Assembly: GCA_034780895.1 (NCBI GenBank)
Contig: JAUZTB010000001.1
Coordinates: 94,487,643-94,551,642 of the forward strand
Reading direction: 5' to 3'
Source: Rhynchobatus australiae
Taxonomy: Eukaryota
DNA length: 64,000 nt
Made by a program: the position numbers and the translations under genes. Each line of letters starts with the position of its first letter. Positions within the stretch are counted from its first letter, which is position 1. The notes under the pieces are model-generated. The model searched no databases. It was given only the letters and a program-made list of their open reading frames with translations, and was not told the DNA's origin. Shown here piece by piece: positions 1-64,000 of this stretch.

Positions 1-21
1 CACACACACACACACACACAC
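1..21. repeat. (CA)n microsatellite, cut by window edge
   Basis: Perfect CA dinucleotide run. Confidence 0.95.
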
Positions 22-54
22 TATCTAAAAGGGACACTCACTAATTGTCCTAGT

Positions 55-210
55 CCATAACAGTAACGTCAAAGTACCCATTACCTGGGAAGCCCTGGAG
101 ATGTCCTTCACCTCAAACTTGCAGCACTCTAGTAGGACCTTACTGATGAAGAGGTCCCTGGTGATGGGGTTCCCCTCACTGAGGTCCTTCACTGAGTGTT
201 TCAGATCCCG
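55..210 (-). mobile_element. Degenerate ORF1 fragment of a Tx1/L1-clade retrotransposon (ZCCHC3-like ORF1)
   Basis: Minus strand reads NPITRDLFISKVLLECCKFEVKDI, then after a frameshift QGFPGNGYFDVT. This resembles the ZCCHC3/Tx1-ORF1 pattern (TRDFVV..LIL...DIY...IPG..EFDVSF). Confidence 0.65.
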
Positions 211-3200
211 TGTCCTCCTCCCAAGGTGCTCGTCACTGCAGCCATCCTGATGGAGCTGATTGGTTATAGCAGGTAATTTGCTGGAAAAGGGTGTTAGATT
301 GGTTTCCCAATCAGCATTTGGATCCATCCCTACGTCAGCAGGTTAAGCTCTCATCAGGCAGCCACTTGATCATGAAGAGTCGCCATAGTCTTCCTTCTTT
401 TTCAACATCAATATTTGAGTTCACCTGCGAATCTACCTCTGTGATTACCATCCTGGGAGAGCGACAGCAGTGATTGCTGGTCTCCCCCCTGCCTCGGCAT
501 GACTCCCTTTGCACGTTTGCATACCCAACCCTAATGCTGATGGCTGATGCCTTGGTTCCCATTGCGAAGTCTTTAATTTGTCACGGCTGAAAATGCAGCA
601 GCACAGCCAACAGCCACAGAATGAAGGCACTGCGAGGGCTACAAGGTTCTGCTGCTCTGTGTGTGATCATGCACCTTTGATGGAGAGAAATCATTGCCAG
701 TTTTATCTGAAAGTTCATTGTCGTCACTTTGTTGTCACATTGTTGTTCATTGTGAGATGTGCGCAATGTAGCCTCAAATGCAACCTCAGGACAGGGCAAG
801 GACAGTATCACAGGTGGATGTAAACAACACTGTGGCCATGAACTCATTTGTGTCGGACCTTTCCAGGCAGGTGGTTGTGATCCTCTCTGTATCTCATTTT
901 GCTATTCACTGTTGCTTAAGAGAGGCCACAGACATACTATTGCTAAAGAAGCCAAGTACATGCCATTCTCTTGAACCAGAGAGCAGCTGATGGAGCACGC
1001 ATTCGGCCATGGGGTTGTGGTGCTGCACTCTGCTGTTCACAGGTCTTAACCTGCACATCCAAAGGGCAGGTGGTGAGCAAACACATTTTGAACCACAGTA
1101 TTCAAAGTTCAACCCATTGACTATGCAATTCCCCACTGATGCTGCCTGATCTGATGAATATTCCTCATGTTTCCTGTTTCCCCATAAAATCTTGTTCATG
1201 TTTTCCGAAGATTAGCTATCTGTATTTCAGTTGAAGACTTGAATTTTATTATTGCAATCTTTGATTACACTGGAGCTATACCAATCAGTGCTGAAGGAAT
1301 AATTAACCCAGACAGCAAATCTTAGACAGCAGTTGAATAAATTTATCAATGCCACTTATACAAACACTGCAGAGATTTGAAAACTCATTTGATGTCGCCT
1401 CTTAGCCATTTTTGGTCGCTTCTGGTACTAATTAGCAATAAACATCTACAACAGTATATGTTGATTTTGACTGATTATAATTTTCTTCACATGTAAAAGA
1501 ATTGACACCTTATCTTTAGCATGTCCATTGGCATCAATTTGGAATTTCCTTAAGGAAGAGTGAAAACACAAATAATGAATCCTGGCTCATACTTCATGGT
1601 ATCCAAATCCCTTATTAGGTGTAAGGGAGCTCCAGGTTTAGACCCAGTGATGATGAAGGACTAGTGTTAGATTTCACATATTAGATGGCCAAGGTTTATA
1701 TAGAATGACATTAAAATACACAATGCTGACACAGGGTGATTTGCAAATTGACAATTAATGTAGAGTCCCACAAATATCACGGCCAAAACAATTAGAGTTT
1801 AAAAAGCTACATGCCTTAAGACCTTACTCTTGCACAATAGCAGCCTCCATCTATTTTCGAGTAGTTTCACTTTCCTGTTGCTTTAATCATGATCTATGCA
1901 AGTCCTTGCACACTATAATACACAGTAAGTTTTGCCAGCAGTTTCATGGTAAACTGTTGCATTGATATCCTGTATATGCCAGCAGGTTTGGATCTTTATG
2001 TACATCTAAATGCAGAACTTCCAAATTTACTGACAGGTTCCTGCTGGCAAATCTGCCAGTATGCTCCCTGTGCAGACTTGCTGGAGCTAACATCCTTATG
2101 CCCAGTGCCCATTCATTTGAATGGATGTCGTACGGCTGCCAATGACAATAGCTGAGTTACATTTTTTTTTTAAATTGTGTTTGCAGTAAATCTCTTCAGT
2201 TGTGCTTTGGTGTTTTCTAAGTTTCTAAATGTTTAATTTACTTCATGTTTAATTTTTGAATGCATTTGAATCCAAGGGATTTTCAGAAGCATTGAGAAAA
2301 CTTGACAGATGGTAAAGCTTGGGAGCATGGTCTTGCCACTTCAGTTTCCTCAGCAATTTTGTGGGTGGAGCTCATTATGGCTGATCCATGTGATCTGTTT
2401 GTTGTGACACACAGGGCCTCGCTGCACGAATGCAGGAGGCTTTTATCCAGCAGGTTTACTTTATGTACAGAAGGTGTATAACATGTACAACAAGGTATAT
2501 AACATTTGCTTCTTTCAGCAGCAAATGCAAGCAACATGCGCACACTCTTCAAAATCCAGGATGTGATGNNNNNNNNNNNNNNNNNNNNNNNNNNNNNNNN
2601 NNNNNNNNNNNNNNNNNNNNNNNNNNNNNNNNNNNNNNNNNNNNNNNNNNNNNNNNNNNNNNNNNNNNGTCATTCTTACAAAGCTGTCAAAATACATGAA
2701 ATTGACTCATTGAGTAATACTGTAAAAAAAAACTGACAATTTTTAAAAGACACATTGTCACCTTGAACTTAATCTTCACAAGAATACACTTACCAGTGAC
2801 TTGTGGGGCAATAAGTTAACAAAAGGAAATATAGAACAGTTGGGATGATGAGTCCATATTAATTCCATACGTTCACTTGCAGTCTTAAAACATTGGATAA
2901 TAAAAGGAACCCAAAATCTATAGCACACAATCTTAAATGTCACAGAGAACTCTCAGTGCCTGAAGTCAGTGGGGTATCTCCTTAAATGTACAATTTGAGT
3001 GCTGATGACATCAAATTGCTCAATGTGCAACTTTGACTGTATCACTGGGATAGGGATTACAATTTGTCTGTCAAATGATACCAGAGATGAACCGGGATCA
3101 GCACAGGTTTTTTAAGTTTTTTATTCTTCTCCTTGGCTGCTGCTTTTCCTACACTCCATTTTTCCATTTCCATTCTCTCTTGCTCCTGTTTCTGAACATC

Positions 3201-3349
3201 TGCAAGGAGGTTGACACTATCCAGGACGAAGCAACCTACTGTGACTGCATTCCCAGGATTTAGGTCCCATGACTTCATTCACAGTGCATTCTGGAGTCAC
3301 AGGATCTCAATCTTGGAACTCCCAACCCAACTGTAGTGTGGGAAACCCT

Positions 3350-3440
3350 TAAGCAGCGGTTCAAGAAGGCAGCTCACCACCACCTTCTCAAGGGCAATTA
3401 ATGATGCATCATAAATGCTGGCCTTGCCAGCAATGCCCTT
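3350..3440 (+). mobile_element. 3' end of a chondrichthyan CR1/L2-group LINE
   Basis: gcagcggttcaagaaggcagctcaccaccaccttctcaagggcaatt...ataaatgctggccttgccagcaatgcc is a typical shark/ray LINE tail. Confidence 0.65.
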
Positions 3441-3714
3441 GGTTATGGCAATATTGACGTCACATAAGCATATTTATCAGTAAATCTGCCAGTAAATCAG
3501 CAATTGGCCCTCAGAGTGAAGAGCTCAGGAATGGCACAGATGGGAATAAGTCCTGGGAACAACCATTCAGTGCAGGCCTCCTGGTATTTTCTCTGGATAC
3601 ATGGGAAGTTAATTTATTCTTTCATAAAGAAACAATAAATGAGAGCAGAACCCTTCTGCAAAAGAGACTCACTCATTTCACACAACTTTTAAGCAGCCAC
3701 ACCCACTTGTATAA

Positions 3715-4345
3715 TCACAGAATAGCTACACAATGGAAGGAGACCGTTTGGGTCGAGTCCCTACTGCCTCTATGAAACAGTAATTTAGCCAGACCCTCTC
3801 CCCCATCTTCACCCCATACCCCAGTGAGTTCTTTTCAGCTTCCTTTCGATTGCTACAATTGAATCTGCCTCCAGAATTACCCCTGGCTCAACATTCCTGA
3901 TCCTAACCATCTACAGTGTTTATTTGCATCGTCTTGCCACCTCCTTTGTCCCAAGAAAATCAACTCCAGCTTTTTGAGTCTATCCACACAAATCTCTACC
4001 TGTCCAGCTAAAGCCTCTGCTATTCATGGTTTTTGATCAAGATGACAAACCAATTAAGTGGCNNNNNNNNNNNNNNNNNNNNNNNNNNNNNNNNNNNNNN
4101 NNNNNNNNNNNNNNNNNATCATTATTGGATTTATTCCTGTACATATTTTTTAAACAAGGGTGTAACATTCACAGATTTTCATTCCTTGCACACCACCCCT
4201 CAACCAACAGAAGTTTTGGAAGATTAAAATGAGATTCTCTTCATTTTCCTCCCTTGCATTCTTGGATGCGGAGAGGTTATCTTTTAGACCAGGTGATGTA
4301 TTCACAAATTTTCTATACATTCCAAATCGTTGCTACTATTTCTTT
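3715..4345 (-). mobile_element. Old CR1 fragments (3' tail and RT N-terminal piece)
   Basis: CR1-type tail at 3715-4020. The minus strand at 4120-4345 gives a decayed SPG..REE..LILIFQ..NVTPLFKK motif. Confidence 0.55.
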
Positions 4346-5379
4346 NNNNNNNNNNACTATAATCCACATCGTAGATTCACGTATTCTTATTTTCCTATAT
4401 ATTGATAATTAACTTACTGAGCCTAGAGGAGACGGTTATCCGTTGAATCAAAAACGAATTACATCTAAACTAACATCACAAATGACTGTTAAAAAATTAC
4501 CTTATGAAATTTTGCTCACTTTTTCTCAAAGCAACTGATCAGACAATTGTAAATTAACATGAAGGCATGTATGTACATCACAATATGCTCCTTGCTCTTG
4601 CCTCTGAAAATCTTTGTAATGGATATATCCCATACAGAACAGCAGTTTGTAATGTTGTGCAATATTTGGAAGTGTCAGAATATTTGAAGAAATGAAAGTG
4701 TCTATTTTCCAAATGGATATTGACACAAGCCAGATTTCACCAGTCACTTTAGTCAAGTATGGCTAATTGCACATTGCTTTTGATTACACAAACATCTTTG
4801 GTCATCATGTTCTCTCAGAAAGCTTTGCGCAGATGAAATTTTTAGATCTTCCTAAAAATTAAAAGGAAAAATACATAGAATCAATATTCTGGTCACCCTG
4901 ACCACAGAATGACAGTTGCCATGTGAACAATGCTTCATTCTTGTGCAAATAGATTGCCAGAGGTTCATTCTCATCTTGATGTGAATGTTGATTCTATTGC
5001 ATATTATGGTTCTGAAGATAAATTTTACAAACTTTAAGCTGGGAACTTGGGAGACTGTTTCACTGCAATATGACAGGTAATTTAGCAAGGAGCACTTAAG
5101 GTTTCTGCATTACAGCATGAATGGAAATTACTCACTTCCCTGTGAATCTGCACCTTGAATAAATAAATATTAATTAGAGACTGTGTGTTGGATAACATTC
5201 TATTATTTTGCTACTCTGTTACTTTATTAATAATGAATGATGCATATTGTGAGGTACTTCTATGTAGTTCCATTTTCTCCAGATGTTTGTGCCAGTTTTA
5301 GAAAATCTGTAGATGAGTGTTATTTCAATAGTGATAGATTTGAAAATGTTGACATACAAAAGGATCTATTCATTTAATT

Positions 5380-5935
5380 TTCATTTTAAAGACCTACGTC
5401 TATTCAAAGCTTCAGATCTCCTCTTGCAGTCCAACAGGATGTAAGGTCTTTTCCACGAACAGCTTGTGATTTCAGAATCCTCTCTCTTCTAAACTCAAGA
5501 AAATATCATCCCATTCTGCTTAACCTCCTGGATTGTGATATAGATTGTGAACAGCTGCAGTCCCTGTGCTGAGCACTGCAGCACCCAATTTATCACAGCT
5601 TGCACACCCTAGAATGACCCATTTAATCCTCACCCCTCTTTTTTATCATCTAACGAAGCTTCAGTTCATGCCAGCACATAACTTCCAGTCCTGTGTGCTC
5701 TGATAATAGATTTTCGTATTTCCCCAACTGCTGATGTCAAGCTGACTGATCTGTTGTTGCCCGTTTTCTCTTCCTATTCATTCATTTACTACCTTCCACC
5801 CTGCAGGAACTGTTCCATAATCTCCGGAATTGTGGAAGGTGACAACCGGTGTATCCACCATCTCCAGAGCCACCTCTTTCAAAACCTTGGGAAGCAGACC
5901 ATCAGGTCCTGGGGAGATTTCAACTTATATCTACA
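5380..5935 (-). mobile_element. Old CR1 RT fragments
   Basis: The reverse complement of ctttcaaaaccttgggaagcagaccatcaggtcctggggag encodes SPGPDGLLPKVLK. Other decayed CR1 RT segments lie alongside it. Confidence 0.6.
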
Positions 5936-7734
5936 CCTGGCAAACTAATATAGTTTTTAATAAGGCTATCAAAGCAGCTGGTCCAAGTGTCCCTCCGTTT
6001 CCAATTGTCTATCCTTCTACCTTTTCCTCTTGAGTGCATTTGCTTAGTCATCTTAAGTCACCTTAAAATTAAATAAAGCCTTAACATTCTCAGCTCCATA
6101 TTTAAATTTAAGCTTGTTCTGCCATAATTTTAAATGACTTGGTACAAAGCACTGGAGAGAGAAGTCAGAATTGCTGATGTGTTCGCCACACCCCCACCAA
6201 AAGATTCTGTGGTAAATTATCTGTGCTAATTGAAGTATGCTGCTTCAGTTTGGCATCCTTTGCAGTGGTAACAAAATGATACAGCAAATCACTGAGTTGT
6301 TCATGTGCACCTCCTTGTGGACTTGGATAGTTTAACATTGGAATGGATCTTCCATCATTCCCCTCTGTTTTTAAAATGCTCGTGTATTGGGTGTTAAATG
6401 AAGGGGCTCTATACAGGAAAGTAAGCTTTGTCCATGTTGAGGTATATTACATGGCCTTACTTCCTGTTTAATATTATTTTTAAATTGCCTTTACAGTACA
6501 CTTCATTGATATCTCAGATACTGTGGTAAAGAAGAATTTAATAGTGAATATACACTAGAGGAAGTGATAAGAATGATTCAATCCTGAGTTATCACTGGTG
6601 CTGACATATGCTGTTCCCCTGCAATATCAAATCTGCTTTCTGCAGATCTGCCTGTGAAACCCATCACTTTCTTGCATTGTCATGCATGCATGATAACATC
6701 GCAGTGTGCACAGGGAAGTTAACAAAATTAATGAACAACTGGAAAGATGCTTGCACATTGTATCTAAGGATGAAAAAAAATACAATCCATACCTCTTTCT
6801 CAATGGATTTATTTTTAAGGGCATTCCTTTCAGCGAATGCACTGGGTTGGGCAGCACAGAAGGAAAGGGGGGGATGTAGGGATGAAAAGAGTGCAGTCAT
6901 AAGACTCCTTCGGGCCTCCTTGTCCACTTCAAGTTCCTTACCACATTGACCATGCCAATCCTCCACCTTTCCTCACAGTCCAGCTTCATGGGACTGTCCC
7001 AATATGCAGTTCAGATAATGACTTTTATTCCATGGGTCTCCTGGTTGACCTTCCACACACTGCAAACTCTGTGTTATCCAATTAATTTCTGCAGTAACTT
7101 AACCTGAACAATGTCCCAGTCAGCACCTAACCACTTTTTGTGGACCTTCGTAGGTTCCAGTGATACAATTACTCAAAGAAAAGTATTTGTATATTTTGAT
7201 TACATGCCCTCAAAATCTTGGCCATATGAGTATGTGTTATTCCTCTAGTCCCACAAACTCTCTAACATATGCTAACATTTTATATATTGTCCCTTCTTTT
7301 TGACCTGCATTGTTAGTCACCGGCTTCAGCTGCCTTGACTGAACTCAAATGAAGTTCTTTCCTTAACCACCTCTCAGTTTCATTTCTTCATGATCTTCCT
7401 TAGAACCTATCTCTTTGGTCAGACCTCCCAGTCACTTCTTCAAGTTTATTGTCACAGGCATACATACCCAGGGTATCAATGCCATGAAAATCAGCTTTTT
7501 TTTCAGCAGCACACAGTACATTACAAATGTTTCCTTTTGTGACTCAGTGACTTTACCTCTTTGCAGCATATCACCACGTTAGAAGAGGAATTTTTGTTCT
7601 TATCAAAGCATAGTATTAATCAGAAATGGTGGTTTTGATAAAATAACAATTTTAGTTGCTCATCTAGACATTACACAATCTCAATTAAGAATACTTGCAT
7701 AACTAGTTGCTAAAGACATTCAAATGAACATGTA

Positions 7735-8230
7735 AAGTAGATGCAGAGTAGGCCATTTAGCCCCTCAATTTCTGCTCCACCATTCAATAAAAGTGCACTG
7801 ATCTTTTACTTCAGCACCACTTTTCTGCACTAACCCCATGTCCCTTAATTTTCTTAACATCAAAAATATATTGAATACACTTAGTGGCTTAGCTTCCACA
7901 GCCCTCTTGAACAATGAATTCCAAAGATTCAGCATCTTTTGGGTAAACAAATTTCTTCTAATCTGTTCCTGAATGGCTGTTTGCTTTGAGACTGCGACCA
8001 CCCCAGTTCTTTAGATCCACATTAGCTCTACATCTGCAATGTTAGGCCCTTTAAGACTTTNNNNNNNNNNNNNNNNNNNNNNNNNNNNNNNNNNNNNNNN
8101 NNNNNNNNNNNNNNNNNNNNNNNNNNNNNNNNNNNNNNNNNNNNNNNNNNNNNNNNNNNNAGCTCTACATCTGCCATGTTAGGCCCTTTAAGACTTTTGC
8201 ACATTTCTTTGAGATCACCTCTCATTCTTA
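7735..8230 (-). mobile_element. CR1 3' end
   Basis: Minus-strand MRGDLKEMCKSLKG and RRNLFTQKMLNLWNSL..AVEA (CR1 ORF2 C-terminus) followed by the tail. Confidence 0.8.
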
Positions 8231-8384
8231 TAGACTTAAGGAAGTATAGACCCAGTCTGCTGGTTTTCCAGCTGTTCGCCGTAACCGATCTGTGACATAG
8301 TGGTGCCTTGATTTACAGTTTGCATTTGGGGTGCATTGGTATAAAAAGCCACAAACAGCATTTTCATGAAACAAATCCCGTAAT

Positions 8385-8580
8385 TGATCTGAAATAAAAG
8401 AACAAAAAATGCTAGAAGTGCTCAACGGGTCAGTTAGCATCCAAGAAAAGAGAGAAAATGTGTTGACCTGAAACATTAACTCTGTTTCTCTTTCCTCAGA
8501 TGCTGCCTGACCTGCTGAATATTTCCAACATTGTCTCTTCTTATTTCAGACCTCCTGACACTACAGTTTTTTTGCTTTCC
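8385..8580. mobile_element. Penelope-derived fold-back element
   Basis: Left arm (tctgaaataaaag..aatgctagaagtgctcaacgggtcag..agcatc) is an imperfect reverse complement of the right arm (gatgctgcctgacctgctgaatatttccaacatt..ttatttcaga). Confidence 0.7.
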
Positions 8581-10844
8581 TTATCACTTTGAGTGTTTTA
8601 TCAATCACAGAATAATTTTACTGGCTCTGTGTGTATTGGTGTTTCTCTATCCCTGGTCTCTAAAGGACGTCAATTGTAACTCCAAACTATCTTGTCTTTA
8701 AGAACAAGCTGTTCCATTTCAAAATAAACCTTATCGATTTTCCTTGCATATCAAAACTAAGGTACAGAAATCAGTTTATGAAATCCTGTGCAAGAGTTCA
8801 ATGTTGTTAATTAATTCAAAACAGAATGCATCAACTATTTTTTCTAAGTTTGGGTCAAAATTTGTTGTCAGCAGCAAACCACCACAATTGTCACTGAGGT
8901 TTGTGCAAGACTTTGTGTGATTTGTGTGGGGAGGGCCAGAATAGCTGAAGAAATATTTATAGTAGTGAAGTAATACCCCTTGGCCTTGGTACCTGTTAAA
9001 ATCGTAAACTGCTTCTGAATGACTCTGACATTTAGAATGCAAGAAATACAAAAATCATAACCTTTATTATTAAAAATTAAACTAAAGTATCTTTCAATAA
9101 TTAATAACACAAGTAATTAAANNNNNNNNNNNNNNNNNNNNNNNNNNNNNNNNNNNNNNNNNNNNNNNNNNNNNNNNNNNNNNNNNNNNNNNNNNNNNNN
9201 NNNNNNNNNNNNNNNNNNNNNTTTATTATTAAAAATTAAACTAAAGTATCTTTCAATAATTAATAACACAAGTAATTAAAAACATTAAACAAAAGACAAT
9301 TAATGCAATAATTTAAGTTACATTATATTACATTCCCCACCACACCAACGAATGGTCACTGTTGTTCTGCCAGGTCTAACCTCACACTGATCCAGCAGAC
9401 TCCCTCGATTAAGTACTGTGGAACTACCACCACTTTGTGTGTTAGTGCTGGACTCTGTGAGGAGCCCACAATAAGCGCATTGTGCCAAGGATTGCAAAGT
9501 CCAGCTAGCAAGTTCAGGAGTTTGTGTTGCCATAAGAATCCTAAATCTTTTAGCAACTGCCACTGGCTCTGTATGAAATTGTTCATATTTCTGGCCCAGT
9601 CTGCTGTTGGCATTCGGAATGTAAAATGGATATTCTAATGCTCCAACATCTGAGCCACTACACTAAATAGCTAATTTTGATTCTGGGCGATTATATAAAA
9701 GGGAAGCTATTGGATTGTTCTTCCCTTACTTATCTGATTTGCATTGACGCCAACAAATAAATGTTTTGATCAATGCTGTATGGAGCAATGTATTTTGCAA
9801 AATTGGTACTGATGATTCCAGTGCATAGAAGGCCTGTTGCTTTGAAAATGGCTAAGGAGCATGTAAGGTTTTGTGAGGACTGAGAAGGGGCAAAATACGT
9901 TTTAAATAGAAAAGGAAGTTCAAGAAGAGAAAAACGATGGTGATTGACTGAAATTGTTTCAAATGTTGTTCCTTTGCCTGTGAGAAAGAATCCTGTTATA
10001 TAGAAATTGGTGATGGATTGGATTTCTCTGCCTNNNNNNNNNNGTTATGAACTGAACTGTCATTGATGCATAACACTTGATCCTGATCACCCAGCTCCTG
10101 GCACTAACCCTTCCCAATCATATGGCATTCTGCTGCAGACTTCACAAACTGCAAAGACAATTCATGTCTTTGTTTCCATGGAAATCTCCAGAGAGTTATT
10201 AAAAGAATAAATCTTCAATATTTCCGATTGAAAAAGCAGCTTGAGAGATCATTTCATAATAAGTACATCATCAATAGGGTGAAAGGTTGGAAATTATTAT
10301 TGGTAGCAAAAATAAAGATATGTATTGGAAATCATAAACAGCATCAATAGCAAGATCCCATATTCACACTGTACTAAATGATTCTTCTGCAAAATGCCTG
10401 ACAAAGTGGGTAGACCAGATCAGACAAGTGCAATCTTTATCACGTGTTTTAAGATATATCATATGAAACAGCCCTTGATAGAGAAGATTATCCCAAATAC
10501 CATAGTGGAACTGTTCTACTCATCTTCACTTGTTGAATGTGTCAAACACTGTGAGCCATAACTATTTCAGTTCACAGAATAATTCAAGAAAGGGATCAAT
10601 TCAATATCCCATCACTGTCACTAGGTGTCAGCATGTGCACTGAGTTAAAAATATCATGGGTTCCTTCCTCAAAGCGGGCTAACAACATCTAGTGGCGAAA
10701 AACAAGTATTTATAATTGCTTTGGAAAACAATATTAAAAAGACCATTCTTATTTATTTCCTGTATTCCAACTTTGTATCCAGACCTTTGAGTGGCTTTGA
10801 ATTGAAGTCACTTTCATCTAAATATTCATCCATTAAGTATACAG

Positions 10845-11046
10845 AGACACAAGAGATTCTGCAGATGCTGGAATCCGGAGCAAAACACACAAAATGCTGG
10901 AGGAACTCAACAGATCATGCAGCATCTCTGGAAGGAAATAAACAGTCGACGTTTCTGGTCAAGACCCTTCATCAGGACTTCATCATTTCCCACTATAGAT
11001 TCTGCCTGACCTGCTGAGTTCCTCCAGCATTTTGTGTGTATTGCTT
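10845..11046. mobile_element. Penelope-derived fold-back element with central hammerhead motif
   Basis: Arms gcaaaacacacaaaatgctggaggaactcaacagatcatgcagcatct and agattctgcctgacctgctgagttcctccagcattttgtgtgtattgc are inverted copies. The arm sequence matches the 3' terminus of the GIY-YIG element at 45520-45660. Confidence 0.8.
10944..10979 (-). ncRNA. Minimal type-I hammerhead ribozyme motif (Penelope-associated)
   Basis: Minus strand reads AGUC-CUGAUGA-AG-GGUC-UU-GACC-A-GAAAC-GUC-GACU. This gives stem I AGUC/GACU, core CUGAUGA and GAAA, a GGUC/GACC stem II, palindromic ACGU in place of helix III, and a GUC cleavage triplet. Confidence 0.7.
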
Positions 11047-11524
11047 CATTAAATATACCACTGAATAACTTTCATCCAATCCCGGTTGGAATTTCTTGCT
11101 AGAGGATGTTCCAATATTTAGACTGCTTTCAGTTTCCCACTTGCTGGATAGTACCTGAGCTCTTTTGCCTTCTGGCTCAAAGACAAGAATGCTACCACAA
11201 GAATAGCCGGTATTGACACAGAGACCAAAGAAAGAAGTGTATTTTGAAAAAAATATTTAATTTATTTGCATAGGTCCATGTCATTGTATGCATCAATTGG
11301 TTTCCTAGTAGCCCCTTACTTTGTAGCACAAATGTGCATTGGGATTAAAGATGTCTCTGAGACATTCCATTAAAATTTGACGACCAAAACAGCAACTGAA
11401 TCTCTAAGTTGTTTGGTGTTCCTTGATCGCTCAATAAATTATTTTGGGTTTCTGCTTGCAGGGTGCAAATTTTACCAGTTCTCATGTGAAATGGTCTGAG
11501 ATAGTTCCTTGCCGTGAAAATATT

Positions 11525-11670
11525 AATTGCTCACTGGTGTTTGTGGAAACTTGCTGTGCACAAACTGGCTGCTACATTTCCTACATTCTAAAAGTGACCA
11601 TGCATTGAAAGTGCCTTGAGATGGCCCAATGTCCTGAAAGGTAGATTGTAAAATAAAATTCTTTCCTTCT
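11525..11670 (+). mobile_element. DeuSINE (SacSINE1/AmnSINE1-like) Deu-domain and tail fragment
   Basis: tgtttgtggaaacttgctgtgcacaaactggctgctacatttcctacatt...aaagtgccttgagatg..gtcctgaaaggt matches the recalled Deu-domain/3' tail. Confidence 0.65.
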
Positions 11671-12454
11671 TTGTCTCAACAGACTCTAACTTGGAGTTGT
11701 ACATTGTTGAGTTTTCAACAAAATGATATCCTGTCAAATGTGTTCTCTGTCCNNNNNNNNNNCAGTTATCCCTTTGAGCCGTTCAAGATCATAATTGTTT
11801 GAGACTTTGCTGCGATTGGCATTTTGTAACTGAGAACTGTGGAAGGAATTTGATCACAACCTGCTGTGAACAGACTGAACAAACACATTTCACAATTTGA
11901 TACTTTTCAAAAATAACCATCACAACATCTGCAAACCACGTTGACAGCTCTTGCCTGAAATTGTAGAAAATTGGCTGGTGCTGTGAAGTTTCTGTTGCTG
12001 GTTTTATTATTACAGGCATTAAGCAAATAGGGATTAAATTTCTTGTGTTTCAAGATTGTTGTCTATTTGATGCTCAAATCCTACTTTCTTAAACTGCAGG
12101 AACCTTTTTTGAAAAAATTGGCACTGATGCAGTGAGAGTTATGAGTAAGTGCTGAACAAATACTGTGTGTAGCTTTTGATGTCTTCAAATGTAGGAATAC
12201 TTCCATCTATTCAGGTAATCAAATATCTTCATCTGAGTACAGCAAGCATTTCTACATGATGGCCCTCATTGTTTCTCATTGTTATGTGCTCTATTGACTA
12301 TAGAATCATTTGCAAAATCTGGATGCAACATGAGCAGACATTATTCATTCAAAAATAAAGCTCATCTGTTGACCTGGATAATTTTGATGATTTTGCATCT
12401 CATGGATGTAATCTGCCATAATGAGGAGTAACAAGCCTTCTTGATATGACATAT

Positions 12455-13860
12455 TAGCCCCGATTTTCCTCTGACAGGCAAGTCACCCAATTATTGTGGT
12501 CACTTACCCTGGGACCACACTCATTCTTGCAGCCTTCCCCCAGGCTCAGTCACTGTTGGAGGCTGGCTGATTAGAGAGCCACAATGCAACATCGTCGCAC
12601 AATATTCCCCCTCATAGTGGAAGTTGTCCTTGACTGCCTGCAAATTGCTTTGTGGGCATCAATTATTAATGTGATTCCAAACCAAAACAGAAAGAGAACT
12701 TCACTCTCTCATTGTCAAGCCAATGTATGACCATGGTAGTGAATCCTTTCAGGTATCCTGGCAGCAGACATGATGCCTTCATTCTGCGGCAGTGCACTAA
12801 GCACACTGCATTTGTGCCACTGAAGCAAAATGATCATTGGCTGCTGAGTGATTAAGGCTCTCCATTGAGGACAGGACTGATGACTCTTGTGTGCAACCAG
12901 TGCCAGGAGGTCAGCCCATCAAAGCACACCTGTGCAAACCAATAGCATATTGAAATATTGCATCCATTGCAGTACGCCGTAGAGGGGTGCCAAGATTTGT
13001 GATGGCCTGTTGCATCCTGCAAAACTCACCACAATGATGGTGCAAACTTTACCTCATGCTATTCAGCAAACAGCTGATAAGCAGCAGGAGGAAGGAAGGA
13101 AAGGGTCAAGGCAACCGAAATAGTCTCTTTATAGAGAAACTATAACTTTCAAGTTGTCTGTGTTGTCAAGTTGACTATTTCTAGATGATAACATTCAAGA
13201 TGTCTGCAGAAATTATACGAGTGCAAACCCAGTAATAACGTTCCCAATATCCCATTCACCAACATCCTGGTAGAGAGCAGTTCTTCACCCTAAATTATAT
13301 TGGGATGAGGTGCATTATGTGTCTGAGGCTGTTGGTTCATTGTTAGGGTATGGTAATTGAAGATGGACTCACTGACCTTAACTATAAATGTGAGGTTATT
13401 AAACTTTTTTGCATCATTGCATCAAGGTGTTCTGGGCTTGGTTCCTGTTCTCCCAGGTCCTGCAGAAACAGGACATCACTCTTCCTTCGCAACTTCACCT
13501 CATGAAGTGTCTGTAAAACTTGAAGCCCATTCTTTCCCACGTGTGCCATTGGTTTTTGATTCTTAGGACAGATTTACTTGCAGAATGGTTGTCAGGTCCT
13601 GCTCTAGCCACCAAGCACTTCCCCTTTAAAAGGCAGAGCCGAACTGCAAGTATTTCTGGACACCCATGATATTAGCTCCCTTGATGATCTGCGTAGCCAA
13701 TGAACAGTGTGGTTCATTGGCTCAAGATGAATTAATCAATGAGGCTGACCATGCAAATTTGCCAGTCGTGTTTGCATTACAGTCAACTAACATACATGTT
13801 AATCATACATGGTAATCCCCATGCCTGTTATACTTTAACCAATCCAGTGTCCACATTCAT
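12455..13860 (+). mobile_element. Decayed PIF/Harbinger DNA transposon (transposase on +, Myb/SANT-like ORF on -)
   Basis: Plus strand: NRK/LHSLIVKPMYDH, RYPGSRHDAFILRQ...WLLSD*GSPLRTGLMT (from 12751), LQY and RFVMACCILQN. Minus strand at ~13390-13540: EWASSFTDTS, RRKSDVLF, KKFNNL. Boundaries approximate. Confidence 0.8.
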
Positions 13861-14604
13861 ACCTTCTTCTCTGACTGGTTGGATATAATAGTTCTTCCAC
13901 AGCTACTTTATGGTACATGGATCTTGAGACTTAGATAACATTGGATATCTGCCATGGTACTCCTGCGTGAAGTCAGACAGCACATCGTGCAATTCCAGTT
14001 TAATGATCCTCTCCTGCCTGAGAGGAGCCAGCAGCAGAGAAATCCACAGCTGCAATCCCCTTCACAGCCAAAGGTTATGCAGCAGCCAACACAGAGGCTA
14101 TTTAATGATCCTTTCCAGCCTGATTGACATGTAATTGATGGCATGTGTTGCTCAGCACAGTTTTGCTGGCACCAGAATAAAAGTGAAGACACAGATTTTC
14201 CTTTCATGGGTTATCTACCTGGGAAGAGAAAAAGTTGCCATCTTCCTGCTTTGTTGCCCTTCTAACTGTTTCCAAGCATAACATTCTCCCCAATGGCATA
14301 TTGCAGTTCAGTAACGTGGAGAACCATATTAAATCTTCCTTAACCTGTGATTTTCAACGGAGTTGTTAGAATTCAGTGAGCAATATTGGAAGCTGACAGA
14401 TGAATAGTTTGATTATATTTACTTGTCCAGTTGAGAAATGAGGTCATTCTGTATTCTCCCCTTGGTCCTTTTCAAAATTCAACATCCATCAAGATAATGA
14501 ACAAGGGGTGGGAATTTCATCCATTTTCCACTAGCTCCTGCTTCTATCAGGCTCAAAGGTGTCTGTATAGGCCATAGAGTCATATAGAACAGTAACAATT
14601 TTTA

Positions 14605-14800
14605 CCTCTAGTGATGTCCGTGCAGAGCTTTCACATTGTTCCTGTGAATGCGTGGGTTTCCTCCGGGTTCTCCAGTTTCCTCCCACATTCCAAAGACATG
14701 GGTTTGTAGGTTAATTGGTCACTGGAAATTGTCCTCAGTCGGTGAGTGGTAAAATTGACAGATTGTGGAGAGCATATGTTACAGGCAAATGGGATTGCTC
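14605..14800 (+). mobile_element. HE1/V-SINE fragment
   Basis: V-domain gcgtgggtttcctccgggttctccagtttcctcccacattccaaagac. Confidence 0.8.
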
Positions 14801-14939
14801 CATCTAAGCCTCCTTCTGAGCTGTATGGAAATGTGGAAATATGGAAGAAACAGACCCAAGTCTATACCAACCATCAAGCGCCAAGTTCACTGATCCTACA
14901 CTACTCCCATTTAATTCTCCAACATTCCCAGACTTTAAC

Positions 14940-15130
14940 CATTCACCAATACTTGGGGCAATTTACAGTGGCCAATTACCCACATAGCTATGTGATGTTG
15001 GAGGAAACTGGAACCCAGGGGAATTCCCAGCAGTCATAAGGAGGACATGCAAACTCCACATGGACAGCACCCAAGGTCAGGATTGAACCTTGGTAACTGG
15101 AGCTGTGAGGCAACAACTCTACTAGCTGTA
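14940..15130 (-). mobile_element. HE1/V-SINE
   Basis: Reverse V-domain plus tRNA-like head (ggattgaaccttggtaactggagctgtgaggcaac). Confidence 0.75.
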
Positions 15131-15134
15131 CTCA

Positions 15135-15410
15135 AAGGAGCTGGAGAACTCAGCGGGTCAGGCAGCATCTATGGAGGGAAATGGACAGTTGCCATTCTGG
15201 GTCCAGATCCTTCATCAGGACTGGAAAGAAAGTGGGGACATGGCCAGTATAAAAAGTTGGGGGTAAGAGGTGGAGTAAGAGCTGGCAGGAGATAGGTGGA
15301 TCCAGGTGAGNNNNNNNNNNNNNNNNNNNNNNNNNNNNNGAGGGGGAATGAAGAAAGAATCTGAGAGGTGATAGGTGGAAGTAACAAAGGGCTGAGTAAC
15401 AAATGTCCTG
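15135..15410 (-). mobile_element. Penelope terminal-repeat fragment
   Basis: Reverse complement of the same terminal sequence as 45350-45610. It includes a degenerate hammerhead motif at ~15186-15223. Confidence 0.7.
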
Positions 15411-15484
15411 AGAATGATTTTGTTTGTAATATTTTCCTTACTGAAGAGGCTTGTAAATTCTTTAATACTGCACCTGTTTTACAG

Positions 15485-15596
15485 ATATAAATGCCAAGCC
15501 TCTAATAGAGCAAACAATGCGTTTCATTCCAAATCAGGAATGGTGCCTGCTGTGTTCGTGAAGACTCCAGTGCAGACATCCAGTACCCACTCTTGA
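15485..15596 (+). other. Possible orphan exon (Ig F-strand-like YKCQASNRANN)
   Basis: Good acceptor (ttctttaatactgcacctgttttacag|A) followed by an open frame YKCQASNRANNAFHSKSGMVPAVFVKTPVQTSSTHS*. No partner exons were found. Confidence 0.2.
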
Positions 15597-18500
15597 AGCA
15601 GATAGTGGGTCTTTTGCTGCTGCAAATCAGGTGAAGAGCCTGATTAAGGCTCTGCTTTCCATACTAGGAATGCTGTAAATGCAACTTTCCCGCCCTTGTG
15701 GCCTTCAGGTCAATGAGGTTAGCAAGTAGCCGAATGAGGCCAAAGCCAAAAAGGTACATTTTAAAGAAAAGTATACTGGAGAAGGGAAAGTAGAAAAGCT
15801 TCTCTCAGCAACACACTTGTCCTGAAGACCACTGCCAGCCACCAATCCCCTCCCAATCCTTCCCTCATCCTTCTCCCAGCACTTAACTGAAGGGGTTGAT
15901 TGTATCATTCTTTTCCTCATGGATCTCGCAATCTATCTCTGAACAACAACCAACAAACAGTGTGCCAGTGATTACAGTTTTAGACAAGCTCCACTATTTC
16001 CTTAAAACTCAACGAATACACACACCACGTTGACACACACACAAATATGCATCTATATCTAACTGTACAGCGATGAAAACATACTTCATTTCTAATACGA
16101 GCAAGCACAGCTGTTCCAGAATTCACTCATGAGTTGATTATCAGCTTTTCTTCAGAAATGAAATCCTGTTTTGACTGAACAACATCATTCACTGTTACTG
16201 CAGTGGTGGTGATTGAATGAATCTTCCAATTTGGGCGGCACAACACGGTGGGCCGAAGGGCCTGTATTGTGCTGTATTGTTCTATGGTTCTAATTTATTG
16301 AACTTCCATGCTGAAAATTTTCATTGTTGCCTTGTTGTTCTGTAATCTTTCTATTCTTTTTCATAAAAGACCAGTAAAACCAGACTGGCTTTGGTGCTTT
16401 ATATCTTTTCATTTGCTTTGCATTGTAAAGTATGACTGCTCGGTCCAGCAAGTGATGAATGAAAGAGGAGAGAATTTAAAACACTGAGAGGTTCAGAGAA
16501 ATTTTACTGGGGCAACATAGCTGTCAGGAGCCACTGAAAGTGGGCTTGGTGTGATTTACCTCTCTATTTGTTTCTTTCTCTCTCTGGCTTCCCAAAAACA
16601 CAGCTGAGAACTTTGGAGCTTCATATGTTATGGGGTGCAAGTATGACATACTACCTCTGGACTTGGTAATATGATCTCTGACCACAAGTGGTTCTCTTGC
16701 TGTTCAGTGTCATCAGCGTGATTTACACAGGAAGAGTGAAGGAGATGATAATTTCGGAGGCTTGGGGGGGGGGGGGGGNNNNNNNNNNNNNNNNNNNNNN
16801 NNNNNNNNNNNNNNNNNNNNNNNNNNNNNNNNNNNNNNNNNNNNNNNNNNNNNNNNNNNNNNNNNNNNNNNNNNNNNNNNNNNNNNNNNNNNNNNNNNNN
16901 NNNNNNNNNNNNNNNNNNNNNNNNNNNNNNNNNNNNNNNNNNNNNNNNNNNNNNNNNNNNNNNNNNNNNNNNNNNNNNNNNNNNNNNNNNNNNNNNNNNN
17001 NNNNNNNNNNNNNNNNNNNNNNNNNNNNNNNNNNNNNNNNNNNNNNNNNNNNNNNNNNNNNNNNNNNNNNNNNNNNNNNNNNNNNNNNNNNNNNNNNNNN
17101 NNNNNNNNNNNNNNNNNNNNNNNNNNNNNNNNNNNNNNNNNNNNNNNNNNNNNNNNNNNNNNNNNNNNNNNNNNNNNNNNNNNNNNNNNNNNNNNNNNNN
17201 NNNNNNNNNNNNNNNNNNNNNNNNNNNNNNNNNNNNNNNNNNNNNNNNNNNNNNNNNNNNNNNNNNNNNNNNNNNNNNNNNNNNNNNNNNNNNNNNNNNN
17301 NNNNNNNNNNNNNNNNNNNNNNNNNNNNNNNNNNNNNNNNNNNNNNNNNNNNNNNNNNNNNNNNNNNNNNNNNNNNNNNNNNNNNNNNNNNNNNNNNNNN
17401 NNNNNNNNNNNNNNNNNNNNNNNNNNNNNNNNNNNNNNNNNNNNNNNNNNNNNNNNNNNNNNNNNNNNNNNNNNNNNNNNNNNNNNNNNNNNNNNNNNNN
17501 NNNNNNNNNNNNNNNNNNNNNNNNNNNNNNNNNNNNNNNNNNNNNNNNNNNNNNNNNNNNNNNNNNNNNNNNNNNNNNNNNNNNNNNNNNNNNNNNNNNN
17601 NNNNNNNNNNNNNNNNNNNNNNNNNNNNNNNNNNNNNNNNNNNNNNNNNNNNNNNNNNNNNNNNNNNNNNTACCTGAAATCAGGAATACACTGCTAATTA
17701 TAGCCCCATATAACCTAAAGTGCCAGATCTGTCTCCGGGCTCAGCCTTTAGTCTTGCTGCATTTGATAATCAGGGACCTTATTTAACTGCTTCTTGTTCC
17801 CCTGTTTCCTTTTCATTCCTTTGGTAAAGAAAGAGTGTGTGTCCCATTGATCACTTAGGTCCCAGACACCCTGGTGCTCTTGCAGCAACATAATAAATTT
17901 AGGCTTTGAACAAGGCAAAATATCTTTATACTAAAGACTGAGTGAGAGTTTACTTATATGACTAGATGCCTCGCTCCAACAAAATCATCAAAGCTAATTA
18001 AGTTACACATATAACCTGATTAATCTACCTTTCCAATAACACAGAAAGTCTTCTCATTCCCCCAAGCTGCCTCTGCCCAAGCTTATATCTATCATTGTTA
18101 TAACTCTTCAGACTGCTGAACAAAATTAATCAAATATAAAGGCAAATATATGAATCCTGTAGCCAGTAAAGCACTGAGACCCCCTTGCTTCTGCAAACAT
18201 AAAGTTTTTTTGAAAGAAAATCAGTTGGTTAAGAAGATTATGTCACAACTTTTCAGATGAGCTTGTTTAAGTTGTACATAAAATGCTAGAGCAAGGGGGT
18301 TTTGCTTTACAACTTAAATGAAATACACAATAATAGCAGTATTGGTTTGTCCTTTGCTTTTGAATTTAAACCTAAAATTTGCTGATTTATTTACTTACTG
18401 GAAAAATTTCAAAGTTTTGCTCATCAGTCTACTTAATAAAGTCAGAAGGAAGATGGGGCATGGTTGCATTGATGACAACTGTTAACATTCAATGCGTAAG

Positions 18501-20124
18501 CACTGCCTGGACATTATACTTTGCCAACTGCCTAGCAGATCCTTGCCTCATATCTGCCCTGATGTCCGATTTGAAATTAAAGTGTTCCAAAAATCTCAGC
18601 ATTCCTTAATTATGAGCCATTCAAATGACCTGACAATGATACTTTGCATTGAATAATTGAGACTTTAGATGGAAAAAAAAACTACTGTGACTCAAGGAAA
18701 AAATAATCAGTGTTGTGTAAAGGACAACAGAAGGTTCAACCTTTCTAACTTGGACCTGGGATTTATGTTGACAAATTACAACTTGAGGTGCTGCTACTGT
18801 TAAAGTTCTTGTTCAGGATAGCAAAAGACCAAGCAAACCAAGATATGCGTGGGAGACTCTCATTGGTAAATGCAAACTTTTGTCAAACGCTTTGGACTGA
18901 AAGGATACATGCTCAATAATAGTCTCCTCATGAAGCTTTGTCAAGAATCCTTAAAGGCAGAAGGATGTGCCTGTTTTTTTTTGTTCAGCTCTAAATCACC
19001 AATAGTCCACCATTTCCTTGGTTGGTGCTTCTCCATTTAGCCGGACCATTTTGCCAACTTGTTTGAGAAACTCAGTGAAGCTTCCTTTGCCACATAAGAC
19101 CTGGAACATTCCATTGCCCCTGAAAAAAAATGGAATTTATTGCTGCAGAGTCAGTATGTATAGTCCCAGCACAGTCTTCTGTTCTTATGGACTGCATAAG
19201 GTTGGCCCCAGGAGATTAACAGTCAAGAGCCTTTATCTCAGCTCCACACAGAACTCTGAGGCTATTGTCCTGCAAAAGAAGAAAATAAATTCTGAATTTT
19301 GAGGCCTTCTAGCAAAAGCCGTAGGTCAAAATGAGAATTTGATTGATGGTGCTGGTGATGCTGTTTAGCACGATACCTTTAACCTTGTGCCTCTTGACCA
19401 GCTCTGGGTCTCAATTTCCCAAAGTTGTCACAAAGAGTCATTGAAATCCTTATCTGTGCGTAGTGGGATTTTCTTCAATAATCTACATCAAAAACAAGCA
19501 TAAAAGACACTTGAACAATGATTCCAGAAACCACATGTGAACAAACACACTTATCCTATTCACTGAGATAAAGCTAAGTTATTGTGTTCTTTTTAGCACA
19601 AGTTTATTTGATTGTATATTGCTGGCACAGAGCTATTGATGTTACTTTCCATCATGAGGCAATATTTTAGCTTAAAATATAACATAGGGGCTGCAGGAAT
19701 ATTGGGGGCTGGGGAGGTGTGAGAGAGTGCTCATGGCATTTGCCAGTTGAGTGAACCAGGCTCATGGAAAGTTGGCTGTCAGTTCAACCCTGTACTCAAC
19801 AGAAGAGATCAAATATAAAAAACGTGGACTGAAGATTATTTCTGCCATTGCACTGGCAACAGAGCCGAACAAGTGAAAGCTAATTTTTATTCAAGGACTC
19901 TTACTGTTCACTCCACATTCCCAGCAAGAGGGCATTTTGTTTTATTGCCCTTGTTTCCTAATGGGAGACCAAAACTAATCCCACAGCTTTGTACCAGGCA
20001 CAAACCACGGGCTTAATCCTTGACGGATTTTTATATACAAACCTCCTGCATCTGCCTGGAATGGCATCTGAACTCACTCCTAAAGGATAATCACAAGTTC
20101 AAATAAATCACACTTTAATAAAAC

Positions 20125-21025
20125 ACGAAGGTTGGTAGTATTGTGGATAGTGTGGAAGGTTACTGTAGTTTACAACAGGACATTGATAGGATGCAGAGAT
20201 GGGCTGAGAAGTGGCAGATGAAGTTCAACCCAGAAAAGTGTGAAGTGACACACTTTGGAAGATCAAACTCGAAGGTTAATGGCAGAACTCTTAGCAGTGT
20301 GGAGGAACACAGGGATCTTGGGGTTCACGTCTATAGATCCCTCAAGGTTGTCAGGCAGGTTGATAGGGTTGTTAAGAAGGCATATGGTGTGTTGGCCTTC
20401 ATTAGTCGGGGTATTGAGTTCAAGAGCTGCCNNNNNNNNNNNNNNNNNNNNNNNNNNNNNNNNTAGAACTCTGGTTAAACCACACTTGGCGTATTGTGTT
20501 CAGTTCTGGTCGCCTCATTATAGGAAGGATGTGGAAGCTTTAGAGAGGGTACAGAGGGGATTGACCAGGATGCTGCCTGGATTGGAGAGCATGTTTTATG
20601 AGGATAGGCTGAGCAAGCCAGGGCTTTTCTCTTTGGAGAGAGGGAGGATAAGAAGTGACTTGATGGCGGTGTACAAGATGATAAGAGGCATAGATGGAGT
20701 GGACAGTCAGAGACCTTTTCTCAGGGCAAAAATGGCTCACAAGAGGGGACATAATTTTAAGGTGATTAGAGGAAGGTATCGGGGGTATGTAAGAGGCAAG
20801 TTTTTTACACAGAGTGGTGGGTGTGTGAAATGCACTGCCGGCAGAGGTTGTGGGAGCAGATACATTAGGGACATTTAAGAGACTCTTGGATAGCCACACA
20901 GATTACAGACAAATGGAGGGCTATGTAGGAGGGAAGAGTTAGATAGATCTTAGAGAAAAACAAAATGTTGGCACAACATCGTTGGCCAAAGAGCCTGTAC
21001 TGTGCCGTTATGTTCTTTGTACTAT
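20125..21025 (+). mobile_element. 5'-truncated CR1 (HER1-like) LINE
   Basis: LQQDIDRMQRWAEKWQMKFNPEKCEVTHFG; YCVQFWSPHYRKDVEALERVQR; RGHNFKV; ends in a CR1 tail. Confidence 0.95.
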
Positions 21026-22539
21026 ATCTCTGGGCAATAGTCAAAACATCATGAACATTCAGTCAGATCTGAGCCAATCTGGCATATTTATGTACAATTA
21101 AAAAATGAGCATCTGTACTTTTTAATATAAAAATTACCCAATATTGGCACAGTATTAATTTTGAATCATGCCTGTTTATCTGCAATACAATCCACCAAGT
21201 AATTTCTGAAAAATTCTTTCAAATCAGGTTTTCAAATGTTAATTTTTTAACAGACAGAGGACATCAAACATTACTCGGTCAGTTTTATCCGTTCAACATT
21301 TGTACTAGATATGCTGGCTCTAATTTTGCTTTTAAATTTCTTTTCACTCTTTTCATACAACACCTCACCCTAAGTCCTTCCATACAGCCAATTCTGTCTG
21401 TGATGAGATGCAAAAGTCACATTAAAAATTTATAAATTGCATGACCACTGGACCTTGCTTTGTTTTTTATTCAACCTTAATTTGATGAAATATTAGAATA
21501 GTTGCAAGTAATAAAGCCAGATCATTTTACACCTTATAAATTATAAATTAGAATTTGTTTCTGAAGCTAGTCTGATCTGCTCATTAGAACAATATCAGAT
21601 TTGAGTCTGTTATATTTTGCACTAATGCTGTGAAATTTGCTGAAGCACCTTGTCAGTTTTAGCACACTGTCCTTCCAAATTAGGCATTATTCAGACAAGT
21701 GCATCATTACAATTCAGTATAATTCTTTTTTCCTCCTCAGGTATTGTTTCAAAATTATTGCCACATATTCCATACTTTTCTTCCTTGCTCGTGGGCATAA
21801 TTTTGTTTTGTTCGGGAGAGCCAATTTGCTGTTAGAATGAGTGTGAGTGACACTGTGTAGAATTATTTGAGCAAGTTTGGTACACAAATGATTCAAACAT
21901 GATATGCCTCCACTTTAAACCCCAATGTTTACAAGGTACATTGTTTTGGACCACAGCTTGATTGACTGGACTTGTGACATGATCATTCCATCAACCTGAA
22001 ATATCTTTAATGAATTGCACATATGTTCAATCCTGAAGTTCTGGAGCTTTGTTGCTTGACAGGTTCCAGGTCTGTCACTTAGTTGGAGTCAGACTTGCAG
22101 AACTTAGTTCAACAATGTGAATGATTTTAGCAGAGCTGTCAGCATCAAGAACATTGTTGAAACCAATAATCAAAAAGCATAAAGCAGAATGAAAACCCAG
22201 TTAAAAATAAACACAGAGTCATATTTACTTTCAAAAGGGAGCAATATCAGAATAAGTAGCATTGCAAATAACTTACAAAGTAAATGGGTCCGATACCAAA
22301 TGAGTGAAACATGACAAACTGAGTTGCCTGGCTGAAGAAAGTAGCTTAGGAACTGTAAGAAAGGGAAAGAAAAAACTTTTATTAAAACCATTTGGGAAAT
22401 GTTTTTCACAGGAGAAATTCAAAATAACTGAAGCTGAGCTGGCCTGTTTACATTCTTGGCATCTTACAGAAATAAGCTTCTAATCATGTATAGTATATGC
22501 TCCATGACCAATAGTGCTTCCTTCCATCTCTGAAACACT

Positions 22540-23170
22540 GCATGACATTGACTCTGGTTCATCTCATTTGCTGTTGAAACCATGATCCCATTCCTTTGTT
22601 ATCTCTGGACTTGACTATTCCACTGCTTTCCAGACAAACCTTCCACCCAACTTAAATGTGCTCAGTCAACATATTGCTGCCCATATCTTAACCGGCGTCA
22701 AGTTTATTGGATACTTGTTTATCCAACATTCATGTATTTGTTGCCTAACAGCAGCTCCTGGATCAAGAATATTTCAAGACAACTATTTTATTCAAGACAA
22801 CAATTTTAAAGACAACTATTCTTGTCTTCAAACCCTTCCATGCCTTTGCCCCTACTTCTATAATTGCCAAAACCCCCAAATCCTTTAATACCTCTCTACT
22901 CCTCCAATCCTGGCACTTTGTGCTTTGCTCTTCCTCTGGTGACTACATTTTCAAATACTCTGGAACTCCTTCCCCAATCACACCCCAAGAACATTCTCTC
23001 AGCTAGTGATCAATTAATCTTACCTCTTCAGACTTTTTGTTATTTGTATCAGTATCTTCCTTTAAGCGCTCAATGTTTTGAAAAAGAAAGGGAATGACTA
23101 CTGATACTTTTTAACCATTTTGGAATATTTAGTCATAAATATGTATAAATTGGTGCTATATAAATGCAGT
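22540..23170 (+). mobile_element. Old L2 LINE 3' fragment
   Basis: Decayed AVETMI/HSFVISGLDYS motif (cf. ETLIHAFVTSRLDY) and an L2-type tail ggtgctatataaatgca. Confidence 0.6.
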
Positions 23171-26100
23171 CGGTTGTTTGAAACAAAACTTGACACCAAG
23201 AGGCAAAGAAATATTGGGATGGGTGATCTAAAACCTGGTTAAAAGATTAGGTCTTCAGAAGAGCTTTAAAGGATAGGTGGTTTAAAGAGGAAATCCCAAA
23301 ACTTAGGGTGTAGATAGCTGAAGACCCAGCTATATAAGAGGAGGAATGGTGAAACTCAGAGATGCATTGAACTGGAGACATTCAGGAGGCAAGAACTGGT
23401 CAAGTAGAATTAGTGATCTTGTAGGGATGGAGAAAGTGACAGAGAAAAGGAGGGATAAAGGAATGGAGGGATTTGAACACAAAGGTGAAAAATACATTCT
23501 CATCCATATTTTCATGGCATTGTGAATGTAGCCTTCAGAAGCTCCAATTCCCCAATGGTTAATCTGCAGGTTTTAATAAGGAACACTAGATGGAGTAGTA
23601 TACCTCAGAAAAGGGGACAGAACAAGTGTTTTATGTGCAGAATGCTATTATAATCCTCGTATAATTAAGTAGAATAACACTGCAACATGAAAGTAATATT
23701 GTAATAGTAATAAAATCAAGGAAAATACCACTGGATGGTCAAAAATATTAGAAGGGTCAGCAGATCAAACTTATCAAACAAAATCCTGATGTACATGTAG
23801 TTATTTACACATGTTAATAAGTATATTACATATAATGTACAGTGCAAAAACAGACTTCTCATCCCAACTGGTTGGTGCAGGTGCTTGTACTTTGCATGGG
23901 ACTCCTCACATTCTGCTCCAACCAGCCTAAGTAATTTTGACTGAGTGGCAGTGAAAGACTTCTGACTCAAGCTGAACTGTAGCTGGGAAGACAATTGGAG
24001 GTGCTGGAGTTGCCGTGCAACTGCTGCCCTCGTCTTTCTGGACAGCCAAGGTTGTGAGCTTAGGGGATGTCTTCAGTGTGGCCTTGGCAAGAAGTGAAAA
24101 CATTGAAATTTCATAGCATCTCAAAGACCTCCATGAGATCAGATCTATAGAAAAGTTTCTATAGAAAAACTTTCTATAGAAAAGTTCAATTTTTTTGATT
24201 TACTCTGTTAGATACAACTTCCTAGTTCTACTATCATTTTGATAAATCAACGCTACGCCTTCTCCAATACCTCTGCCTTCTGTTCATATGTGTATTGAAA
24301 CATGGTTCTGTACAAGTATGGTATCAATTCAGGTCTTCAATTCCAATTTTATAAACTTGAAACCCAAAGGCATTTTATCCTCTTAGTAATGTGTGTTATA
24401 TCCCATCTTTACAAGAGGTTTGTGATCTTCCTACTCATCCTAAAATATGCACTGCCCCACATTTGCTTTACTCTGCTTGCCAATTTCTCCAACAGAGGTG
24501 TTCTGGTTCCAATCACTTTGCAACTTGTGCATCTTGACAAACCACCATCTAACTTTTATAGAATACATCAGAGCAGTGTGCTCAAACAAGACTCTTAACG
24601 GATTGAAAATTATGAAATCAAATGTTGAATGATCTCAGGAATTAGTCAACAATTTTTTGTTGTTTTATTTCCATTTCCTTTCTCCAAGTCTCCTCTTCAA
24701 ACAGAATGTAAGCATGCATCCTAGGACATAGCACATATTCATAATGAACAACTTAACCATTTTTAAAACATTATCTAAATCAGTCTCCAATAAATTTTCT
24801 AGTCTTGATTACCACTATGCAGGAAATGATAGTCAAAGTTCATATAGGCCAGGTTAAAATTAGAAAAATATCTGGTAGTGTACAAGCAATCAAGATATTT
24901 TGAAAGAGAATTGGAGCACAAATGATATTATTTCAGATCAGGAATACTTGGCATTCCATTGATCATAGTACACAGAAAGTAAAGAGGGTTTTACAACAGT
25001 AATGATCAGGGGTATTTCTAAAAGAGGCGAGCATGGAAATTCAGAATATACTTTCTGGCGATTTGTCACATTGGTACTCAGAGAGTCTCATATTAGGAGA
25101 GTATCTTTTCAACAAATTACCACTTTAAGTATTTAATCCTTATCCGTGAGACCATGTTGGCCATTATTTAAATTATAATTTCAGCAATCTTTTGATCACT
25201 GCCCCATTCAGACCCTGGTCCAGTTCCCTTGAAAAGAAGACTCAAATTAGTACTCACTGCATACATTGGTCACTTGTTGCATAGATCCTCTCCAAATATG
25301 AAATTCTCTGAATATCTGTGAGACTCTTGCTTGAAGCTGCAGTTNNNNNNNNNNNNNNNNNNNNNNNNNNNNNNNNNNNNNNNNNNNNNNNNNNNNNNNN
25401 NNNNNNNNNNNNNNNNNNNNNNNNNNNNNNNNNNNNNNNNNNNNTAATGAATCAATGCCCTTGTGCTGATGGGAAGGATGAGTATTAGTTTTCAGAGTAG
25501 GGAGCAATGTCCCCTTTGGGAAACCTGGGACATTTAACACCACAATGTGCCATTCCATTATTATGGGATCTCTGCATAGGAGCCAGCTCAATGGTACACA
25601 GAGCACTCCAATGGAAATTTACCAGCTGCTATGTTAGTGGGAACATGGTGTTTGTCAGACATTAGTGGATGGGGATGGACATGACCATTCCCATGCCAAG
25701 AGCTAAGTCTGAATCCTGACTAGTATAGAGGCTTGTTGTTCCTTGGATATTTACGATGGTCAAAGTTCTGATGTGTCCAAAAATGGGGCTGTAAGGTCAC
25801 ATACCTTTCTCATGGAAGCCTTTCTTGAATTCTTGGGTTTCATCGTTCCTGAGAAGCACAGCCAGGTTTAAACTCTCAACCTCAGTGTAATATTTAAACC
25901 AGTCAGCCCTGTGATGAGAGAAGATTTGCAACCAATTATCTGTCCTTGTTTGTTAAATCCAAAATGGGCAAGTTGAAAGCAAGTTGGCTGGTTAAGATTT
26001 CAAAATCCCAACATATCTATTTTTAGGTTTTATCATTTACCAGCCCCCACCCCCATGCTGTTAAGAAAAGTCAGACATCCAATTAAATCTGGGTAAAATG

Positions 26101-28029
26101 TGATCTCTTTGGTAAATTCTACAAACACTTTTTGTTTGGCTCCTCATATTCATGTAGTTTTCCAAGTAGTGAAAGGGGCTTCCTGTCCAAGTTGAAATAA
26201 CTCATCTTCCTGAACCAAGAAGAGGTCTTCATCAGTTTGAGAAGTCCAGTGAAGTTTATTCCAGTATCCCTTTGAATAGGATTCACTCTCAGCTACTGTA
26301 AGTTACAAGGTGCAAAATTATTGCTTGAAAACAACAATCTATAAATAGAATAAACTGCAGGGAAGGTTGTCCATGAGACCCAGTTGTCACTTTAGGCAAA
26401 GGTACATTTAACTGTGAAGACAGTCTATGGAATCTACTTGGAACAGAGTATGGAATTTGACACATGATTAAATATGAAGTGAAAATAGGAATACAATTGT
26501 TCCTGTAAATTTCAGATCTACCAAAGTTTATTTAAATACTTGAGCTTGGCTGCACATCAAAAATGACATAATTATTATTATTAGAACATTTCTGTGTTGC
26601 CAATGATTTCCAAATGAATAATTTCAAAGATTCGAAACTAATAAATATGCATTGCCAGGAATCTCCCCCCTCCCCCTGAAGTGAAGAGGCTTTTACTCTC
26701 AGTGTCTTGAGTCATTTTTACCTTTTTGGTGGTACCTCCAAACTCCATAAGGGCTCCTTTGCTGGGCTGCATTCAAGTCACTTCATCTTGAACACCAGCG
26801 ACCTTGCAGTGGTGGTCCTAAACAGGAGCTGGGTAATGTGGAGAAGATAAAACCAGTGCCCAGTGGACGCTTCCGGGGCATAATGAATCCTTCTCGTCAT
26901 GTTGTCTGATTGACACCTGAGAAGCTGGCATCATGCCATCAAACATCCAATTCTGTTTCTCCAGTCTCCATAAACAGGCTCAAGAACTGCAGCAATGCCT
27001 CATCCACCTTTCTGTTTCTAACAACACTGATTAAGCCTGTTGGTCAGAATGAAATGCTCATCCAGTTGTAAAATTTCTGCCTACACAGGTGGCCAAACCG
27101 CATGTTGTTCTTTCATGGTTAAAGCACCAAAGCATTTGTTTGGCATGAATCTCATGAAGCTCTCAGAGATCCATGGCAAACCAACTCTTTGGTACGTTAA
27201 CATCCTAACTTTGTCATGTGTGTACCAAAAGGGCTATGACACTCAGAGCATGGTGCCCTCTAATCTCAGCAGACTAAGTGTGAAACATTCACTTCACATC
27301 GGACCATGGGACTCTATTGTCAGATGGGCACAATCAGCCATGGTGATGAATACTCCTGGTGTGCTTGCAATCTCCTTGCCAAAGATCTCTGGTAAAGGGC
27401 CTCTGTATTACATGGCATGTTCACTACTTACAAGACTTAAATATTAATAGATGGCAGTTACATCATTTAATCATAAGATACTTATCTAAACCACTTTAAC
27501 AAAATGTAAAGGAAATTTTGCATCCACTGCTGAAGCTGGCAATCTGTTCCGCCTCATTTCTAAAGTACGGCTCACACAATGCAAAGTGAGTGACTTGAAA
27601 TTTTATCGTGAAACGAATCACAAGTTTTCGCCTGAATATCTTCTTGGATCATAATTACAGAAAAACAAGGCATTTCCTTTATGAAGTGGAATGTTAGCAA
27701 TAGAAGTGTACGTTGGACAACTGTACAAATGTTACCACACGCAGTTTGAATGGCCGCTAGGTTTAGCCACTCTGACATCTGTAAACACAGGTGCACTTTT
27801 AACCCTTCCTTTTCTACATGCATGTCTTTATTTCCATGACTAAAAGCCATTTGCCANNNNNNNNNNNNNNNNNNNNNNNNNNNNNNNNNNNNNNNNNNNN
27901 NNNNNNNNNNNNNNNNNNNNNNNNNNNNNNNNNNNNNNNNNNNNNNNNNNNNNNNNTCCATGACTAAAAGCCATTTGCCATCCATTTTAAAAACCACAAC
28001 GAATAATTTTCCTGTGGGGTCTGATGAAT

Positions 28030-28245
28030 CATAAAATAAAAACAGAGAACAGTGGATATTTTCAGCAGATAAAGCATTTTGTGTGGAAAGAGAAATAGAG
28101 TTAATACTCTGGCTGAAAGGTCATCGAGCTGAAATGTTTACTCTGTTTCTACCTCCACAGATACTGCTTGACCTGCTGATTGTTGGCAATGTTTTCTTTG
28201 GTTTTATTTCAGATTTTCAGCATCTGCAGATTTTATTGCTTTTTT
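28030..28245. mobile_element. Penelope-derived fold-back element
   Basis: Same inverted-arm structure as 8385-8580, with a degenerate central hammerhead-like stretch. Confidence 0.65.
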
Positions 28246-28329
28246 GGCAAATTACAATGTGGAAATTCACTGTGGGGAATAATCAATTTATTTTGATAGG
28301 AGGGATAACCTGAACAACTGCTATAATTA

Positions 28330-28655
28330 TCAAGGAGCACAAGAAGAAAGAGATCCAGGGATATACAAATCTAAATCTGTGACAGTGGGCAGAGCAAGGC
28401 TGGGGGATAGTTGGATAGTTTTACCAAGTGGCTGGTATCAGCATGGTGATGAGAATTGCCTTCTTCTATGATGATGGGCAGAAGATCAAGAACCACAGGA
28501 TACGGAATGAGGGTCATTGGCAAAAGAACCAAAAGTGACATGTGAAAAGAATGTTAGTGTACAGAGTGTGGTTAGGATCTGGAAAGAACCAGCAGGGGCA
28601 GGAGTGGGGGCAGATTCAGTCACTGTGAACAGAACAGAATTGGCTAAGTATCTGA
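28330..28655 (+). mobile_element. Old CR1 3' fragments
   Basis: tcaagaaccacagga..atgagggtcattggcaaaagaaccaaaagtgacatg..agagtgtggttaggatctgg is a decayed CR1 ORF2 end. Confidence 0.55.
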
Positions 28656-31600
28656 CCAGTTCATGTCCCTGACTGTAGTCCCTTTCTCAGTGACCCACCA
28701 ACCAATATCTGCTGGTGAATGACTAGTTCACCCTTCATGACTGTAATAAACCTGTCCTGCCACCAGCCTCTATCCTGCCTACAGAAACTCAGTAGGTAGA
28801 GAGCCCTCTTTTAGGTAAAATCCTACCGCTATAACCAATTGAAACTATGGAATATCCTTTGACCTAACACTGTTTTCACATTCTTCCTTCCCTTCTTGGC
28901 ATGAGCCAAGTGTCAGCTGATCAGTACATTTTTAATCGTTACAGTGGGAGCACATTTTAAGTGAGGAATTAAAACTTTTTAACTCCCCAGCATCTCCCTT
29001 CTTGCATTGAACCAAACCAAAGCCGTGCCACGTGTAAACAATCAACACCTGCACAGCAGTATTTCTGCAAGATTTTGGGGACAAAATTCAAATACAAAGA
29101 GTCACTGTTTTACAATAGCGAATGCGAGCTCTTTAGAGAAACAAACAGCCCAGGAGGCCAGACCTGTTGTAACGTTGCTGTCACACAACTGTTGGCTCCC
29201 ACAGCCCAGCTTACTACCTTCAGAGTCTTCTAAAAGTTTTGTTATCTCAACGTATGATGGGAAGGCAATTTCTAGATAGTCCACACAGACATCTTTTACA
29301 GTACAGTGCCTGCACAACTATCCAGCCCTGTTAATGTACATTCAGTCAGCCACTGCAGTTACTGCTACGTATTTCTTCATTTACCGTTTCAAATAATGAA
29401 TCGGAAAGCAGTCTTATAAGCCTTTCTCTTGTTTCTCTTTTGCTATTTAATAGAATGGGAACAGGAGATGGCTAGCAGAGCTATCCAACCTCTCGAGTTT
29501 ATCCTACCATGAGATGCAACAGATTGTACTGGACCCAGCCCACTGCCTGAACTGGCTACCCAGAGACCCCACCTATTGGGACTTGCTTTGTCCAGATGCA
29601 GGGATTTGAATGACCTGACCCTCACTACATGAGAGACATCCCGTAAAGCAGGACAAGCTTTGAGTAGGTCTCAGGTGACGTAACACTAAGATTCCACTCC
29701 CAGAATACCCTGATGAACTCACCACAATCAAAGGCTTTTGCNNNNNNNNNNNNNNNNNNNNNNNNNNNNNNNNNNNNNNNNNNNNNNNNNNNNNNNNNNN
29801 NNNNNNNNNNNNNNNNNNNNNNNNNNNNNNNNNNNNNNNNNTTTGCATTATTTTTAAAAGGATCTGATAGAGACATTTTAGAACATTTCAAACTGGAGAT
29901 TACGAAATAAAATTATTTTTGAACTTTTAAAATGAAAAATAACTTAAATCACCTTCCAGCACTAAAATAATTAAAAAAGTAAAATGACTTGAACACTCAC
30001 CTGCACTTAGCTTTATCAACAGGATCAGTGCTCTGACTCAGATGATCATGGTTGTTGTTTGTATGTCAGCCCTCCCTGGTATAGAGTTCAAAAATGAGAG
30101 GTAAGGAACATCCACCTCCTGACTCCAAGATGTCAATGTTCAGTTGCCAGTCTAGCATTGTGATGGGAGGTCACATGCAACAGCATCCAACCTCCAGGTC
30201 ATCTCCGACCTCCACATTTGTTAAGTGAGCCTGAACTGAGCCGAGCCGTGACAACTGAGAACTGCAGACAGAAACATCTGGCACTTAGCTCAATCTGGCC
30301 CGCTCCACTTGATTCTCTATCCCTGAACACCTGAAGTCAGTAGACAGAATCTGACTGGCAGCATCCAATGGTTCTAGTTCCAATGGCTCCAGCAGGTCTT
30401 ACTGAAATCTGCCCACATTTGACTGGGGAATCCCCCTCGGATCCTGCTTCAGGTCAGAGCTGCCAGAGTATCTGAAACCTCACTGATTACAACATGGATT
30501 CTATTCCTGCAGATTAAGCCAAGGGCAAGGCAATTACTTCAATATTATTTTACTTTAGTTAAATGTTTATAATTATGTATATCTTTTAATTAGTCTTGTT
30601 GGAAATTTTAAATTTTTGTAATTCAAATTTAGTAGTCTTTAAAAGTTTCTGGACATTTAATGACTGTTAAAGATCTTTGAGTGAGGTTGAGACTCCAGCC
30701 CCAGTTATACTTTCTATCAGGAGCCATCAAGGGTGTTGTGAGGTGGGGTCTCCTTCACTCCATCTCAGTTTAAAAATTTTCAATTGGTGTAGCCATGAGA
30801 GCTTGTTGGGAGAGAAAATTTGCATTTCCTCTGTGTGAAGAGGTGACCTTTCCATTGAACAGCCCAGCTCTGTGCCTTAAACCCACACCTCTACATCACT
30901 GAATATCATTGGTTTTACCATTTCCAATCCTAAGCAACTTGATTAAATCATCCCTTAACCTTCATGGAAGAGNNNNNNNNNNNNNNNNNNNNNNNNNNNN
31001 NNNNNNNNNNNNNNNNNNNNNNNNNNNNNNNNNNNNNNNNNNNNNNNNNNNNNNNNNNNNNNGATAGAGTCAATTGGCAGACGAAAAGCATTTTAGGCAG
31101 GGAATTGTTATGCACTATAATGTGCTCCCTGAAAGAGTATGGAAGCAGATTCAGTATATAACTTTCAAAGGATAAATACAGAAGGAAGAATCTGGTGATG
31201 GAAGGATCCAGTGGGTCTATTGGATATCTCTTTGAAAGAGCAGATCTCCTTCTGTACTATATAATGATTCCATGAAAACAAGTTTAGTCTTTGCAACCAA
31301 AACTCATAATTTAACCATAATAATCCTCCAGTTGTGTTGCGCTCCTTCAAAGCCAATCTGTGTGGTGCAATTTAAAAATGTACAATGAGACGCAATTGCA
31401 TAAATACATATTTCTGGATGCATCCACAACACCCACACAGCTAATGATAAGTGCGTACTCATGTCCTCAATTATGTCTCTGGGTAGTTCTCGGAATTAGC
31501 ATCAAAATGGGGTGCTCAGTGTAGCATCAAAGGGAAGGTGAAGGAGACTCTTTGGCACATTCACTTCGCCCAGCATTGTCTCCACTTTCAGAAGGCAACT

Positions 31601-31749
31601 AATGAGTTTTCTTAATCATGCTCTTGAGTTAATTTCTATCTGCCCAAGACATGACTGGAACTCCAGTTCATTCTCAGTCCTGCCTGAACTCCTGTGCACA
31701 TTCTTGGACATAACTTGCATTGCAAATACATCATTACTTACCTATTACC

Positions 31750-32030
31750 ATGGGGAGGGAGGCCATACGGCTCAGTGGATCCACGCCAACTCCCAACAGT
31801 GCAAGCCCATCCCCTCTTCTTATTTCTCCATGGCCTTGCAGGAATCCACAGCGGCCGGTTAACCTGCCAGGATATCTTTGGGATGTGGGTGAAAAGCAGA
31901 GAACCGACAGGAAACCACATGGTCACATGGAAAATTTGCAAACTCCACCAGCCAACACCCAAGGTCAGGACTGAACCCTGGATCACAGAGCTATGAGACA
32001 ACAGCACTAACCGCTGCACCATCTTGCCAC
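31750..32030 (-). mobile_element. HE1/V-SINE with CR1-type tail
   Basis: tRNA-like head (reverse of ctgaaccctggatcacagagctatgagacaacagcactaaccgctgcacc), V-domain, and tail ggaggccatacggctc. Confidence 0.8.
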
Positions 32031-33414
32031 CCAGCATAAAGCAGCGAGTCTCTGTTTGATGCAACTAAACAGAAAGTATCTCTGAAACAGGTACTCTTTT
32101 TTATCCTCCAAATCTTGAAATTTACCAAAGGCTTTTTTGGGGCTTGACATCATGAAAGCAATTAATAGGTGCTGTTTGGCCCTGAGTGAGTGAGACTTCT
32201 GTCACTGACAGCTGAAATTCAACAGATGTTGTGGGATGTCACCTGACGTTCCAAAGTACAATATACGGCTTTGATTTCCGCCTGCTGTCATCAACCAGAA
32301 TAATGAATGTCAACTATTTGAAAAATGCATTTGCATTCTCATGCAAATGACGTAAAAATACAGAAAACCAGAGTGTTGAAAAAAATAAGGAGGCCAGATC
32401 AAGAAGCTTCTGAGAGGAAGGATGAACTCAGTTGGATTTACAACATTTACAGCTGCCTTTCCTCTTCATCACTGAATGCTGTGCATCTATATTTCAAATG
32501 GAGGACACAGCATAAAGTCAAGCAGTCAAGTGGGTGATAATGTCACTGCTTTTGTGATGTGTCAAAATCTAGGCAGAGCTGGAAATCCCCTCTCACTCAT
32601 TTACTATTTCAGAACAACAATATCCCATGATCATCTGAGAGAACAGAAATAGTTTTGCCTCGAGGACTATCTCCACTTGGTTAAATTATAGCAACAATGG
32701 AAGCACACAGTACCGCTACAAAATAAGAATAACTGCAGCTGTATTGGAAAGCTTATTTGTTCCCAGTAACAAATAGCTGCATGATTAAAAGGATGCATTG
32801 ATAATACATAAAGTAAACTAATATATTTAAATCCATCTGCAGTGCAGAATGAATACAAACGAAGAGTGGTAAATGCAGATGTAACTCATAATATTGCTCT
32901 GAAGGATGAATCAATTTCCAAAGGGTTAACTTCCAGTGTTAAATATTCCATATAGAATGTTGATACCAAAGAGGCANNNNNNNNNNNNNNNNNNNNNNNN
33001 NNNNNNNNNNNNNNNNNNNNNNNNNNNNNNNNNNNNNNNNNNNNNNNNNNNNNNNNNNNNNNNNNNNNNNNNNNNNATAGAATGTTGATACCAAAGAGGC
33101 ATGTACAGATGTTTGATTATGTGTGTTACATTTGTTTTGAGATTGAGAGCCATTATGGTCCAACTAAGAGTATTTCTAGCCATTATATGAGACAGTTTCT
33201 GTTCTTGTGCCAAATGAATTCATTAAGCCAAAAATGAACTTATTCAGAATTAAAGCCAAAAGTGCTGGAAATACTCAACATGTCACACGGCAACTGTGGA
33301 GTCAAGATTACAGTCAATGGCCTTTCATGGAAACCAACTGTTTTGCTCTTGTAAACTTATGCATAGTTAAAGTGACTATCATTGACATTCTTGGAAGGTT
33401 CATCTAATCCTCCA

Positions 33415-33685
33415 AAGGAGCGGTTAGCATAACACTATTACAGCGCCAGCGACCCGAGTTCAATTCCCGCCGCTGTCTGTAAGGAGTTTGTACCTTCTTC
33501 CTGTGTTTGCATGGGTTTCTTCCCACATTCCAAAGACGTACGGGTTAGGAAGTTATGGGATGCTATTTTGGCGCCAAAAGCGTTGCAACATTTGCGGGCT
33601 ACACCCAGAACACTCTACGCAAAAGCTGCATTTCACTGTGTGTTTGGATGTACATGTGACTAATAAAGATATATTATCTTATCAT
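33415..33685 (+). mobile_element. tRNA-derived V-SINE with Rex-Babar-like tail
   Basis: Head agcggttagc...gagttcaattccc (A/B boxes), V-domain, and tail catttcactgtgtgtttggatgtacatgtgactaataaa. Confidence 0.8.
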
Positions 33686-35064
33686 TGCCTTGCAATTGGT
33701 TGGCCTTGCAAGGGTGGTTTTCTGAGCCCATGCATGGGAAACCAGCGAATGTTCTGATTAAGGATCTGCCATTGGGAAATTCAACAGCACATGAAGCTCA
33801 AGGGTGGCAGTAGGGTTGGAGGTCAGTAGGGCAGGGTTACGTGGCAATCAATAAATGAAAGGGTCAGGAAATATAGGTATAGGAAATCAGTGGATAGATG
33901 GGGATACGATTACTGGTCAGGAGTTGAACACTGAGAAGGGGGTAGATCAGGATTTTGCAGGTGCATTGGTCAGTGGTCAGGAGGGAATTTGGATTGGAAG
34001 ACAGAGGGTGGTTGGACATGATTGGTGAATGGGGTCACTACTTGGGTGATAAAGTTGGAAGGTTCAAAGGACAGCCAGGTTAGTAAATACTGAACAGAGA
34101 ATTACCAGAGTCTGGTTCCCAGCACCAGAATAGATCCTGCTCATCAGGTCCTCTACAAGTTATGCTGAAGCTGCCCTCACAGGGCTATTAAAGACCTGCT
34201 TCTATATAATGGCCTGCAAACAGCACAGGGCAAACATATGTGAATGAAAACATAGGCCTGGTGGGTGCCACTGTGCATGTCTGGATTCCTTGTGCATGAG
34301 GCACACAAGGACCTGAAAGGAATATTATGCACTTTGCAATAATGTGATGTCCCTGATATTCAGATGCTTTTTTGTTCCAATAATGTGTGACCAATATCCA
34401 GTTTCCTGGGTATAATTATTACCAATGGGATATTTTATCCCAGGATTTAGAGGCCCAGCGAGATTCCACCTACAGATCTGTGCCGGGTAAGTACTGGAGT
34501 GGGGAGACCATAGGCCTGGTCCATGAAGATTCCTCTCTCCTCTGATTTAACATTTTTTTCATGTTGTGTAACTTGAAAGAGAACTTGCATGTGATGGTGC
34601 CCCATGACATTTGTTGCTTTCAGTGGTGGAATGCCAAGGTGAGGGAGCTTGGTGAGTCACTATAATGCTTCCTGCACATACTACAATTACACTGATGGAT
34701 ATTGAGTCCAGTGATAGGGCAGCTGACTATGTATGCTCTGTCCTTGATGAAGATATTCTGATAAATCTTCTGCTTTGCAAAAAGCAGTGAAATCTCAGAA
34801 GGTTCGTCACCTTCCTCAGAGTTCCCCGTTTGCTTCTTTGTTCACAGACAGCACATTCATGAGATTTGGCTTTTCAGCTTCTGGTCATTCGGGAGAGGTC
34901 TTCGAATTATGGATGTAAAATAAGAAAGTAGGNNNNNNNNNNNNNNNNNNNNNNNNNNNNNNNNCTGATTGTTTTCCTCAATATGTGTAGAATTACCTTA
35001 TCTATTATGTGAACCAAATGTTGAGTAATCCTTGCTATTGTTGAAATTCTACCTCATTGCAGGA

Positions 35065-35250
35065 GCAGTGAATTCAGCTGCACACTGTGATTGATCAGGT
35101 CAGATGGTATTTGGGGAAAGAGAAACAGACAACATTCAGGTCAGAAGCCCTTGAGCTTCTCTTTCCACAAATGCTGTTTGACATGCTGAATGTTTACAGC
35201 ATTTCCTGTTGTTACTTCAGATTTCCAGCATCTGCAGTTATTTTGACTTT
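35065..35250. mobile_element. Penelope-derived fold-back element
   Basis: Right arm ctttccacaaatgctgtttgacatgctgaatgtttacagcatttcctg..ttcagatttccagcatctgcag plus a degenerate left arm. Confidence 0.6.
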
Positions 35251-35818
35251 CATTGTTAATGAACAGGCCTATTCCCAAACTTTTGGCTGAGGGAAGAGAC
35301 ATTGCGGATCTTTAGGCCAAGGGCACTACCCCATGCCATCCCCTGGTGCCCTGATGAGGGATCTTTGACAACCATGCCCACCTTCCTGTGCCCAGCCACT
35401 GGAGAATTTTACCCTGTGAAATTCAGTTTTATTGTGGCTTCCTGACACTGCATGAATGAATGTGGCTTTGATGTCAAGGAAATTCTTGGAGGATGTGTTA
35501 GCTGAAACCAAAGGCTTGCATCACCTCTGCTTCATTTGGTACCCTTTGTAGTGTTAACAATTTTTGATGTTCATTGCTAACATAAAATAAATCACTTCAA
35601 AGCTTCTTTAGTGATTGGTGTCTGTGAATAATTTTTTGGTTCATAACATTTTTTAGAACATAACCTTGTTTAAATTCTAAACAACAGAAACTCAGTGAGA
35701 GTTTTAGTATTCAAGGAGAGATGTGGTACTTAGGTCAAAAATAGTAAGATAGTACAGTTATTGAGGTGTGCAAAGAGTACAGCATATGATTTACTTTCAA
35801 ATCAGCTTCCATGAAGTT

Positions 35819-36129
35819 CAGGCCATTCCCGGGTTATGAATGCCCGACTTACGGACATCCCTACATTCGAACAAATTCCTGTAACATAATTTTAATTCAA
35901 AAGTCCGACATACATATACACATTCATCCCTACGAATGGCAAAGTTAGTTTCCTCTCTCTCTCCACTTTTAGTAATTGTTCTTTCAAATCATTCTCTTGC
36001 ACTTTTGATGCAATTCATTACAATACTATGGAGGTATGGTTCCAATATCATGATTTTTGTGTGTTTTCCAACTTATGGACAAAATCAACCTATGAATGTC
36101 CATAAAACAGAGCCCAGACATGACCTGTA
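35819..36129. mobile_element. Tigger/pogo-like non-autonomous DNA transposon
   Basis: Starts caggccattcccgggttatgaa..gacttacggaca, has an internal repeat aacttatggaca, and ends acctg followed by TA. Confidence 0.55.
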
Positions 36130-37280
36130 ACTGATCAAAAAAAAGGTATTGCTTAATTAAAACATAAAATGCTGGAAATAATCAGTAGGGCAAGCAGCCA
36201 CTGTAGAGAGGGAAACAGAGTTAATATTTCAATTACTGCTTAAATATGTATGGAAATAGGACACCCTTATTTAGAATGGAGCATTTAAGTGTTGAATATC
36301 AGTGTGCTGCCTTGATTTTTTTATTGTTACGTTGTAAAGTATGTGTGGTCAGTGGATTCTTAACCTCTCATGTAATCCATTGCAGAATATTATGTCATGA
36401 TACATATGCAACAAACTGCTTAAAGTGTATATAGTTTATTCAAGGGCTCTTCATCGACTGCCTCTGGAACTTACTGCAAAATATTGTTGCAATCAAGAGG
36501 GCAGCAAGTCAACCGACACATTCTTAAAGGGGTGATAACCTTAAATTTACAATCAGAATCACACACACAATGCATTTCAATCAAGCTTAATTATAATTTT
36601 AAGTCCATCATGGATGCAAAGTAGATTCCAAAATAAAGCTGAATTTGGGTACAATTCACTGCAGCATGATATTGTGTTGTTTGNNNNNNNNNNNNNNNNN
36701 NNNNNNNNNNNNNNNNNNNNNNNNNNNNNNNNNNNNNNNNNNNNNNNNNNNNNNNNNNNNNNNNNNNNNNNNNNNNNNNNNNNNNNNNNNNNNNNNNNNN
36801 NNNNNNNNNNNNNNNNNNNNNNNNNNNNNNNNNNNNNNNNNNNNGACTCTAAGTTTTAAATATATTTTGTAAAATGGTTGGTTTGATTTGTAAATGAGTT
36901 AGCTTGATTTTCTGCTCCACTACTAAGCCATGCCCTAATATGCGCAAAACTAATTTTTGACTGCAGAGAATTTATATGTAGCATGTATCAGTTTTTTTTT
37001 GCCTCCTTCTTGGCTTCAGTGACATTTATCATATCTTCCAGAGTATTTGACAAACCTCCTTCAGCTTCTAATAGACAGGGAGCAATTCCATGCAATGCAG
37101 TGATAATACACTGAACAGCAATGTAGAGGAACATGGTGTCGGGAAGATGGGAGGTGGGTGTGGTAAGTGAGCCAGTAATTGGATATATATGCTATCCTAT
37201 CAGCATTTTACAGTGTCTGCAGACAGTGAGGAAACAACACTCTTGGTTCAGCACCTCTTTCACTGTGTTCAAAGTCATTT

Positions 37281-38260
37281 TAGAACATAGAACAGTACAG
37301 CACAGTATGGGCCCTTCAGCCCACGATCTTGTGCCGAACTACATGAACACCTACTCCACAATCAATCTAACCCTTCCCTCCTGCACAACCCATAACCCTC
37401 CATTTTGCTTACTTCTGTGTGCCTATCTGAGAGCCTTTTAAATGTCCCGATTGTATCAGCCGCTACAACCACCCCTGGCAGTGCATTCCAGGCACCCACC
37501 ACTTTCTGTGAAAAGAACTTACCTCTGACATCTACCCTGAACATTCCTCCTCTGACCTTACAGATGTCCTCTGGTATTGGCTATTGCCACCCTGGGGAAA
37601 AGGTGGGATAGAGTGCTGGCTGTCCACTCTATTAATGCCCCTCATAATCTTGTACATCTCTATCGTCACCTCTCATCTTACATAACTCCAAAAGAAAACC
37701 CTAGCATGCTGAATCTTTCCTCATTAGATGTTCTCTAATCTAGGCAGCGTACTGATAAATCTCCTCTGCACCCTCTCGAAAGCTTCTACATTCTTCCTAT
37801 AATGAAGTGATCAGAACTGAACACAATTAAATGTGGTCCAACCAGAGTTTTATAGAGCTGTAACATTACCTCATGGGTCTTGAACTCAATCCCCAACTAT
37901 TGAAGGCCAACACACCATACGCCTTCTTAACCACCCTTTTAACTTGCACGGCAACTTTGAGAGATCTATGGATTGGACCCCAAGATTCCTCCGTTCCTGC
38001 ATACTGTTCCTGCCATTAACCTTGTACTCCGCTTTCATGTTTGTTCTTCTAAAGTGCATCACTTCACACTTTTCCAGATAGAACTCCATCTGCCACTTCT
38101 CCGCCCAACTCTGCATCCTTTCTGTATCCTGTTGTAACCTATGACAACCTTCTGCACAATCCACAACACCTCCAACCTTCATGTCATCCACAAACTTACT
38201 AACCCATCACTCCACTTCCTCATTCAAGTCATTTATAAAAATCACAAAGAGCAAGGGTCC
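37281..38260 (-). mobile_element. 5'-truncated CR1 (HER1-like) LINE
   Basis: SKFVDDMKVGGVVD..LQQD..WAEKWQMEF; RGKFFSQKVVGAWNALPGVVV; CR1 tail. Closely similar to 20125-21025. Confidence 0.95.
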
Positions 38261-40646
38261 CCTTATGTTTTGGGTTTGTCATCCAACCACTAGAAGGAGG
38301 TGAATAACAGATAACAACAACTCTTAAAGTCTCTTGAAGTCAACTTCAGGATATTACATACTGCCAATAGGAGTTAGAGGCATTAAAAATGTAAAGACTT
38401 CTTTCATTCGGGTGAATTAAAATTTACCCCATATTTTGAACTTATATTTTCATTAATGTGAATCACAGCATATTTTTAAAATTAATTGAAAACTGAGGCC
38501 TTTATGTTGGCTATTTATGATTCTGAAAGATGATATTCAATTAACTCTACCATATATTAATCAATACAGTTTACTGCCTTCAGTTTCCACACTGACTACA
38601 TTGCAAAATGAATCTTCTGACAATTACAGAAAGCCAATAATTCTCAGTTTGCAACATTGATGGTCTCTGTGTCACATACGTCATTAACTCCAACATCATC
38701 ATTTCCAGTTGTTGAATTTGGGAAACCTGCACCTTAATCTGAGTGTGAATGATTGTGAGAGACAGAGACATCAACCTGCATTATAGCTTTCAGATCAACA
38801 GATATTTCAATATGAAGTATATTCGACAAGAGCAGTATCAACATCATGATCAGTCCTCCATGAAATTTTCTAAATATACCCAAATTTACTTCCCTTGACA
38901 CCTGCATTTGAATGAGGAATTTATTTTCAGAGCTATATTTAGTTATTTTGACATTTGAAGGAAGCAAAAAAATGCACCCTTATAAAATGCTGGTATTTAA
39001 AAGTTAGCCATTGCACTGACATGTCATTGTACTTGAATTCAAAGTAGAAAAGATATTTTTTTTGCTGGAATACCATCCTTGTCAGCTAAACAAGTTCACT
39101 TACGCCAATTATTTTGCTGTTATCGCATTGTTGTTGTATCAGTTTGCTGTCTGTAAATTAGCTCCTTTGTTTCCCACACTGGAGCAGTAACTANNNNNNN
39201 NNNNNNNNNNNNNNNNNNNNNNNNNNNCCTTGGGACATCTTGTGAACGTGAAAAACTTTGTAGACAATGGATTCTTTCTTCATCTCTGCTGGTACCAACT
39301 CCAAGCTGTACATTCTCAAAGTCTCAACAGAATGCCCTCCTATGAGATGACATTGTTCTGAAAGGTGATGTGTCAATCAGTACAATTGTCACATTGAAGT
39401 ACCTGAAGCATTATGTCTCAAGCCGAGATGTCTGCTCATCTGTAATTGGCATTTCATAGCTGACAATGTGCAAGAGACTAAAATATGACCAACAGAATAT
39501 ATTTCATAAGCCAGGAACACCGAACCTCGAAACTAAAGTTCAGCCTCTTCTGGTGCAGTGAACAGATGCTGTGTGTGGCCCAGGTGATCCATCAAAAAGA
39601 TGAGTTAATTAATAGTTAGGGTGATTTTCATCCTGATCCATGTGTAAAAACCTTCCTTTGTAGTTCCTGATGGCAACTGCTGGCCAAGTTTGCAGTTGCT
39701 GTGCCATCGACACTATGAAACATTGGAAGGTTGTCAGACCCTTAATGGGCTCTTCCCATGGCAACCACTGAGCAGCTGCCAAAAGGCTACCATGGAGGTG
39801 AGGGTGTGGACACAAGCACCATTGTTTCTGGCAATCCCCATCCACCATGCAATCATTTACACAGATCAAGTCCCATATCACAAGTGACTGCACATGATCA
39901 TCACACTGGCAGAGAATGCAGTATTTATCAGCACAATGAATTATATACGAAGGCTGCTGTAATTTATGAGACATGCAGCAAAGTTTTTGGAAATATGCTG
40001 ATGAATAAAAACTAAGAGTCACAGAAACAGCGAGCAATACAAAGATGGGAGAGCATGGGCCAATTAAGTCACACCTTCTTGCAAACCTGCTGTAGGGTTT
40101 GTTCCCTGCTTTCTTGTGGGCTATAAAGAAAGTCATAGGTTGCTTTGTTAACAGCCAGTTTCTGTGGATAAAGATAGAAATGGGGTGTGTGCATTGGATG
40201 ATGTCATTAAATATGACAAATGAACATAGAGTAATGTCATTAAATGTGTCTAAAGTTGTGCAACTGCGCAGTGCATGAAGGGGAATTTGAAGTCCTTGGG
40301 CCAATTTTGCTGGTAGTTGCATCTTGATCTGGAAGTGATTGCTCACATGATCTAACATTGGCAAAATAGTATTTCTGTGGATAAAAGCATGCACCAATGG
40401 GTCTNNNNNNNNNNNNNNNNNNNNNNNNNNNNNNNNNNNNNNNNNNNNNNNNNNNNNNNNNNNNNNNNNNNNNNNNNNNNNNNNNNNNNNNNNNNNNNNN
40501 NNNNNNNNNNNNNNNNNNNNNNNNNNNNNNNNNNNNNNNNNNNNNNNNNNNNNNNNNNNNNNNNNNNNNNNNNNNNNNNNNNNNNNNNNNNNNNNNNNNN
40601 NNNNNNNNNNNNNNNNNNNNNNNNNNNNNNNNNNNNNNNNNNNNNN

Positions 40647-42352
40647 AGGAGATGGACAAGGTCCTTAATGAATATTTCTGCTCTGTTTTCACTATGGAGA
40701 AAGACATGGAGACGTCAGAATGAGGAAAAGTAAATGGGGAGATCTTGGGGATAGTCCGCATTACAGTAGAGGAAGTGCTGGATGTCTTAAAAGGGATAAA
40801 GGTAAACAAATCTCCAGGGCCTGACCAGGTTTATCCAAGAACACTGTAGGAGGTTAGAGAAGAAACTGCAGGAGCCCCAGCTGAGATATTTGCATCATCA
40901 TCAGCCATGGGTGAGGTGCCAGTAGACTGAAGGGTAGTGAATGTTGCGCCTTTATTTAAGAAGGGTGGCAAAGAAAAACCTGGGAACTATAGACCAGTAA
41001 GTCTTAACATCAGTTGTAGGTAAGTTACTGGAGAGGATTCTGAGGGATAAGATACAGTATATGTACATCTGGTAAGATAGGGGTTAATTAGAGGTAGTCA
41101 GCATGGCTTTGTACCTGGCAGATTATGTCTTGCAAACTTGATTGAGTTTTTTGATGAGATAACCAAGAAAGCAGATGAGGCTTGGGCAATGCTCATGGTT
41201 TATATGGACTTCAGTGGAGCCCTTGATAAGGTTCCACATGGTAGGCTGCTCTGGAAGGTTAGATCACATAGAATCCACGGAGAGCTGGCTAATTGGATAC
41301 ACAGTTGGCTTGATAGTGGAAAGCAGAGAGTGATGGGGAAGGTTGTTTCTTGGACTGGAGGCCCGTGACTTGTGGTGTGCCTCAGGGGTTGGTGCTGGGC
41401 CTATTGTTGTTTGTCATCTATGTCGATGATTTAGATAGGAATGTACAGGGCATGGTTAGTAAGTTTGCAGATTACACTAAAATAGGTGGTATAGTGGAAA
41501 ATGAAGAAGGTTATCAAAAATTACAGGNNNNNNNNNNNNNNNNNNNNNNNNNNNNNNNNNNNNNNNNNNNNNNNNNNNNNNNNNNNNNNNNNNNNNNNNN
41601 NNNNNNNNNGGACTTTCACAGCGAATGGCAAGTGTTGTGGAACAGAGGGACTTTGGGGTACAAGTACATGGTTCACTGAAAGTGGAGTCACAGGTAGACA
41701 GGGTAATGAAGAAGGTTTTTGACAGACTGACCTTCACAAGTCAGAGCATTGAGTATAAAAGTCGGGAGGTCATGGTGCAGTTGTTCAGGATGCTGGTGAG
41801 GACGCACTTGGATTATTGTGTTCAGTTTTGGTCACCCTGCTATAGGAAAGATGATATTAAGCTGGAAAGAGTGTAGAAGAGGTTTACATGAATGCTGCCA
41901 GGATTTGAGGGACTGAGTTATAGGGAGAGGTTGGACAGGCTAGGACTTTATTCCTCGGAGCATGAATTTATTCCTTGGACTTTATTCCTTGGAGAGGTGA
42001 ATAAAATCATGAGGGGCATAGATAGGGTGAATGCACTCATTCTTTTTCCCAGAGCTGGGGAATCAAGAACAAGAGGGCATAGGTTTAAGGTGAGAGGGGA
42101 AAGATTTAATAGGAACTTGAAGGGCAACTTTTTTACACAAAGGGTCATATGTATGTGGAATCAGCTGCCAGAGAAAGTGATTGAGGCGGGTACAATAACA
42201 ATTTAAAAAGACAGTTGGACAGGTACATGGATTAGAAAGGTTTATGGGCCTAACGCTGGCAAATGGGACAAGCTTGGATGGGGCATCTTGGTTGGCAAGG
42301 GCCAATTGGGCCAAAGGGCTTGTTTCTGTGCCATATGACTCTGTGACTCTAT
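40647..42352 (+). mobile_element. CR1 LINE, RT domain to 3' end, with stops and frameshifts
   Basis: KSPGPD, PGNYRPVS, VYMDFSGALDKVPH, GVPQGLVLGLLLF, SKFADYTK, YCVQFWSP, RTRGHRFKV, and a tail ending (gactct)n. Confidence 0.95.
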
Positions 42353-43257
42353 TTCTGTCTGTGCATATTTCTTGAGATGATAAGTTTCAAGCACTGCCAC
42401 ACCACTTCCCCAGCACTAAAAAGTAACCAGATCTTCAGGTGGCAAATGCTTTGCGGGAGAGTTTAAAAATGCAATATTTCAAATTACACTTATTTTTAAG
42501 ATTTCTGTCTTTATTTTTCTTTCACCTGATTTAATTTTTCTACACTTATTTCTCTTTCTGTACATGATGTACTGTACATTATGTTCTACACCTCCAAAAT
42601 CTGATTAGTTAAAGGAGTGCACAGTTTCTCTTGTTTATTCAGGTCCCAGATACTAGTTTTCCTCACTCCGTCGTTATCTGTTTGTAATTTCCACAACTTG
42701 CAAAGAAATGAAAAATTTAGAAACCTAACGTTGAGGTCAAACTAATTCCAGCTGCTATTAGTTGCCCAGCCCTTGCAAATTATGACCTAATATTAAGTAT
42801 TATTTATTGTAGATGTTTCCATGAATATAATTGCACCAAAGAGAATTGGACAACACAATATTTGTTGACTTGATCATCACATTTTCCTTTTCTGGCTGAA
42901 TACTTTATCAAATGTAAGTGTTGGACAGCTTGATGGCTTGGTCTGGTCACATGTTGGGAATTGGCTGAGAAGTTGATTTTATTCTTCCTTTCCACCTTGT
43001 GAAGGTTGTAGAGCCCAGATACAGAACATTGATCTAAACAAGGAACAAGAGTCCCAATATTTCATCATACTTTCTGAAGGAATCTGAATCTGTAGTATAG
43101 CATGCATCTTCTACATGCACAAGTAACTCAGAGCACAGTGACATAAATGAATGGGCTACATTTACAATAGAAAGTTAAAGTACACAATGCATGTGCAGGT
43201 AATTCTTGAATGTTCACTGTGGATTTCACGCCCTTTTAACTTGTGCAATTAACTTGC

Positions 43258-43550
43258 ATAAGGGACATTTAAGAGGCTCTTAGATAGACACACGAATGAT
43301 AGAGAAACGGGGAGCTGTGTGGGAGGGAAGGGATGGATAGATCTTAGAGCAGGATAAAATGTCGGCACAACATTGTGGGCCGAAGGGCCTGTACTGTGCT
43401 GCAGTGTTCTATGTTCACGGGTATATGGATGACAAGAGTTTAGAGGGCTAAAGGCCAAGTGCTCGCAAATGGGATTAAGCTTTAGGATACATCTTGGTCG
43501 GCACGGACAGGTGTGGGCCGAAGGGCCTTTCCCGGTGCTGTACTGCTCTT
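43258..43550 (+). mobile_element. Two tandem CR1 3'-end fragments abutting the PMVK promoter
   Basis: Tails gggccgaagggcctgtactgtgctgcagtgttctatgttc and gggccgaagggcctttcccggtgctgtactg. Confidence 0.85.
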
Positions 43551-43847
43551 TGGCACAAGCGGAATGAATGTTGGGCCATTCTAACCGTAGAGGCGCCCGG
43601 ACCGTTTAGCAGGGGACTCATCAGTGTGGATCGCACCACCGGGAGGAGAGGGGAGTTGTAAAGAGAAATTAATTTGTCATCTGAATGTTTCGGGCCCTGT
43701 CCCCGGGCTGGACATTTACCTTTTACATTTAGATAGAATATAAGGAGGGGATTTGTGTGGAGAGAGATCGCTGTTCAGAGGTTGGGGCTTGGGGTGGGAC
43801 GTTTGTCAGTCACCCCCCCCGGAGCAGTGCCGGGGTCCCTGCCCGCC

Positions 43848-43930
43848 ATGACGGCGCCGGCGCTGCTGCTGCTCTTCAGCGGGAAGAGAAAGTCGGGCAA
43901 GGATTTCCTCACCGACCGCATTCAGAGCAG
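43848..43930 (+). CDS. PMVK: Phosphomevalonate kinase, coding exon 1
   Basis: [27 protein letters not shown](R) matches the animal PMVK N-terminus with its P-loop (human [23 protein letters not shown]). The donor CAG|gtcagt at 43931 is phase 2 within the R codon, as recalled for human exon 1. Confidence 0.95.
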
Positions 43931-44060
43931 GTCAGTGGTGGGGGCTCCACGCCCGCCGGCCCCGGTCTCCAGTCCCCGCCCGGCGCCGCCTGTGCCCCGG
44001 GGGAGAGGGCGGCCTGCTCGGTCCCAGCGCCAACTCCGTCCCCCGGACAACGGTCCGGGA

Positions 44061-44120
44061 CGGTGCGCGATCCCGGCTCCTGGTGCGCGGCCCCGGCGGC
44101 TGGTGCGCGATCCCGGCTCC
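44061..44120. repeat. 3 x 20-bp GC-rich tandem repeat in PMVK intron 1
   Basis: cggtgcgcgatcccggctcc / tggtgcgcggccccggcggc / tggtgcgcgatcccggctcc. Confidence 0.85.
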
Positions 44121-44689
44121 TGGCACCTGCAGCCTCTGGTGTTTTCTCCTGGATGTAGAGCAGTCCCCACCCGAACTGCCTTCTCCCCCAGACATCACCC
44201 CTCCTATTTCAGGAGGGCCCTTGGTGTTGGTGTTGGTTTATTATTGTCACTTGTACCGAGGTCCAGTGAAAAACTTGTCCTGCACACCGATCGTACAGGT
44301 CAANNNNNNNNNNNNNNNNNNNNNNNNNNNNNNNNNNNNNNNNNNNNNNNNNNNNNNNNNNNNNNNNNNNNNNNNNNNNNNNNNNNNNNNNNNNNNNNNN
44401 NNNGCTGCAGTTCCCATTATTTAAATGATAATTTGATTGAAAGTGTTGCTTATATTATAAAACCTGAGATGGCATTGACTTATACAGCCAGAGAAATCCA
44501 CAATTTGCATCAATCTCTGGACCATTTAAATAATTTGGTCCACAGGCAACAGGTGTATTTAACTTGAATAAATGTATAATGTACAGTAGAAAATAAACCT
44601 TTCAAGTTGACATCACAGATTGGTGTTTGTTCAGAAAATGATCTGATGGATTGAAATACATTTCCTGTAGAATTACTCAGGGCACCACA

Positions 44690-45660
44690 TATCTCCGCCA
44701 CTTCCGCCATCTCTAATGGGACCCACCACCAAGTACATCTTCCCCTCCCCACCCCTTTCTGCCTTTCACGGGGATTGCTCTCTCTGTGACTCCCTAATAC
44801 ACTCCTCCCCCCTCCCCACCCATCCTGCTCCCGCCCTGGGAACTTTCCACTGCCCTGCCATAGGTGTAACACTTGCCCCTACACCACCTCCATCACCTCC
44901 ATCCAGGGACCCAAACAGTCCTTTCAGGTGAGACAGAGTTTCACCTGCACCTCCCTTAATATCATCTACTGCGTTCAGTGCTCCAAGCGTGGCCTCTTCT
45001 ATATTGGTGAGACCAAACGCAAACTAGGTGACCATTTCGCAGAACACCAGCGCTCTCTCCGTAACCGCAATCTGCATCTCCCCATTGCCAGTCACTTCAA
45101 CTCCCCCTCCCACTCCATCACAGATATGTCAGTTCTCAGCCTCCTCCACTGCCAGGAGAATTCCAAGTGCAAACTGGAGGAACAGCACCTCAGTTTCCAT
45201 CTTGGAACCTTGCAGCCTAACAACATGACATTGAATTCTCTCACTTTAAGTAATCCCCACAACCACCCCCCAATACCCACCCAACCTTCTTTTCTTCCCT
45301 TTCCTAACATATCTCTCTTTTTTCTATCCGCCTTTTACCCTCCTCATGTTTGACCCATCGCCCGGTAAATCTGCTCTTCCCTCCTTCCCCGCATCTGCCT
45401 ATCACTATCTCACCTGCATCCACCTATCACCACCCTGTGTCCACCCCACCTCCCCACTTTTGTCCAAATATTACGGCTCTGCTTTTCCCTCCTATATATT
45501 GGGCTTCCCCTTTTCCAATCTTCAGTCCTGAAGAAGAGTCCTGACCTGCAAGGTTGACAGCCTGCTTTTCTCCATGGATGCTGCCTGGCCCCCTGAGTTC
45601 CTCCAGCATCAGAGTGTTTTTCATCTAGATTCCAGCATCTGTGGTTCTTTGTTTCTCTTT
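44690..45660 (+). mobile_element. Penelope-like element 3' part: GIY-YIG endonuclease plus terminal repeat
   Basis: FTCTSLNIIYCVQCSKRGLFYIGETKRKLGDHFAEH..PIASHFN..LEEQHLSFHLGTLQP is a PLE GIY-YIG signature. The terminal repeat carries a degenerate hammerhead at 45523-45560. Confidence 0.92.
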
Positions 45661-46324
45661 TCACCATATATTTCAGCTTGGTCGAACCTTGGGTGATGAG
45701 AGGCACATTACAGTTTCTTAATGCCCGTTGTAAATGCCATGAACTCTAAACCCAGGTCTCATTTGTAAATCAAAATGGGCTTTTATGGGCATGACGGGAT
45801 CCCAATCTGCATATTTAAAATGGCCAGTGCCTGACATGGGCAAAAACTTTGATGCCCATTTCTGGACCTTCACTAGGATGGTAGCTTCAATCTGAATGTG
45901 GAGGTCACTGATTTAACATCATTTTCAAGTTGCCATTACCCCATTTACAGAAGGTAGAGCCAGTTATACTCAGTCCTTCCATTTCATCACCAGTGAAAAT
46001 TACATTTACTCTGAAATATGATTTTGGAATGTTTAAAAGCCATTTTAGATGGTGAATCTTCTAAATAATGTTAATGTGCAGGAACATGTGCAGAAAAAAG
46101 AATCTTCTGAAAAGAAGCTCACAAATGTAACTTGCCTTTAATATTGATAGCATTTGCGCATTGTTAAATGAATGCTAAAAAGCCTCCTGAAAGAAATAAG
46201 CACATTGTTGCAATTGCACTTTTTTGACAGACCTTTGGTATTCATTGTCAGATATATTCTTAGGGTCTGGAAATCAAACTATTTAGTTATCACCATTGCA
46301 ATTAGATTGTTTCATCAGAGGGGA

Positions 46325-46685
46325 AAAGAAAAATGTATTTATAAAGTACTTTTCACAATTCAGACGGTACCAAAGCTCTTTACAGCCAATGAAGTACTTC
46401 TCAAATTATACTGACTATCCAAGTGTAGACGGCTAATATTCATACAGCAAGCTCCCACATACAGTGAAGTGATATTGTTTCGTGATGTTGATTGAAGGAT
46501 AAACATTGGCTAGGGTACAAGGATAACTCCCTGATTATCTTCATAGCAGCACAACAAAATCTTTTATGGCTAATCTAAAGAGTAGTTGGGCTTTCAGTTT
46601 AGCACAACATCCAAAAGGTGCAACTTCGACAGTAAAACACTCCTTCAGTACAGCACGGAACATCAACCGAGTTATGTTTGAAACA
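46325..46685 (-). mobile_element. DeuSINE (SacSINE1-like), nearly full length
   Basis: caaagctctttacagccaatgaagtactt...acagcaagctcccaca...gatgttgattgaaggataaacattggc is the reverse complement of the Deu domain and tail. Confidence 0.75.
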
Positions 46686-49600
46686 AAAGGGGAAGATTTT
46701 GTCAAAAAGATTGAATATTGGACATTTCTTTTTTAATAGGCTCTGATCTATATTGTTCTGGAGTTCACTTTGATCAGCATTTCTTAAAAGGTTGGAGAAT
46801 TTCAAACATGAAAAAAAGCTAGAGTCAATATGAAGCAGAGACAATTTTCTGAGGCAACAGGATATGGCAGATACCAAAAAAAGAGCAGTTGTAGTATCTC
46901 CAACATGAACATTGAATCAGAATTAGATCACTCCCACTGTTACATCGTAACCAAAGGAGGAGACAGAGTTTTATCCTCTTGGCAATTTTGTTTATTTCTT
47001 GCAAGCCTGCTGAGCCAACACATGCCTGCCAATCACATTGCTTACAAAAAACAAAATAGACATCTGCCAAAGATCAGGCAGGAACTAAGTTAATCTCCAA
47101 TGCACAATGACCCCTGCGGTCTTGGAGGAGAACTAACTATTAAATATTTGTACACCCACCTTCCCAAAAGGTAAATCATAAATACAGTTGGTCCAAGTTT
47201 CTGAGCCTGAAACACCCATTACTGCAGAATGGATCAAGTTTAACCAGAGGAGGTAAACAACTGATATAATTAAATGCTTCCCGGTNNNNNNNNNNNNNNN
47301 NNNNNNNNNNNNNNNNNNNNNNNNNNNNNNNNNNNNNNNNNNNNNNNNNNNNNNNNNNNNNNNNNNNNNNNNNNNNNNNNNNNNNNNNNNNNNNNNNNNN
47401 NNNNNNNNNNNNNNNNNNNNNNNNNNNNNNNNNNNNNNNNNNNNNNNNNNNNNNNNNNNNNNNNNNNNNNNNNNNNNNNNNNNNNNNNNNNNNNNNNNNN
47501 NNNNNNNNNNNNNNNNNNNNNNNNNNNNNNNNNNNNNNNNNNNNNNNNNNNNNNNNNNNNNNNNNNNNNNNNNNNNNNNNNNNNNNNNNNNNNNNNNNNN
47601 NNNNNNNNNNNNNNNNNNNNNNNNNNNNNNNNNNNNNNNNNNNNNNNNNNNNNNNNNNNNNNNNNNNNNNNNNNNNNNNNNNNNNNNNNNNNNNNNNNNN
47701 NNNNNNNNNNNNNNNNNNNNNNNNNNNNNNNNNNNNNNNNNNNNNNNNNNNNNNNNNNNNNNNNNNNNNNNNNNNNNNNNNNNNNNNNNNNNNNNNNNNN
47801 NNNNNNNNNNNNNNNNNNNNNNNNNNNNNNNNNNNNNNNNNNNNNNNNNNNNNNNNNNNNNNNNNNNNNNNNNNNNNNNNNNNNNNNNNNNNNNNNNNNN
47901 NNNNNNNNNNNNNNNNNNNNNNNNNNNNNNNNNNNNNNNNNNNNNNNNNNNNNNNNNNNNNNNNNNNNNNNNNNNNNNNNNNNNNNNNNNNNNNNNNNNN
48001 NNNNNNNNNNNNNNNNNNNNNNNNNNNNNNNNNNNNNNNNNNNNNNNNNNNNNNNNNNNNNNNNNNNNNNNNNNNNNNNNNNNNNNNNNNNNNNNNNNNN
48101 NNNNNNNNNNNNNNNNNNNNNNNNNNNNNNNNNNNNNNNNNNNNNNNNNNNNNNNNNNNNNNNNNNNNNNNNNNNNNNNNNNNNNNNNNNNNNNNNNNNN
48201 NNNNNNNNNNNNNNNNNNNNNNNNNNNNNNNNNNNNNNNNNNNNNNNNNNNNNNNNNNNNNNNNNNNNNNNNNNNNNNNNNNNTGACAATTCCTTTCCTC
48301 CCACAGCTGCTGCTCGACCCACTGAGTTCCTCCAGCAGATTTTTTGTTGCTCCAGTTTCCAGCATCTGCAGTCTGTTGTGTCTTCTGAGATGGATTATTC
48401 AACCATCCACATATTAATATGACATCAAGCATAATCTGTGAAGATTGAATGCTGAGTTTTATTTTGTTCCAATTGCCTATTTTACGTTTACTTGTTGCCC
48501 AAGAATCGAACATCCAGAAATATCTTCTTGAGCAGCTGACCTCACTTTTCAATGCCCCACCTGCTGTATAGTTTAATTACAGTGTGATGAATTTTTGTTG
48601 GTTATTCACATTATGAATATGCCCAAAGGAATCTTTAATATCAAATGTTGGCAGCCTATATAGATATGTGTTTTTTAATATAGGTAGAGTTGATAAGATC
48701 TGAAAAGGCAGCAACTGATAAATTGTTAACAGTGAGAAGTATCTTTGACTGGACATGAATTGCTTGCAGGTGCAAATATATCAGGTCCTAAACACAAAAG
48801 CTTGCCAGGCAACAAAAACATTGCACCAGCTGCTATTAAATTAATGAATACACTGTCCTTTAGGATATTTTGTTCACAGTTGAATGCAATGGCAGAGTGA
48901 TTGCAGTAACATGCAGCATTAGTGCTCACCTTACTAATGCCATTATGTTTGTGCTGTCTTGAATTCTAAGAAATTAATTTACTTTTCAGCGGCTACATGT
49001 CACATATCCTTAAAGGAAAAGCAGGTCAAGCTATAAGCTCAAAGGAAAAGATACTCAATGTGCATTTTATTGTTCCCTTCTGCTGTTTGTCCCCTAGTTC
49101 TTGTACCAAACTTCAGGAACCTGATAGATATACAAACAATATTTCTGAAGCCACACACAAGTGTGAAAGTGTTTTTCATCTTACCTTGTTATCTGTGTCA
49201 TATTATGAATACTGGCAGCATCCAGTGTAATAAGAAGCTGAGACAAATGTGTACTGTCGTTTACTGAAAGAGGTGTCTGATGATCAGATTTACAGTTTAG
49301 ATCACAGTTTTAATTTTGTACAGAAATTGCATATGCATTAGGGCGTTCAACAGAGCCAAACCCAGAAGTTCCACCAGATTGTGAAATGTTTTTCAGTGCT
49401 CTGCAATAGATTTTTTTTTAATCAATAATGTTGCATGCCAGCAGCACATATCTGGATTTTCAATTCAGGTCTTCTGGGNNNNNGATGGACAGTTGCTTGG
49501 AGACATTTGGGCTTTCACAGTGGCATCAAATGGCCTTCAACACCGATTGTGTAAAATTCTACCAAATATTCAAAACTTGAATAGATTAGATTAGATGAGT

Positions 49601-50080
49601 TTATTGACATACACTGAAATAGGCCTTAACTGAATTCCTTCAGTATTAGTTAAAGGGTCTGACTTTTTCATGCCAAAACTGCAATGTCTTTTGTATTAAC
49701 ATAGGCAACAAATGAGAAAGCAACTGCCCAAACCTGACGCAAGATCTTTGTAAATCAGGGGTCTAATGCTAGTCGAGGTTCTTTTTGCAAAACTTTTGCC
49801 CTGAACACAGCCATCTGTTAAAGATGTACCTGGATGTGGAGTGTGGATCCATGCCTGGCAACAATGCAGTACCAGAGTCCTTGCTCATCACCATCCTAAT
49901 CATTTCACTGCTGACCTCTCAACCACTCTTTACTCCCCAATTAACTTGCCTTCTCCCTGGAATTACATGAATGCAGCACCTTAGCATAAAATACCACAGC
50001 TTGGCTTGAAAATTGAAGAACTGCAGAAGGTGGAAATCTGAAATAAAATCAAAAAATGCTGGAAACATTCAGCAGGTCAG

Positions 50081-50602
50081 ATTTATTAGTCACATGTACA
50101 TGGAGACACACAGTGGAATGTGACTTTTTGCGTTAATAGCAAACACAGTCTCAGAATGTGCTGGAGGCATCCTGCAAGTGTCTCCAAACTTTCAGTGCCA
50201 ACATAGCATGACCACANNNNNNNNNNNNNNNNNNNNNNNNNNNNNNNNNNNNNNNNNNNNNNNNNNNNNNNNNNNNNNNNNNNNNNNNNNNNNNNNNNNN
50301 NNNNNNNNNNNNNNNNGTGACTTTTTGCGTTAATAGCCAACACAGTCTGAGAATGTGCTGGAGGCAGCCTGCAAGTGTCGCCACACTTTCAGTGCCAACA
50401 TAGCATGCCCACAACTTCCTAACCCATATGTCTTTCGGAATGTGGGAGGAAACCGGAGCACCCGGAGGAAACCCACACAATCACAGGGAGAACATACAAA
50501 CTCCTTACGGACAGTGGCGGAATTGAACCCAAGTCGCTGGCGCTGTAATAGCTAACTGCTATTGTTAGCGTAATGTTACACTAACCACTACACTACTGTG
50601 CC
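50081..50602 (-). mobile_element. tRNA-derived V-SINE (same family as 33415-33685)
   Basis: Reverse V-domain gtgggaggaaaccggagcacccggaggaaacccac, head gaattgaacccaagtcgctggcgctgtaatag, and tail tttattagtcacatgtacat. Confidence 0.85.
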
Positions 50603-50642
50603 TACCTACTACCATGTTGACCTAAATTCACAGTCACAAGCA

Positions 50643-50708
50643 TGGAGATGCTGGGGATTGAACCTGGGACCTCATACATGTGAAGCATGCGCTCTCCCAC
50701 TGAGCTAC
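50643..50708 (-). pseudogene. tRNA-Ala(CGC)-derived pseudogene, anticodon now CAC, first 6 nt lost
   Basis: Minus strand GTAGCTCAGTGGGAGAGCGCATGCTTCACATGTATGAGGTCCCAGGTTCAATCCCCAGCATCTCCA is near-identical to vertebrate tRNA-Ala-CGC from nt 7. The acceptor and T stems are broken. Confidence 0.85.
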
Positions 50709-51954
50709 CGCAGAAATGGAAAGTGAGTTGAATTTTCAGGTCAAGACCTTTCAACAGAACCCAAGCTGCTTGGGTTGTCCAGCGTGTATTCACAGTCTGC
50801 CAATATCATCTGAATGAAGCAGGGGTAGCCCAATATTGGATTTGCCTCACAACTTCCAATTCCAGTGCAGGGATTAAAATTCAAACCAAAGGCTTTAACC
50901 TTTTCCTAATTAAATTAATCATATACAAGGGAAAGTAAAGATTTGGCAGGCAGATCCAGTGTGATTAATTTTCCAATGAAAATATTAATTCATATATTCA
51001 GACAAATGATTGAATTCAGGTGAAAATATTATACAATATCAAGAGATACTAACCCTTGAACATAATGGCTGTATTGGGTGTATTAGCAAAAATTCCAATA
51101 GTGCTTCAGTAGAGGCCTTTAAACAATAGGACGTTTCAGTTTTCAAAATATGTCACTTTTCCATCCAGGACAGGAGAGAAATTGGCCACTGTAAATTGCT
51201 TGGGGTGTGTTGTAGAACCTGGGGAGAGCTGATGGAAATGTAGAGAGAATAAAATGGAATTAGTGTAAATGGATGTAGGTTTGATGGGTCAATAGGTCTA
51301 TTTCCATGTTGGATATCACTATGACTGCATGAGGCCTCACTCTTGACTAAGGAGCCTTTTAGAACCTCTGTCTAAACCATATCCTCTTCTTGCTATCTTC
51401 ATAGAGCAGGAAAGCTTCTCAACCCAGAGTATCAGACTAAAATACAGAGGGATCCAAAGACAGCAATGTCCTTATCAACAGCGCAGAAGGCAGGTTAAAA
51501 TTGAAGAGGATAAGAGTGAAGTACCTCATCCAAGGCCAGATCACCCAGCTAATTTCAATTCCTTGTCCAGTATACCTGGTTTCTGCCAAGAGGGTTCCAA
51601 TTGCCCAGATTTAATTGTCTTCCATAAGACCCCATGCCAAAGTCAGGTGTATTAACATTTTGCATGAAAGTTCAAGTTTCGTGCCACAAGACATCATTGA
51701 CATACTTTATAATCACCAACAATAGGCAGTGAGTTGAGGCGATAGCCTAAAGTGCTTTGAGTTTTTTGCATTTTTGTGCACAAACCTAAAAATTCAGTCT
51801 TATTATGTTGAACCACAAATGTGTTTAAAGCAACATGCTGCGATCCTTGTCCTTTTGTGGAGTTTGTTGAGATTATCTGTTTTCTCATTTCCAGTTTTAA
51901 GCTGTTTTCCCTGAAATGTAGGACTGCCAATGTCTGCTTAGGAGACGAAGCAAC

Positions 51955-52120
51955 CATCAACAGCACTGTTTGGCAGCAGTAACAATTCTGACAGCAATCA
52001 ACCTCCTTCTTGGCTGCAGGCTTCTTCCAGGCAATGATAAGAGAGCTGAGGATGATCAGTCGCTGTGCAGTTTGTTGTTATGTTACCCAGGTCACAGGTT
52101 CCCTATTCCATTATGTTGCC
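51955..52120 (+). mobile_element. Harbinger transposase HTH-region fragment
   Basis: LAAVTILTAINL / LAAGFFQAMIRELRMISRCAVCCYVTQVTGSLF resembles HARBI1-family ALxFxxxGSFQ...GISQ..V..CV..VT.AL. Confidence 0.6.
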
Positions 52121-52594
52121 GAATGCATTAAAGAGATGCTGGTGAGCAAAAGCAGCAGAAGAGGCTTTCGTGAAGGAGTTCTGCTGTCCAAGCTGCTATA
52201 AGTGTCCCGTGGTATCATCAACAGAAAATTCTAACCCCTAATGAACATCCAGATGTCTTGTGGTTGCTGTCAAGTCATTATATGGAAGCATTGGAAGCAT
52301 AGTTTGTCAAGAATGTCCACAAGGTTCTCATCTCAATGGAGCCAAACATGGCAGGAAACAGCAGTGCCATGCAATATGACATTGCCCTCAGACTCCAAAG
52401 CCCTCCACACTTAGTTTCTCAGACATTTGTCTGCAATTCTCTTCAAGTCAACTGTTCTGCATCATGACATGTGACCCCCAGGGAAACATACCTGAGAAAT
52501 ACTCTGACTCTGCTTGTTACCTCTGGCCTCAAGCATTTCCAGTTAATGGTCCTGAAACTGTATGCTACTGAATGTAGTTCACAATCTTCATGTT

Positions 52595-54010
52595 CCTTAT
52601 TCTGTCATGAGATGTGGGTGTCATTGACGAGGTAAGTATTTGTTGTTTTTCTGACAGTGCTCCTGAGAACAATGCACTGCTGGGTACTGCTGAGCTGCTA
52701 CATTATAACAATCCAGTCTGTGTAGTGAAGGTACCCCCAAAAATTTGTTAGAAAGGTATCTCCAGGATTTTGTATAAAAAAGAAGAAACAATGTTTTTCC
52801 AAGTTAGATTGGTAAAGAGAGCAATTTGCAGATGGTGCATCTGCAGCTCTTGGCCTTTTTGGAGGTAGACATTTTGGTTTTGGGAGGTGCTGTCAAAGAA
52901 GCCTTGGCAAATTGCTGCATTCCAACTTGTACACTACATAGTGTGGTGCGCTGGTGGTGGAAAGGGTAAATGATGGATGAGACCCCCTGGTATCAGGCTT
53001 CTTGTGTGTTGTTTTAGCTGTACATGTCCATAGAGTCATAGAGTTATACAGCATGGAACAGGTCATTTTGGCCCAATTCATCCTCATCAACTTAGTCGCC
53101 TATCTAAACTAGTCCCATTTGCCCACATTTAGCCTATATCCCTCTGAAACTTTCCTATCCATGTACCTATCCAAGTGTCTTTTAAATAAGACCATAAGAC
53201 ATAGGAACAGAAGTAGGCCATTCAGCCCATCAAGTCTGCTCTGCCATTCAATCATGGCTGATTTATTTCTCACCCCCAACCCCATTCTTCTGCCTTCTCC
53301 CTGTAACCTCTGATGCCCCTACTAATCAAGAACCTCTCAACCTCCGCTTTAAATATACCCAATGACTTGGCCTCCACAGCCGTCTGTGACAATGTGTTCC
53401 ACAGATTCATCACCCTCTAGCTAAAGAAATTCCTCCTCACCTCAGTTCTAAATGTTGTTATTGTACCTGTCTCAACCACTTCCTCTGGCAGCTTGTTCGA
53501 TGTACGAAACATCCTCTGGGTGAATAAGTTGCCCCTCAGGTCCCTTTTAAATCTTTCCCCTCTCACCTTAACCTATGTCCTCTACTTTTGATTCTCTTTC
53601 CCTGGGAAAAAGACTGTGTGCATTCACCATATTTATGCCCCTCATGATTTTATACTTCTTGACTTCTTCACACATCTCACATTGTTGTGGATTCTGCAAT
53701 GGCTTTGGAGCATCAGGCAGTGAGTCTCTCTTGCTGAACATCAGGCCTCTGACCAGTTCTTATTGCCACAGTATTTATGTGGCAGCTCTAATTAAATATC
53801 TGGTTTATCGTGAGGACAATGGATTGAGAAGTGGTAACAGTATTGGCTATCATTGAGAAGTGATTGGACTTTCTCCTGTGGGAGATGGTCATTGTGTGAT
53901 GCAAATGTTATTTAACACTCTTCGGATCAAGCCCAAATGTTGCCTCAGTCTTATTGCATGTAGGAGTGGACTGCTTCATTATCTGAGGAGTTGCTAGTGG
54001 AAGTAAACAG
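52595..54010 (-). mobile_element. Old LINE interrupted by a CR1 3' end (53030-53655), itself interrupted by a second CR1 3' end (53188-53453)
   Basis: The outer CR1 sequence tgtcttttaaat|gttgttattgtacc is split by the inner CR1 tail, with TAAAT on both sides. The flanks resemble the reverse of the LINE family at 3350 and 54610. Confidence 0.75.
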
Positions 54011-54609
54011 TTGTAAATTGCAGTGTTTTGCCTGTCAATAGAATCCACTGGTACGGAAAATCTAATCTGCAGCATGGTGCCTGGTTCACTCAGCTGTAAT
54101 CAAGAGAGATGCTAATTTTTGTGCTTGCTCTTATGACGTCGGTATCACAAAATGACAGAATCAGGCCTTATTGATTTGCCATGATTTTACACAGCAGCAA
54201 TCAGGCTTTCATCAGTCCTTCCACAGCCAGGAGAGGTGTCTCCTCATCAGCTTCGTTTTCCAGTCATTAAAATGTTGCATATTGTGTGTCTCTAAGCAGG
54301 TGTGCATTTATGTTCAGTAATCAGACCTAGTGCTGCGTGAGTTAGTTTACTCCTCCAGGGAATGTGGTAAAGCTGAAACAAGAACATGTGCTCGCTTAAT
54401 ACAGAAAGTTAGCAATNNNNNNNNNNNNNNNNNNNACAGTGTATTAAAATTAGTGCTAAAATTTGTTTGGGTAGAAGAAGTGTGCAACCGTAATTACTAC
54501 CTAGAGATTTATTCCAGTCCACCAGCTGACATACCACCTGTTCTGTGTGCACCTTTCCGTTATTGCATCGTCTGCAGTGTTGATGTAACAGCTAAGTTAC
54601 TAATTCAAG

Positions 54610-57310
54610 AGTCCAGAATGAACGATGTGAGGATATGAATTCAAATCCTGCCAAAATAGATGGAAATTTAAATTCAATTAATTAAATAACTGGGAATTTT
54701 AAAAATAAAATAGTGACTATGAAACTGTGAGGTTATTGTAAAAACAAAGTAGGTCCTTACCCAGTCTGTCTTATGAGTGAATCCAGATCTGCAGTAATGT
54801 GGTTAACTCTTAATCACCCTCTGAAATAGCCCAGCAAGCGTTTCAGTTGTATCGAAAATGCTGCATTAAAATAAAGAATAAAGCCATTGACATCACATTA
54901 GACAGCAAATTAGGGTCATGGAAACAGGGCCTGTCTGCCTTGCCAAGTCCCCCTCGCGAACATCAAGTGACAACATGCCAAGGTTGGGCACTCAGAATCA
55001 GAGATGTCAGCCAGACTCTTCCATCACAATCTGTGATTCTGCCCTGTCTCAGTAGTAAGACAGACCCACCAGAGGTGGTGGCACAGTGGTATATAGGCAA
55101 GAAAGCATCATGCTGAAGGTTTTCAACATTGCCTCTGGACCCCTTTGATGCCTCATAATACCAGCTAAACACAGGAAAGGAAACCTCCTGCTGATTATTG
55201 CCCACCATCAACTGATGAATAGGTATTTCTCTTTCATACTGAATGAGATTTTGATGAAATACTGAAAGCAGCAGAGGTACAGAATGTACTCAGGGTGGGG
55301 AACTTCAATACCCTTCACTGAGAGTGATTTGTAGCACCACCACTGAGCTGGCCACATCCTGAAGGATAGAGTTGCCAGGGATTGTCTTTAATAGATCGTG
55401 TGTGAAACAACACAAGGGAAAAACCTTCTTGACCTCACTGTTGCAAATGCATCTTGTGGTAGGAGAGACTACCACACAATCCTAAGGAGAGAAATCCCCA
55501 CTTTTGCACCACTGTTGTGTGGCACCACCACCATGCTAAATGGAATAGATTCAGAACAGATTTGGCAGCTTCAGAACTGGGCGTCTATGATGTGCTATGG
55601 GCTATGAAGAGCGGCAGCAGCAGGAAAGCCCCCCTATTTGTAACCTTTTGGCACACCATGTCCCTTATTCTACCATTCTTGTGAAGCTGAGGGACCAACC
55701 CTGGTTCAATGCAGTGTGGAAAGATATGTCAGGAGCAGCACTTGGTGTGCCATCAATAAGTTGCTAAGCTGACAAAGCTCCCATACAAGATCACTTACTT
55801 GTTTAACAGCAATAGACAGTGCAAAGCAATCTCAGATCCAACAGATCTGATCAAAGCTCTGCCAACCTACTACGCTCAGAAATGAATGCAGGTGAACAAT
55901 CAAACAGTCAGGCCCCAATTTTTAACAGCCAACTCCTCTGTTCTTATGTCCTAGGAAGAAGAGACAAGACGAACAAATAGACTTCATTGCCAAAATCAAA
56001 AGTGAAACATTTACAGCCAGCTTCAGCCAAAAGGGACAAGTAAATGACCCATCTTAACTTCCTCCTGACATCCACATCATCGCAGGAACCAGTCTACAGC
56101 CAATTTGATCCATTCAATGCGATAACAAGAAATGGATATGAGCACAGGATACAACACAAGCAGTGGGACCAGACAACATCCCAGTGGTAATGCTGAAAAA
56201 TCTGCACTCCAAACTGGCTGAGCCTCTAGCCAAGCTATCCCAATACGTTTACAATGCAGATATCTCCCCAAGAAAGTGGAAACTTGTTCAAGTAAATTTT
56301 GTCCAAGGAAACAATTCAAAACCATTCAATTAATTCCCATCCAATCTGACTACATGCAATTAGCGGCGAAGTGATGAGATGCATTGTTAACTGTGCTCAC
56401 TGGTATCTAATTTGAGTTTCTCCAGGACAACTTGGCTCCAGACCTCTCCAAAGTCTCAGGCCAAACATGAACTAAGGACTTGAATTCCAGAATGAGGTGA
56501 GAATGACCACATTCAACACTTGATCAAATCTGATATCAAGGAATTTTGGCAAAACTAAAATGTAAACTGAGGAGAAAATTGTCCAGGCTGGTGTCATATA
56601 TCATATAAAAGATTGTTATGGTTATTGGAGGTCAACCATCTTAGCCCAAGGATATTGCCACATATGTCTCTCAGGGTAGTATCCTTGGCTCAATCACCTT
56701 CAGTTGCCTTGTCATTCTTCCATCACGAGGTCAAAAGTGGAGATNNNNNNNNNNNNNNNNNNNNNNNNNNNNNNNNNNNNNNNNNNNNNATTCCCAAGTC
56801 CTCAATAAATCGAGCAACAAGACTGAGACAGCATTCAGCCACAGGCAGATAAACAGCAGGTAACATTCGCACATGTGCTCAGCAATGACTGCCTCCAAAA
56901 AGAAAAATTCTATCTATCTACCCTTAATATTTTAACAATACCATCAACATCCAAGAAGTCACAATTCACCACCCACTCATTGGAACCAGCCACATAAGTG
57001 CAATATGGCAATAGGTCAGATACTCAGTATCCTGCACTGAGTGGCTTAGCTGCTGACTCCAAAAATCCATTCCTCCATAAGAGAAGTACAATTCAGAAAG
57101 GTTACTCCTCCATACGCCTGGATGAGTGCAGGTCCAACAATTTTCAAGGATCTCAACATCATCAAGGACAAATAGATTGTTTGATATGTTCTCCAAACAC
57201 CATGCTAAACCTTCATTCTCTACACCACTGACGCACAGTAGTAAAATTGTGAATAATGAACAAAATGGATTGATATTACTCACCCCGGCTACTTAAACAG
57301 CATCTCATAA
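54610..57310 (+). mobile_element. Long, heavily decayed CR1/L2-group LINE (SINE-like 5' region, endonuclease, RT)
   Basis: DRPTRGGGTVVY (AP endonuclease), NLLDL, GPDNIPVVMLKNLHSKLAEPLAKL (RT N-terminus) and SQGSILG; many stops and deletions. Confidence 0.8.
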
Positions 57311-58184
57311 AACCAGCATCTGTTTTTAATTCAGATTTCCAGCATCTGCAGGTTTTTGATTTCCAATACCTATCCAGCGGGTGAGAGTAGAAATTTAAAT
57401 AACAAGGTGCCATATCCAGGGACCCAGGGGATCCATCTGTGGAATTTAAATAACATCAGGGCCATTTTCTCAGACCAAGCACTCCAAAGGTATGAATTGT
57501 CTGTAACCTTTGAGCTTTGCATTAAAATAACTTTCAAGAGAAAAGAAAAGAAGTTCAGCTGGCTGCTCAGAAAGCATGGTGCCAAAGCTGAAAATCTGAA
57601 AATAAGATCAGAAAAGTCTGGAGAGCAAAGATTGCAGGCAGTTAGTGGTTCGGGCCTGAAGACTTTGTCCAAATATCGATTGGCTCCTCTTTTGGCCAAT
57701 TTTCTGGCTGAGTGCAAGGGATCATGAACCTACCCACAGCACCCAGTGGGACAAAGAATAGGAAGATAATAAGGATATAGATCCTGATATGAAACATCAG
57801 TCTATCCTACAAAGACCAAGAAAATCATTCAAGTTTTGTAAAACTTAGATATACTTGAGAAATTTGGCCGAGCAAACTGGGAAAAGGCCAATATAGAGAC
57901 GATGACTATCAACCTCGATGACTCAGCAGTATGGGTCTGGAGGGTGTTCTTTTTTGTTAGTAAGAAGACAGGTTGTGGTAATTAAGATGAGTAAATTTGA
58001 TCAAAATTGTTGGTCTGTATCTTCATGTGTTTCAGAATGAAGCAACTTAATGTTTGGTATTCACCCTCATCTCGCCCACGATTTGTTTAGTTTACTTTCA
58101 GGATGCTCAAAAGGATTTGCATGTTATTTGTGTGTGCAAACCAAAATCTAGAAGGCCTCTTAGAAAGATGTAAGTTTCATAAGC

Positions 58185-58420
58185 AGGGTAGTTCTATAAA
58201 GTGTTCTGATCTGTATTTATCCCTTAATCAACATGTCAAACACACCCAAATTATCTGGTCATTATCACATTGTTTATTGTGAGAGTTCACTGTGCACCAG
58301 TGATATTTGCATTTCTTATATTGTATCATAATTATGCTTCAGTCATATTTAATTGCTGTAGAGTGCTTTCGGCGGTCATCATGAGTTTGAGACGAGAGCT
58401 ATTTCAATGCATCTTTTTCT
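58185..58420 (+). mobile_element. DeuSINE fragment
   Basis: tatttatcccttaatcaacat..ttatctggtcattatcacattg..gtgagagttcactgtgcac..ttgctgtagagtgcttt..gctatttcaatgca. Confidence 0.65.
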
Positions 58421-61400
58421 TTACATGTGAAGACACCAATAACTAGTTTAGATAACATGGAGGTCTTACTTGGTTACATTAACAGATAAGTCAATTCACA
58501 GCAAAGGTCCCATACCAACCGAAGTATGAGACATCCAGATCACTGTGAACATATTTTAGATTAATAACCCCAAAGGCTAATTGAAAGTAATATTCTGCTC
58601 AGGTCTTGAATGAGCAAATATTTTACATGTTTTTATTTATTATTGAACATGGAGTAGTTTATTCAGAGAAAATATGTGAAATGTTTGCAAGCTAATTGAA
58701 TGTACTGTAATTGTTAGCTGTGTGTTTGAGTAATTGGAATTTGTTTATAGTTTTTCAAGCTGTATTTTTTTAAATCTGGCTCTGCTAGGTTTCAGCCATG
58801 TTTATTTTCCTTTCTGTTGTGCTTGCACGAAGTGCTGGATAAAATGCTTGTGTATTAAGCCCACTAGCCTTATAGCTGTAATTAGGATTGGTATCAGTTC
58901 TTAATTATATTAAATAATGTTATGTTTGTTTATTCTGATTGTAATTTCATAGCTTGGCGTGCACTCAATTCTGATACTTTAAGACATCCTTAAATATCCT
59001 CCTGTTATGCCTGCTCTCATTTAACGGTCTCCTTGGAGAGTACTTCACTGTGCCTTCAAACTATCTTTTTAGCATCTGCCAATATTGATCTGGAAATCCA
59101 TTTTCTTCCACCATTTATAATATAAGTTTTAGAATTAATTAACATCGACATGCACATCATTTTGTGTATGCTCTTTTGTGTAAACACCAGCCAGTGGTGT
59201 TGATATCAAAGGGCATCTGACTTAAACTATTATTAACTATTGGAAGATGGTGCGGAAATTTCTATTCTGGCAATTTCTCCTTGAGAAAGGGCAGGACTGA
59301 TTAAGATAGTTGTCATGCATAAGCTATGAAAGAATGTTGTTCCCTATCAAAGCCAGAGCTTTGATACAGATTAACAAATAATTAGGCACAAGCCTTTAGC
59401 AAGATTGAACGTCTGCACAAGGTAAGATCAACTAGTCAAGGCCCTTAGGCATCTAAGACCTCACAAGGTTTGTTAAGCATACAATGGCTGACCTTGCTTT
59501 ATTGGTTGTACATGCAGCTTCCCCTCCCCAGGGTTGCCTGCCTTGCGCTGAAATTAAAACAGTCAGCATTCAGTCTCTTCAACTTGAGCTTCCCTCTCTC
59601 TGAAATGCCAAGGGGCTGTCTATCCTGCATCTTATTAAACTGATGATTATTTAAGGGATTTTCCCAGCNNNNNNNNNNTATCTTGGTGTTTGCACAATTT
59701 TATTGTGTCTTGGTGGATTAATTAAACTGCTAGTGTTAGCCTCCTGGTGTAACTTCGCACTGTAATATATTCCTGAAAAATACATACCAAAGCAAAGAAC
59801 GTAAAACAGAAGAGGTTGCAGGCAATATTACAAATGAAGAATAAAGAATTCATTGTTCTACTGCACACTCTATTACCCTGCTATAGCACTGAGCAATGGG
59901 TAAAAACAATGATTTATGCTCGTCTTTACAATTCATTTTTCCTATTTGATGCAAAAGCTCAATCTGAAAGTAAAAATCAATTTCNNNNNNTGAAATTTCT
60001 TAAATCAGAAAGCTCCAAGTACAAATCCAAATGTTTTTTCCATGTACTTTTTAGTTTGCAATGGCAGTGAATTAAACATACAAAGGTATGGATATCTTGA
60101 TCAAAGTTATTTTTCCACCAATGTGAAAGCCAATTACAGGGCTATTGACTTCCCCATGATCTCAAGGTTTGTCATGGCAGAACTGGAAATGATTCTGGTT
60201 CTGGTTGGAACACTACAAAACTTGGGCATAACCCACATTATTCCTTGCATTGAATTTGCATCATTGTGTCTGTGTAATCCGGCATTAATTGAACTGTACT
60301 CAATGATACTTGTACTGACCCATAATTATGAGTCAGAATGATTCTCCAGTAATCCAATAGTAAACCCTACCAGGCGATCCCTTGCTTGATTCCTGTGTCC
60401 TTGTGACAGTGTGGTCTTGTGGTAAGCCATTGATATTCTCCTGTCAATGGAGCTGAATGTATGGAAGTGAGTTTAACCACCAGTCAGTTGTCCTATTTGC
60501 ATTTAACTTTACCAACTAAAGATAAATATCTCCTCAATATCTTTCCAGAGTCAGTTCTTAAATAAAATAATTCACTGTCTTGATCGAAGTTAATGCTATA
60601 ATGCTACATGAGAATGTCTTTGTCTGCGTTAAACTGAAGAAAGCAAGGACACCTAAATCAGAAGCAGTTAAAAGAAAGGAATTAATATTTTATTGAGTAA
60701 CATTATCAGCAATGTCAAAGATACTAACATTACATAAAATGGCTGAAAGAAACTCTCCTGGAGAAAGCTACAATATGGTTGCTGAGTTGGTGCTGGTTGG
60801 GGAGGGTGGTGGTGGTGGTGGTGATGGCATCAAGTTTAAACCCCATTCCTGGACCTGATTGTTGGGTGAAATTACATGCAGTACAGAGGAAATGTGGCTA
60901 TGTTGGACATACCAACTTTTGGATGAGAATTAAAGTAAAATTAATTTTATCCACTGTAGTATATTTTTTCGAAGTATAATACTTTTTAGGAGATCGGGAA
61001 GATTNNNNNNNNNNNNNNNNNNNNNNNNNNNNNNNNNNNNNNNNNNNNNNNNNNNNNNNNNNNNNNNNNNNNNNNNNNNNNNNNNNNNNNNNNNNNNNNN
61101 NNNNNAGCTGTTTTGTCTTAATAATAGTCACTGCAATTAAGAAGTAACTAATATGTTGTGAAGTGCTTTGAGGTGCCATGAGGACATAGGAAACATTAAA
61201 TAAATGCAAGTTCTTTGTTTCCAGTGTGGGCCACAAAGATATTGCTTACACCTGGGGAGCTATCAACATAAATGAAGTCTGGGCTGTCTAGCTTAGCTTG
61301 GGCTTGAAATGGTAGGAGTATTAAGTATAAATTGGTAGATATAACTGAAGCAGTCAGCAAATTGAGCTGTGGTTTCTGCACTAAGTCTCAATGAAACGTA

Positions 61401-61639
61401 GACTGTGTAATGGAGTGTGGCGAGGAACAGGACTCAGTCTTATTTGTTCCTTGAATATGGATGGATGGGCCAGCATTTATTTCCCAGCTTGATCTAAGTG
61501 ATTTCTGGGCCATTTATAAGAGGTCATCACACTGTGTGGGTCTCAAGACACAAAAACCTGACCAGGTAATGTTGGTGTATCTCATTTCCCAAAGGACACT
61601 GGCAAACCAAATGGGCTTTAAAATAAAATGAAAATTTAA

Positions 61640-61770
61640 AAAAAACTGCAGATATTGAAAACCTGAAATAAAAATAGAAGATGCTAGAAGTGCTCTACAA
61701 GTCAGGCCACATCTCCAGAAAGAGAAACAGAGTTAATATTTCAGATTGAAGACCCTTCTTTAGAACAAAC
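61640..61770 (-). mobile_element. Penelope terminal-repeat arm with degenerate hammerhead
   Basis: aactgcagatattgaaaacctgaaataaaaatagaagatgctagaagtgctc..gagaaacagagttaatatttcagattgaagacccttctttagaac. Confidence 0.65.
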
Positions 61771-62099
61771 AATCTGAAGCGTTACTATTCACTCCAGAAC
61801 CTGATAATATCACCACACTAGCCTTCGTAGTTTTTTTTTCACATTTGGAGAAGGTAATTATGGCCTTCAATATTCATAGCACTGCATATTGGTATATATT
61901 TTCTACAATGTCTTTCAGTTAAATAATTTTCTTTGAAACAATATGGAAAATTTGGTATGATTTAAAAATAGCTCACGTGCCAGTCGCAAAAATATCAAAC
62001 ACAAGGAGTACATTTAAGTTTTATTGTTGAAGCGCAATCTCTAATGTGACAGATTGACAGCAATCAGGGAAGTCTTCCATCTTTGTTGTGTTCAGCCAT

Positions 62100-62905
62100 A
62101 TGAGCACACGCCCCTGCTCATGTCAATGCTGCTGAGGTGGAGATGGTTGTGAGCTTCAAGTTCCTCTGGGTAAACATTGCCAATAGCCTGTCCTGGCCCA
62201 ACTATGTAGATGCCACAGCCAAGAAAGCACACCAGTGCCTCTACTTCATCAGAAGGCTAAGGGAAATTAGCAAGTCCCTGTTGGCCTTCACCAATTTTTA
62301 TAGATGCACCATAGAAAGTATCCTATCCAGATGCATCACGGCTTGGTATGGCAAGACTGCAAGAAAGTACAGAGAGTTGTGGACACACTTAGTCCATCAT
62401 GAAAACTAGTCTCCCCTCCATGGACTCTGTTTACACTTCTCACTGCCTCAGAAAAGCAGCCAATATAATCAAAGACCCTACCCACCCCAAACATTCCCTC
62501 CCGCCTTTCATTGGGCAGAAGATACAAATGCTTGAAAATACTCACCACCACGCTCAAGGACAGCTTCTATTGTTATAAGACTATTAAATGGACCTTTTAT
62601 ACATTAAAGATGAACTCGCGATCGCACAATCTTACTCGTCATGGCCTTTGCACCTTATTGTCTACCTGCACTACACTGTCTCTGCACCTATAACTGCAGC
62701 ACTATATTCATGGACGCCATACAAAACAAAGTTTTAAACCAAACCTTGGTACATGTGACAATAATAAACCAATTACCAATATTCTGCATTCTGTTATTGG
62801 TTTTCCCTTGTACTACCTCAATATGCTTGTGTTTTGAAATTATCTGTATGGATGGCATGCAAAATTAAGTATTTCACTGTATCGGCACATAATAATAAAC
62901 CAATC
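62100..62905 (+). mobile_element. Rex-Babar LINE 3' fragment
   Basis: VEMVVSFKFLWVNIANSLSW...KKAHQCLYFIRRL..FTNFYRCTIESILSRCITAWYG (DUF1891-type RT C-terminus), TTTLKDSF, and a duplicated tail ending aataaacc. Confidence 0.9.
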
Positions 62906-62949
62906 TAAAATTGAAGTCAGTCTGTCNNNNNNNNNNCAACTCAGATGGG

Positions 62950-63370
62950 AAGGCTATGCCACTTATGTCTTTCAAAGCAGATGCTCTGTTCCAAGTTCTA
63001 TCATGGAAAGAGGCAAGCAGAGGAAAATATTCAAGGACATGCTCAAAGCCTCCTTGAAGAAATGCGACAAACCAGCTGCCTCTTTGGAACCCTGGCCCAT
63101 GACCTTTCAAAGTAGAGAAGGAACATTCCGGATGGTATAAAGAACCTTGAGTCCATGCATCAGGAGCACGCAGAAGCCCTGTCTAAACAGCGGAAGGAGT
63201 GCACTAGCTCACAAACTACTCTTGCATCTGTCTTGTCAGCCATCTGCTGCTCCATAAGTGGGAGAGTCTGCAGTTCCCACTTTGGCCTCATCAATCACCT
63301 TAGTACCCACTAAACCAGAGTGGAAGCAAATTGTCTTTGACCCCAAGGACATTTTAAAAAATGAAGAAGC
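62950..63370 (+). mobile_element. RTE-clade LINE 3' end
   Basis: KQRKIFKDMLKASLKKC and terminal GRVCSSHFGLINHLSTH* (RTE C-terminal C2H2-like remnant). Confidence 0.8.
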
Positions 63371-63399
63371 AGGACTGCATTGAAGGGAAATCTAGATAA

Positions 63400-64000
63400 A
63401 TTACATCAACTGCTTTACCATCATTAACTCAGCCACCTCCTCAAAAAAATTCAACAAGGTTGGTCAAACCAGATTTTCCCTAAGCAACTATTAATTGTTA
63501 TGGCTTTTTGCTTTAAGATGCTCTTCTATTCTCTCCTTTCATAGGGATTCCATTGTTTTTTGTGCCACCAATGTTAGATTCATTGGGTTATAATCCATGA
63601 ACATATTCTGTCCCCCATCTGAAGTGTGAGTATTGTGTTAGTTATCCACCAGCCTTCTGGGCCTACAATCTCCAATGAGTTATTAAGCATATGCATAAAT
63701 GCCTCTGCTATATCGTCCCTTGATTCCTTCAAAATTCATGGGGGTGATTCAACCGGACCAAGGGCTTTATACTACTTAAGTTGATTGGTTTATTTAATGA
63801 ATCCCCTTTACCAATGTTAAATGTTTATCTCTTTATGCATGTCCACCTGTTCTGTCTCCCTGGTAAATGCTGAAGCAGAGAAATGATTTAATGTTTCTGC
63901 CATCTCCTTATCATTAACTGTGCTGTTGTCCTGTCTGTTCCTTAATCGCTCTATTCCCATTACAGCCTTCCTTTTTTTATTGATGTGTCTGTAAAGTCTT
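63400..64000 (-). mobile_element. Old CR1 RT fragment
   Basis: Minus strand EMAETLNHFSASAFTRE, KALGPVESPP*ILKE and TNLVEFFEEV. Confidence 0.75.

Follow-up and report, generated by a model that had tools for sequence, protein, structure and literature searches.

The minus-strand motif at positions 10944-10979 of the window, the whole 64,000-nt stretch of DNA analysed here, is in all likelihood the minimal hammerhead ribozyme from a Penelope-like retroelement (PLE) end, which lies in a 204-nt, TSD-flanked fold-back, has lost the G10.1-C11.1 pair and probably does not cleave. The features of the insertion are as follows.

10831..10842, minus strand: TSD, 3' copy (12 nt), matching 11047..11058
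10843..10878, minus strand: 36-nt tail, present on the direct arm only (from the sequence and the 3'-end distribution of copies)
10879..10943, minus strand: pLTR 3' part (direct arm), a 32-nt piece of which has 6,971 exact matches in the 2.23-Gb genome
10944..10979, minus strand: minimal type-I hammerhead (supported by the family majority and 146 exact intact copies in the genome)
10976-10979/10944-10947, minus strand: stem I of the hammerhead (from the sequence)
10969-10975, minus strand: CUGAUGA (from the sequence)
10968, 10967 and 10956, minus strand: extra A, G10.1 and position 11.1 (A here, C in the family), respectively
10952-10955, minus strand: GAAA
10949-10952, minus strand: palindrome ACGU
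between 10948 and 10947, minus strand: predicted cleavage site
10980..10984, minus strand: junction filler repeating part of the hammerhead core (from the sequence; resembles the short fillers at other +1 junctions)
10985..11046, plus strand: second copy of the pLTR 3' part, inverted and 5'-truncated, without tail or hammerhead
11047..11058, minus strand: TSD, 5' copy (12 nt), matching 10831-10842 with 1 mismatch

The hammerhead motif

A sequence-only reading of the window had reported the motif with correct letters, strand and coordinates, and the core elements that it listed (CUGANGA, GAAA and the GUC/UH triplet) are all present. It had also proposed a search with a descriptor of minimal hammerheads. 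When run, the strict type-I pattern (stem I of at least 4 pairs, CUGANGA, GAAA, a 15.2/16.2 pair and UH, without loop III) matched once in the window, at 10944-10979, versus a mean of 0.007 matches over 300 Markov-1 simulated windows; the motif is real and beyond chance. The loose CUGANGA-N5-30-GAAA pattern occurred in the window at chance level (6 observed versus 6.1 expected), and an Rfam scan of the window returned zero hammerhead families at E<=10. As claimed, this is the sole window copy with unmutated core letters: among the 6 copies aligned, it alone keeps CUGANGA, GAAA and GUC, and the other family fragments inspected in the window either lack the core or begin downstream of it. The identification as a PLE minimal hammerhead likewise stands, with the family majority keeping the whole core.

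The description of the core as intact is accurate for the core letters and overstated beyond them, as the G-A mismatch at the base of stem II corresponds to the conserved G10.1-C11.1 pair, changed by C>A at 10956. The proposed stem II, GGUC-UU-GACC with a 2-nt loop, is impossible; the sequence folds as 3 bp with a CUUG tetraloop. Helix I of at least 4 pairs and the palindromic 15.1-16.1 (ACGU) are present in this copy, the G10.1-C11.1 pair closing helix II is absent (A at 10956), and the copy is, judging from its sequence, a damaged member of a family that does have this pair.

The fold-back insertion

The fold-back element of about 200 bp that the same reading had described is real: its arms (10879-10939 and 10985-11045, 61 nt each) are 85% complementary, and the element spans 10843-11046 (204 nt) between 12-nt TSDs with 1 mismatch. 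The order of the insertion is TSD, inverted arm, 5-nt filler, hammerhead, direct arm, 36-nt tail and TSD, with the motif located in the loop region of the 61-bp inverted repeat. From its letters, the filler at 10980..10984 is probably a product of slippage or templated insertion. At the tail/TSD edge (10841-10844), loose ends were found in three DNA-like runs. The 3' ends of 42 of the 89 copies fall at family positions 131-140 and the remainder are spread over 85-130, i.e., the second internal start site is broad, not sharp.

Junction positions and arm lengths vary among copies and the inverted arm is missing from many of them, suggesting that the hairpin is made at insertion. The insertion appears to be old, because the two arms differ at 8 of 61 sites and the 3' junction of 10843-11046 is spanned from the unique flank by single contigs of two other organisms. 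An inverted truncated copy, a one-sided tail of 30-40 nt and a TSD are described among the features of PLE insertions (PMC8557442, PMC3846280), and the anole PLE protein is reported to have extended both target strands in vitro, starting at two internal sites by which the tail is defined (PMC11167929). By analogy with known PLE biology, the RT/endonuclease of the element would cut an AT-rich target and two cDNAs would be primed from these two sites, or else a single cDNA might snap back. One cDNA would reach the first base of the hammerhead and the other would stop just short of it, after which the ends would be joined with a short filler. In an active element, the RNA would be cleaved after GUC only as a dimer formed via the ACGU palindrome, or with the help of a protein.

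In a separate locus, L016 (G000:C42:28473544-28473770), both arms reach the distal end of the tail, and the inverted repeat extends a further 12 nt or so into the flanks, where the duplication is inverted instead of direct. A recurrent GATGAAG junction, found in 5 of 30 loci selected for fold-backs, was set aside as a product of query-driven selection.

The family and its link to RT and GIY-YIG proteins

The 204-nt copy at 10843-11046 holds no ORF sequence. In longer copies, a pyrimidine-rich pLTR lies upstream and, beyond it, a reading frame in which a CX2-5CXXC motif occurs together with a GIY-YIG-like segment. In L025/L061, L062, L067 and L069 (4 of 12 endonuclease-anchored loci, by a strict regular expression), a GIY-YIG-like remnant is located about 800 nt upstream of the hammerhead on the same strand, and L063 matches the C-terminal third (RT thumb, linker and GIY-YIG) of an RT+GIY-YIG protein of 891 aa (31%, E=2e-47). 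[quoted passage not shown] The search with the upstream protein piece gave 36,684 first-look candidates, 150 of which were scored. Other members and relatives of the family in the window are listed below.

15140..15300, minus strand: closest family copy on the same strand; its core is mutated and it has upstream pLTR
44790..45656, plus strand: related PLE 3' end, with a CX2CXXC and GIY-YIG remnant (44790-45353) and a pLTR with a mutated hammerhead at 45524
8400-8580, 28020-28245, 36155-36231, 50016-50080, 57321-57366 and 61646-61766: copies of an older PLE subfamily, some of them fold-back

The 44790-45353 remnant has a Pfam GIY-YIG match at E=0.007, below the curated cut-off. The PLE end at 44790..45656 matches the C-termini of 810-930-aa proteins, 5 of 6 of which have Pfam matches to both RT and GIY-YIG, mostly below cut-off. 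Among the family remnants, Pfam returned nothing in one set (0/1) and weak GIY-YIG matches, below curated cut-offs, in 2 of 6 in another, and none of the 634 candidates in the protein search for longer homologues passed. The CX2-5CXXC motif precedes GIY-YIG in L062, L063, L065, L066, L069 and L072 as well as in the window remnant at 44790-45353; such a linker motif is defined as common to Neptune, Nematis and Naiad (PMC8557442). By these sequence features, the family is an endonuclease-bearing (EN+) Penelope-like element and appears Neptune/Nematis-like from its Cys motif, a clade placement read solely from remnants. The host looks like a cartilaginous fish, in that the best named protein match comes from a ray and the repeat types are in keeping with this.

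The family search that selected for fold-backs gave 4,950 first-look candidates, of which 40 were scored. Stem I pair 4/33 changes from C-G to U-A in 4 of 10 rows, which were hand-picked and are related; in shuffles of the same 10 hand-picked, related rows, the cell count was reached in 9/500, the score in 26/500 and the pair count in 212/500. Three copies with the exact U-A variant are present in the genome. Position 21 is split evenly between A and G (18/18), with pairing to U16 maintained. Older-subfamily window copies that span the motif carry U-A for C-G at pair 4/33 and often a GUU-type triplet. At two sites, G000:C1:28147508-28148095 and G000:C64:3329602-3330041, 2-3 hammerhead-bearing pLTR ends lie within 200-600 nt, two of them on the same strand; these may be short tandem or retrozyme-like units in which dimers could arise. 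In many copies, the frame from the arm ATG (MLPDLLSS...) is open from family position +54 to +136, through the tail, and may be the start of the ORF or open by chance.

Prospects of cleavage at 10944-10979

That this copy stands out, or is likely to self-cleave, is unsupported: the G10.1-C11.1 pair is lost, the arms are 13% apart and stem I is predicted to be locked. Position 11.1 is C in 146 exact genomic copies, A in 9 and G in 1; given nine copies with the same change, C>A may mark a small subfamily variant. The folding energy of stem II is -1.5 kcal/mol (3 bp) here versus -4.8 (4 bp) in the intact copy L048. The dimer-hammerhead fold reaches -6.8 for this copy versus -13.4 kcal/mol for L048, both far above the respective dimer MFEs. 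The predicted pairing probability of stem I is 0.92-0.99 within the hairpin versus 0.31-0.43 in the bare 36-mer, with stem I predicted closed inside the 60-bp hairpin, which would be expected to hinder the strand exchange needed for a dimer. No intact same-strand partner hammerhead was found within the window. With the pair broken, no partner at hand and stem I predicted to be held within one molecule by the hairpin, cleavage is unlikely here and, on its sequence and predicted folds, the copy is probably inert.

A 2017 paper reportedly described dimer cleavage of PLE hammerheads. Monomeric minimal hammerheads are reported not to cleave and dimers to cleave weakly, and G10.1-C11.1 is termed highly conserved among minimal hammerheads (PMC4209133). 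The hammerhead of Poseidon_Ac (PAc) is reported to have cleaved only with protein (PMC11167929). No published cleavage rate for a G10.1-A11.1 mismatch turned up in our literature search. Helix-II-less minizymes are described as less active, sometimes comparably active (PMC544870), so that the loss of G10.1-C11.1 need not abolish activity.

The copy shares 79-92% identity with 9 copies that have intact hammerheads. The unmutated core does not call for selection. In a sample anchored on the arm and not on the hammerhead, comprising 93 of the first 100 listed arm matches, all on contig C1, the core CUGANGA..GAAA..UH is kept in 17 of the 93 copies and everything is kept in 1 of the 93, among the matches listed. 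Given thousands of exact arm matches in the genome, some copies will keep the core letters by chance.

Alternative readings of the locus

Two other accounts of the locus have to be set against a worn PLE insertion. According to one, the ribozyme at 10944-10979 is still active or is used by the host, and it cuts a read-through transcript. The core letters, stem I, the ACGU palindrome and GUC are indeed unchanged despite the decayed arms, the insertion is common to related organisms and helix-II-less minizymes can keep some activity (PMC544870). However, the same copy has a broken G10.1-C11.1 pair, a predicted locked stem I and a window without a partner, whereas the persistence of core letters, seen in 17 of the 93 unselected copies among the matches listed, needs no selection. 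We consider this account very unlikely. The other holds that the fold-back propagates itself as a non-autonomous, MITE-like or retrozyme-like unit, to which the inverted repeats belong. Many fold-backs of 170-210 nt have a hammerhead near the loop, and non-LTR retrozymes are reported as PLE derivatives, also in one chondrichthyan (bioRxiv 10.64898/2026.07.22.740005). Yet the sample behind this abundance selects for fold-backs by design, the junction position and arm length change from copy to copy, as does the TSD length (about 10-17 nt seen), and the tail is mostly confined to one arm. Moreover, the tandem repeat that defines retrozymes is absent here: there is one hammerhead between the TSDs, and the nearest same-strand copy, 4.2 kb off, is mutated. 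A self-propagating unit is therefore extremely unlikely.

5' ends at the first base of the hammerhead

At the level of the family, many insertions begin at the first base of the hammerhead (+1). Across the genome, a flank without C directly precedes +1 in 511 copies versus 113 at the control position +4, or about 885-1,021 versus 285 junctions after correction for the flank filter; 3,732 copies continue past +1 into the pLTR. In the arm-anchored sample, from which 15 of 93 rows cut by N were dropped and in which 32 of the 78 others extend beyond -26, 16 of the 46 5' ends between -26 and +53 fall within -5..+2, and the best 7-nt window was as dense in 7 of 100,000 permutations. Among the 511 flanks, 60 were taken and 8 that were still pLTR were dropped (n=52); the base before +1 is G in 36 of these 52 (29% expected, p=2.6e-9). 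A C follows 5 of the 7 inverted arms that end at +1, which is the same signal on the other strand. The context of +1 fits YYANWYY, the initiator (Inr) pattern, with TTATT or TATATA about 30 nt upstream. A TATA/Inr-like pLTR promoter has been proposed for rotifer PLEs (PMC3846280), and in L1 insertions of full length an extra 5' G is reported to mark the mRNA cap (PMC11702581).

The pile-up of 5' ends at +1, the G at -1 and the Inr/TATA-like context suggest a capped transcript starting at the ribozyme. We tentatively propose, with a confidence just short of even, that in this family, which is of a cartilaginous-fish type, transcription from the pLTR begins at the first base of the hammerhead; the ribozyme would then be the capped 5' end of the RNA, and cleavage would take the cap off. 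The roughly one thousand +1 stumps with an extra G would then be a fossil map of the start, and uncleaved RNA would be the inserted template. No report of a capped transcription start at a Penelope hammerhead was found in our literature search.

The pile-up could instead stem from repair microhomology, snap-back, an RT pause or a pyrimidine tract with a CAG splice acceptor, and we regard this as a serious, if somewhat doubtful, possibility. Half of the junction flanks (26 of 52) have a 5-mer in common with the hammerhead and are possibly templated, and R2 is known to undergo snap-back synthesis once its cDNA is full-length (PMC11371274). When the possibly templated flanks are removed, G at -1 nevertheless persists in 18 of 26 (p=2.7e-5). 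The sequence upstream of +1 can also be read as a branch point, pyrimidine tract and CAG, and the start of Drosophila virilis Penelope is reported to lie 46 nt ahead of an intron whose end is at helix I (PMC2377424, PMC4209133). Against splicing, a shared short first exon upstream of +1 was not seen among the 60 flanks, a TSD lies within a few bases of +1 in several of them, and 0 of 78 unselected ends are at +3, although exon ends in AG would mask such ends. At -1, the copy in the window carries A instead of G, which favours an origin other than a cap.

A footprint of cleavage was sought among the same insertions. Free 5' ends show no excess at the GUC site (5 of 46 unselected ends at positions 31-35 versus 2.9 expected, p=0.16), and genome-wide there are 20 junctions at +33 versus 23 at the control position +37. 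In 19 of the 20 junctions at +33 the flank letters fit a fold-back through stem I (only L091 was checked in sequence); such fold-backs could come from cleaved RNA or from microhomology, which flank letters cannot separate.

Other features of the window

The hammerhead at 10944-10979 is located about 33 kb upstream of a GC-rich segment (43737-44306, plus strand), the apparent first coding exon of a phosphomevalonate kinase (Pfam P-mevalo_kinase, E=2e-4, below cut-off). On the minus strand at 50650-50760, a tRNA-like sequence (Rfam tRNA, 32.3 bits) directly follows a decayed older-subfamily hammerhead, replacing the arm, and is perhaps a SINE head inserted into or fused to the pLTR. Decayed LINE RT fragments and short interspersed repeats occur at 20122-21020 (with Pfam RVT_1 at 20122-20430, E=2e-4), 37283-38206, 41317-42206, 43257-43414 and 53455-53653. 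The 97-nt and 59-nt duplicates beside N gaps at 50120/50317 and 9063/9222, respectively, are probably assembly overlaps.

Comparison with known systems

Both the motif and the shape of the insertion have already been described, and the 10944-10979 copy is just one of thousands of worn stumps. What could matter is the pattern across the family, as it bears on what PLE hammerheads do: in PAc, cleavage is reported to be dispensable for insertion in vitro, and no cleaved ends are reported from RNA-seq (PMC11167929). Should the RNA begin at the ribozyme, the cap would be lost on cleavage, which would serve as an off-switch or in translation control rather than in making the template.

The motif resembles the published descriptions of PLE minimal hammerheads in being of type I, with a helix I of 4-5 bp, an extra nucleotide between 9 and 10.1 and a palindromic 15.2-16.2 without loop III, and in that these are mostly single dispersed copies of truncated PLEs. 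It differs in lacking the highly conserved G10.1-C11.1 pair, and helix II in the family is 4 bp with a tetraloop as opposed to the 7-8 bp described in Schistosoma. Minimal hammerheads have been reported in fish, coelacanth, Xenopus and reptiles, and the account, as far as considered here, does not name sharks or rays. In full-length L1 (PMC11702581), copies sharing one 5' end are likewise described with an extra G at the 5' junction; L1 belongs to another retroelement class, and for the present family we infer the cap origin. PAc, from the green anole (Frangieh et al. 2024, PMC11167929), is similar in its hammerhead near the pLTR end, in the two 3' end points that define the tail and in its uncleaved RNA as the main template, which parallels the lack of a free-end excess at the cleavage site here. 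By contrast, the ORF of PAc is described as starting in stem II, whereas the frame from the core ATG of the present family closes after about 20 codons, and the account of PAc, as far as considered here, does not mention a transcription start at the hammerhead. Although the copy at 10843-11046 is reduced to 204 nt without ORF sequence, it shares with the insertion units described for EN+ PLEs the inverted truncated copy on the 5' side, the one-sided tail and the TSD, and its family shares with them the C-terminal GIY-YIG preceded by a Cys motif (PMC8557442, PMC3846280).
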